A stretch of DNA of 63,470 bases, filler included, from Pelomyxa schiedti (Eukaryota; Protista; Evosea), in assembly GCA_020536535.1 (NCBI GenBank). It is 12 parts of 12 records of this genome, joined end to end, with 100 filler letters (N's around TTAATTAATTAA, not from the genome) between each part and the next. Parts side by side here need not be neighbours in the genome. Positions count along the whole stretch, not along the records: positions 29,571 to 41,910 come from JAHLWZ010000716.1; 11 more parts are not named here. One strand, 5' to 3'. How positions within the stretch are numbered: position 1 is the stretch's first letter; every line of letters begins with the position of its first letter. Positions 1-63,470 of this stretch are shown piece by piece. The position numbers and the translations under genes were made by a program. Below the pieces are notes generated by a model. It made no database searches, had not been told where the DNA came from, and saw only the letters and a list, made by a program, of their open reading frames with translations.

Positions 1-687
1 CTGCAGAGTTCCATCGCGAACTTTGTATTTCTTGACTGTGATTCCTGCGATGTTCCCGGTACTGATGTTAGAATTCTCGGTTGTTCACTCTGGAGCGACA
101 TCAAGTAAGTCTAGCAACTCTCGTACATAAAAAAAAATACTGTCCTTAATATTAGTTACTATTCACAGGAAAAAGAATTTTACTACAGGATTAATTCCGG
201 AATTACAATTAATCAAAAGCTAACATTTATTCACAGACCCGAAGGTGGTGGAATGCTGAATGACTTTGTGTATATTCGCGGCTTCGACGTGGAAACCTAC
301 AGGCAGACATTCCTGAGGCACGCCCAGTGGCTGGAGGACCAGTGCACAGCAGCATGCGCAAGCGACAAGCAGATAGTGATACTTACCCACCACGCACCAT
401 TCACAGCGGGGCTTGTGCCAAATGTTTCATTTGGCGCCGCTCTGCTTGGGAGTGGGTGCGTGGGCAGTGACCTCCTGGGAACCAGGTTCACAACTGCGAG
501 GTTCCCTACGCTGAGGTACTGGCTGTATGGGCACACGCACCTCAACAAGAACACAACCATTGGAGGGGTGCACACACTGTCCAACCAAATGGGGTACCCT
601 CAGGACACATGGAAGTCCTGGGCACTCTCTTCCGTCCTGCCTGGCTACACAACATTCCAGCCCTCCCTCAAGATAACACTGATGTAA
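1..687 (+). CDS. Calcineurin-like metallophosphoesterase, 5'-partial, spliced
   Basis: Exon 1-104 reads ...VRILGCSLWSDI, followed by a GTAAGT donor at 105. The last exon has ILTHHAP, WLYGHTH and SNQMGYP, typical of this family. Confidence 0.8.
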
Positions 688-813
688 AAAACCAAAAACA
701 AAATACCCATCATTTTCGTTTTCGTAGCCAATAATCAATCAAAACGATTCGAATCGTTCAACGAAACAACAGTAGCAGGAGCTGAGCGCGCCACGCCCAC
801 AGAGGAGCCATAA

Positions 814-2469
814 ATGATCACAGCCAACATCAGCGACACTCACGACCGCGATGACGGGGACGACGACGGCGGCACACTGTCGTCGTCATCGTCATCACCC
901 TCCGCGGTGTCCCGGTCATCATCGTACTCCTACTCTTACTCCTCCTCGTCCCTCAGCGCAGCCACCGCCGTAGTAGATACGCAGGCCCAGGATCAAGCCG
1001 GCGATGGGGAAGCAGAACAAGCAACTACCGGCAGCGTGGTGGGGGGCACCAGTACCGGCAACACCACGGCTACCAGTAGTGGTGGTTGTGGTTCACGTGG
1101 AAGCGGGACGGCGGGGAGGGTGGTGGTGGTGAGGGGGGGTGGCAACAACAACAGGGTGTGCTGGACGTGGTGGGGAGGGGGGCGGAGCTGGTGCGGGTAC
1201 GCGGGAGGGGGGGCGTGTGTGACGGGGCACGGGGTGGTGGCATTCCTGTGCACTGTGTCTCTGCTGCTTGCTGTGCAGGTTGGCGTATCTGTAAGAATGT
1301 ATGCTACTGCTACTGTCCTGCCTGTTTCGGCTTTTCTTTTTTTTTCTTGGGACATTGACATCTTTAATTAATTATGCATATTCTAATATGGTGTTAATTT
1401 GATCAGATAATTGTATGCACTTATTGTGCTGTTATTAGGTGCTGTGATATTTGTAATTTTTTTTGGAGACACTTACAAAATATAGAAACACAAAAATAAA
1501 AAAAAATAAAAAGAATTCCTTGGATGATCATGCAATTGGAATCAAAAGTGAAATGGCTTGTTGTGATAGTGTTGGTTTTGTCTTTTCTGGCCGTTCAGAT
1601 CAGCGCGTTTTGGTGCCGATTCAGCAACCCTGGAATTGTACCTCGCTCTCCTTTCCCTCCACTCTCCAAACGTAAGAGTACGCTTGGAATCAGTGCACTG
1701 TTTAACCTTTTTTTCAGGAAAGAAAAAAATAAATGTGCACATCCTTGACTTCACGGCTACACTTAAATATTGCCGTACGTATTTTCTCAACACGAATACC
1801 ACAATAATTTACTTTCAGTTTAGGGACATGCAACATCTACAGGCCTCCAAGAGCAAGCCACTGTGCTGAATGCAACGTATGCGTTGAACGCTTTGATCAC
1901 CACTGCCCATGGTAAAATCACTCAATTTCACCTCACAAACTAAAACGCACTCCGAAGGCTTGGCAATTGCATTGGAAAAGGAAACTACAGGTTCTTTGTG
2001 AGCTTTCTTCTGAGCTCGTTCTTCTACTGTCTTCTCATACTTGTACTGTGCACTTGCATGCTGGTCAAGGCAAATCATGAATGCCGGGAACAAAAAGGCT
2101 GTTTTGAAAGTACTGAATGCTTCGTGTGCGTAGCAAAAACCACATCGGAATCGTTGATCATTCTCGCAATCGCTTTTGTGCTTTGGGGACTCATTTCCGC
2201 GCTCTGTGTTTACCACACGGTTCTTGGCTCTTGTGAATGCACCACAAACGAGGAGGTACTCAGAATCACCCCCATCGACTGGCAAACTAATAATTACCAC
2301 TCAGGTAAAAGATACCTTCAAGCACAAGAAGAATCCTTATTCAAAAGGGATTTTCCGGAACTTGTTTGCCCGTGCGTTCCCTCCAATGTACACATATTAT
2401 TCTTCAACAACTACTCCGCAACCCAAAACAACTTCTGAAAAAACACGGCTTCTCACAAGCAACGCATAA
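814..2469 (+). CDS. DHHC (zDHHC) palmitoyltransferase, multi-exon
   Basis: Spliced exons give NPGIVPR and [46 protein letters not shown], followed by TM segments, TTNE and NPYSKG. Confidence 0.9.
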
Positions 2470-2549
2470 AAACTAAAATTATATTCCCCTGTTCATTTTG
2501 TTGAATACTATTACAATGGCAATGCGCCCACAAGAAAGTGGAGAGGATT

Positions 2550-5222
2550 TCAAAATCCAAACGTAACACACAACTTGTGGACTTGGCCATGAGTCAAATT
2601 CTCAGGGTATGTGCATTCCGGAATATCATGCTGGAAGTCACCACTTAGTGCGGTTCCGTTCTTTGCCTTTTGGAAATATATGTTGGACTGTGGAAACTTA
2701 GTTATTGTATGTGGTACTTTTTCATCCACTTGGTTGCAGAGGCACCTGAAGTCGAATATCTGTTGTTGGATGTTTGTTTCAACTCCAAAGTTTCGGGCTT
2801 GTGTCTGTGTACCTTTTGTTTTCCCTTGGCATCAAGGTAAGAGATGACAAAACACCATTTGTGAAATCGGCATGTCCGGGAGAGCCTGTACAAAATGTGA
2901 CTGTTAGTACTGCGGAAATACAAGGAACGACTTACATATCAAGTTCCCTCAAACGTGGTTCAGCTATTATTAAGTTTTATGTTCAGTTGGTTTTTATTTT
3001 GGTTTTGTTTTTTTGGGTTGTCTGTCTACCTACAACAAGGTGAACGGGATCATGCCGGAAATCCCCAAACCAGTCTTCCAGTGAGGAATCGACAACACTG
3101 GTATTAGTAGTACTACTTCCTGGAGTCGGTGTGGAACCGCCGGGACACCTTTTCCCAAGAGCCGCGGTGATTGTGTCCACTAAGTCAGATATTGTTCTGT
3201 GAACGAAATTAACAGCGGTGCAGCATAGGTGCCACAAGAATTTCATCACTCCCAAGCAACCCTTCATAAATTTGCTCTGTGAGGGTGGATTATTTTTGTT
3301 CCGCCAGCCCCACGCATTCAGCAACTTGATCCCAGCTGTGGTGACATCAATGATGTGTAGTAAAAAAAGAATTTGATACACACCAAAAAGACTGGCAACT
3401 CCAAGGAGAGCTGAAATACTGGTAAACAGAGTTGCCAGGTTCGCGTGATTGCGTTGTATATCAATGCCAGTTGCGGTTACCAAGAGATTCAGAGTCAACA
3501 AACTGTCATTTTTGTGACGAGCATCATAGTGATCTTCCTGATCTGTTGTGCTTCTAGTAAATCTTGTGGTGAAACCAAGGAGGCAACGAACCATAAATCT
3601 TCCAAATGGAGGAAAGATGGTCCTCAGGTTTACCGGTGAGCATGGAGCCAATCCAACTCAACGGATAAAATCGATTGGAATCCACATAACGGTAGTGCTG
3701 AACGGAATAATCTATGCTTAGAAGATCTCCGTTTTCTTTTCCAGCAAAAAGTCAGTGAATTATGCCAATGGGTACTTGAAGGAAGCATACGGGCGCCCGC
3801 GAACCCACTCCACTTGATGTCGGGCTCAATTTGAATGGCACAACTCTTGTACCATCTGCTTGGAAAAGTACAATACGAAGTATTTACTGCCCACTGAACC
3901 TGACTGTAAACCAGATATTCAGAAACGTTCTCGGTATTCACAGTCGGGTTCAAAAAAAACTCCACTCTCGAGAATCTGAAGTGTTGTTCCTGGTGGGCTC
4001 ATTTTCTTGGATTGATTCTACACACGTGAATTCCGGTGCTCCATAATACCCGGTGAATTCCATGCAATCTGTGAGTCATTAAATGCAAAAAAAAAAAGTT
4101 GGGAAACCGTCAGGAGCACAAATATAACTGAAATCGTAAAAATGACACGGAACTCCAGGTCCACAGGTTCTCGAGAAACTGAAAGAGCATTAACACTTTG
4201 TGAGAAAGAAGTACAAAGACCTGGCAGAGCGATTGCCTTCAGGGATTGTGACAACAGAGAACTGTGTGCTGATGTAATTTGGGAGCAAATCGTTCTCCAC
4301 TCGAACGCCATATCTAGGGAAATTGTTTTCCAAGGGTACATCATAAGAATAGTCNNNNNNNNNNNNNNNNNNNNNNNNNNNNNNNNNNNNNNNNNNNNNN
4401 NNNNNNNNNNNNNNNNNNNNNNNNNNNNNNNNNNNNNNNNNNNNNNNNNNNNNNTGCCTTCAGGGATTGTGACAACAGAGAACTGTGTGCTGATGTAATT
4501 TGGGAGCAAATCGTTCTCCACTCGAACGCCATATCTAGGGAAATTGTTTTCCAAGGGTACATCATAAGAATAGTCGCCCTCCTCTTCCACTTCAATCTTT
4601 TTATTTGTATGTTATGTACTTCCATAAAAAAATAAGGAAACCCACTTGATTCACGATAACTTCGTGATTTGTGCACCAAAAGATGCATGTGGTTGGGATA
4701 GCAACAATAAGAATGAACAACAGAATTGCGAGGAGCACCCCACCAAGCTTGGTTACATACAGTTCATTGGCATCCTCTGACTGGTGTGTTCTTGTGTCAT
4801 ACGCTCCGCTGAATCAGAAGTAAGCAAGTAACATTTGTGATATTCAACTTATCATTCTTATAATTAAACAAATCGGAGAAGACACACCAATCATAGATTG
4901 TTGGTGTGTGCATGGCGAAGTGGGAGCGGGTATAGAAAAAGTGCATTTCGAAGCTCTTAGGTAATAATAATAATTAATAACCCACCCACAGAAAGGAGAC
5001 TCACGGAAGGTTGCGAAACATCCTGTGGACTTGGTCAGTCAGAGGTAACCTCATGACACTTGCACTAGATACTGCTGCCCCACACGAAGCAGGCCCATTC
5101 CCACGCGCAATCAATTCTATATCAATGCTGCTGCTATCACCAGGTGTCACCTTAGAATTGTTGTGTTGTTGTGGTGGTGGGGGTGAAACAAGCAGTGTGT
5201 AGCAGTCACCCTTGGAGCTCAT
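2550..5222 (-). CDS. Hypothetical multi-exon membrane protein (two hydrophobic segments flanking a Cys-containing loop)
   Basis: Minus-strand exons can be chained with GT-AG introns from MSSKGDCY to HKLCVTFGF*. TM-like segments are WWGVLLAILLFILIVAI and LFTSISALLGVASLFGV. No family recognised. Confidence 0.45.
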
Positions 5223-5329
5223 GTTGACGATGCCCAGAAATAGAAAGTAATAGGTGGGTGTAGTTTTGGGGGGTGTACCGCAGAGGGGGAAATGATTGAT
5301 GGATCGGCTGTTCGAAAAGCGATAATGGT

Positions 5330-5589
5330 TTCGGAAAACGGAACAGAAAGGGGAATGTCTGCAACAACCATTCCCTATTTGCCTGGGGTAGTGGCATCGA
5401 AAGCGATTAGACTAACAAACATCAACACATTCCCTATTTGCCTAAGGGTTGTCGCATCAACAAAACAGACATAAAACAAATCCAACGAATTTGATTGCAG
5501 AATGTGATGTCCAACCGGTGAGAATGCCCACTGTGAAGCATTCTGTGGTACTCACCAACCAACTCCCGCCATTGATGGAGGTTGTTGGC
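5330..5589 (-). ncRNA. Candidate structured ncRNA downstream of a DUSE-like element
   Basis: CACCATAA (5653-5646, minus) lies 64 nt before a strong hairpin GCCAACAACCUCC...GGGAGUUGGUUGGU. Further hairpins and a duplicated 16-mer follow. The 3' end is uncertain. Confidence 0.4.
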
Positions 5590-5796
5590 AACTCCGATCC
5601 GGAACAGATCAGATCCCATCAAAATCATTTGTCATCGGGTAATTTTTATGGTGAACCGTCACAGCGACACGCAAAAACGACGCCTGTGCAATAATTACAA
5701 CCTCCCATGAGCTTTTAAAACCGTAAGTACAAAACGACCGCAGTATAAAAATAAAAAGCAAACGAAAAACACCAAGACAAAATCAAAACCAAACAA

Positions 5797-7446
5797 ATGA
5801 GCAGCAATAACAGCGAGGAGGCTGAGACCATCAAGGCATACGTCCGGGAGTCCTACTCCCAAGTGGCACTGCAGGGAAGTGCTGCCATCAGTGGAGACGC
5901 ACCCACGCCGGTTGCCACGTCATCCCTGTCACTTTCCACGTCACTGCGTGCAACTGCAGCTGACAGGGAACGCCTCGCACGTGCATTTGGATACAGTGTA
6001 GAGGAGCTTGAGTCGATTCCAAGGGGTGCAAATCTCGGTGCATCGTGTGGGAATCCAACATCAGTGGCAAACATCAAGCCCGGTGAAGGTATGCCAACAC
6101 CCAATATTCTTCTTGATTCAAAATTAAGAAATACTTACTGAACCATGAGAATAGAAAACAAACACCTCACCTAACCTCGTGTTTCAGTTGTTGTGGACTT
6201 GGGATCAGGTGGTGGAATTGACTGTTTCCTGGCGGCAAAGAAAGTTGGCCCAACTGGCCGTGTGATAGGCTTGGACATGACCCGTATGTATTTCTTCCAA
6301 CAAAACCAAACAAACCAAACCAACACTTGTCTTCTTGACCCAATTGAACTCACTCATATTGTACCATAACTCATCATCATATCACAGCGGCGATGGTGGA
6401 GCTTGCGAAAAACAACGCTGTCCAGCAAGGGATTTCCAACGTTGAGTTCAGGCTCGGTGAAATCGAGAACATGCCGATTGAGTCCAACTCTGTGGATGTT
6501 GTGATCAGCAACTGTGTGATAAACCTTGTTCCGAACAAACTCAAGGTATGGAATGCCTTTTTAAATTTAGAATAAAATAAATTATACAACAAAATTAATT
6601 AGGAGAATATTATAAATTCAACACAGCATAGTACTTATCGATCAGAAATAATAATAATCCGATTACATTCCATCCAACCTTACAACACCCACAGGCCATG
6701 AGTGAAATATTCAGGATCCTGAAGCCAGGCGGGAGGTTGTCAATCAGCGACGTTGCACTCAAGCAACCACTCCCAGAGTGCCTGAGGGGAAATCTGGCAG
6801 TGATCGCCTCGTGCGTTGGCAGTGCCATGCTCATTGATGATTATCTTGCCAAACTCAACGCCAGCGGATTCACCAATTCCATGGTGGTTGATTCCGGAGT
6901 ATGTGCTGTATACCATTCCTCCTCAACGCACTCACTCATTTTTAGGCTGACTTGAATGTCTGGAAGAAGGCGTTTCAGGGCCAGGGGAGCCCATGCGGCT
7001 GCTCATCATCATCGGCAACACCCACCACAACCACCTGTGGTGGAGGAGGTAGCAGCAGTGGAATCTCTTGCTGTGGCAGCACCGGCAGTGTGACCCCCAC
7101 AGCGTCATCATCCTGCGGAGGAGGAGGCACGAGTGGCGGATTATTCTCTTGCTGTGGAAGCAGTCCGACTTCCACAAAAACATCAGCACCCACAGCAACA
7201 CCATCATCCTGTGGAGGAGGAGCCGCAAGTGGAGGGTTGTTCTCTTGTTGTGGTGGAGGGGGTGGCTGCAGCAGCAACGCGGAAATCCCAAGCACTCCTG
7301 ACCAAGGTACATGTCTCTATCAACACACACCCTTTTTCTCACACCCCATGGAAGGATCGCGATCAGCTGAACTGTCTGCTGTTTTGGGATCCATGGATAT
7401 CAACTCTTTCATTGCAAGTGTCAAAGTCTATGCCCTCAAGCTGTAG
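5797..7446 (+). CDS. arsM: Arsenite S-adenosylmethionine methyltransferase with a Cys/Gly-rich repeat insert; 5 exons
   Basis: [68 protein letters not shown], and C-terminal ASVKVYALK. Confidence 0.9.
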
Positions 7447-7522
7447 TGATTTGCAGTGCAAAACTGAAAGTTGAAAAAAATTTCGTCACCCAAACAATTA
7501 CCAGAAATATTTCGTAACATGC

Positions 7523-8726
7523 ATGCAACAATCAACACAATTCACTCGCGACCTTATCAGCCCGATACACTGTGGTGAGCGACCCTTGGGGATGGACGGG
7601 ATAATAACAGTGGTGGCGATTCACAGCCACATGGATGCGAGGAGCCAATTCATCGCCATCGGAGCTGGCGTAATTGTGGGACGGTGCGGTGGCACCAGCC
7701 CGATATCAACTCTCACGCCCTCTCTGCTGTCCCAACTTGGCCGCGACTGGGTCGCGACTCCCCGGTCGAAAGCGGACGTCGTAGTCATCGACTTCGTGCA
7801 CCCACTCGTGACAGACTCCCACAAGTACGTCTCGTTCGCGTTGTCGCCAACCCTGGGGGTCGTCGGAACCTGCCGTCGATTCGTTCCGCCGAACCGAGGC
7901 CGAAAATGGGAGGGAATTCCACGGGTGGGTTGGCCCCGAATCCGCCGGCAAGAGGTTCGCCGTGACGTCAGTGCCTAAAAGTGGCCTGGCTGAAGTCATT
8001 GACACCGAAAGACCTGGCTGGTGTGTTGTGGCAACACTCTCCAGCTCGAATTACAGCAAGTTCAGCATCAGCAGAAGGTGGGGTGTGGTGATGCCAGTGA
8101 GGTGGGGCCACGCTGTTACACTGTGGGACTTTGGTTCAATTGGCAGCGGTGGGGAGGTTGCCTCGGTTACCGAGATTTCTCTGCCTTGGGATGTGGACAA
8201 CATGGCCTTTGATGGTGACTGCTCCCTTGTGGTTGCGAAGAGCAATGTGGGAGTGATGGTTGTTGACCTGCAGGCCACGATGGAACAACGGAAGCTGGTT
8301 GGGAGAGACGTGCCTTTATGCATCGAGATGGGCCGCTACATCAGGGAAATGTGGTGCTGGAAGGGAATGGCGTACGCAACAGCAACTCGGGAAGAGGGGT
8401 TCTTGTTCTGCCTGACAACTGGCCAGAAGATCGAGCTGACCGAGATAGGAGGAAAAGTATTGCCGATCGGTGGTGAATTCTTTGTGAACAGCAAGGAAGC
8501 TGAGACAGATCTTGTGACAGCGATGAGGGTGTTCAGTGTGAGGGATCCAACGCAGTTGTGTTGCACACACGGGGTGGGACGCATGTGCTCTTTGCACGCT
8601 GGGCACGGAGTGGTGGCAAGGGAGAGCTACGGGGGGCCAATGGAGGTTCAGGTGGTGGATGCTGCCTCTGGAATTCCCATTTTAACAATCACACCTGAGT
8701 TGGGCCTTGTGGACAGGGTGTTTTAA
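7523..8726 (+). pseudogene. Intronless orphan 'AR(D/E/S)Q..RCG..SP' family member, frameshifted near 7870
   Basis: ARSQFIA, RCGGTSP, LGRDWV and LSPTLGVV lie in one frame. The continuation PAVDSF...FHGWVGP and the C-terminal half lie in another frame. Confidence 0.55.
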
Positions 8727-8783
8727 CACATGAAAGTGTTTTCTTCTTGTTTCCTTTCATCACTGTTTTTTCTTTTTCAAACA

Positions 8784-10112
8784 TCACACAGAAGACACAA
8801 CTGATAACGTGAGGATATTCCACAAGGGGAATGAAAGAGCAAGTGTGATGACCTGTGGAAAGTTTCCTTCAAAAATTGTGGTGCAACACTTGGCAGGCTC
8901 AGTGTGAAACAGGAAACCCAATGCACCACTGACTTGCGGTTTCCAACAATACTCATCACCATCCTCTCTGGTTTTGGAGCTTGTGGGCATCTTAACGAAT
9001 TTCATTGGCTTGGTTATTTTGTTGTTGCAATCCCAGACGGGCACATTCCAATCCCCCTGAGATCTTTCTTCATCACAGAAGTATTGGGAGTCACTGAGAG
9101 GGCAATAAGAACGGCAGGGAAGCTTCCTTGCAACACCTGTTGTTTCTTCCACTTCAAAGGAGTGGGGTCCCAGTTCAGTAATGAAGTACACGCTGCCATC
9201 ATTCCTCCTCATTGCGAACACTGATGATAAACTCGGGAATCCAGTCAAGTCAATAAGGCAATGTGTGACGCTCAGAAGCCTCAGAGTGCCACTCGTGTGT
9301 GTGCCCTCAACATCGATAATGAGGAAAGAGGGGGCTGTTTCCCTTGTACGGAACACTGCCATCAGCAAATGGTCAGGCCTTGATGGCATGAATTTCAAGT
9401 CACTTACATACTGTGGAAGTGTAACAGTGGTAGTGACGCCTCTTCCTTCACGGAACAGAACCTCACCATATTCCAAGACACTCTGCTGAATGAGCACATT
9501 CAAACGAACAGTGAGCATCACAACTTCCCGGTTGGTACCATCGTCGTCACCTCCGCCACCAGGAACCGGCTGGTCGCCACACCTCACCAGCCACTTCCCA
9601 TTGACAGCCTCACAGAGCCCGCTGAACCCCACCGGGTCCTCAGCAACCCTCCCAATCCTCGCCCCTGTGACCCCGTCGCAGATGTACCAGCACCCAGGGC
9701 GACTGCAGTATCCCCCGTCCATTGCCCAGCAGTCCGCCTCACCCTCGCCCCGGCCCTCCTCCATGTTCAGCAGCGCCCTGTCGTCCACCCAGTAGCACAA
9801 GCTGCCCGCCGTCGGCGCCACCCTGCCCTCCACATCCCCCATGGCGCTCCCCAGCACCCGCGAGACCCTCACGCACAGGTACACCTGCTCCGCTGGGCCC
9901 CAGTCCCGCTGCTGCTGCTGCTCCTGGCCGGGTAACCTGCACCGCTTGCCCATGGCGTGCAGCACGAACGTGGCGGAGGTCTCCCTCACCAAGTCCCAGA
10001 CAGCTCGGCCCACGACGTGGTGGGCATGTGCCAGTGCGCGCAGTTGGTCCCGCGCGCGTATCATCGACGTCACCACGTACAAGTCGTTGGTGTCACTGCT
10101 GCCGCCCCACAT
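8784..10112 (-). CDS. Intronless orphan family member (~440 aa)
   Basis: ARDQLRAL, NGKWLV, IIDVEGTHTSGTLRLLSVTHC and VWDCNN are shared with the other copies. Likely ATG at 10112. Confidence 0.7.
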   Translation of the reverse strand: MWGGSSDTNDLYVVTSMIRARDQLRALAHAHHVVGRAVWDLVRETSATFVLHAMGKRCRLPGQEQQQQRDWGPAEQVYLCVRVSRVLGSAMGDVEGRVAPTAGSLCYWVDDRALLNMEEGRGEGEADCWAMDGGYCSRPGCWYICDGVTGARIGRVAEDPVGFSGLCEAVNGKWLVRCGDQPVPGGGGDDDGTNREVVMLTVRLNVLIQQSVLEYGEVLFREGRGVTTTVTLPQYVSDLKFMPSRPDHLLMAVFRTRETAPSFLIIDVEGTHTSGTLRLLSVTHCLIDLTGFPSLSSVFAMRRNDGSVYFITELGPHSFEVEETTGVARKLPCRSYCPLSDSQYFCDEERSQGDWNVPVWDCNNKITKPMKFVKMPTSSKTREDGDEYCWKPQVSGALGFLFHTEPAKCCTTIFEGNFPQVITLALSFPLWNILTLSVVSSV

Positions 10113-10171
10113 CGTCGTTTTTCTTCGAATTTGATGTGCCCCGAGATTTAAAGAAAAAACTTCGGCCTCCG

Positions 10172-10512
10172 ATGACGAGCGGCGGCGATCTCCCGACGTT
10201 GGTGTACCCAGCACCGTCGGTAACGACTACGCCCACAGCCACTGCCCAAGGCCAGTGCGCAGCCCTCGCCGCGGCGTCGGCGTGTCGCCGCTGCGGGCAG
10301 GCGAGCCCCGCCGGGCTCCTCACGCCCCCGCTGCTCGCCCTCATCTGCAAGCGCCACGTCCTCCCCGCGTGCAAGGCCCTCGCGGTCCACTTCAGCTGCA
10401 CCACGGACCCCTTCGCCCGCGACACCCACGGCGTCGACGTCGTCGTGGGGGTGTCCCCGACCCTCGGGATCGTCGACCCGCCCACAATTGTTTCGCGGCG
10501 GAGCGAAATGTG
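10172..10512 (+). CDS. Orphan family member, N-terminal fragment (contig end)
   Basis: AQGQCAAL, RRCGQASPA and VGVSPTLGIV. Confidence 0.6.
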
Positions 10513-10612
10513 NNNNNNNNNNNNNNNNNNNNNNNNNNNNNNNNNNNNNNNNNNNNTTAATTAATTAANNNNNNNNNNNNNNNNNNNNNNNNNNNNNNNN
10601 NNNNNNNNNNNN
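10513..10612. other. Artificial contig linker N44-TTAATTAATTAA-N44; also at 21898, 26746, 28099, 29471, 41911, 43514, 46858, 48464, 51505 and 53392 (each 100 nt)
   Basis: An identical 100-nt spacer with stops in all six frames occurs 11 times. Confidence 0.97.
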
Positions 10613-10629
10613 AAAAAAAAAAAATCAAC

Positions 10630-11841
10630 ATGCTATTGCAGGCTTCGGTGCACCGATTTTCACAAGGAGTGAATGTGTCGAATGCGCAGCGTGCACTAGA
10701 ACAACTTCTCGCACTTGTGATGGCGTCCCACCATCGGTGTGGCGCGTCGAGCCCGGCACACCACTTTGCGTCCCTTCCACCACTCGCAACAGCGCCATTA
10801 TGGGACTGGTGCCTCCGAGACACCGAGGTTTTGTTTGGTCTGTACGCGCGGCCCCCTTCTGCTTCCGTGAATTACTACTACACCTTTGGGGTGTCAGCAT
10901 CCTTGATGAGCCTAACCACCAGGAACATCAGCTGCCATGGAAACTGGCCCCTGTGGGTGACTGACCCAATCCACGGTGATCCCACCCACTTGGTTATAAC
11001 ACAACAGGCAATGTGCGGTCATGAGGTCTTGCTACTCAACGTGGCGACTAAGGAGAAGAGGTTGATTTTTTCTAACAGAACCCAGCCTTCATATCACCGT
11101 GCAAATCACAAGTGGTGGCTGGACTATGGGCATGTAAGTGGGACGTTGGTTATTGTAAGCTTGCTGCAGCAAGAAACAGCTCAGTTTGTTGGTCATGCAC
11201 AGGTCAACATTCTTGAGTGTGACACAACCCTCAAAGCGAAAAGTGACTTATTTTCAGCTTGCATGGGAATCATATTTAACAAACAAGCACCAGATGAGGC
11301 ACTTTTCATGTTGTCCGCGAGCTATGAAATCTTCCTTCTTGTGATTGATGTCAAAAAGACATTTACAACAGGGACCGTTGCGACCTTGAGCATGACACAA
11401 TGCCTATTCCCCAAAGACATCTCTCGGTTGCATCCCTCCAGCCTCCTGATGAATAAACTCAATGGTGAGCATGTCTTTATTTGCTACACTGGCGACTCTG
11501 TGTTTGAAGTTGCAGAAAGAGTGGGAACGTGCAAGCTTATTTCCAGCAAAGTGCAGAGCTTGTCACAGCTGAGCTCTTCCTTGTTTTGCACCCTGAATGC
11601 TGATTATGGTACAGTTGCGATATGGGACTGCAACAATGCCCGTGGGGCATCAAGACCACTGAGGGTTTTGCAAGCCACACCTGCTATCAAAGCCAACAAT
11701 GTGGTTGCACAATCAGGATTTATCTTCCACAACAGGCCAAGAACCAAACAAGCCATTGAGGTGACAGACTCGACTGGCTTCCTCATTGGCGTGATCAATT
11801 TTCCCGTGGTCCCTGATTATTTCTCCGTGAACTCTTCCTGA
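10630..11841 (+). CDS. Intronless orphan family member (403 aa)
   Basis: ALEQLLAL, HHRCGASSPA, FGVSASL, NHKWWL, VIDVKKTF...TQC, QLSSSLF and IWDCNN. Confidence 0.75.
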   Translation: MLLQASVHRFSQGVNVSNAQRALEQLLALVMASHHRCGASSPAHHFASLPPLATAPLWDWCLRDTEVLFGLYARPPSASVNYYYTFGVSASLMSLTTRNISCHGNWPLWVTDPIHGDPTHLVITQQAMCGHEVLLLNVATKEKRLIFSNRTQPSYHRANHKWWLDYGHVSGTLVIVSLLQQETAQFVGHAQVNILECDTTLKAKSDLFSACMGIIFNKQAPDEALFMLSASYEIFLLVIDVKKTFTTGTVATLSMTQCLFPKDISRLHPSSLLMNKLNGEHVFICYTGDSVFEVAERVGTCKLISSKVQSLSQLSSSLFCTLNADYGTVAIWDCNNARGASRPLRVLQATPAIKANNVVAQSGFIFHNRPRTKQAIEVTDSTGFLIGVINFPVVPDYFSVNSS

Positions 11842-11866
11842 GTTTCATAACAACGCACTTTTACCC

Positions 11867-11874
11867 TCCCATAA
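11867..11874 (+). promoter_or_regulatory. DUSE-like ncRNA promoter element TCCCATAA
   Basis: Matches WCCCAYAA and lies 63 nt before a structured sequence, the same spacing as at the U1 genes. Confidence 0.55.
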
Positions 11875-11929
11875 CATGCAATCCGGAAATTCAGCCGGTT
11901 TCCTCAAGGGTTTTTTTTTTCAGATTCCA

Positions 11930-12067
11930 ACCTGATACACAAAACTCCTCCGTGAGGTTACTCTAGGGGGAGGTTTCATTTGTCAGGCAGAATGATCTTA
12001 CCTACATCGACCCGTGGGATTCTTGCTCCCATGACGAGGTCCAGTGGGGTCTGACACAATTTTTTGG
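11930..12067 (+). ncRNA. Candidate two-hairpin small RNA (H/ACA-like or Sm-class)
   Basis: Hairpin 1 at 11931-11987. Hairpin 2 has GAUCUUAC/GUGGGGUC and CGUGGGA/UCCCAUG stems. These are followed by ACA-CAA and AAUUUUUUGG. Confidence 0.55.
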
Positions 12068-12521
12068 CACTCACCTTCTACTCATGCACTTTCAAATCTT
12101 CTGGTGTGCAGGAAAAACTGTCTGGCAGACACAAAAACAAAACTCACTTGAGCACTAAGTCAAGGACTGGAAAACACACTTGGGGGTGGAACTGGCGTAC
12201 TGCACATAGCACTTTTCGCGGCTTTCCCACATGAATCATGAATGGGCTGTTCTGTGTATGGACCTTTCCCGCTTCGTGAGAATTACGAATTCAAGTCATA
12301 TCAAATGGAAGGTTCCCAGTAAGGCCAAAATCGCGTGGCTTTTTCCTGTTGTTCGCCTGGTTTCCCAGTTTTTACTTCGACAAACTGCATCTTGATGGCA
12401 AAACATCCAGGAACTTAATTCTTTTTTCGCTAATTGACAAGGAACCAAAAAAAACCAAAGGTGTGCAGCGGGTATTGTGCACAAGGCCGGCGCGTCGTTG
12501 GTCAGTTAGATCCAGATCCAA

Positions 12522-12766
12522 ATGCCGCGGTGGTGGTCAAGGAGATCTAGAGATGGCGAAGAAGCGACTGCTGCAAAGACCTCCGGAGAAGGTGATGGTA
12601 ATGACAGCAGTGGCACCAACAAGGGGACTCGTGCCGCCGCTGGTACTGATAGCGTCAGTGTTGCAACCAGCAATAGTGTGGGTGGAACGAGGTGGAAAAG
12701 GTTGCTGGGCTTGTTCAAGGTTTTGATCGTTGTGTCAGTTGGCTTCACTATTATTGTTGCTGGTAC

Positions 12767-12825
<59 letters not shown>

Positions 12826-15821
12826 TTTTCTCTTTTCTTTTCTCAGTCGAGCTCGCTCTACCTTGAAAACTTATTGTGGGAATCAAGTTAGTGTGCCTGT
12901 GGCACTGGCAACAAAGGCTGGTGTGAATGGGGTGTCTGAAGTATTGGTGCACCTGATGGATTCCCTTGGAGCTTCCACCAAGTCAACCACGTACTTTTCT
13001 TATATCTTTATCCCTTGGCTTAATCCGCGCCTAGATATGGATATCTTACCACCGGCATGTCAGTTGCCTTTATGATTGCAGACTCTTGTTCGTCCCTTAT
13101 TCCAGATGTCGACACGTCTACCAATACGACTGCACGTTTACCAAGGGAGAGCTTCCTGGAAATTGAAGAGCACATTCTCTCAATTGTAAGAAAGCTGGAC
13201 CCTCAGTCGCACATACGATATGCGTATTGGGTCAGCGATCTTGGAGAAATGTCCTGTGTGTCGTTTACGCCAGAGGGAATTGATTTCCAAGTTCGTCCTG
13301 CTCATTTTTTTGATTACAACGAGTAACATAAGAGTTAGGAAGTACGATTACTTGATAATGGCACTGCTACAAATCAACTAGAATGGCCCGTTACATCAGA
13401 TGGAGTTTCGCCGTCATATCCTGATAACTATACAGACATAGGTACAGCGCATTCTTTTTTTTATTTTATTTAATCGTAACAATTTTCTAGGATGGTATTC
13501 TCTACTAGACTGGTTCCCCTATGAAATCACTGACTACGTGTGGTATACCGTTTCTTACAGCGAGCTCAATCCTGAAGGTGACCCTGAAATGATTGCTTCC
13601 TTTTTTGTTCCTTATATGGTGAATGGAACCTGCAGAAGTTTTTTCGGAGTGGTGTGCGTTTTACAATCCTTCCGCATTTATTGAAAAAAGTCTATAGGAC
13701 ATACGTCTCACTGATATATCTTCATATCTTCGTAAAGAATTGAATGTATCTGCTCACGCTGAAGCATTCCTCACACAGGAGGAGGGATACCTTCTCGCCA
13801 CTTCCGCTGACATCCCTCTGTTTATTGATAATGTGGAAGATGCTCTTTATTTAGCATCTGAGTGCAACAGTTCTTTGATATCGTCTGTTACTCGCTCAGT
13901 AGAGAAGAAATGTGGTACTGCATATGATTCAAGCTGCCAATACCCACTCAAAGTGGAAGCCGTGGAAGAAAATGGGAGAAAAGTGTCTTGTTCTGTGAAC
14001 TACTACCCGTTATTTCGGGAATATGAGTTAAATTGGAACTTGATTGTGGCAATTCCCTTCAACGATTTCACGGATTCTTTAAAACGTCATAATCGTCTTA
14101 ATGTGACACTATCAGCCTTGATTCTGCTTATATTGACTGTGTTTTTAACTGTCCTGATACTGGGTCTTACAAACAGAGTGGCCCACGCACGCCTGAAAAT
14201 TCATGATGCCGAATTATCTCCCGATCTAGATTTGAATTCTGGATTAGAAAAAGTCTTGCTGACACTTGAAGGTCTACAATACCAAGTGCGAGACAGAAAC
14301 ATCAGAAAAACACTCCGCGGGGTCGTTTCACAGCTCGTGGGAAGCGTTAACAGGTTCATTTATTGAATTTCCAAATTCGAATGTTCTAATTAAGTGTAGT
14401 GGGAAGCTTTTTGCCCCAGCCTTATCAACGAATATGTTCAATAGAGAAACCAAAGAATGGTTACAAGTAGAACTTGGCCAAAATTTGACTGGTGATACAA
14501 CACCGTTCTTCTGCGCAACAAGTACCCCAAATACACCGACTTCACACAGGCTACATAGAACCGTATCTCACATAACACCACATGCATCCAGGCCACCTAC
14601 ACCAACTGTGTCACAAATCGACGCACAAATGGCAATTTCCCTCGGCCTCTACAACTGGTCTTTCCCAATCTTCCAGTTCTCCACATACACATCTCACCCT
14701 CTTGTGGTAATGGGCTCTATCATATTCGAACCACTTGTTCTGTCAATGAGCCTTCCTCAAAAGGAATTGCTGTCGTTTTTCTCTTCTGTTGAGGCAATGT
14801 ATCAAGATGTACCTTTTCACAGTGTATGGCATGCCGCTGACGTTCTGCAAGCTACGTACGTTCTTCTCGAGGAACTCAGTAAAAAAGTTGTGCTTTCCGA
14901 TTTGGAAAAATTCGCTCAGCTCATTGCTGCCGCCATTCATGACGTTGGACACCCTGTAAGCTAATAAAACAAATTGGCAGCAAGTTAAGATTCACTTGAA
15001 TATAGGGCCTGAATAATTCGTTTCAAGTACAAGCTGAAACAGACTTGGCTTTTCAGTACAATGACCAGAGTGTACTGGAAAATTTCCATGCCAAAACAGG
15101 TCTCTCCCTTCTCAATGAGAGCGGCTTGACAGCAGATATGGATCCCTCGGAGCAAAAAGCGTTAAGAAGTTTGATCATTTCCCTGATTTTGGCGACAGAT
15201 ATGTCTCAGCACTGGAGAGTAAGACTCAAATGGATTCTGCCAAATCTTGCACTGAACGTAATTAGGTTGTATCAGAATTCAAGACTGTCAGCCAGCACGG
15301 TAAGATAACTGGCGATGGAAAACTGCTTGTGATGAAGATGCTCATGAAAATTGCAGACATAAGGTACAAATACTATTTCAAGAGCCGCTTTCTTATCAGT
15401 TTCCCGTCCAGCAATGTCACACGAAGCGGTGAGACAATGAAAACGTGGGCAGAAAGAATGACAGAGGAATTCTTCCTGCAAGGTTGCTCCCACCTTTTAC
15501 CGTCAACTCCATATTCAATGCACTCCAGGCGATGAGGAGCGAAAACTGGGTTTCGTTTCTCCTGTATTTATGAACAGATTGCAGGCCACGGCCGCAACCA
15601 AAGTCCAAACCCAGGTATGGTGGTCTCTTCCACAACCAAACAACGCTAACCCAATAAAATGTCAGGTAAACTTCCTGCAGCTGGTTGCACGGCCTGCTAT
15701 GGACGCCTACAACGAATTTTGTGCAGTGCCCGAACTGATAACTAATCTAAATTCCAACTGGGAGTATTGGAATTCACAGCTTCAAGAGTGCTCGAGCAGT
15801 GCACCCATGAAGAATTTGTAG
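12522..15821 (+). CDS. Membrane-anchored class I cyclic-nucleotide phosphodiesterase with an extracellular domain between two TM helices; multi-exon
   Basis: PFHSVWHAADVLQ, AAAIHDVGHP/GLNN, YNDQSVLENFH, LILATDMSQH, MKIADI/SN and WAERMTEEFFLQ/GD. TMs near 12710-12760 and 14100-14170. The frame across the poly-T intron at 12762-12846 is unresolved. Confidence 0.85.
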
Positions 15822-15963
15822 TCGTAAAAAAAAAAAAAAAAAAAAAAAAACGAAATTCAAACACCGGGCACATTCACTTGCCTGCACGAATTTTACACGT
15901 ATCGGCCGCCCCTTGAACGGATCTATGTAAAAACCTGAGATCTACAAATCATTCGCTACGAAT

Positions 15964-16950
15964 ATGGGGGCAAGTGTGGGGCACAACGCCGTTCGCATTG
16001 TTGCGTTCGGAGGCAGTTCGGCATCTGGGTCAGATCTGGCCAACACGTCTGGTACGCCTACCGAGATAATGCTGGACGTTGTTTCGGGAGTCGAGGCGGA
16101 AATACACCACGACTGCTGTCTCAAGTGCGAGGAAGATCTTGACTACATTTTCACGTGCTCGCCGGAGCCGTTTACGGCGGAACAGGAGCACAACACGCTT
16201 CTTCTCTCCGTGGCGTATGCGCCCAAGAGAGGGGCAAATTTCACGCTATACATTGAGTTAAACATTGACGCGCTTACGGCAGCACTAACGCCTAGCTCCT
16301 CGGTGCATACTTCCAGCAGTCCGCACCCTTGTACACAACACTCTCCCACTGGGCCCGTTGTGGTTCCCTCACAATCACCCTCGCGATTATCTTCCCCGTC
16401 ACCTTCGCCCACAAACACTCCATCTCCTCCAAACACACCCTCTACTCCTACAGAGGCCCACCTCGATCATCACTCGGGGGCAACAGTTAATACGCCGCTT
16501 TCGCACTCCCCAGACAATGCCCCTCCATCGCCGGCAACCGCACATCCGGTATCTACATCGCCTTCTTCGATTCATTTGTCAGAGGAGACCACACCGTCCT
16601 ACACAGAACAGGCTCCGCAAGCACCTCTTCACTCGCCATTACTATCTCGCGCGGTTCTCAGCTTTGGTGCACCGGCTTTGGCTTTCCGATCACGGGAAGC
16701 CATAGAGGACCCAAAGGCACCAATTAGTGCCCACTCTATTGACCACATAGAGAGGTCTCACACACCACCAGCCTCCCCTTCAGGCAGCCAGTCTACAACC
16801 GTTTTCAAGCTTACATTTGGGCTTATATTCCCCAGTGCTCAGTTTGATAGGAGGCCAGATTCCTCCACAAGTGTGGCCGTGGAGGGCACAGTCTACCTCA
16901 AGTGGAGAAGGAAGGCAACAACATCACCAGCAACAGCAAACAGAGTGTGA
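15964..16950 (+). CDS. Hypothetical protein with a central Pro/Ser/Thr-rich region
   Basis: 328-aa intronless ATG-started ORF. No motif recognised. Confidence 0.5.
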   Translation: MGASVGHNAVRIVAFGGSSASGSDLANTSGTPTEIMLDVVSGVEAEIHHDCCLKCEEDLDYIFTCSPEPFTAEQEHNTLLLSVAYAPKRGANFTLYIELNIDALTAALTPSSSVHTSSSPHPCTQHSPTGPVVVPSQSPSRLSSPSPSPTNTPSPPNTPSTPTEAHLDHHSGATVNTPLSHSPDNAPPSPATAHPVSTSPSSIHLSEETTPSYTEQAPQAPLHSPLLSRAVLSFGAPALAFRSREAIEDPKAPISAHSIDHIERSHTPPASPSGSQSTTVFKLTFGLIFPSAQFDRRPDSSTSVAVEGTVYLKWRRKATTSPATANRV

Positions 16951-17059
16951 AATGGAAGGAGTTTGTATCAACGCATATGTAACGATACATAAATTTCGTT
17001 TGGGCTTCATTTTTTTGGTCATTCATGAACGTTACAGAAAAATTTTCAAAATGATGAAG

Positions 17060-18370
17060 TCAGGAGGTATAGACGCCTTCTCTTTCAGCAAGAGGTGTGA
17101 GCATTTCCAGGATCCAGGGTGCTACACGTGGAGCAACAGAGCAGGCTGTGCTGAGAATGTAGCCACCGCCAGGCATTCCTGTCCGGATTCTATCCACGGC
17201 GTGCTGTTCTACCTGCTGTGGGGTGGTGAATGACAGCATTTCGACTGAGTTCATGTTTCCCTTGAGGAAGAGTTGCCGGCCAACTTGCTCCTTGGCTACT
17301 GAGAGTTCAGTGTTACCAAGTGGGGGTGGGTCTAGAGTGTCTATTCCGTGCGTTCCGGTCTGTATTTGGTTTACAAAAAAAGCCTGATTCTTAGGTTTTA
17401 CCTGTGCCATGAGTTCAAGCCTATCTCCTATCTTTCCGCATGCATGGGTATACACCTTGACATTGGGAGCCGCAGTAACTATGTTCTCCACAACTTTCCT
17501 TTCAAAAGGAAGTACGAATTTCCTGTACATTCTTGAGCTCAAAAAGGGACCCCCAGAAAAAGCTGAAGATATGAGAACTGCATCAGCTCCAGCACAGGCA
17601 AGAGCAACACCAAGGGCTGAAGAGGGCTTCACAAGAGCATCTATAAGTGAAACACAGTTATCAGGGTCTGTAGCAAGAGCTTCTAATGCACGCTCGTAGC
17701 CAAGAAGTTCAACAAAATGAGTGAAAGGTGAAAAAGTTTCACAATGAACAGATACTTCGTTCCCTGTAGTCTATTGTGAGGAANNNNNNNNNNNNNNNNN
17801 NNNNNNNNNNNNNNNNNNNNNNNNNNNNNNNNNNNNNNNNNNNNNNNNNNNNNNNNNNNNNNNNNNNNNNNNNNNNNNNNNNNGCTCTTGTAAGTGACCC
17901 ACCACCACTAGGGACTAAAATCGGAGAATCATCTGGGGGAAATATCTTGGGGCAAATGAAAAAAAAAAAGATGTTCGTTATAGTTAATACAAACAAATAA
18001 AACACAAAAATAGCGAAGTTAGGACTACTTAATAGAGGGAAAAAAGGAGAGAGAGCAATACAGTTGTGAAGCCGTTGTCCCACAACACATGTTCCCTCCC
18101 ATCATCCACTTTCACGTTGACCATGTGCCTGGCCACGGCCTCTTCGGGCCTCCCTGGGATGTTTATCAATATTCCATCGAACCTGTACCTCCTCTGCATC
18201 GCCACCAGGGCCTCAGCGAACCCCTCGCTCGTGAAGAACACCTTGTGCGGCGCCACCCCCGAGTGCAAGAAGTAGTGGCCCATCGTGAGCTGGCACATCA
18301 CAGGCACGCGGTCCGGCAGCGCCCCGGGCCTCATTCCCATGGCTCGCGCAATCCTCTCCCGCCCGTTCAT
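17060..18370 (-). CDS. UroD/MtaA-CmuA family (methylcobamide methyltransferase-like) protein, spliced; middle exons misplaced at 21377-21897
   Basis: MNGRERIARAM...PDRVPV, YRKFVLPFERK, YTHACGKI, LKGNMNSV and GGGYILSTACSV. Confidence 0.8.
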
Positions 18371-18505
18371 TTTTCGGTACACAGCGATAAACGAAACGAA
18401 CGGAAAGCGAAAGTCTTGATCCTAACACTTTCTTCACAGTGAAGTCAACAAAAAAGAACCAAAAAAAACCGACACACAAGCAAAACCAACGCAGTGGTGG
18501 GCAAA

Positions 18506-21276
18506 ATGAAAGTGGTATGGAGCAACGTTGTGTGCGCTCAGCGGCCCTCTCCCACTTCAGTGACGCCGACTGATTCTACCCAAACACAAAACGCTGCGTC
18601 CGACTCTCCGCCAGCACCAACACCCACAATTCCATCGACTGCAACGCTACCAGCGACTCCTGCTGTTGTCTCTGTTTCGGAACCGGCCTCCTCAGATTCT
18701 CAGGCTGCGGCAGTCACGGAGACCACCGTAGTCACCAGCAGTAGCAGTGGCGGCGCCAGTGACACGGGGATTATGGGTGTTGGAACCAGGAGGAATTCCC
18801 ACTGTAGCGTTGTGTACCGGGGCACAATGTATGTGTATGGTGGATTTGATGGCACTAACATACTTGGTATGTATTCTGTCCAAAATCTTTCATTATGCTT
18901 TCATTATGAACTGGCGTTCCTGATCTTTCTTATTTTTTCCCCCTTTTCTACAGGGGATATAATTAGCCTGGATTTATCCAGGGTTTTGTCTTGTTATGGA
19001 GGAGAAGGGGGTGATTTGCCAATGTGGGACACTGTACCGCAGATTAACCCACCTCCACCGCGGCATAGTTCTAGTGCTGTTCTATACAAAAATTCCATGT
19101 CAAGCTTTCCTCCTTCTTATTGCCCATATCCCTTTCTCACTCACTCTCCTAACCTCTATTGACAGGTATGTATTTGGTGGAGCGACAAATAAAGGAACCA
19201 CAAACGACCTTCTTTCATTCAGCTTTTTAACACGGACATGGACTGTGATAGCACCAACAACTCCGCTCAACAAGTGCCCATTACCTAGGTAAAGTCCTTC
19301 CCAATGATGTGCTCTTGTACACTTTATTCCCAAACACCAACCCTACAGGTGTGGACACTGTTCAGTTTTGTGGCGTCACTCCATGTTGGTGCACGGAGGA
19401 TTCTGCGATCAGGAGCATTCATCAAGTGACTCTGAACTGTGGATGTTCGATCTGGTGACCCTCAACTGGGAGTGCTGTTCAGTAACACCCATTTCTGGCG
19501 CAACGCTTCCCTGTCTTCCTCATTTCCACTCAGCTGTCATTCATGAAGATAAATTGTATATCCTTGATGGAAAATCAACTGCTACTCCCGAGTATAAGAG
19601 GTTTGTTCACATCCATAAAAGCAAACACAGTCACTGTTTTCGCTGTTTAATTTGATTTTAACTCAGCCCACATTACTTTATTGATCTCAAGACACTTCAG
19701 TTGCAGTTCCTGCCCACACCACCTCGTCCCCAAGTTGCCGTTTTTGGCCACACTTGTGCCTGGGTATTAGGAACATCACTACTAATTTATGTCGGTGGAT
19801 TCTATTGGGCTGGGAAAAGAGCACTGCATGACGTAGCTCTGTTTGATGTTGCCACAAACCATTGGACAGGTTTGTCTGTTTCCAATAGTGAGGCCAACAA
19901 TATTCATGATCTCATAGAAATAGCCTCTGAAGGTGATTTTTGTGATCTTTACTTTCATGTGTTGGCATATTGGCAAGGAAAGTGTGTACAATACCACTCA
20001 CTCAAGTAGTTTTATAAAATTTGTACAGCGTATTTATTATGGGAGGAATTCCCGGTAAGTCAGCCCTATCTACTCTTGACCGGTTCTGGCACTGCTCAAT
20101 GACCGGATTTCCACTTGATAACATTTCAAAACTCCCAGACGATGTCTTGTGCAACGTTATTCAGCGGCTTTCACCATTAGAGATAGTGTCAATTCGTAGG
20201 GTTTGTTGTTCACTCGTTTATCCTTTGTAATTGTCCAAATATACAGGTAAATAAGAGACTGTACAATTTTTGCTATCAAGAAAGTGTACTTCTAGCCATT
20301 GTGGAATATCATAAAATACCCCTTCCTTCCACTCTGAAAGCCACTATTGGGCAGTTTGAGCGGTGCCAACAATTGTATTATACTTTAGTTTCAAGAGCCT
20401 TTCCAAACCGCATGTGGTTGCCAATGAAAAACATTCCAGTACCACCGGCTCAACCCACTAAGAATCGGGAATCCTTCCTAATTGCCGTGCTTGGTGCTGG
20501 AGGGGTTGGAAAAACTTGCCTCGTCGTTCAGTTTGTACAAGGAGTACGTTCTCTATTTCTATGAAAGCAACAAACTCACAATAAAACTTAGATCTTTGTC
20601 GAGGTACAGAAATCATTCTCCTACTCCCAAACTTACAGCAAACCAAAAGAGAGCCGATCCTTACATTGATGATTCCTATCGTAAACAGATTGAGGTAGAC
20701 TACAAAATGTCGGCTCTCACCATCTAAGTTTCTCAGATTGAGAACCGTCAATTTATGCTTGAAATTTACGACACCGCTGGCACTGAACAGTTTGTTAACA
20801 ACTCAAGTCGTTACTGCTAAATTGAAAACTCGATAGGTTCACAGCCATGCGCGATCTGTATATGAAGGTAAAAATATCATACAAGTGTTACTAACTCGGC
20901 GTCAGAATGCAATGGTATGCATAATATGTTTTAGCTTGGTATGCCGGCCCACACTCGATATGGCACAAGAGCTGTTGGAGCAGGTATACAGTATCAAAGA
21001 TACAAGAGAAGCACCCGTTGTGTTATGTGGTTGTAAGTGTGACTTGGCAGCCGAAAGGCAAATCACTTTAGAAGGCCTGCAAATGGCCCAGGCCCATAAC
21101 ATTCCGGTAAAAGTGCTTTTTTTTTCCATTGACATCTAACAGACACCCACATAGTATGTTGAAACAAGTGGCAGAAATAAAATCAATTGCGACACAGTCT
21201 TTACGCAAGCCCTTCGAACTTACCTCAACATTACATACAAAAATGGACCACCAGCTCAACCACAACAAAAATGTTC
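18506..21276 (+). CDS. Kelch-repeat + F-box + Rap/Ras GTPase fusion protein, multi-exon; C-terminus runs into a gap
   Basis: Kelch blades RRNSHCSVVYRGTMYVYGG, PPPRHSSSAV...YVFGG, R/CGHCSV...LVHGG and FGHTC...YVGG. F-box ISKLPDDVLCNVIQRLSPLEIVSIRR/VNKRL. GTPase GAGGVGKT, DDSYRKQ, DTAGTEQ/FTAMRDLYMK, CKCD and ETSG. Confidence 0.8.
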
Positions 21277-21376
21277 NNNNNNNNNNNNNNNNNNNNNNNN
21301 NNNNNNNNNNNNNNNNNNNNNNNNNNNNNNNNNNNNNNNNNNNNNNNNNNNNNNNNNNNNNNNNNNNNNNNNNNNN

Positions 21377-21897
21377 AGGGTCTGTAGCAAGAGCTTCTAA
21401 TGCACGCTCGTAGCCAAGAAGTTCAACAAAATGAGTGAAAGGTGAAAAAGTTTCACAATGAACAGATACTTCGTTCCCTGTAGTCTATTGTGAGGAAAAA
21501 ATACAGAGAATAGAATGTGTGAGTGTATTTGGTCTGGTTATGGCAGTATTTACCAACTAATGATTTAACAATTTCAAATGTTCTTGTGAAATACGGCGGG
21601 ATATCTGTGATTAATCCCGTAGAAGTATACTCTTCACAAGCAATGCGGAATAAGAATACGATGTACAGTGAAGTTTGTGAAAAGACAAACCAGGAATCAA
21701 AGGAATATGGTATGTGTTCCACAAATACCCTGAGTATGTGCAAGCTTTAGCCAGTACTGAAACATCTGGTACTGGTGCTCTTGTAAGTGACCCACCACCA
21801 CTAGGGACTAAAATCGGAGAATCATCTGGGGGAAATATCTTGGGGCAAATGAAAAAAAAAAAGATGTTCGTTATAGTTAATACAAACAAATAAAACA
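21377..21897 (-). repeat. Misplaced scaffold fragment carrying the sequence missing from gap 17784-17883
   Basis: Its ends duplicate about 17662-17783 and 17884-18006. Confidence 0.85.
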
Positions 21898-21997
21898 NNN
21901 NNNNNNNNNNNNNNNNNNNNNNNNNNNNNNNNNNNNNNNNNTTAATTAATTAANNNNNNNNNNNNNNNNNNNNNNNNNNNNNNNNNNNNNNNNNNNN

Positions 21998-23980
21998 GTC
22001 ACTGTAGGATCGGCTCCTTTGTGAAGCAACAAAAGAGCAATCTGTGTTGGTTGTGAGTGTCAGTTGATATCAACGAAAACCCACATCAGTGTGCCCATTG
22101 CTGAGAGCGGAAAGGAGAGGAGTCCATCTGTGCTTGTCTGCGCTTTCCAAATTGGCACCTTTCCCAAGAAGCCAGTTCACCAGAGGAAAATTTCCAGAAT
22201 GTCTGAAATGCCCAAGAGAGCTTGTTATGAGAGAATAAATTCAAATGAATGAATAAATAGTACCTGGCAGCGTGAAGAAGTGTTGTCCCGGTCCTATCAG
22301 CTTGGTTAACTCCACCAGGTCGTGCAAGGCAACCTGAGATGTTTCTTTCCAATTCTGGAGTCAGTGTGGCTGGAGAGGCTTTGATCAGCTGAATGAGCCC
22401 TGCCAGCTTGCCATCAACAACAGGTTGGGCAAAAGCCAACCAATCCACGTGAAACTCACTCTCCTTCATTGGACAACGTGAGTACACACAGAAAGTTGGC
22501 ACACTCACCCAGTCAGGCCCAGGAATCACTTGAAATCCAGTTCTTGATACATTGGAGATGGATGACTGAGGTATCTTGTGGATGGTTGAATTGGAATTCA
22601 TTTGAGAAACCCAGGCAGTTATCCTTGGGGTCTCTGAAAATGGCTTGGCAAACAATACTGCTGTTGAACTTCTCGTGCCACTGGCAGATGATGTTAACAC
22701 TGCCGGTGTCTGATGAAGATGAGTTCTGCCACTTTCATCTTGCCACCAGCTGCTTTTCTGAATTATTATGGATACTACATTTTGGTCACCATAATGGTAA
22801 GAGAAAAGGTAAGAGCGATACCACTTTAGTTTTTCACGCAAACAAGTGACGACAGCCTTCTGGTTCTCAGCCAGCTTCGTTGTTTGCCCATAAGCAATAA
22901 TTATTTTCATATTTACGTTTATCTTAGTAGCCACCGACCACACCTGCTCTTTCATCACCTTGTTTTCTTCCTTCAGCCTTTGTATTTCCAACAACAAATC
23001 ACATCTCCCCTGGCCAACAATTGTCACAGAACCAACACACAAGGAACCTCACGTTACCGTACCACTACGACATCATCATCCATCGGTGGATACAACAAGC
23101 CTCTATCCTCGTAGGTGGTGATGTCCATGGGTCAGCAAATCAATGGAACAACTGACCTTAGCGAAGCCATCACACCTCCTCTCGATTACGGTAATCACTT
23201 CCAACTTGAACCTTGTCAAAGTGTTGCAGCACTGTTTCACAAGCCATATAGAAAGAAATATGTGCAGATGTAGGGCTTGCCAATCTGAGTGACAACCACA
23301 GTGATTTCACGTTTGGCTGTTNNNNNNNNNNNNNNNNNNNNNNNNNNNNNNNNNNNNNNNNNNNNNNNNNNNNNNNNNNNNNNNNNNNNNNNNNNNNNNN
23401 NNNNNNNNNNNNNNNNNNNNNCCAACTTGAACCTTGTCAAAGTGTTGCAGCACTGTTTCACAAGCCATATAGAAAGAAATATGTGCAGATGTAGGGCTTG
23501 CCAATCTGAGTGACAACCACAGTGATTTCACGTTTGGCTGTTTCACAACAACCTGTTTCATTGAATGCCACTGTTGGGGTCTCTAAGTTTGTGAATAACG
23601 AAGGATAATAAGAAATAACTTCGAATCATTCACCCATTAACCACCATGAAGGACAGGAGGACGAGACCCTCTTGAGGGGGGATTCTGCATATAACACCCC
23701 ACAATCATGGCACATATCTCTTTGAGTCTGGGTGCATAATTTGCCCAATAAGGCAATTTCGATGTTTTGTGACAACAGCAAGGACTTTGGCACCCCAACA
23801 GGGGCCCTCAGGGGTTACTTGACAACCCCCATGAACAGGGTTCCAGCGGAACAAGTGGTCTTGTCAATTGGAATAGCACCCACCACAACAACAGGACATG
23901 ATGGAGAGGCTGTGACGACCACTCTTCGAAGAGTTGTTCCAGGAGGAAAAAAAAAAAACAAGTGCAGTTCCCAGCCATGA
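21998..23980 (-). CDS. Coiled coil + H-type lectin-like domain + ankyrin repeats, with a possibly degenerate N-terminal RING/TRAF-like region; 3'-partial
   Basis: VLFAKPFSETPRITAW...NVSRTGFQV...VDWLAF (H-lectin pattern). GVNQADRTGTTLLHAA, GANLESADKHRWTPLLSALSNGH and LLHKGADP (ankyrin). The 5' part has stops and is uncertain. Confidence 0.6.
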
Positions 23981-23999
23981 TGCATCTAATCCCACAATG

Positions 24000-26745
24000 A
24001 CAGAGGCCATCCAGCTACCGCCCTATAGGCCAACTCAAGCTTTTATTAAGCTGGGAAACCCCCACAAATACCATTGATTTTCTAACTGGCTTTTAGAAAA
24101 AGAAAAAATTTAGCCAACAGAATCAGTCTATTGGTGCTGTGGTGCTGGGTGGTGCCCCAGAATGGCACTTCAGGGTGGTGGGAGGTTGTACAGTGTTCTG
24201 GTTATTCTTTGTGCTGGAATGACACCCAAGACCTAAAAACAAGTGAGTCATTGGGCACAAAACCTGATGTACCTTCACATGTCTAGCTTGGGAGTCACAC
24301 CCAAGCAATGCCAGTACCAGGCAAACATCATTGTGAGAGATATTCGTTTTTGACCCATATTATATCATACTCCAAATCATTGGAGTTCCTGTGCAGAGCC
24401 AGCACTTTAATGTTCTCCACACCTTTTTGTGATTTGTTTCATAATTTAAAAGGGGTGGAGGGGGTACTTGTTCACAGGGGTTTAACCCCGGACTGTAAGC
24501 TGGTAGATAAATGACAGTGATACTATGATCTCAGTAAAACTGTTCCCTCTCTGCGTGAGAGTCTTTTGTGGAATGTATTCTTGCATTGTCTAAAATAAGA
24601 ATGTCACCTAATACATGAGCAATAAATAAAAAAACAACCAAGAACTGTTTTACAAAGCATTCACCTGATAAAAGTAGTACAGAGCATCCAAAAAAAAATA
24701 TTGATTGTTAATCTCCTCAGTGATTAATAGGAGGTCTCTGGGAATCAATATTTGTCAGTCCAGTAACTTTTAATGTTTCTGATATTGAGGTTTGTTACTA
24801 CAATAGATTTACAACTTGATGTAAACACACTAGTGTGAGCTATTAAGCTGGTTAGCAAGACCTAAAATTCATGTTCTTCTACAATCTGCTGAATCAAAGC
24901 TGGCTTCATCTAAGTCATGTGAAATAAAATAGAAGAAGAAAGTTCACACACCCAAGAAGTGGAGCTTTTGCCATGACAGATACTGAACACCAACTAGATA
25001 TAATCTTCTATTTTCCAAGTTAAAACGAGGAGGAGATAGTATGAGAACCATAGTGAAGCAGATTAGGAATAGTAAACTTAGCACTGAATGGTTGGCAATG
25101 ATTGTTCTTTCCTTTGTGGGGTATGTTCCAATTTCGTACTCCTGTCTACTCACTGATATTATTGTTGCTGGTGACTCTCCTGATAGTCCCAATTTCGTTT
25201 ACAATGGACCTAGTATCCTCAAATGACTTCTACTGATTCAGGGATTTGCCTTTTGCTGACTTTGCCTTGATTTTTGGTGATTTCTGTGGCGCCTGTCATT
25301 GCCCTGTAAGCCCAAACTCCTTTCTTGATCTTCCTTAATGTGTTGTAGGTGTGGGTAAATAGCTATCAGCCACGCTGAGCATGATTGTTGCTGGTGATAT
25401 ATTTTGATCCAGGGTCTTCTTGGTTCAATTCTTTTCCCTCATAGTGCAAGGCGTTATTACTTTGCCTGGCATACACAGGTATCTTAGCTTCTTTCCAGCT
25501 CACTTCTGACCCTTCTCAGAGAATTACTGCAGTGCCTCATCTGTGATTTCCAGCGCATTTTGTTGCATGCTTTCCTGTCAGGTTGGAGCCTCCACTGCCA
25601 TTGCGTTGCTTGAAGGTAAGTGCACCTTCCAGATTTCCAAAGTAATCATTCACGAAATAGATGCAGATACACTGCCTGCATGTCAGTTTCATCGCAGAGA
25701 TGCTTGAGTGCTGCAATATTTAGAGGCCTTCCCATGTGCCATAACTTTTTGATTGGAGTTTCCAGCGTGTCAAACAGCAGCTCTGTTCACTAAGATGCTG
25801 TGGTGCCAAGATTGAAGTTGCTTATTACCTCAAATTCGATGTAAAGGATGACTGGTTGCCTTGAAAACTCCTTCAGGTTCGTAGGCAATGAAACACACAA
25901 CATTCTGACTCACTTCCTTTAGATATGCCATAAGAGCTACTATTGATGATGGGATTAGAGTTTCCTGTGCTCGAAATGTAGTTTCTTGCTTGCCAAAAGC
26001 CTTGTGGTGTTGCCTAGCCATTCCTGGATAAGAACCTTATCCAATAGGAATCAACTCAATTCGTTTAAGGTTCTTTGTATAGCGCTCCTCCCCTTTGAAT
26101 AAACGCAAACTTGACCTGCCCTTAGTATGGTTCCACTTGCCATAGATGATTCCTCACATAGCACAGATCGCTGAGAGTGCTGTTGGAACTGATCTAAGTG
26201 GTAAGTGTGAATTTATTGCTAGTATGGTTTTTGAAGAAGTCCAGCTATGACTGGAGTGCGATTTCCCTTGGCTTGAAATGAAGTAGCCCAGTTCTGGTCT
26301 TTCCTGAGCTTCAATGTACATGTATAGAATTTCCACACTTGTAGGAATGCTTGCTGAGTGTTGTATGCATAATCTTCTCCATTTCCGCACTAATTCGGAG
26401 TAACTCACTGACTGTAGGTCCACCAAAATGCTCTCGCCAATTGCTGGGAGTTTCCTCAGTTGGTATTACACATTCCCCAATGTGTATCTCGTTTCTGTGA
26501 GGTGCTCCTGCTTCCTCCAGACTCCACAATGTCCGCTTCATCAAATAGAAGTCAGGTTTGGCTTGTTAATTACCTCCGCATAGTCTTCCTTACTCCTTTG
26601 CCAGAATCGGCCCTCCTGAAAAATTTTCCCCATGTGCGCATTGTGTCAGCTCCAGCGCACTCAATTCTATTCCTGCCAGGACTCTCTCTGCATGGTGTTG
26701 GTATTCATCTGCGTCAGGCATCAAAGAAGGTTGACTGTATTACTG
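24000..26745 (-). mobile_element. Heavily decayed element, possibly with a restriction-like endonuclease remnant
   Basis: Stop-riddled frames. Near 26380-26720 they read HHAERVL...KPDFYL...HIGECVIPTE...YSELVRKW, resembling the RLE PD-(D/E)xK region of non-LTR elements. Confidence 0.3.
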
Positions 26746-26845
26746 NNNNNNNNNNNNNNNNNNNNNNNNNNNNNNNNNNNNNNNNNNNNTTAATTAATTA
26801 ANNNNNNNNNNNNNNNNNNNNNNNNNNNNNNNNNNNNNNNNNNNN

Positions 26846-27692
26846 TGTGGCCCAGGTCATCCATGAACAGGAAGGGATGCCAGTATCCACAGTGCGAAGC
26901 CTCCGTCACGGTGACCAAGGATCCCCTTGAGAAGCTCTTTGCTAGGTCCACAGTCAAGAGCTTCAGTGAAGCTTGGTCAATGCACACCAGCACCGATGCC
27001 TCGTCACCATCCCCAATGACATCACGAGGCACAGTGTGCGAGAACACAACATCTGCTTGTCTAACATTTTTGAAGGCATCAATCAACACCCACGCCGCAC
27101 TGCCGCTTCCTGACACCATTGAATCGCAACCAGAGTACCTCGCATCGTCATTATTATTACCTCGGAGCTCAGGAGCTTCCTCCTCCTTGTTGTGCAAGTG
27201 AAGGTACAACCCTCTGGAGCACCGGGCCACTGCCCACTTGTGATTTCCCCACGCTTCTAGAGACAGTTCGCCCCCTGGGGGCTCCAGGACTCGTGTGAGC
27301 CAGCCCTGCGTCACGTCCGCAACCTGGAGCTGCAGGTCACGCAGGTTAAGGAACATCAGCTTTCCGCAGCCAAGCCAGCACATCACCGAGAGGTAGTGGA
27401 AGGGTCCTTCCCCGCCATCAGTCTCGTGGACCCTGACGACTCCCGCTGTGGGACCGATCGAGACAACGAAGGACGTGGGAGGCAACAGGCCGGCGCCGGA
27501 GCTGCCGGTGGAGGGCACGACGACGATGAAGCGCCTCACGGGGGTCAGGACCCAACGCTCACCGATGAGCCGAACAACGTCGTTTGTCAGACAAGCGCAC
27601 GCGCTTGTTGGGTTGTGCACTGCGAGACACACAACAAAAATTTGCTCCCGTGCATCAATCAAACGTTGGATGGTGGCGCGGCCGCCTTGCAT
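26846..27692 (-). CDS. Orphan family member, 3'-partial
   Basis: DAREQIF, LTNDVVRLIGERWV, NHKWAV and VDLAKSFSRGSL. Confidence 0.7.
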
Positions 27693-27837
27693 TTTGTTTT
27701 TTTGTGTGTGTGGTGGTGCTGACTTCCCGAAAAAAGAATCACAGTGTCGACACCCAATGGGCATTCAGTGACACGTGATGTTGTGATGTGTTCTCGAACA
27801 TCAAAAATCTGCTTTGAGTGAAACATATCATTACAGC

Positions 27838-28098
27838 ATGCAGAAGGGGAACATCGCAGTCGAACGGGTGCTTGACGCACGTGAGCAATTCCTGGCACTG
27901 TGCCCTCCAACACCCATAATCGCCTCCAGCGCGCCCCCTCGGCTCACAAGCGACGTCGTAAGGCTCATCGGTGAGAACTGGGTGCTCACTCCCGCTCGTC
28001 GTCTCATTGTTGCCAGTGAATCGCTTCCCCTGGTCGTCGTCTCCATCGGGCACACGCTGGGCATCATCGGCGCCGACGAGACCGACTTGGTGTGGACC
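27838..28098 (+). CDS. Orphan family member, N-terminal fragment
   Basis: DAREQFLAL, LTSDVVRLIGENWV and SIGHTLGII. Confidence 0.65.
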
Positions 28099-28198
28099 NN
28101 NNNNNNNNNNNNNNNNNNNNNNNNNNNNNNNNNNNNNNNNNNTTAATTAATTAANNNNNNNNNNNNNNNNNNNNNNNNNNNNNNNNNNNNNNNNNNNN

Positions 28199-29470
28199 AC
28201 CCCCTCTTCCTCATCAACAACAACAACAACGTTTGTGGCAGTGAAAGCACTTCACGAAATCATCAGATCAGAGTCAAACATCACACGATTTCAGCAGGAA
28301 GCTCTGGTGAGAGAGTTTCCCTCTATGACCCTGTCTTTGAAAACAAATTCATTCATCCACTCACCATCTCACCAACACACACGCCAGATTTCATCAAGCT
28401 TGAGGCATCCCAACATTGTGAGATGCCTTGGAACGTGCATTTGCGCGAGCACCGGGTCACTCTGGATCGTCTCTGAACTCATGGAAATGAGCCTCAGGCA
28501 GCTCCTCCGTCATGTTTGTTTTCCTCCTCCCACTTTGAAAAGATATGAACATTCGACAACGCAATCAGAAAGATTTGACATTCACAGAAGTTGTTGCAGT
28601 TTCTTCAGGAATTGCCAAAGGGATGACTGCACTTCACAGGTTTCAATTTCTGTTTTTTCTTTTGCTTGTCAAACACACAACATCAACTCTAATTTGTCCC
28701 AATAAAAATAAAATGATAAAACACAGGAGGAACTACATGCACCGGGACCTGAGCAGCAACAATGTCCTCTTGGATTCTCATGGAACTCCAAAAATAACTG
28801 ACTTTGGTACTTTACCCAACTGCGTGCATACACATAATCTCAACTCAAAACTCTGAAGGAGTATCGAGAGCCATTCAGGGTCAAACCTGCCGTGGGAATG
28901 TGCCACCTATGATTGGGAGTTTTTCAAAAGGGGCCGGAACGCCGATTTACTTGTCACCACAGATGCACACCGGGCACTACGGAATTCAAGGTATGTGGAT
29001 GGTGTTCATCCTGTTGATATCACTCAATATTAATTCCACACACACATATATATAATTCAAAAGGGGACATTTGGGAGTTTGCAGTCTTGTTGAGTGAACT
29101 TCTTCAACGCGAAGTTCCGTCGATACAAATGCCAAAGTCCGGTGCCCAAGTGACAGAATTTATGAGGGTCCAGAGGGCATCACTCTCACCCCCCGAAATT
29201 GCCGGTTTGTTGTCAATAAGAATACACAAGTGCTCTCTCTGACTCACACACATCACGCACAGAAGTGGACCGTCTTTGCAATGACGTTGGAGACATTCCA
29301 GTTGCTGAGTGCCTCGGCCGTAGGATCGCAATCATCTCCGCGTTGCGATCCGATCCCAAGATGAACAACAACAACGTGCACCGTGCATGTGTTGGTCTGT
29401 TCTCTCTCGTTGTTGAATCCTGCCTCTCGATCCTCGGTTCGTTTTTCTTTTCCCATTCCGTCCCTCACTT
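28199..29470 (+). CDS. TKL-like protein kinase fragment, multi-exon
   Basis: VAVKAL, HPNIVRCLG, YMHRDLSSNNVLL, KITDF/GVSR, GTPIYLSPQM and GDIWEFAVLL. Confidence 0.85.
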
Positions 29471-29570
29471 NNNNNNNNNNNNNNNNNNNNNNNNNNNNNN
29501 NNNNNNNNNNNNNNTTAATTAATTAANNNNNNNNNNNNNNNNNNNNNNNNNNNNNNNNNNNNNNNNNNNN

Positions 29571-30204
29571 CAGCACCTTCACCAAGTCGCCACTTCTCAT
29601 CTCACTTTGGTAATCACCCCCACCGCCCAGTGACAACAGTCCTGCTTCTTCTGGTGACGAATTTTCAACCTCCAACATCCCTGCCAAGCTGGTCACTGGG
29701 AATCGTGATCCACACACTGGGCACACCGCCGCCCATGACACTGACACCGCACCCCCGCCACTTGTTGTCATTGCTGCTGCTCTGGAATTGCTGTCAGTCA
29801 TGGGCACTTGTGCGTCAACTGCGGGCGTTGCACAGCCAACACCATCACGAGCCGCGGTGGTCACCGACGACGATGATGAAGGCGATGTGGTGACCGATGG
29901 CTCCGCTGTTGGCGTCGGCTGCTGTGTGTTGTTGGCGGCGGAGGCGGTTGGTGACACAGCTGCAATCGGGACAAGCTTGATGCATCCCAGGTTCACTCCG
30001 TGCAAGCACGGCAACAGCCTGTGTGGTGCATCGTGCGTGTGTATTATGTTGGTGAGGTACATTTGACAACACAATGCAACACAGACACACATACCTTGGG
30101 TCTGAATAAGGCATGGAGCAACATGGACATGTTGTCCTCCTGCCCCGATTGTTGTTGTTGCTTGTCACGCTTGTTGTTCCGCAACCTGTTGCTCCTGCGT
30201 CCAT
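29571..30204 (-). CDS. RING-finger (TRIM-like) protein N-terminus, partial; copy 1
   Basis: CPCCSMPYSDPR/LLPCLHGVNLGC, then a low-complexity insert, then CPVC. Confidence 0.6.
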
Positions 30205-30294
30205 TCTTCTTCAAACAAACCACACCACCACACGATTGGGATGGCCCGGTTGGTTTGGAACTTTTTGATTGATTTTAAAGGTTACGTGAAGAGG

Positions 30295-32171
30295 ATGATG
30301 ACGCAAGGTACGTTCAACCTGGTGGAATCGAGTTGTGGGTCATTCACCACGTGAGTGTCAATGTGCCACTGCGCTCCTCCCCTCTTTGCCTTATGTTGGT
30401 GTAAAAAAAAAACAACTACGAAGTACGAGGGATGCAGGGGCAGCGGAGCTCGTTATTGTTGGGACACAAGGAGGTGGATCACAGCCAGTTTTGAAGGCTG
30501 CAACTTGCCTGTTTTGGTGCGTTCCATGTTTGAAGAATTCACTCTCAATGGTTGCTGTTCTTTTCCCCCTTTTTTTCTCCCACTGAGAGGAAAAAAAAAA
30601 GACGGACCAACTTTTCTGGGTGTATTGAGGCCATCACCCCAGTACTTCAAGGAGTTTATATTGACACACGATTCTGTCATTCCAGCTTGTCCGCTATTGA
30701 GAATTCTGATAGATGTATGTTTGCATTCCCGCTCATTTGCCTACTAAAAAAGAAGTGTCATACTTCTTTTTTTTTCACCTTAGAAATGTAAAAACTTCCT
30801 GACTGCAGACCCTTCAAACAAAATACCAATGCTCAGGTTTGCCAGTGGGAAAAGTCAACCTAATCCCACATCCAGGTGTTGCATGTTTGTTAAAAATTGG
30901 TTGTCGATATGCCCTGAATCTTTGGTTCGAGGTGAGTCCGTTTCGTGACATTGTGTAATCTCACTCACTGCTTTCAAGTTGATTACTCCTTTCATTTGTT
31001 GCATCAACAATGGAAGAAATGTTCCATTCAAGTCTTGGCGTCACATTCACATCGACTTTCACACTGCTGTGTGCTCTCTTCTCTTCCAATGCACGTACTT
31101 GTTGATGTGGTGCTCTTCTCAAAACCGCGCCTTGAATCTCTTCTGCTGCTGAAAGATTTCATTGATACTATGCCTGAACAGACAAAGAGTGCACTTTCAG
31201 TGAGGTGAACAGGCACTCAAAAGCTCTCTCTCTCCGAATTCACGGTGAAAAAAGTTGCTCGAAATTGGTGATACCTCCCATCAGGGAACGCAATGAGATT
31301 ATGATACCACCGGGGATTCCTTCTCGAGCAGTATTTCCACTGTGTTCTGTGGATTCGTTTTGCGAACAACTGACACTGATGGAATCGAATTCAATGTCTT
31401 CAATTCAGGCTCCTGAATTTCTGTTGAAGAGGTGGGAAAACCAAACGCGGGATCTTGATGCGCCCAACATCACCAGGTGCATCAAGTGGTCTGACAGAGT
31501 TGTTCCTATCTTCATTCATGTGAATATTCTCTCACCTTGAATGACAGCTCTCCAATGCAGTTTTGGTGGAACTTCTATCAATGCACTCCCTTCAGGACAG
31601 AGTTGGTTTTCTGAGTTATATCCTTCAGGTCGCAGACCGGTTGCACAAGATAGGGAATTTCAGTTCCATAACTGCGATCTTAGCGGCAGTTCAACACAAA
31701 GCGGTTCAGAAATTGACTCGGACCTGGGGAGACCCCAATGTCACAATTAAACAACAACAATCCTCCTGATCTTACGTCCCAACAAGGTGAAACACTACTC
31801 TTTAGTTTTACCAAAATTAGAGTATGATGTGACCCACACTGCAGCTGCACATCGGTATTCTCACTATATCCCGTATATTGGCATGCACTGAACCGAGTTA
31901 ATGCGATTCTAATCCTCGAAAAGGGACTTACCTCACTGACCTGGGATACATCGATGAAGGAACGCCCACGACACTGCCAAATGGGCTGATCAACTGGGAG
32001 CATTATAAACTGGTTGCCATGGTGATAATGCACTTCCAGCAGTGGCAAGGATACCCAAGGTGCACATACGAACCAAACACAGACATTCAGTCCAGCATCA
32101 ACAAGTGGGTTTTCAGTCATCCACAAATCACACTCCCTCAGGCCCTTGCCATGTCCAGTGCTCGGGAATAA
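30295..32171 (+). CDS. RasGEF (REM + CDC25) paralog A, copy 1, with a 1-nt deletion near 30505
   Basis: FCEQLTLMES, IQAPEFL, APNITR, GNFSSITAILAAVQHKAVQKLTRTW, IPYI/GTYLTDL and GLINW. Confidence 0.75.
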
Positions 32172-32414
32172 TCGTAAAAAACCAAACCACCCTAGCACAA
32201 CCACAACACCCCATAACATCCAAACAGGTTCGACTTCTGTTTGGCAGACAAATATCCGTACTAGTCATTTGATTGCTCTAGGACCACCCAGCAAAAAAAA
32301 AGGAAATGAAAATAAGAAAGGTAACGGTGCTACACCAACCCTTCCGCAATTCGATTGCACCCATAATTCGTAGTGCCCGAAAAATAAGGACAGTTCCGGA
32401 ACTGTTGCTATCGG

Positions 32415-32512
32415 GGATTGGTGAGGTTGAGTGTGGCCGGATAAGTGGCCATTTGGTTGTCCCTAGGTTCTTCCTCACTGATTGGCCCAAGTTAACGTGT
32501 AGTCCTTTTTTT
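32415..32512 (+). ncRNA. Candidate ~90-nt structured RNA (duplicate of 35803-35898)
   Basis: ACCCATAA at 32359, a GUGAGG/CCUCAC closing stem and a downstream T-run. Confidence 0.4.
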
Positions 32513-32945
32513 TTGTTCTTATTTTTTTTTGTAACCGCTAGCCACTCATAGTCACGAGTGTTACACCAAGTGCAGGTGAAGATGATGATGACGTACAACC
32601 TGGTGGAATCGAGTTGTGAATCATTCACCACGTGAGTATGCCACTGCGCTCCTTACCCATCACTCATTTTGCGTGCGCCTAAAAAACACCCAAAAGTACG
32701 GGGGATGCAGGGGCAGCGGAGCTCGTTATTTTTGGGACACAAGGAGGTGGACTGGAGCCAGTTTTGAAGGCTGCAACTTTGCCCGTTTTGGTTCGCTCTC
32801 TATTTGAAGAATTCACTCTCAATGGTTGCTGGTCCTTCCCTACTCNNNNNNNNNNNNNNNNNNNNNNNNNNNNNNNNNNNNNNNNNNNNNNNNNNNNNNN
32901 NNNNNNNNNNNNNNNNNNNNNNNNNNNNNNNNNNNNNNNNNNNNN

Positions 32946-33594
32946 CAGCACCTTCACCAAGTCGCCACTTCTCATCTCACTTTGGTAATCACCCCCACCG
33001 CCCAGTGACAACAGTCCTGCTTCTTCTGGTGACGAATTTTCAACCTCCAACATCCCTGCCAAGCTGTTCACTGGGAATCGTGAGCCACACACTGGGCACA
33101 CCGCCGCCCATGACACTGACACCGCACCCCCGCCACTTGTTGTCATTGCTGCTGCTGCTCTGGGGTTGCTGTCAGTCATGGGCACTTGTGCGTCAACTGC
33201 GGCCGTTGCACAGCCAACACCATCACGAGCCGCGGTGGTCACCGACGACGACGACGATGATGATGAAGGCGATGTGGTGACCGATGGCTCCGCTGTTGGC
33301 GTCGGCTGCTGTGTGTTGTTGTTGTTGGCGGCGGAGGCGGTCGATGACACAGATGCAATTCGGACAAGCTTGATGCATCCCAGGTTCACTCCGTGCAAGC
33401 ACGGCAACAGCCTGTGTGGTGCATCGTGCGTGTGTGTTATGTTGGTGAGGTACATTTGACAACACAATGCAACACAGACACACATACCTTGGGTCTGAAT
33501 AAGGCATGGAGCAACATGGACATGTTGTCCTCCTGCCCCGATTGTTGTTGCTTGTCACGCTTGTTGTTCCACAACCTGTTGCTCCTGCGTCCAT
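32946..33594 (-). CDS. RING-finger protein N-terminus, partial; copy 2
   Basis: Near-identical to 29571-30204. Confidence 0.6.
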
Positions 33595-33682
33595 TCTTCT
33601 TCAAACAAACCACACCACCATGATTGGGATGGCCCGGCTGGTTTGTAACTTTTTGATTGATTTGAAAGGTTACGTGAAGAGG

Positions 33683-35558
33683 ATGACGCAAGGTACGTTC
33701 AACCTGGTGGAATCGAGTTGTGGGTCATTCACCACGTGAGTGTCAATGTGCCACTGCGCTCCTCCCCTCTTTGCCTTACGTTGGTGTAAAAAAAAAAACA
33801 ACTACGAAGTACGAGGGATGCAGGGGCAGCGGAGCTCGTTATTTTTGGGACACAAGGAGGTGGATCACAGCCAGTTTTGAAGGCTGCAACTTTGCCCGTT
33901 TTGGTGCGTTCCATGTTTGAAGAATTCACTCTCAATGGTTGCTGTTCTTTTCCCCCTTTTTTCTCCCACTGAGAGGAAAAAAAAAAAGACGGACCAACTT
34001 TTCTGGGTGTATTGAGGCCATCACCCCAGTACTTCAAGGAGTTTATATTGACACACGATTCTGTCATTCCAGCTTGTCCGCTATTGAGAATTCTGATAGA
34101 TGTATGTTTGCATTCCCGCTCATTTGCCTACTAAAAAAGAAGTGTCATACTTCTTTTTTTTTCACCTTAGAAATGTAAAAACTTCCTGACTGCAGACCCT
34201 TCAAACAAAATACCAATGCTCAGGTTTGCCAGTGGGAAAAGTCAACCTAATCCCACATCCAGGTGTTGCATGTTTGTTAAAAATTGGTTGTCGATATGCC
34301 CTGAATCTTTGGTTCGAGGTGAGTCCGTTTCGTGACATTGTGTAATCTCACTCACTGCTTTCAAGTTGATTACTCCTTTCATTTGTTGCATCAACAATGG
34401 AAGAAATGTTCCATTCAAGTCTTGGCGTCACATTCACATCGACTTTCACACTGCTGTGTGCTCTCTTCTCTTCCAATGCACGTACTTGTTGATGTGGTGC
34501 TCTTCTCAAAACCGCGCCTTGAATCTCTTCTGCTGCTGAAAGATTTCATTGATACTATGCCTGAACAGACAAAGAGTGCACTTTCAGTGAGGTGAACAGG
34601 CACTCAAAAGCTCTCTCTCTCCGAATTCACGGTGAAAAAAGTTGCTCGAAATTGGTGATACCTCCCATCAGGGAACGCAATGAGATTATGATACCACCGG
34701 GGATTCCTTCTCGAGCAGTATTTCCACTGTGTTCTGTGGATTCGTTTTGCGAACAACTGACACTGATGGAATCGAATTCAATGTCTTCAATTCAGGCTCC
34801 TGAATTTCTGTTGAAGAGGTGGGAAAACCAAACGCGGGATCTTGATGCGCCCAACATCACCAGGTGCATCAAGTGGTCTGACAGAGTTGTTCCTATCTTC
34901 ATTCATGTGAATATTCTCTCACCTTGAATGACAGCTCTCCAATGCAGTTTTGGTGGAACTTCTATCAATGCACTCCCTTCAGGACAGAGTTGGTTTTCTG
35001 AGTTATATCCTTCAGGTCGCAGACCGGTTGCACAAGATAGGGAATTTCAGTTCCATAACTGCGATCTTAGCGGCAGTTCAACACAAAGCGGTTCAGAAAT
35101 TGACTCGGACCTGGGGAGACCCCAATGTCACAATTAAACAACAACAATCCTCCTGATCTTACGTCCCAACAAGGTGAAACACTACTCTTTAGTTTTACCA
35201 AAATTAGAGTATGATGTGACCCACACTGCAGCTGCACATCGGTATTCTCACTATATCCCGTATATTGGCATGCACTGAACCGAGTTAATGCGATTCTAAT
35301 CCTCGAAAAGGGACTTACCTCACTGACCTGGGATACATCGATGAAGGAACGCCCACGACACTGCCAAATGGGCTGATCAACTGGGAGCATTATAAACTGG
35401 TTGCCATGGTGATAATGCACTTCCAGCAGTGGCAAGGATACCCAAGGTGCACATACGAACCAAACACAGACATTCAGTCCAGCATCAACAAGTGGGTTTT
35501 CAGTCATCCACAAATCACACTCCCTCAGGCCCTTGCCATGTCCAGTGCTCGGGAATAA
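33683..35558 (+). CDS. RasGEF paralog A, copy 2 (frame intact at the REM motif)
   Basis: VLKAATLPVLVRSMFEEF plus the same CDC25 motifs as copy 1. Confidence 0.8.
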
Positions 35559-35802
35559 TCGTAAAAAACCAAACCACCCTAACACAACCACAACACCCAT
35601 AACATCCAAACAGGTTCGACTTCTGTTTGGCAGACAAATATCCGTACTAGTCATTTGATTGCACAAGGACCACCCAGCAAAAAAAAAGGAAATGAAAATA
35701 AGAAAGGTAATGAATGGTGCTACACCCACCCTTCCGCAATTCAATTGCACCCATAATTCGTAGTTGCCGAAAAATAAGGACAGTTCCGGAACTGTTGCTA
35801 TC

Positions 35803-35898
35803 GGGGATTAGTGAGGTTGAGTGTGGCCGGATAAGTGGCCATTTGGTTGTCCCTAGGTTCTTCCTCACTGATTGGCCCAAGTTAACTCCTTTTTTTTG
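35803..35898 (+). ncRNA. Candidate ~90-nt structured RNA between the RasGEF paralogs
   Basis: ACCCATAA at 35749, closing stem AUUAGUGAGG/CCUCACUGAU, inner UGGCC/GGCCA hairpin and a terminal T-run. Confidence 0.45.
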
Positions 35899-35964
35899 TT
35901 CTTATTTTTTTTTGTAACCGCTAGCCACTAATAGTCACGAGTGTTACACCAAGTGCAGGTGAAG

Positions 35965-37848
35965 ATGATGACGTACAACCTGGTGGAATCGAGTTGTGGA
36001 TCATTCACCACGTGAGTATGCGCTCCTTACCCATCACTCATTTTGCGTGCGCCTAAAAAACACCCAAAAGTACGGGGGATGCAGGGGCAGCAGAGCTTGT
36101 TATTTTTGGGACACAAGGAGGTGGACTGGAGCCAGTTTTGAAGGCTGCAACTTTGCCCGTTTTGGTTCGCTCTCTATTTGAAGAATTCACTCTCAATGGT
36201 TGCTGGTCCTTCCCTACTCACTGACTGAGGGAAAAAAGACGGAACAATTTTTTTGGGTAATTTGAGGCCATCCCCGCAATTCTACAAGGCATTTATATTG
36301 ATACATGATTCTGTCATTACAGCTTGTCCGTTATTGAGGATTCTTTTAGACGTAAGTATACTTAATCACAAGCTTGTGAATGTCATACTTTTCTTAGAAA
36401 TGTAAAAGCACCCCAACAGCAACTCCTGGAACAAAGACACCTCTAATCAGGTTTGACAGTTGCAAAGTCAACTTAATCACACATCCAGGTGTTGCATGTT
36501 TGTTAAAAATTGGTTGTCAATATGCCCTGAGTCTTTAATGAGAGGTTGGTCCGTTTTGGCACAGTCTGATATCTCATTGCTTTTTAGGGGATCCTTTGTT
36601 GCATCAACAGTGGAAGCAATGTTCCATTCAAGTCTTGGCGTCACATTCACATCGACTTTCACACTGTTGTGTGCTCTCTTCTCTTCCAATGCACATACTC
36701 GTTGATGTGGTCCTCTACTCGAAACCGCGCCTTGAATCTCTTCTGCTGCTGAAAGATTTCATTTATGCTGTGACTATTCCTGAAAAGATGAAGAATGCAC
36801 TTTCAGAGAGGTGAACTGGCACCCAAAAGCTCTCTCTCTTCGAATTCACAGTGAAAAAAGTTGCTCGAAATTGGTGATACCTCCCATCAGGGCACGCAAT
36901 GAGACGATACCACCGGGGATTCCTTCTCGAGCAGTATTTCCACTGTGTTCTGTGGATTCGTTTTGCGAACAACTGACACTGATGGAATCGAATTCAATGT
37001 CTTCCATTCAGGCTCCTGAATTTCTGTTGAAGAGGTGGGAAACCGAAACGCGGTGTTTTGATGCACCCAACATCACCAAGCACATGGAGTGGTCTCAGAG
37101 GGTTGTTCCAGTCGTCATTAATGTGAATATTCTCTCACCTTGAATGACAGCTCTCCAATGCAGTTTTGGTGGAACTTCTATCAACTCACTCCCTTCAGGA
37201 TAGAGTTGGTTTTCTGAGTTATATTCTTCAGGTTGCTGACCGGCTGCACCAAATTGGAAATTTCAGTTCGGCAACCTCAATTTGGGCTGCAGTCCAACAC
37301 GAAGCGGTTCAGAGATTAAGTCGGACTTGGGGAGACCCAAATGTCACATTTAAACAACAACAATCCTTATCTTACATCCTCCCAAGGTGAAACGCTACTC
37401 CTCAGTTTTGCGGGTTTTGGAATCTGAGCTGAAGCTTTACCGCACCGCAGTTGCATTTCGGCATTTTCAGTACATCCCATACCTTGGTATAATTACTACA
37501 AACCCCCAAAGTAACAAACAACAATCTCCGAAGTGATTCATTGACCCATAAATTTGACAATTATCCAACAACATTCATAAATCCCTCACCTTTCTGTCAG
37601 GTGGTTACCTCACTGACCTCAAATTTATTGAGAATGGAATTCCCGCAGCACTACCAACAGGGCTGATCAACTGGGAGCATTATAAATCAGTTGCTGCAGT
37701 AATAATGGACTTCCAACAGTGGCAAGGAAGTCCGAAGTACACATATGTGCCAAACACAGACATTCAGTCCAGTATCAACAAATGGGTTTTCAGTCATCCA
37801 CAAATCACAATCCCTCAGGCCCTTGCCATGTCCAGTGCTCGGGAATAA
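35965..37848 (+). CDS. RasGEF paralog B
   Basis: Same exon layout as paralog A. GNFSSATSIWAAVQ, IPYLG/GYLTDLKFIENG and GLINWEHY. Confidence 0.8.
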
Positions 37849-37890
37849 TAATAATGTGAGAAACTTCTCCTTTTTTTTTTCTTTGTTATT

Positions 37891-38055
37891 GGGGGTGGAG
37901 TTGCGAATTTCGCAGACCCCAGCTTCACAAAAATAGTGTACTAGATATCCCCTTGCGGAGACTCATACCGACACCTCTCCCCAGAGTGCAAGAGAAAAGG
38001 TGTTGATACACAAGACACCCTTGTTGATCAGTGCCTGTGAGTACCAGGTAAGTAT
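37891..38055 (-). ncRNA. U1: U1 spliceosomal snRNA, canonical 5' end
   Basis: Reverse complement reads ATACTTACCTG, helix H GTACT/AGTAC, SL1 loop GATCAACAAG, SL2 loop TTGCACTC, SL3 with GCAA loop, Sm site ATTTTTG and SL4. About 165 nt. Confidence 0.95.
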
Positions 38056-38106
38056 GAGGATTCGAATTCCGAAAAGGAGGCGTTCAACGCCCACAATTTT
38101 TCGTTT

Positions 38107-38139
38107 GACAATTATGGGTTGCCGCGACCCATAACTGTC
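38107..38139. promoter_or_regulatory. Bidirectional snRNA promoter made of two inverted DUSE-like elements (ACCCATAA)
   Basis: GACAATTATGGGTTG-ccg-CGACCCATAACTGTC (13/15 inverted repeat). ACCCATAA begins 64 nt (minus) and 63 nt (plus) upstream of the two U1 starts. Confidence 0.8.
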
Positions 38140-38189
38140 GCTGGTGCTCAGGGGCAATTTCTGCGCCGGTGCATTCAGGAATAGAACTC

Positions 38190-38348
38190 ATACATACCTG
38201 ACTGTGCACACTGTTGATCAGGAAGGACTGGTGTGCTGTGGTGGGTTCTGACTTTGCACTCATGTCAGAGACCACGATATGGATCCCGCAAGGGAGCCCA
38301 GCAGTGTAATTTTTGTTTAGAAGGAGCTTTGCGTTTTGCGCAACTCCT
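38190..38348 (+). ncRNA. U1: Variant U1 snRNA with 5' end AUACAUACCUG (complementary to GUAUGU donors)
   Basis: ATACATACCTG, helix H ACTG/CAGT, SL1 GCACAC/GTGTGC with loop GATCAGGAAG, SL2 TTCTGAC/GTCAGAG with loop TTTGCACTCAT, SL3 TCCC-GCAA-GGGA, Sm site AATTTTTG and SL4 AGGAG/CTCCT. Confidence 0.92.
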
Positions 38349-38380
38349 CACAAGTAAAATGCAAACACAATTCGAACAAG

Positions 38381-39942
38381 CTATTCACAGTCCTCGAGAG
38401 GGGGAAGGTCAGGGGGAATCGGCACTAGGGATTTGGTTGTTATTGCTGCTGCTGTTGTGGGATGCTGAGGTGTGCGGCTGTGTGATAGGGATACAGCCAA
38501 TCCTGTTGTTGTTGATGTGCCACGTGCTGTGGGATTATGAAGTACCCCTTGTGTTGATGATGCTGGTGTTGGGACTGGTGTAAAGTGAACCTAGAGGTGG
38601 AGAAAAAGTGGGTTAATTGTGGTTCGTGGTTAAGTGATTATGTTGTTGGAAAACCTTTGGAAGAGTGAGTAGCAAGTGACCGGTGGTTTGTGACCTCTCT
38701 GCTTTTCCTTTGCCGGGTGATATTTCCTAACAATAGAGGTTGGTATTTCACGGTTAGTTTGTGTTTTCTGCTGTTTAATTGCCTCAGGTAGGTTCAGTTG
38801 AAGGACTTTTTTCTTGGCAGTGATCCGCACGTATCTTAAAAACCTTTGTTAATTGTACGGAAAGTGGCAACAGTATACTTGCTTTGGCTGACAGTCCACA
38901 GATATCAAAGAAGTATCCATGTATTTCTCAAACGCTACATCCAACAACAGACAATTGCCAGCTGGATTACTTCCTAGTGTGAATTGCCACCTGCCCTGGT
39001 TCATCTGTACAATGCTCCCATCTGGCCTGAAGGTGATTGCCGGTGGTTCGGATGGGTGTGGTGGAGGGTTTCGTTTCAATCTTTTTTAGTTACGTGAATT
39101 AAACTTGCCACTGAAGGGTAAGGCATACTCCACTTCATTTTGTATTTGTTCTAAATGTAGGTGTAAAGTTTTCCTACTCTCAGGAGTATCACCTGATCTA
39201 GGAAACTAAGTCAAAAAAAATTAACAACATGCACACCGCAGAGGTTCTGCATTACAAGAGGATTCTGTACTGCAGAGAATTGAATCGATCGATGCCGTAC
39301 TCTGTGAGGCGAGTATCCTTTCTGAGGGTGTAATTTCGATACCGTCTATTTCCTTCAATCCATTTTCTTAGAAGCGTTTTTCTTCATGTTGGCATACCAC
39401 GAGTTGTGGTAAACAAGAAATAATGAAGTTTCTATAGTACGGAAGCTGTGTGCAAGGATTTCCTATGAGAAATCTTTTCCGGAATTACGTGTTGCGATAA
39501 AGATACTACGGACATACAACTGCCTCAAATTGTGATTTCCTTTCAGAGAGGAGAGGCACTTTATATCCGCGATAAAATTTGCAGTCAAGTCGAGTTTCCT
39601 TAGCGACTCACACCCCTCCAAGTTCTCCACCAAAGTAATGTTATTCAGTGCCAAATTCAAGTAGTTTAGTTCCTTCAACCTATGCAAATTCTCTGCTCAC
39701 CCCATCAGCTCCCACAGAAAAAAAAATCAAAAGAAGAAGTTGTGGCCACCATGACCAAGAAACAAACCCAATTTTGGTATGACGTTGTCCTGCAACAATA
39801 GCACTCTGAGACGTGGACACATTTGCCCCAAAACGCCATCAATGCCCTCAATGTGAAGTTGGTGCAATGCGATTTCTTGCAGATTCGACAACTCCTCGTT
39901 GTCCCCTGCCTGTCTACGTAATAATTCCCCCGTTATCCTCAT
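38381..39942 (-). CDS. LRRC6: Dynein axonemal assembly factor LRRC6/DNAAF11 (TilB), multi-exon
   Basis: MRITGELLRRQAGDNEELSNLQEIALHQ, LKELNYLNLALNNI, GCESLRKLDLTANFI, GNPC, NQGRWQF, KYMDTSLISVDCQP, KVLQLNLP and C-terminal DLPPLE. Confidence 0.88.
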
Positions 39943-40373
39943 TCGCGTGTCTCCTCGCTGTTTGATTTCTGTGAAGCGTTCTTCGGTGAAGAGAACAGAA
40001 AAACCCTTGAAGAGACAACACATGCGAACTTCAGTTGTTGTGGAACTACAATTGGAAGCACTTGAGGGAAACACAATTTTTTGCAAGGATGTGAATAAGA
40101 AAATTGCTATTCCTACTGAAAAAAAAAGGAACAGCAAACAGTCCTCAATCGTTCAGGATGTGAGCTGTGTGAGTTTGGCTTGCACAGCAGGTAAGGCCGT
40201 GTTGAATTGGGCCAGAACTCCAGTGAGGAAAGTGACATTTACTTTGGTCANNNNNNNNNNNNNNNNNNNNNNNNNNNNNNNNNNNNNNNNNNNNNNNNNN
40301 NNNNNNNNNNNNNNNNNNNNNNNNNNNNNNNNNNNNNNNNNNNNNNNNNNAACAGCAAACAGTCCTCAATCGT

Positions 40374-41871
40374 TCAGGATGTGAGCTGTGTGAGTTTGGC
40401 TTGCACAGCAGGTAAGGCCGTGTTGAATTGGGCCAGAACTCCAGTGAGGAAAGTGACATTTACTTTGGTCATTCCGTAGCGTGACTGTGTGTCAATGCCC
40501 CAGCTCATTCCGGCTATCAGTTGGTCTATTTTCGCGGACATTGTGGAGTACACTGCAGCTATTTTGGCATCATTCAGTGATTGGCATAGTTCCTAGAAGG
40601 GTTCCGTTACAAAAGGATTTTGTACCTGTGCAAGCACTTTCAATTTAGGGTGCATACTTGGATTCCCATTAGCATTCCTATCCATACATAACGTAATAAA
40701 TTTTTGCCAAAGTCAAATCCAGTTGCTTCAAGTATGCACTTGCGCACAACATTCAGTTCATTTATGGGCTCTAAGTCAGTGTCCACAGGGAGTGTAGTGA
40801 TTATTTGCAGGAACCCCTGAACTCTGCTTATCTGTGAAAGAAATTAGAGTGTAAAAAGTGTTTTGGAGGACAACATATTTAGCAAAATTATCTGGAAACT
40901 GGACAGGATCGATGGAGCATATTGCGTTATCAATTGCGTAGCCTCTTCCAGATACAATAAATAGGTTGCCCATGTTACCCGCATTGTCCCATATTACGGG
41001 GAACCTGTCACTGTTGTTAACCAGAACATCGTAACTGCAAATAGAACCTGAATTTGTTTTCGTTAGGTACAATTGAAATTGATAGAGGATGTACCAAAAT
41101 CGGTGCAAATTTGAATTAGGCTTTCCGGTGTGAAAGAAATTAGGTTGGAGCTCTCCAGATCCGACCCCTTCAAGTACTGCATTACAGTTATGATGGGCTT
41201 GGTTAGGAACTTATCCAGCTTGGCCTTTTTGAGTACTTCCAGTGGATTCGTCATGACGTCATACTCGGAATCCAGCTGATAAAACACAAGCCTAACAAAC
41301 AAACCATTAAACACTCAAATCAATAACAAATCCACCCATACTCAAACCAAAAGATATAAAATAACATTATAAACACAAGCTAAAACTAGTATAGAAATAG
41401 AAATATTATATCACCATCAGATAGCACCACGCACGCACGCGCACACACGCACACACCTCTGCCTGGGCATTGGGATGCAAGTAGCGGCCTCGGCCAGCAT
41501 ATAAGCCAGGTGGTCAGCGGCCACGGTCAGCGACGCCTTGAGCACGACGACGCCCTCGTCGGGGAACCGGACGAACCACACGCCCTCGGAGCCGGTCGCG
41601 CTGCACACGCAGTCGGTCAGCTGCCCCCATCGAGTGCTAACTGATTCGACGTCGGCTGACACAGACGTGGCTGCTCGTGGCTTCCACTACACATGTACGG
41701 TCGGTCAGTCAGTCAATCCAGTGAGTGTTGGTTTTTGGTGGGGATTGGGTTTGAAAACCACACCTCTACGGCAGGGGCAGTATCGACGGTTGCCCATTTT
41801 TTCCTGGTTGCGGGAGGCTTGGCACCTGGGGGGGCTGATGTAGCTGGGGGTGGAGGTGGGGGTGCTGACAT
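40374..41871 (-). CDS. Actin-fragmin-kinase-like atypical kinase, multi-exon
   Basis: TGSEGVWFV...VVVLKAS, VMQYLKG and YDVLVNNSDRFPVIWDNAGNMGNLF...AIDN. Confidence 0.75.
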
Positions 41872-42010
41872 GGTGCCCTCAAGGTCGGGTTGGGATTGTT
41901 TTTGTTTTTTNNNNNNNNNNNNNNNNNNNNNNNNNNNNNNNNNNNNNNNNNNNNTTAATTAATTAANNNNNNNNNNNNNNNNNNNNNNNNNNNNNNNNNN
42001 NNNNNNNNNN

Positions 42011-42024
42011 ATCAGTTGAAAAGG

Positions 42025-42058
<34 letters not shown>

Positions 42059-43454
42059 AGAGAAAACATGTTTGTTGCCAGAACCACTTTGCGGGTATTT
42101 TCTGGTGTTGGCTCGAAAACAGTTACCTTGGTGAATGAGAAGGAAAACCAAGAAGGAAAAATTAGACACCTGCTCTTCAGGTGGCATAGCAGCATACAAC
42201 GGAAGAGGCAAGATATCTTGTACTCCTTCCAATAGTTCTGGTGTGTCCTCCGCCATCTAAATTAACATTGATAAAGAAAGTAAAAAGAGAGAGAATTTTA
42301 CACGCTGAATTTTGTCTAACAGCATTTTCCTTGCCATCAAAATTTCCTCTTGACCAGTCAAGAAGACAAGAATGTCACCAGGAGGCTCTCGTACGTGAAT
42401 TTTTGTGATCAAATCGACGGTAGGAACGAGATTCAATGCGCACTGTACATGTTAAGGAAAATTCCTTGCTTGAACGTAGAATTACTTGTGTGCCATTTAC
42501 TGTGGACATTGCGGAGTCCTTTGGTTCTATGTGAAGGCAAGCAACAGGGAAAGTTCTCCCAGGAACTGTGAGTACAGGACAGCCGCCAAAAAAGGATGAG
42601 AACTTGACTACATCAAGCGTGGCTGAAGTAACCAGCAACCGCAGTGGTGGGTGTTGTGGATTTGGTGCGTTGAAAGGGCGAGAGGCAATTGACTTTTTGA
42701 GAAGCCCAAACATGACATCAGTATTGACGCTGCGCTCATGAGCTTCATCAAGTATAATTGCAGAATAATGCAGGAGCAGCGGATCCTATTTTAAGCGTTG
42801 AGCGGTAAGAATAATAATATAAGAATCAAAAAAAAAAAAAAAAGTTCGTTTCATGGGGGGAAGAAAACACACTCTCACGCACTCCCTGAGCAAACACCCG
42901 TCAGTCATGTACTTGATCCTCGTGTCACTCGACGTGCAGTCAGAGAACCTCACGGAGAAGCCCACCTCGTCGCCAACCTGGCCGCCCCGCTCCTGGGCCA
43001 CCCTGCGTGCCACCGACACCGCCCCAACCCGCCGCGGGTTGGTCACCCCTATCCTCACAACCCCGCCCCACCCGCACCCGCACGCCCCCTTGCACTCCCT
43101 GGTCCCCCGCTCGCCACCGCCGCCGCCGCCGTCGCGGTCGCGGTCGTAGTCGTCAGAGTACAGCCGCATGCGCCTGGTCTCCTCCACCAGCCTCCTCTCC
43201 CCTGCGCCCTTCTCCTTCTCCTTCTCCCCTGGCCCCCTCCCCTGCCCCTCCTCCTTCTCATTCTGAGCCGAAGATCCCGCGCCCGCGTCGCCCGTGCCCA
43301 TCGCAATATCAGGCTCTGGCTCCGCCTCCTTGGTTGTGGCCCCTCGGTCGCCTTTCCCCTCGGTGGCTTTGGGTCCATCGGGCTTGGGGTCGGTGTTGCT
43401 GGCGGGGGCGGCGGGGGTGCTGGGGGGGGGCCGAGGGAGGGCGAGGGGGCAGCG
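42011..43454 (-). CDS. DEAH-box RNA helicase fragment (DHX40/Prp22-like)
   Basis: [74 protein letters not shown] and RKVVLATN. Confidence 0.9.
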
Positions 43455-43613
43455 GCGGGTGGGGCGGGGTTGTGAGGATAGGGGTGACCAACCCGCGGCG
43501 GGTTGGGGCGGTGNNNNNNNNNNNNNNNNNNNNNNNNNNNNNNNNNNNNNNNNNNNNTTAATTAATTAANNNNNNNNNNNNNNNNNNNNNNNNNNNNNNN
43601 NNNNNNNNNNNNN

Positions 43614-43818
43614 TGTGAACCACATCGTGCCGCTGCTGGAGAGAGGCTGCCACGTTGTGATGCACTGCCATGCCGGAATCGGCCGCACGGGTCTCACCGT
43701 TGCGTGCTTGTCAAAGCTATCTGGGACAAATGCCAGCGATGCAGTTTTGTGGGTGAGGAGCAAAATCAGGGGTGCAATACAAACACCAGAACAGGAACGT
43801 TTTGTGCACTCTTTCTGA
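43614..43818 (+). CDS. Dual-specificity/tyrosine phosphatase C-terminal fragment
   Basis: HCHAGIGRTG (CX5R) and GAIQTPEQ. Confidence 0.85.
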
Positions 43819-43906
43819 ATAACGGCCATAATATATATAAAACCTGATAGCTGCTAAAGTTCTTTGGAGGACAATCAACCTGTTAAATGTTCATTCAATT
43901 TTGAAA

Positions 43907-45196
43907 ATGATCACTGACGAAGCAACAGCACCTGCGTCGATGTCGACAACAACCAGCACCGGCCACGAGAGTAAATGGAGCAAAGAGACCATCACTCTGA
44001 GGCAGGGGAATCGAGCGAGAGACCAATTCGCTGCGTTGCTTTTGGCGACGGCGCAGTCGCGCAGCCGCCGGCGCGGGTTCAGCTCGCACGCGGGGGTGTT
44101 GGGGCCAGCTCTCGCGAGGCACTTGTGGGACACCTGGGTCATCGGCACCGAGAGGAGAGTGGTCGTCGTGGCACGGCTGGGCAAACGAGCGGAAACCAGC
44201 CCCAAGATGGCGGTCAAGTTCGGGGTGTCACTCGCCCTGCTTGGCCTCACAACTGACGTGCACGTCGGAAGATGCAGAGAGGATGAGTTCTGGATAACCG
44301 GAAGCCTGTGCGTGACCGAAGGGGAGACACTTTCGTCGCCTTGGGTTCTCAGGGACACAACAAAAAGTGGCGGCGGCGTGGGGAGGAATTTGGGGCCACA
44401 CCACAGGGATTTCTTCCTCAACTTGTGCGTGAATGCCAAGTGGTGGGTGCAGAGCATAAAGGAGAGAAACGTGCTCGCTGTGACGAACTTGCAGACACCC
44501 GAAGAGGAGTACAACCCCGTTGTTGTGCCAATTCCGGAGAACTACAATGTCGTTCAGTCAATGAGCTTCAACAAATTGAGTTCATCGCAAGCACTGATTC
44601 TGATGACCACGGGGAGTGGACGTCAACCAAACACGATGATAGTTGTGGTTGATGTCCAAGGCACTTATGCAACGAAAAGTCTGCAGATTGTGAGCTCAAC
44701 GCAGTGCCCATTTCCACAGCACTACTTCAGGGATAGTTCTGTGAAGTCTCTTCTTCTTTTGAAGAACAAATCAGGCCGAAATGTGTTCATTGTTGAGACC
44801 ATCCCTTGTGACAGGTACCACCCACGATGTGCTGTGTATATGATTCAGGAAAATGGAGCGATGAACATGCTCTTTGTTGAATCTGACTGGTTTTTTGATG
44901 GAATGTTTCATCAACTTAGTGGCTCACTTTTCTCATATCACCACCAACGCCAGAAGAGGCTGGATATCTGGGACTGCAATGACGCTGATGATTTCAAGCA
45001 TGAGACATCACCACTGAGAACATTCAGAGTTCCAAAGGGTGTGCTTTCTGGAGGTGGTTTGGTGATCCTTGTTGAAGCCAGAACGAGACTGCAAATTGTT
45101 GAAGCAACGTCAGGCTTGGTCGTTGCCTCCATTGACTTCCTTCAACCTGGATGCAATATGTATGGTCTGGATGTCAAACACTCTTTTGTGTGGTGA
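43907..45196 (+). CDS. Intronless orphan family member (~430 aa)
   Basis: ARDQFAAL, LWDTWV, FGVSLALLG, NAKWWV, VVDVQGTY...STQC, QLSGSLF and IWDCND. Confidence 0.75.
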   Translation: MITDEATAPASMSTTTSTGHESKWSKETITLRQGNRARDQFAALLLATAQSRSRRRGFSSHAGVLGPALARHLWDTWVIGTERRVVVVARLGKRAETSPKMAVKFGVSLALLGLTTDVHVGRCREDEFWITGSLCVTEGETLSSPWVLRDTTKSGGGVGRNLGPHHRDFFLNLCVNAKWWVQSIKERNVLAVTNLQTPEEEYNPVVVPIPENYNVVQSMSFNKLSSSQALILMTTGSGRQPNTMIVVVDVQGTYATKSLQIVSSTQCPFPQHYFRDSSVKSLLLLKNKSGRNVFIVETIPCDRYHPRCAVYMIQENGAMNMLFVESDWFFDGMFHQLSGSLFSYHHQRQKRLDIWDCNDADDFKHETSPLRTFRVPKGVLSGGGLVILVEARTRLQIVEATSGLVVASIDFLQPGCNMYGLDVKHSFVW

Positions 45197-45303
45197 TTGT
45201 GGTGAAAACGAACAAAAGCCAATCTTAATTTTTACCGTCGTACAACGACTAAGTTGGTGTCGGCCGATCAGCAAAAACTTTTCGAAAGTGAAAGGTACAG
45301 AGA

Positions 45304-46857
45304 ATGGCGGCGACAGCATCGTCGTTTTTTTCGGGGTGTACATTCGTGATTGCGTTGTACCATAATTCGTTTGTTGCCTACGGCTTTGCCGAGGCGCAGT
45401 AAGTTTTTGGCGTGGTTTCCGAGCGCGCTGGCTCTTTTTTTGCCGTTCTTCTGTGGTATTTAGTAACTAACTTAGTTACACCCCCAAGAGGGGTTTCATA
45501 TTCTGGAGTAAAATAAAATATAATGTGGTGTAGTGTTCTTGTTACTGTTACAACAATTTTCAGATAAGAAAAGTGCATACAACCAGGCAGTTGTGTCCTG
45601 GACTTTGATGTTACGCGCAGCTGACCTGGCGTGGAAAAGGTTGCCCAACACTCAATTTCCGGTATGATTTCAGATTCTCCAAATCCAACAAGTATAAATA
45701 AAACAGTGGAACTCACTCTGCCCATAACAATCGCCGCCACGTGCAAAACTCACTCTTTCGCATTCACGCTCAAACAGACACTGTCCCATGCACTGGCTAA
45801 AAGAGAAAAAGGAGTGTGGAAAGCTGTCCAAGGGGTATTTTGGTGGCTGTTTATCAGGATATCATTCTCATTGTTGCCGGATTACAAGTACCCTTCAAGT
45901 GATGAGGAGGTCAGGACCAACAGAAGGAAAGCCCTTGTGCAACTTGTGGTTGGTTTTTGTTTTTAAACTCCCACCCATTAGGTTGCTCAACCCATGGCAA
46001 TAGGATGTAATTTTCTTCCCGGTAACACTGGTGGTATTGCTAGTAATCGTTCCAGTTCTGTGGCCGAATAACTTCCAACACAGTCGCTCTCTGAGCATTT
46101 TCTGGTTTGCTCTGGTTATGTCCGTGCTACCTTACGCTCTAACCACTGTGATGCACTGTACTTTTTCTACCTTATAAATAGACAAATTATTATAATTCAT
46201 TTCCCTTTCTTTTTTCACATTCCCTATAGCACTAATCGTTATATTCACGGGAATTCACTACGAGCCCTTTTATCTTCTTCCAATATCAGCCACCTCTCCA
46301 CGGGCCTTCTGGGGTAAAAGGTGGAACATTGCCATTAGAAACCTTCTTCACCGGAATGTGTTCGTTCCTGTTTCGCGGTATACCTTTCTGATTCTTCCAC
46401 TCTGCTCAATTTAACTGCAGGCTTTTCCCTCAAAACAAAGCTCTTGGGGTATGTGCCGGGGTTCTATCATCATTCCTAGTGAGTGCCTTGATGCATGAAT
46501 TTATGGTTATTGCTTCATTCCGTTCCTCATACTTTACTCAAGGGTACGCTACTTTTTGTTTTATTTTTATCAAATTATTTAAATACATACGAAATTCATT
46601 CGACATGTAATTCGTTCTCAGTTTATTTTTTCATCTACCCAACAAACAATAGCTACCCGTTAAATACAAACTGACTTGAATTTCCAGCAACGATATCAGA
46701 GGAGCGGCCTTCACGTTCTTTGTTGTGCAGGGAATGACATGCGTTGCACAAGGAATTTTGCAAAGAAAACTCTCATCAATGGGCATACAGATAGCAATTC
46801 CACGCCCATTGTGCTGTGTTCTTACAATGACATGGCTGCTTGTCAGTGGATGGTGGT
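45304..46857 (+). CDS. Wax-synthase-type MBOAT acyltransferase, multi-exon, 3'-partial
   Basis: SATSPRAFWGKRWNIAIRNLL, SFLVSALMHEF and FFVVQG, with many TM segments. Confidence 0.8.
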
Positions 46858-46959
46858 NNNNNNNNNNNNNNNNNNNNNNNNNNNNNNNNNNNNNNNNNNN
46901 NTTAATTAATTAANNNNNNNNNNNNNNNNNNNNNNNNNNNNNNNNNNNNNNNNNNNNAA

Positions 46960-48153
46960 GTGACGAAGCCAGACTGGCTCGGCGACATCATAATCCACGA
47001 AGGTGGCCTGAGTGCCCACGCGCAGTTCTCGTCGTTGGCGCTCGCTGCTGTCTCAGCAAGGTGTGGGGCACGGTCGCCGGCTCGCGCGTTGGGAGCCCAC
47101 ATGCTGAGGCAATTGTGGGACGACTGGGTCGTGGGCTGCCAGAGGGTCGCTGTACTCGACGCCGAGGTGATGCCCTGTGGCAGAGGCAAGGGCAAGCATT
47201 GCGTGATCACGTTCGGGGTGTCACCCTTGCTGCTTGGGATTATGGGAATCAAGTTTGTGCTGGCAGGGGAGCTGCTTGGTATCGAGAGGACCTGGTGGGT
47301 GGACGAGAACACACTCATGAGGGAGGAAGGCACAAGAGGAGCGCTGTCATTGGTGAATACCACCAGTGGCGAAAAAAGTGCGGTGAGGAAGGGCGTGGGC
47401 CTTTACAACTCCAACTTGCGTGTGAATCGAGATTGGGTGTTTCAGCTTGCCGGCCAGCTGATATCTGTTGGAAGTATGAAAACGGGGGAGCTGGAGGATC
47501 CCGTGGTTACTGTTGCACTCCCGGACGTGTATACTCCTGAGAAATTACCTTTTGGCTTGAGCAGAGTGATTCCCTCAATGGCAGTGATGGCTGTTGTGCG
47601 CCTGTATTCCAAGAGATTCTACATTTTGGTGATTGATGTGGCCAAGACGTACAAATCCAGAATGCTGTGTGTGGTGAGCGAAACTCCGTGTGATTTCCGT
47701 GGCATAGAGGAATGGGCTATGGAGAGTGTTCTTGTGATGCAAAATAAGGCTGGCCAAAACGTGTTCATTTTTGATATTACTCAGAGGTGGGAATCCAAGT
47801 CTGTTGTGATTTCCATACTTGAAAATGGTGAAATGAACGAGCTCTATTCCCACAAAATTGATTGCATCTTGGTTCAGGTGAGTGGCTCCATGTTTGCAGT
47901 TTATAACAGGAAGGAAGAGAGGCTGGACATCTGGGACAGCAATGATACAACAAAGAGGCACCCAGTCATCAAGTGCATCCCAAAAGCTGGGAATGACAAT
48001 TTCGTTGTTGGTGGTGGGCTCATTGTCCTCCTTGACACAGACACACAACACCTGCAAGTGATTGATGCTTCATCAACTCACACTGTAGTCACCTTTGGCA
48101 TCAGTGGGTGGTTGATAACTGATGTGATGTCTGACACCTCTTTCTTGTGGTGA
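46960..48153 (+). CDS. Intronless orphan family member, 5'-partial
   Basis: AHAQFSSL, ARCGARSPA, LWDDWV, FGVSPLLLG, VIDVAKTY...ETPC and IWDSND. Confidence 0.75.
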   Translation: MTKPDWLGDIIIHEGGLSAHAQFSSLALAAVSARCGARSPARALGAHMLRQLWDDWVVGCQRVAVLDAEVMPCGRGKGKHCVITFGVSPLLLGIMGIKFVLAGELLGIERTWWVDENTLMREEGTRGALSLVNTTSGEKSAVRKGVGLYNSNLRVNRDWVFQLAGQLISVGSMKTGELEDPVVTVALPDVYTPEKLPFGLSRVIPSMAVMAVVRLYSKRFYILVIDVAKTYKSRMLCVVSETPCDFRGIEEWAMESVLVMQNKAGQNVFIFDITQRWESKSVVISILENGEMNELYSHKIDCILVQVSGSMFAVYNRKEERLDIWDSNDTTKRHPVIKCIPKAGNDNFVVGGGLIVLLDTDTQHLQVIDASSTHTVVTFGISGWLITDVMSDTSFLW

Positions 48154-48168
48154 TACTTCAAAAAGAAG

Positions 48169-48386
48169 ATGTGAGTTAAGAAACCCCGTTTAGGTTTTCC
48201 CTTCAAAGTATCACAGCTGCAAACCATCTGCGCTTCGACAAACTGGCGGCAATGCGAATCAGTGACCTCAATCGCATCTCTGGACTCTCTCCTGCAAAAC
48301 CGGAACCCTGGTGTTTCTTTATTCCGCGAGGACTTTTTATCCATGAGACAAAACTCAATCGATCGGCTCGGGAATGACACAAACTA
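48169..48386 (-). ncRNA. Probable RNase MRP RNA (RNase P not excluded)
   Basis: On the minus strand, CR-I AAAAGUCCUCG (48337-48327) pairs with CR-V AAACGGGGUUUCU (48191-48179) to form P4. Also P2 GUGUCAU/GUGAUAC, P3 UCC.GAG/CUC..GGA, a GGA-GAGAG-UCC GARAR-type loop and P19 AGG-GAAAA-CCU. Confidence 0.65.
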
Positions 48387-48563
48387 AAAATAGTTTTATT
48401 TTTGGAATTTTTTTCCTCTTCCCGGGGGAGGAGATTGGAGTGGAAATAACTTCGCAAATACTGNNNNNNNNNNNNNNNNNNNNNNNNNNNNNNNNNNNNN
48501 NNNNNNNTTAATTAATTAANNNNNNNNNNNNNNNNNNNNNNNNNNNNNNNNNNNNNNNNNNNN

Positions 48564-50627
48564 GCAGGCCAGTGAACCAAGCCTTGATTTTTTGGTGGAA
48601 TTGCCGATTTCAGCATGCCCTGGAGGAGATTGTACATGCTGCTGTTCAGTGGAGTAAACCAAGACCCCTCTGTTGGGGTAGTTCAGAGAGGTAGTTTGGG
48701 TTTTGGGCTAGGGTGTGCCTCAACATGAGGAGGCGGAGCTGGAATGATTTTAATTGCTCCAGCGTGTGGATGTTGCCAGCCCACATGTTGACCTTCAGCT
48801 TGACTGGAGACCCAGTTTGGGAAGGGCATTCTGAAGGTATGTAAAGGCCTTCAGACAGTCCTTGGTTGGGCCAATCAAGGTGCCATCATCAAGGTAGAGC
48901 AGGTGACGCACAACTGGGTGCCTTTCAGCTGAGCTGATGATGGCTTGGTGAATGAGGAGTGAGAAGTAGAATGGGGCGAGTGGGTCCCCTTGGTGGCACC
49001 CTGTGTGTGAGATCACTGTGGTGTCATGCACAATGAGGTGCCCTTGTGGGTTGTAGCACGCTGCGAACCAATATGCTTCTGTGGGAAACATTCTGAGCAG
49101 TGTGTCATGAATGCCAGAGCGATTGGCTGAGTTGAAGGCGTTGGAGATGTCCAGCTGAATGATGGATTGCCCCGCCTCAGCAGCATCTCTGGTGAAGTGG
49201 ATGATCTTCTCTGCACCCTTCTTCACCCCCACACCAAACTGGAAGGGGAGGAAGAAGTCCTTGGCTGACTTCTGAATGTGCGCCAAGGCTGCCCTGGAGA
49301 TTAGTCTGCGGAGGGTTAGGGAAATGACTATGGGCCTAACATCATCAGGCTGCTGTGGTTTGGCGAAAGGGAGGAGGTTCCCTCCAGACCATGTGGGTTG
49401 TATTGAGGCAGGGATTGGTATGGATCCACAGTGGACACCCTTCATGAAGTCATGCAAACTAGCACCTGCCTTCAGTAGGGCCTGCCAATGCTCATACCTG
49501 TACCCCCATTGATCTTGTGAGGAGCTTCGCGGGGCTGATTCAATGGCTCCCATTGTATCTCCAAGGGTGAGGGTAGGGGAGCATGGAGGGGAGCCAAAAG
49601 AGTCATATTCCCTGGCTGGGTGTTTCCGCTTGAGATTCTTGATAACACTGTGAGAGTATGGGAGGAGAGTGTTGTTCTTGAAGAGATGCTTAGCTGCCAG
49701 GGAGAGCCGTCCTGCCTTTGCTGAGGCCTCCGCCTTCTCCACTTTGTCAAAGGGTTTTTGATCTTTGTGGGTGGTGAGGGGGGGAGGGATTGCCTCATTT
49801 TTCAGGAATGACTCCATTTTGTGGGGTAGCTGCTGAGGGGGTGCCTGGCTTGACGAGGTCCTTGCAGTATTTGGTCCCACAGTATCTGGAGCGCTCTGCT
49901 GATGGCATGATACCTTGGCAACGCTGGCAGCACGTTGTCTGGGGGAACCACCCCTTCGTTTCTTGGAGTGGGATTTTGCAGAGACAAGCTCTGTGGCTGC
50001 GGTTGATGTGTTTCCAGAAAAATCTCCGCTTCCATGGAGGATGGGGGTGGTGGTGGAACCGAGCCTGGGGCCCACTGGAGCTGGGGGAGAATTGAGGGGT
50101 GGATGTTTATGATAATCAGGTGGGGAAAGGGTTCCGTTGCATATGTTTTGACAGGGGGACCTACCTTTGGACTGAAGTAACGACAGACTAGGAGATGCAG
50201 TGGTTTTTTTATTGGGGCTGGCATTTCTACGGGTATTGCGACCTTTGACTGTGGTCCAACCCTCACTACTGGAGCTGTCACTTCTGCTGTTGCTGAAGCT
50301 GATGCTGGGGAGGATGTAGTCGTCGTCTCCGTCGTCACCACTGCTGATGCTGTTGTTGAGGTTGTTTCTATCGCTGCTGAGGCTGCTGTCGACGTCTGGG
50401 AGGTTGACATCACCATCTCTATGTCGGGCACTGTTTCCACTGGGGCTGAAATCACCCCGATGCTGTGAAGGCGTTGCAGAACGGAGGGAGGACTGTGGTC
50501 GGTCCAGAAAGTCCCTGTCATACACCCGGATGAGTGGGACTTGCTTTTCCTTCGTTGTGAGCGCCGATCGCTCTGTCACCAGACGTTTTTGACGCCGTTG
50601 TCCGACCCGTTCGCATGGACGGGGCAT
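48564..50627 (-). mobile_element. Non-LTR retrotransposon RT (CRE-like), internally deleted after YLDD
   Basis: VRPIVISLTLRRL, QFGVGVKKGAEKIIH, LDISNAFNS, GCHQGDPLAPFYF and YLDDGTL. After about 48805 another frame resumes at FQLRLLMLRH...NYL. Confidence 0.85.
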
Positions 50628-50683
50628 GACACGTCACCGACGATCAATTTTTTTTTTTTTTTCCAATTGTGTTTGTGTTATAC

Positions 50684-51504
50684 TCATGTCTGATTCTTTG
50701 TTTTCCACTCCTTTATGAGTTGTTTGCATCCCACACAGTTTTGCTTGTCTTCCCACGAGTTGTCTTTGCCCTGAAATCCCTTCCAGTGTATTAGATACTG
50801 CTTTTTTCCCCTCCTTACTCTGCTCCCTAGTATGCTTTCAACATCATACTCACCCTTGTTAGATTCTGGTGTGCTGGTTTGTGTATTCTCCTTCGGTGTA
50901 TCAGCCTTAGGTACACTCTCAGGTACTTTTGTGTTGACAATGGGGATACTTCCACTCTCTTCACCTGTATTCTGTGCAGTACAGTTTCTCTCCACACAGC
51001 AATGAAGGTACCCTATGTTGACTAACTTTTGCATTAACACACCCTCCAGTGTCTCCAGCCGTGCTGTGGAAAGGGACCTCAACAATGCGAAATGGCCCTT
51101 TCCATTTGCGTGCAGGTTTCCCCTTTGTAGGATGTGCATGCGCCTTGGTGTATTTCAGTACATACACTAGGTCTCCCACCTTGAATGGATTTGTTGCAGT
51201 GCTGGCAGTCTTGGATTCCCATGCCTGCCGCGCTATTTCCGCAGTATGTTGTGCGATGCCCCACACTTTGCGTATCCTTTCAACCATTTCTTCAGGGTGC
51301 GAAGGCCGTGCAAGATTTGGAGGTGCCATGATGTTGCCAGTTGTCCGGCAGTCTCTACCATGTTCCAGGAAGAATGGAGAAAACCCTGTAGTTCTTGACA
51401 TCGTTGTCCTGTAAGCGAAGGCAAGGAGAGGTAGCAGCTCATCCCAGTTGGTCTTTGACTTATTTACATATATTCGCAGCATTTCTACAATGAGCCGGTT
51501 GAAC
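50684..51504 (-). mobile_element. Ty3/Gypsy-type integrase C-terminus with GPY/F motif and chromodomain; frameshift near 51070
   Basis: FNRLIVEMLR...WDELLPLLAFAYRT...TGFSPF, FKVGDLV...KWKGPF and EYDVESIL...QYLIHWKGF...NSWE. Confidence 0.85.
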
Positions 51505-51604
51505 NNNNNNNNNNNNNNNNNNNNNNNNNNNNNNNNNNNNNNNNNNNNTTAATTAATTAANNNNNNNNNNNNNNNNNNNNNNNNNNNNNNNNNNNNNNNN
51601 NNNN

Positions 51605-51667
51605 TTTTCTGATGGGTTTTTCCCGCAACCCGGCAACAACTTCTGCGTAAAATGCACTGCCGGTTGC
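51605..51667 (-). ncRNA. Candidate structured RNA 5' hairpin, truncated by the contig end
   Basis: TTCCACAA (51730-51723, minus) lies 63 nt before the hairpin GCAACCGGCAG...UUGCCGGGUUGC, whose apical sequence is UGCAUUUUACGCA. Confidence 0.4.
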
Positions 51668-51823
51668 AGTTCTCCACCAATTCCACCAATTCGGCCAAGA
51701 ATCACTCGTGGTGTCACTCCGTTTGTGGAAAGACTTCCCAGCCTCTTTGGAAGTTTTTGACCCACAACAAAAACAAGGGCTAGCATTACACTCCGGCCGT
51801 ATTGAAAAACTGGTACCACAAAT

Positions 51824-52010
51824 GGCTGGTTGCGTACATTGATGGCTCAGTTGGTGTCACCTCTCTTTGTCACTTTTGTTGGTGGTGTGAGCCCTTAGTA
51901 TCGACGCTGCCGGTCCTCTCTACGCAAACACAAAAGAGGTCCGTGTTTGTTTGTGCTTTCTTGCTTGTGGGATGAATGTATTTTTGGGAGCGGGCTTATT
52001 CAACAGGTTT
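51824..52010 (+). ncRNA. Candidate structured ncRNA: long hairpin, possible pseudoknot and Sm-like site
   Basis: ACCCACAA at 51760 lies 64 nt upstream. Stems GGCUGGU/GCCGGUC, GCGU/ACGC, GGCUCA/UGAGCC and GUCACC/GGUGGU. Interleaved stems CCUCU/AGAGG and GCAAACAC/GUGUUUGU. AUUUUUGG at 51980. Confidence 0.55.
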
Positions 52011-53491
52011 CAAACACACGGAACTCATTTTGTTTGTTCTTAGGTTGAAATCACACACTGGCCAGATAGAGACCGCATGAATCCCACTGGTTCTGCAGGC
52101 AGTAAAACAACAAATACAACACCACCAAGCAAAATAAATAAAATAGCAGGCATTACAGCATGCCACTCTAACTTTGGTAGTTATATCTTCAATCTTCATT
52201 ATCTCTCCCAATTTTTTATCTTCTCTTTCATCCATCCGCCCCTACTGCCCATGACACTAGAAATAGGAGGCAGAAGGGATTGGGTTGCTATCAGAGGATC
52301 AATTCTATGTCAGCATCAACTGGGAAAATTACGTTATTCTTGCTGCTAAGGTATCCAGCATCAATCTTTCAGTTTGAAAAAGGATGGCCAGAGAGGCATG
52401 CACTTCTGGGCACTGGTAGAGTATCTATGCCCTTGGCAATTTAGGAGCCGATGCGCGCAGTGTTGTTGTAACAGCTGATTGTTGCGACTCGATGGTTCAG
52501 AAGCTATGTGAAAAATCAACAAACGCACACGATTGAACCCAATAATACCGTACCTAGTGAAGTTAACCCTGCTTAGAATGCCAGAAAACTGGACCTTGTG
52601 AAAGAACATTCGGACCTGTCTTTATTCCCTTGAACAGTATTTCAGAAATCCTGGATAAGTCATTGATCCAAATGCCCCTTAGGCAAAACTCTCCTGCTTG
52701 GTCTGGATGCTGCTGTAACACTGGGGAAATGAAATTCTTTGTGGTAACCCCCTTCTGTAAGCTTTATTACCTCATTTTTGACTCCCACACAACAGCAGCA
52801 CCGACTTTTACAACTGTGCTCTCTACGGCTGCCCCCACTACAACTGCGCCACTGACTACAACAAATGTGCCCAGTGCTGCTGCGCCCACTACAGTCGTGG
52901 CAGCACCTTTATTGCAGTCTTCCATGAATTATGGTTACGTTGGTCAACTTGGCAATTCTTGGAACCAATGGCGGACAAAATATTGGAGGTACGCTACTTT
53001 ACAACCATATTTCATTACACGGTTCATCTTCATTTTTATGTCACTTATACTCCTCTTTTGATGTGACTCCACCATCCAAGAGCTATGATGGGCAAAAAAT
53101 TCCAGTACTTGGTACACAACTCTATTTTAATTCCCCATTTCGTGAAAGTTTTGTACTAGCGGTAAAGAGATGAACATGATGTTGATCTGCCAGATTGCTT
53201 TGACGATAGCGAAATCCAGCATGAGGAACCTCCACAAGCTGCGGCAGCTGGAAATACTCAGCCAACGTCTGTTCCTGTTCCAGGTTTACAGCCAGCATGC
53301 ACATTCTGTGTTAACCCTTCCCTTTTGTAGATGCTCTACAATCATTCAAGTGCTTTCTTGATGCTAAGAGTTTGAGTGCTCGGTTGCTATCNNNNNNNNN
53401 NNNNNNNNNNNNNNNNNNNNNNNNNNNNNNNNNNNTTAATTAATTAANNNNNNNNNNNNNNNNNNNNNNNNNNNNNNNNNNNNNNNNNNNN

Positions 53492-54195
53492 GGTTTTTCT
53501 CTTGGTTCTTTTCGTTGGAATCACGCGCCTCCTCCATCACGAATTCCGAAAATTCTCTCTGAAAAGACGCTTGATGATTTTGATGTTCCTTCTTCGTGCT
53601 CCTGGCCCTCCCCAATCATCGTTGGGAGACCTGAGAGTTCTTCCTACTTCCATTCCATTCACACCGTCACCGCCGTTGACCCCAAAGCTAAAGGGGAAGA
53701 GTGGTCCACCAACAGGAACTCTTCTCCTAACACAGTGGCTGATCAGAACGATGAGTGGCGGTGGACACCACACAACAACAAGCACCAAGGCACCCATCAC
53801 ACTTCCCAAGTTGGTGTCATCACCAACCACCACAAGCAACAGGCAACAACCGGCCTCGACATCCCCATCCCCATCCCCATCCACAACAAAGGGTGGTAGT
53901 ACCACCAACACCCCCACCAATACAACCACTTCTTCTGCGTCGAGGCACGGTGTAGCATCGGCAGCGCAGGGAACTGCTGCCTCGACTAAGCGGCCCGGTG
54001 ACGTCACGGCGCCGGGGGATGCAACTGCGACTGGCAGGGCAGTTGACCATGTAAATGAAGGGGCAGGTGGTGGTGGTAGTGATGGTGATGGTGATGATGC
54101 TGTGAGTGGGTTCCATCAGAGGCAGTTGGATGACTACTTGCGGTTTTCGATTTCGAAGAGGAACGCGGCACTGAGGGATGTGGAGATTGCATTCA
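53492..54195 (+). repeat. Misplaced fragment that fills gap 62003-62102 and carries the LZTFL1 start (ATG 53751)
   Basis: Its ends duplicate about 61882-62002 and 62103-62224. Confidence 0.85.
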
Positions 54196-54295
54196 NNNNN
54201 NNNNNNNNNNNNNNNNNNNNNNNNNNNNNNNNNNNNNNNNNNNNNNNNNNNNNNNNNNNNNNNNNNNNNNNNNNNNNNNNNNNNNNNNNNNNNNN

Positions 54296-55677
54296 TCAAG
54301 TTGCTCAAACAACTGGAAAGTGATAATGTGGGCACCAGAAGACTCCTCAGTCATGTGTATCTCGTGCCGGGAACCACTCACTTGGAACAGCAGGCCACCT
54401 TCGACAAAAGATTCGCTGCTTGCCTTGCATTTCGCTGTTCTCACTGGCTTACTTGTGTCATTTACATCCCACACAGTGTAGGTATCCATGCCCGGCGCAA
54501 AGACACAGAGCTGTGACTGGTTCAGTTGTGAGACCTGCCAGTTTGCACCTTCAGGAGTATGGATAAGCTCTTGCAATCTGCCAGATAACTCATCCATCAT
54601 GATTAGCCCATCTCGTTCAACACCTGGTATAACAAATGTATGGGCACCACTCCCTTGCGTGGTCATGCAATAGCACTGAGCGATGAACTTCCAGTAGTCA
54701 GAAAGGTGCAAGTCCGCTAACCTTGGAACAGTTGAAGTCAAAACAGCCAGTGCCTTGGATGAACACGTTTGAACCAGGTCCACCACAGCAATCTCAAAAA
54801 ACAGTGACCTGTGAGGACTCTCAAATGTGAGCATCATATGGTCTTCATTGGCACCCCCAAAGTTCGGCGAACAGTAATTCCATGTTCCCTTGCTGGTGTG
54901 AAGTGGCACAACAGTTGGCTTCTTGAAGGTGGCTGCACCACTGGTGTTCTTCCTGGGTATCTCAACAACTACCATCTCCCTAGCTTTTAAGTCACACACC
55001 ACAACCCATTTCCCATTCGTGCTGTAACAACTGAAAGACTGCCGTCTAGCAATCTGTATCCTCTGCCCAGTAGCCCTGTCCTGCAGCAAGAAGCGGTCCC
55101 CTTCTGCCTTGTGCAGTACAAGGTAGTCACGGCTGGAGCCCAGACACTCCTCACCAGGCCTTGGCGCCCACCACCTCATTTCATGTGTCAGTGTGAGCAG
55201 CACAGGTGACACCCCGAACGTGATTGTGATTGTGATTGGTGATTCCCTGCCACAGGAATGGTACAGCCAACTAACACAGTAGAACCTTGAGTTGTCAATC
55301 AGCCACGCCCACAGCAGCCTCAGAACCAGGGTCCCATCAACCACCATCGCCATTGCCGTCGTCCCACAATTGGTATTATTGTTGCTGCTCAGCAGTGGGC
55401 ACCCTGCTGCGCCGCACCGAGGGTGGGTGCCCGCGGCCAGGGCGGCGATCTGGTCCCTCATTGTGGGAGTCCTCATCCGCTCCGTTGCGCTCACCACGTC
55501 CGTCGTGGTCGGCGTTGTCAGAACGTCGGTGTGTGTTGTTGTTTGTGGAGTTGGTCCCACAATGACTACGCGTCCGCTATGCTGGTGCCTCCCGCGACTG
55601 GTTTCTTGGCGAACATTAGGGTGATAATTGTCACCAAAGACCTCATCCCTTGTTGTTGGTCTTTTTCGTGACGCCAT
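54296..55677 (-). CDS. Intronless orphan family member (>460 aa), 3' end in a gap
   Basis: MRDQIAAL, THPRCGAAG, FGVSPVLL, NGKWVV, VVDLVQTCSSKAL, QLNQSQL and VWDVND. Confidence 0.75.
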
Positions 55678-55902
55678 GTCGGTAGTAGTAGGCTACAGGC
55701 TGCTTCAAGGAATTACTTTGACATGGCTGATGAACCAAGGCTAAGTAAACGGAAAAATTTAACTCAGTAGGCACGAATACGCGTAATCGCACACGAAGCA
55801 TCGCTTGGGCAACCAATAAAAAAAACGAGCGGGGTGGCCGGTTAGCATTAGGGGTTTTGTTGCTGGTTGGGGTCTGTCAGTTGGTTGCGTTTTGGATAGA
55901 AT

Positions 55903-58900
55903 ATGAAGGGGCGAGCCAGCGGAGGCACCAGTTCGCGGCGGAGCGTAACGCCCAACAACCTCCCGCCAAAGAAAGTTGGAAACTACCTCATTGGGAGAAC
56001 TCTGGGTGAGGGCACTTTTGGCAAGTGCGTCTGTGGCCTTTGTTTTTTTTTTTCTTTGGGTTGAACTTATGATAAATGTGACCCATCAATTATTTTAGGT
56101 CGGTTATTGAATTAATTTATGTTAATATAAATTGTTATTATGATATTATTATTCTCTTCCAGCTCATTGATAATGCAGGGTGAAGTATGCTGAAAACCTG
56201 ACAACAGGAGAACGTGTAGCAATAAAGATATCAGACAAACAAAAACTCCTCAAGCAGGGAATGACTGTACAACTTAGAAGAGAGGCATACTTCTGATTCA
56301 ACTAATGCCCTCTCATTCTATATCAAGATTTCAATCATGAAAATGATTAGGCACCCAAACATTGTAAATTTAATTGAAGTCCTTGTATCAAAAACAAAGG
56401 TGCAACTAAGAATTTTTGGTGAACTTTATCTGATATTCCTCAGATATACCTTGTCTCTGAGTTGGCTCTTGGAGGTGAACTCTTTTACAAACTCGGTATT
56501 GTTTTTTGCCTTACGGGAATTGTCTGACACTCATTTTTAGCGCAAGAGGGAAAATTCAGTGAAGCCAGAGCACGAATTTACTTCCAACAATTAATATCAG
56601 CAGTTGAATATTGTCACGCACAAGGAATCTGTCACAGAGACATAAAGGTTTTTGAATGGTGATGATTGTCTATTCTATCTCAAAGCACTTTAGCCTGAAA
56701 ATCTGCTGCTGGCTGAAGATGGCGAAACTTTGAAACTATCTGATTTTGGTCTCTCGTAAGAAAAAAAAAAAAAAGGTGGCATCCAATAACTTCTTTCAGG
56801 ACTATATTTTCAGACCCAACTGAAAATGGTTTTCAAGCAAGACTGCTTCGTACACAAGTGTGCCATCTTTGAGTATTTGTAACACTCATTTTTACAATTT
56901 TGAATGCAGTGTGGAACTCCAAATTACGTCTCTCCAGAGGTTTTATCCGTAACCTTCGTGATCCAAATTTTAAGTATAATCAGATATTGGAGGGGAGTGG
57001 CTACCAAGGTACAACAGCTGACGTATGGTATAAACCCCTACACAGAGTCAAAATTCACACCAAACAGGTCCTGTGGAGTAGTTCTATTCGTTTTACTTGC
57101 TGGCTGTATGCCATGTATTTTCAAAAATCGTCCAATTTACAAAATCCAGACCTTCCTTTCAAAGAAGAAAGTGTGACTGCCTTATTTAAGAAAATTCAGA
57201 GTGCCAGTTTTAAATTTCCTCCTTGGTTTACTGATGGGCCCAAAGGTTGCTTACCTCCATACAAATAATAAGTACTTATTTCTATGAAGATTTACTTCGT
57301 AATATTCTTGTTGCTGATCCCAGAGCAAGATTCACGATTCCGCAGATAAAACAAAGCGGCTGGTTCAGAAGGTTTTTTGCCATCTTCAGATTGTGGAATT
57401 TAACATAAGAACTCAGCGGGGGTGTTTTCTTCCCAGAAGAGGGTGTTGCTATGATAGATATGGACACCCCTGTGGAACCTTGGGTCCCAGTATCTGATGA
57501 TGAACACCCGACACCACTACCTGTACAACAAGCAAATCAAGCTCCTTCAACGACTAACATTCCTATGTACCATATTCTATCTCCTTTCTGTACTAATGAC
57601 CATTTTAAACATAGCACCAATGCGTTCACCCTGATAAGGTTATTTCACTTCCAGTTAATGGCAAAACGTGCTCACATATTGTAGTCTGAGTGGTGCCTTT
57701 GATTTGCACAAGCTCTCTGGGACGACTCCTGACGCTTCAGTTGTGGGAGGTCGCTTTTGTAGGTAGAAGCCTCCTTTTGTATGAACTTGGTCTTACTTGT
57801 ATCAAAAGGTTTTTTTCACGGGAACCACCTGATGCTATCTTAAAGCATCTTCAGATTGTGTTAACTGCAATGAATGTAACTTTTGAAATAAATGAAGCTG
57901 CATGCAAAGTAAGTTCAAATTTGGCATGCAGATACTCATCTCTGCAGATACGAGTCGGAGCACAGGATCGAGAAGGACATGCTGTTGGTCTTGTAATAGA
58001 AATTCTTTTGCTTGTAGATGATATTTACCTGGTGATGTTCCGTAAAACACATGTAACTAAACAACTTCATTTCCGGTACTAAGCCCCTCAGGGTGACATG
58101 CTTATTTATCACCACTTGTATCAGCTTATCAGTAACAGCTGCACATCTATTATGGACACCACCCATTCGGGGGCTTTTGGAGCTCCCTCTTCTCGTTACA
58201 CCACTCCTGCTCTTACAACATCCCCCTCTACACAATATCACGGCGCATCAATCAGGTCGATATCAATATCAGCCACGCCCAAGTTGTCCCTTCCTTCCCC
58301 CTCACTCTCACCCTCGCCCAGTCCGCTACCAACACAACTACTGACATACGCAACAAGCACAAACCCCTCCCGGTCGCCAAATCTACATCCCGTGCAACAC
58401 CTGCCACCTCTTCACATTCCCCCTCCCGCAACCCTGAATTTACCTCTCACTCCACTCTCACCACATTCACCAACCAGTAATAGTACCCAAACTAACAATC
58501 CCGGCACCTCGAACCCGCGAACTTCCTCCCCACGAACCAGCACATCTCCCCGCCCCGCTTCGCATTCCCCAACACTTGCCCCCATCAACATGCCCCCCTC
58601 CACCACCCTTGTGCCTCCACAGAAAACATCCACATCACCGCGGGGACTCTCCCCACTCCCCAACACCAAAGTACCAGCCGTACCAGCCATACCATCTCTC
58701 CCGCCACCGATCAATGACCCCGCAAGCTGGCCACAGCCGTTGCTTTCGCCCAAATCGCCCAAGTCCCTCGCCCCGCTGCTGTCACCCTCGGTCTACAGCA
58801 CAGTCACAAGCACATCAGACGCCGCGGAGCTCAGCAACATCACCCCAGATACATACTCTTCCCCGCCACTTACTCCGGTTCTGCCGGGAGTAACTCCTTT

Positions 58901-59225
58901 TTCCAGCTCCAACTGCAATCCCGCGAACGCCAAGTCTAGCCCGGTGTGCATACAAACGGCCCGCACATCCCACGAACACAACAAATACAGCCACTACTTC
59001 CACCAGGGTTCCGGAACCATCTCTAGTATCCACCCCCCTTCGCCGTATGCCTCGTACAACTTGAACAGTAACAGCCTTCTGCAACCGCCAGTGTCATCAT
59101 ACCACCAACAGCTGCTTCGGTCACAGTCACAAGAAAGCGGCCTTCCCACATCGCAATCCACACCGATTATCTATGACCTGGAAACAAGGCACTCCACAGA
59201 TGAGCTTGCCTCTCTCTTCTCCTGA
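55903..59225 (+). CDS. SnRK/CIPK-like Ser/Thr kinase with an NAF motif and a long Pro/Ser-rich tail; many introns
   Basis: [59 protein letters not shown] and [15 protein letters not shown]. Confidence 0.88.
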
Positions 59226-59304
59226 ACAATAAAATGTAAATAACAAAGTAAATAAATTGAACCTTCTGGGTTTTAAAAATGGCTAGCAAGCAAAAAGCAA
59301 AAAA

Positions 59305-61855
59305 TCAGACGAGGGAGACACCATAAAGGCCGAGATACGATTCGACCTGTTTTGGTATCTCAGCAAGCACTCGTGACCTCAGTCTCTTCTTCTTCAGTTT
59401 CCCTCCTTCCATGCAATCCTTCATCTTCACAAACTGTCATTTTGGTGAGTGTGTCTCATTTTGGAGTTGGTTTTTAGTTTGTTTTTCAACCTGGACAATG
59501 TCACGTGCAGCCTTTACTGTTTTTCCATCAGTGCTTGTGAAAGTGAGAGGTGTTGTGTCAGAGTCGAACTGTGACAGGTGATGGAACTCGGATTCTGTGT
59601 CTGATTCAACACCAACCAGAACAATTGAAATCGGGAGTGCACTGGCTCGAATTATTGCTCTTTTGGTGTCTGATGTTGTATTAATAAGTGTCACGAGTTA
59701 TATATATTCAATCTATGATGCGGAAGGGTTCATTAATATTAAATATTAAATATATTATACATACAATCAATGGTGAACTCATCTCCGGAAACAAATATGC
59801 ACAGAACCATGTACTCGGGTGGCATTTTGTTTAATGGTACACCTCCCAGCTTCCACTGCATGATATCACAGGCGTGATTAATCATCTGGAAGAAAAAAGG
59901 AATAGGTGGAGTTTGAGTTAATTCAATGAATGGGAGAACTTACTTGGTAGAAATCATGTCCAATGTAGTGTTTGTCTTTCGCTCTCCAGTACATATCTCC
60001 GCCAACAACACTATCCATGCCCTCTACTGGTATCATTCTTGGAACAAGTTTCCGGTAGATCTTTATAGCACCCTTAACACCTTTTTTGCAAGCACCATCA
60101 CCACGCTGGCCCATAACAAACCAGGGCTTGCAACTATTGAATAAGGTAGCACCATATCCATAACTAGGGATTGATGGTCATTTCAAATTCGAATGTTCTA
60201 GCATACAAGTAGATCGTATCATCCCCGGTGTAGGATTTCAAGACCTTCCCAACTGCCTTGATGCCCGTTTCATACTATTGGAACTGGGTCAATTTGATTA
60301 GAAGAAAAGGGGATTTCTAACTGGATTGGGGTGGTCTCCAATTTCATGTGCCGAACCAACAAAGTCGATAGCAACCCAAGGGGTCATTTTCAAGCCAAAA
60401 CTGAGTGATTGCAGGAACGTTGCTGTCGGCCAAATATTGAGGTACATTGGGTCAGAGTTCGTTACGAGAGGATGAGACCGCAGTGGTTCAACACGGGTAG
60501 CTTCAAAGAGTCTCCACAGTAAGCGCTTCCAAAGAGTGAATGTAACCTGTTTGTGGTTAGTCCCAGTAACTACATAGAAGGGTATTGTACCGTCCCAGCT
60601 GAAGTGTGTTTGTTATGGCGGACTTGCTCAGTTATGGTCAGGGTATCTCCGTGTGCCATTTCATACATTTTAGCAACTTTGAACGGGAATGAGCAGTAGC
60701 CAAGATAGTCATCAATGAACTTATCTTGGTCATAAAGGTAAACCAGACCAAACTCACCTTTGAAGAAATTTCAATGACGAGTTTCAACGAAGAAAGTTTG
60801 CACACGGTGAAAGTAATTGGAGATATCAATTTTCTTCCAGACTGGATTCAAGGTCTTGCTAATTACTGGGCTTTTGATAATAGGTTTCTCAGCTCCGTCC
60901 TTCCACACTGTATAAGGAATATCAAAAATTGCCAGAAGGAACAAAGGCCTCACCAAAGTATGGATCAGAAGTCCCACCAGAATCAGCAGCAATAAGATCT
61001 TTGGCACTCACACTAAGAAGATATTCGACATGATCATCCCTTCAGCACGGTGTTACTGACAGCATGAGAGGAGATTTATACCAACGTGGACTTGTGTAAA
61101 TTTCTTTGATAGCAAACAGGTCAAGAGGTTGAATGAAAGGTACACCCGAAGGAGGAATCCTCTGCAAGAGGTCCACAGCACTCACGAGGAGCTTTCCAGG
61201 AACAAGAGGTGGCCTCTGCTTCACCATGATCACCTTCCCACTTGGTTTCCTGAATTCAACCAATGGAAGTGGTCCCTCCAAGTGCTTATGGCTAATTAGC
61301 AACTAAAAACAAAAACTTGTTGGTAAAAATATTTATAGATTTACCTGATGTAAGTCGAGCAACTGAGGAGAATAAGGTGGACAACTACCAGAACTTGAAG
61401 TGGTAGCCTTTGTTCTGCTCTGGAGGAAAGCTACTTTGACCAACTTGCCCAATTTTATCTTTGTCTCCCAGAACTGGGGATTTCCCTCAAACACAACACA
61501 CAGAATGAGCTTCCGATCGTCCTCGAAGCAATATTCAAGCGGAACAGGCACCGAAAACGGTAGGATGGAGTTACTCGCCGAGCTTGTGGAAGCACAGGCA
61601 GGTGATGCGCTGGCTGTACTTATGGGTGTGTCAACTGGCGGCGGTGGTGAGAGCCATTCAGTCTCACCAATTTTGACAGGGGGTCCTGTTTGTGCCTTCT
61701 TGCCTTGTGCAAACACAACAACCTGCCACAAAGGTGTGCTGTGTGTAAGTTTTGGGCTTGTGGGGGAAAAAAAAAAAGGAAAAAGAAGTTACCTGACATC
61801 TGGAGAAGACACCACAGGTGGCAAAGAACAAGTGAAGAGGAATCCCTCCTGACAT
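59305..61855 (-). CDS. Copine-like protein (C2 + vWA), multi-exon
   Basis: KSPVISKTLNPVW, WVAIDFVGS, IPSYGYGA, AIIRASALPISIVLVGV, AARDIVQ/FV and VLAEIPKQV. Confidence 0.82.
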
Positions 61856-62102
61856 TCACTTCACTGTCCTACTGTGTTTTGGGTTTTTCTCTTGGTTCTT
61901 TTCGTTGGAATCACGCGCCTCCTCCATCACGAATTCCGAAAATTCTCTCTGAAAAGACGCTTGATGATTTTGATGTTCCTTCTTCGTGCTCCTGGCCCTC
62001 CCNNNNNNNNNNNNNNNNNNNNNNNNNNNNNNNNNNNNNNNNNNNNNNNNNNNNNNNNNNNNNNNNNNNNNNNNNNNNNNNNNNNNNNNNNNNNNNNNNN
62101 NN

Positions 62103-63462
62103 GGTAGTGATGGTGATGGTGATGATGCTGTGAGTGGGTTCCATCAGAGGCAGTTGGATGACTACTTGCGGTTTTCGATTTCGAAGAGGAACGCGGCACT
62201 GAGGGATGTGGAGATTGCATTCAGGGCTGCCAAGGATGCGAGGTGCTTGATTGTTGATTATTCACCACTAACCACAATTTGGTCAAAATTCTTCAAATCA
62301 CTACTATGTAGCAGCAATAATGCCAACATTGACGTACAGATTGAACCCCGGCAACGTGTACTCATGCGAGGAAGTCTCGGATATTATTGATAGTATAAGT
62401 CCCGTTGTGAAAGGTACATTGTAGCACCTGCTTCCTTGCTTATAAACATTCCAAGGCGATATTCAGAAGGAACTTCTCCACACTACACATACAACCGCCT
62501 TGGTTTTGTGCCAGTTATTTGCTCAGGCGGAAGACATATTCCTTGACCTGCATATAGACACTGCACAGCTTGAAAATGAGTATGCAATGGACTTTCAGTT
62601 TCACCATCAACCACTCCTCCAAGGTATCTATTGCGAGAAATGGAACAGTTTGAAGAAGCGTTTTCTACGGTATGTGAGTATTAAATAGCAAATCCAACAA
62701 AGTTGTCTCTAACACTCACAAGGGAGAGAAGAGATTAAAACCTCTATCACGAGCTATAACGATGCCGGCACTACAACATGTTAAAGGAGAGAAGGAAAAA
62801 GCTGACGATAGATTTCGACGTCTTCAAATACAAGTAGAGTGAACGTCCTATATTTCGTATTAACACTTCTTGAAGTGCACTACTATTTTGAAAGAAAAAA
62901 CTGCATATGGTGAGGAAATTGAAAGATTGAAAGCAGAGAAAATGTTATTAGCCAAAGTATATTTCCCGCTGCTAGCAGAGTTCCTCCTGTCTAATTTAAT
63001 TTATAAATATGTCTAATTCATATCAAGCAATACTCATCATCATCCGGAAAATCCACGGCCGCAATTACTGATGAAATCTCATCCAGGCATCTTGTATGCA
63101 CCACCCCTGTTCTCTGATCTCACAAAAACGAAACGAATTTCAGATGTCCCAAACTGAGCTTGCCACAATGAAAGAAAAGACAGCCAAACTTGAGCAGGAA
63201 TTGGAAGAAACCAGGCAACAATTACACCTCGAATCCCAAAAAGTGTCCCGGGCAGAACGGGAACTTCTGAAAAAGGTTCAGACAACCACACCATTTGTCA
63301 ACATGAAGAAAATGCTCAAGCAAAAGAATGACCAGCTCAAGGCCCTCCGTGACATCATTGCCAGGTTTTTGATTTCTCTCCATTACAATGTTCTAACCAC
63401 ACAAAAGAGTAGCACCTGAAGAACTGCCACCAGAGCCAAGAATTGATGATGAAAGGGAGTAA
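62103..63462 (+). CDS. LZTFL1: Leucine zipper transcription factor-like 1 (BBS17) orthologue; N-terminus at 53751-54195
   Basis: HQRQLDDYLRFSISKR, YSCEEVSDII, LVLCQLFAQAE...LHIDTAQLENE and ELLKKVQTTTPFVNMKKMLKQKNDQLKALR. Confidence 0.82.
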
Positions 63463-63470
63463 CGCTATGC

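Follow-up and report, generated by a model that had tools for sequence, protein, structure and literature searches.

Two diverged, head-to-head U1 snRNA genes with different donor-pairing 5′ ends in Pelomyxa schiedti

The window, i.e., the whole stretch of 63,470 nucleotides (filler included) of Pelomyxa schiedti DNA, contains two U1 snRNA genes, U1a (37894–38055, minus strand) and U1b (38190–38349, plus strand), which are arranged head to head and separated by a spacer of 134 nt. Both were recovered at full length (model positions 1–166) by the Rfam U1 model RF00003, with scores of 70.2 bits (E-value 5e-16) for U1a and 74.0 bits (E-value 4e-17) for U1b, above the gathering score of 69.5 in each case. 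This search, proposed as a check in the earlier note, bears out its claim of two complete, divergent U1 folds 134 bp apart. Moreover, no other model of the Rfam clan matches U1a or U1b better than U1 does, and the 5′ ends are of the U1 type, so that an identity as U11 snRNA was rejected.

The donor-pairing 5′ ends, delimited by the Rfam match and by donor pairing, lie at 38045–38055 (minus strand) in U1a and at 38190–38200 (plus strand) in U1b; they are single-stranded and each is complementary to one donor class in the flanking genes. They differ at nucleotide 5, which faces intron position +4 (PMC10581693): it is the canonical U in U1a but an A in U1b (38194, plus strand), for which reason we refer to U1b as the variant and to U1a as the standard gene. 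The U1-70K loop, the U1A loop, the SL3 tetraloop and the Sm site, all previously claimed for both genes, are present in the two folds, as is SL4. In the constrained folds, loop I (U1-70K site) is found at 38020–38029 in U1a (minus strand) and at 38216–38225 in U1b (plus strand), and loop II (U1A site) at 37983–37991 (minus strand) and 38254–38264 (plus strand), respectively. The Sm sites, located from the Rfam match and the fold, correspond to 37928–37934 (U1a, minus strand) and 38308–38315 (U1b, plus strand). For both genes, folds constrained to the four-way junction (helix H and SL1–3) lie within ~2 kcal/mol of the free minimum, and the folding z-scores of the pair are −2.5 and −2.7.

When segments are anchored on structure, U1a and U1b are 60% identical overall, with single-stranded motifs at 78% and stems at 53%, against 38 ± 4% for shuffled stems. 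SL3 and SL4 remain 66–71% identical and SL2 is far apart in sequence, while full turnover is limited to helix H and the 5′ strand of SL2. In helix H, none of the eight bases is common to the two genes, yet all four pairs are kept, the pattern expected if an ancient duplication was followed by purifying selection on the structure; likewise, the protein-binding loops and the helices are all kept despite ~40% sequence change. The earlier description of stems that are almost unrelated but still pair in every helix is thus right about the pairing and exaggerated about the sequences. A covariation count on a MAFFT alignment of six U1s was dropped, as helices were misplaced in the alignment.

The spacer is centred on a palindrome (38107–38139; inverted repeat I7, 16-nt arms, 88%) in which the 8-mer ACCCATAA occurs twice, back to back, each copy being extended by five more near-identical bases. 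One copy stands at −64 of U1a (38112–38119, minus strand) and the other at −63 of U1b (38127–38134, plus strand), which fits both the consensus and the distance of the Dictyostelium upstream sequence element (DUSE), located ~63 bp upstream of the start (PMC3188802), whereas the 8-mer occurs only four times elsewhere in the piece (24.7 kb, both strands). In dictyostelids, a DUSE at such a distance predicts expression, and its occurrence outside Dictyostelia would be unexpected according to the same study (PMC7919456). With one element per gene, the locus has two promoters rather than a shared one, so that co-regulation, which had been asserted for the pair, is possible but not implied; reads also point to further U1 copies elsewhere. 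A run of five U stops polymerase III, and the one in each Sm site would do so here, which argues for transcription by polymerase II. The DUSE 8-mer is also observed at 37544–37564, in the last intron of the neighbouring RasGEF gene, together with a 12-nt exact copy (D12) of part of the U1 spacer; no RNA gene was found behind it by Rfam and this occurrence is possibly due to chance.

The A at 38194 is the same in contigs (not raw reads) of two DNA runs and in two haplotypes, as the earlier note would have it, these runs (X1 and X2) coming from one sample of one study and being perhaps the source data of the assembly. The X1 contig shows no difference over 38015–38316 at a depth of 110. The X2 contig, which represents the second haplotype, has seven differences and four gaps over 38024–40200, none of them listed at 38194; those listed near the U1 pair are at 38066 and 38104 (both in spacer sequence that is not part of the promoter elements), at 38345, where one base is inserted in the SL4 stem, and downstream. 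Among the differences listed, none affects either promoter element, the U1b 5′ end or the U1b loops. Contigs from two single-cell RNA runs cover neither U1 gene, and since this includes the standard U1a, the gap over U1b is uninformative. When contig depths are summed, the U1 genes reach about double the value of the flanks, and loose contig ends at 38058 and 38280 suggest further U1a-like and U1b-like copies elsewhere. The extra U1a-like copy has a different upstream region according to the contigs, and the extra U1b-like copy seems to be devoid of the SL3 hairpin and to have a shorter Sm run (joint 38213–38291).

Two protein-coding genes converge by their 3′ ends on the pair. On the U1a side lies a RasGEF gene with nine introns (35965–37848, plus strand; Pfam PF00617, paralog KAH3731382.1), while the U1b side is occupied by an LRRC6/DNAAF11 (TilB)-like gene with eight introns (38381–39942, minus strand), delineated by domain and exon searches and by its introns; an actin-fragmin kinase gene with four introns follows at 40480–41700 (minus strand). 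The homolog of LRRC6/DNAAF11, an axonemal dynein assembly factor, is intact; the flagella of Pelomyxa are poorly motile. The RasGEF gene is the third of three tandem copies (29571–37850), of which copies 1 and 2 belong to a 3.3 kb repeat (97.5% identical) and flank a 100-N gap, possibly as haplotypes assembled twice, and copy 3 is 83% identical. An exact repeat of 121 bp across an N gap (40130–40250 and 40351–40471) is probably an unmerged scaffold overlap. Searched against 1.8 billion representatives, the neighbouring RasGEF exon had KAH3731382.1 of P. schiedti as its best match (85% identical) and no other strong match, and a search for further Pelomyxa RasGEF paralogs returned only P0241.

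With ~7 short introns each and the presence of GC-AG introns, the local genes agree with the published P. schiedti genome, which has 7.43 introns per gene and 1.59% GC-AG introns; the single-cell origin of the runs agrees with it as well. Three GC-AG introns were observed in ~12 kb, at 38882 and 38782 (minus strand), both in the LRRC6-like gene, and at 31881 (plus strand). The first is supported by RNA, while the last has U at +4 and its counterpart in RasGEF copy 3 is a GT intron. Two introns with very weak donors (37102–37150 and 38727–38782) are retained in RNA contigs in which neighbouring introns are spliced, possibly reflecting slow splicing.

To relate the two 5′ ends to donor sites, we relied on 21 introns of the three flanking genes. 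For RasGEF, eight of nine intron positions agree with those in the paralog's NCBI model, and four introns are seen as joints in RNA contigs; the remainder were placed by reading frame and by likeness to family motifs. Donor-like 6-mer counts without annotation were discarded as too noisy. The donors are loose, as previously claimed, with all four bases at +4 (U: 10; A: 6; G: 4; C: 1) and U at +3 in 7 of 21. U is thus the commonest base at +4 among these local donors and both U1s have matching targets, even though the proportion of donors with A or U (16/21) is not above the A+T-rich background (p ~0.1). Computed in register, pairing energies favour U1b at nine donors and U1a at five, and are equal at seven. 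Where the two differ, the gap is ~4 kcal/mol; this value is too high, since the calculation takes no account of pseudouridylation at U1 positions 5 and 6, by which a U-U mismatch is softened. Two of the donors cited in the earlier note, those that lie in the piece holding the pair (GTATGT at 30715 and GTAAGT at 36352), are real and turn out to be one intron position in two paralogous RasGEF genes (copies 1 and 3, respectively), which indicates that +4U and +4A donors interconvert. Seven donors with U at +3 (36199, 36545, 37102, 40874, 39767, 36451 and 38654) match neither U1; Pelomyxa may possibly have a further U1 that, like that of Entamoeba, is altered at nucleotide 6.

Variants at nucleotide 5 were also searched for in metagenomes, using a pattern that combined a base other than U at this position with the two protein loops, all other positions of the 5′ end being fixed; the pattern is therefore blind to variants at other positions and to standard (U5) copies in organism B, one of the two organisms described below. 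It retrieved 10 loci, all of which match U1 in Rfam. There was no match in viral contigs, and a match in a genome contig, from a Bacteroidales MAG, was rejected as due to chance, having no Rfam U1 match. Most loci belong to two organisms, B and C, both probably amoebozoan. Organism B (55% GC), whose nearest named cap-methyltransferase matches are Thecamoeba and Clastostelium, has A5 U1s (L001, L002, L008 and L009) and G5 U1s (L003, L005 and L010) that are 73% identical and were found together in three samples; from this co-occurrence, GC content, promoter likeness and intron repeats, we infer that they share one genome. On L003, the G5 U1 (1638–1803, plus strand) is head to head with a tRNA-Glu gene (1407–1479, minus strand) at a distance of 158 bp. 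In organism C, a G5 and a U5 U1 (70% identical) stand in tandem on L007 (124–281 and 617–774). A separate case is L004 (3717–3882), an animal-like repeat of U1, U2 and histone stem-loop; it contains a near-consensus U1 copy with A5 and no DUSE, and an apparently broken fragment of histone H4 between genes.

Donors were read by hand in these organisms as well. Organism B has C at +4 in ~12 of ~14 donors, U in two and A in none, whereas the five donors of organism C have C (3) or A (2). Compared with Pelomyxa (1/21), C at +4 is enriched in carriers of a G5 U1 (8/11; Fisher p ~1e-4), for hand-picked donors from three genomes only. Each of the four U1 genes of organisms B and C (on L001, L003 and L007) has a DUSE-like element upstream, at −63 to −66, and the DUSE-type promoter hence appears, as judged from these motifs, to be conserved across Amoebozoa, beyond Dictyostelia. 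In a tree based on 166 columns, the two U1s of organism B group together (97/93), those of Pelomyxa do so on long branches (80/85), and those of organism C emerge as successive branches at an open fork. This weakly suggests that the pairs of Pelomyxa, B and C are independent duplications.

In our opinion, the U1 pair of Pelomyxa is probably best explained by two RNAs that both form ordinary U1 snRNPs and have overlapping preferences, U1b strengthening weak +4U donors and U1a +4A donors. Each gene, driven by a DUSE-type element of its own, would be transcribed, probably by RNA polymerase II, and its product packed into an ordinary U1 snRNP. U1a would then pair best with +4A donors and U1b with +4U donors, the locally commoner class, and each U1 would use its class preferentially. 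Together, they would widen the set of weak short-intron donors given a good U1 helix, with overlapping specificities and no separate spliceosome. U1b itself would be the product of a duplication, and would then have become adapted to donors in which +4 had drifted to U. The compensation seen in the helices, a promoter in register for each gene and the presence of fitting donors close by lend good support to the earlier note as regards two conserved, probably functional U1s with different best donors. The covariation of U1 and donors in Entamoeba and Mastigamoeba also counts for donor-matched U1s, as do the U1 pairs of organisms B and C with the donors that fit them. Regarding the previous suggestion that the pair “splits or broadens” donor recognition, broadening is the better term and splitting does not hold, since pairing is equally good with either U1 at 7 of 21 donors and the standard U1 of yeasts copes with +4U.

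A strict division, in which U1a would serve +4A donors (including GC donors) and U1b +4U donors as near-exclusive and separately regulable intron classes, seems unlikely to us. It would account for donors falling mostly in two +4 classes separated by ~4 kcal/mol where pairing differs, and the wide difference in SL2 could recruit different factors, but a third of the donors pair equally with both U1s and 5 of 21 (G or C at +4) match neither. Moreover, both classes are mixed within single genes, an intron shared by two paralogs differs between them at +4 (U or A) and, although the two GC donors of the LRRC6-like gene (2/2) have A at +4, the one at 31881 does not. We find it doubtful that nucleotide 5 is near-neutral, i.e., that U1b is expressed while +4 is set later by pairing with U6 (METTL16/m6A), relaxed selection having allowed the U1 end to drift in amoebozoans. 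In Saccharomycotina, the +4 A/U switch does track METTL16 and not U1, and +4U donors of yeasts function with an invariant U1 (PMC10581693); donors are very loose here, and nucleotide 5 is U, A or G in different amoebozoans. However, six 5′ ends vary at nucleotide 5 alone (which is partly built in, as the pattern fixed the other positions), each nucleotide 5 complements a common +4 base of its organism, and C, which the pattern permitted, was never found. Finally, it is very improbable that U1b is a pseudogene or its A an assembly error: U1b is without RNA contig coverage, and decaying copies may exist, as the U1b-like copy elsewhere seems to be without SL3, but the A is found in two runs and two haplotypes, U1b scores above U1a in Rfam, its helices are compensated and its promoter is intact and in register.

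We would tentatively extend the idea to Amoebozoa, which may have repeatedly evolved sets of paralogous U1s differing at nucleotide 5 and sharing major-class introns by their +4 base, with duplication allowing a stepwise rewriting of the donor consensus. Pelomyxa (U5 + A5) would be a retained intermediate on the way to the state of Entamoeba and Mastigamoeba, and organisms B (A5 + G5) and C (G5 + U5) would be independent repeats. It is puzzling why yeasts, Giardia and Trichomonas kept the standard U1 end despite +4U donors, and also how an essential RNA-RNA pairing can change. An old and a new U1 side by side, with separable promoters and distinguishable sequences, illustrate a route by duplication. 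The Pelomyxa pair also makes it testable whether natural U1 paralogs pick different introns, while recurrence in at least three amoebozoan-like genomes, along with DUSE outside Dictyostelia, offers a ready comparative set.

Compared with known systems, U1a and U1b share all domains of the standard U1 (RF00003), from which U1b departs at nucleotide 5, a position that shows no variation among 236 U1s of yeasts and outgroups (PMC10581693). Like the human vU1s and U11, the Pelomyxa U1s are paralogous donor-recognising snRNAs within one genome. Human vU1s are recent copies, mostly of low abundance. U11 characterises a distinct spliceosome with its own class of introns, whereas U1b is classified as U1 by Rfam and has ordinary donors of the major class as its targets. 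Regarding promoters, the DUSE-driven snRNA genes of Dictyostelium resemble the Pelomyxa pair in having the 8-mer at about −63, but Pelomyxa lies outside Dictyostelia. Paired snRNA genes occur in Dictyostelium too.

The closest parallels are found in other amoebozoans. The heterogeneity of U1 in Physarum polycephalum is reportedly the subject of an older structural paper. According to a preprint (bioRxiv 10.1101/2022.06.08.495308), an A5 U1 exists in this species, standard and modified variants coexist (a one-sentence remark, with no data there) and +4U is the commonest donor class. Physarum, a myxogastrid, would thus have an A5 and a standard U1 like Pelomyxa, an archamoeba, but neither head-to-head linkage nor deep divergence, which are features of the Pelomyxa pair, is part of its description in the text consulted. 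The same text reports a single A5+A6 U1 in Entamoeba and a G5 U1 in Mastigamoeba balamuthi, the 5′ end being altered to complement the donor. Given these three cases, both an altered nucleotide 5 and the coexistence of two forms have precedents, and the novelty initially claimed for the pair was overrated. In the literature, of which our coverage is incomplete, we found no description of a variant U1 in Pelomyxa, of a linked and deeply diverged pair, of G5-containing pairs or of a DUSE in Archamoebae. The Entamoeba U1 has an A-rich upstream region, in contrast to the DUSE of the Pelomyxa U1s. Finally, according to the preprint, Entamoeba and Mastigamoeba, which are Archamoebae like Pelomyxa, have one U1 type per species, whereas Pelomyxa keeps the standard U1 beside the variant; judging from the sequences, this retention of a standard and an A5 U1 would be new among Archamoebae.
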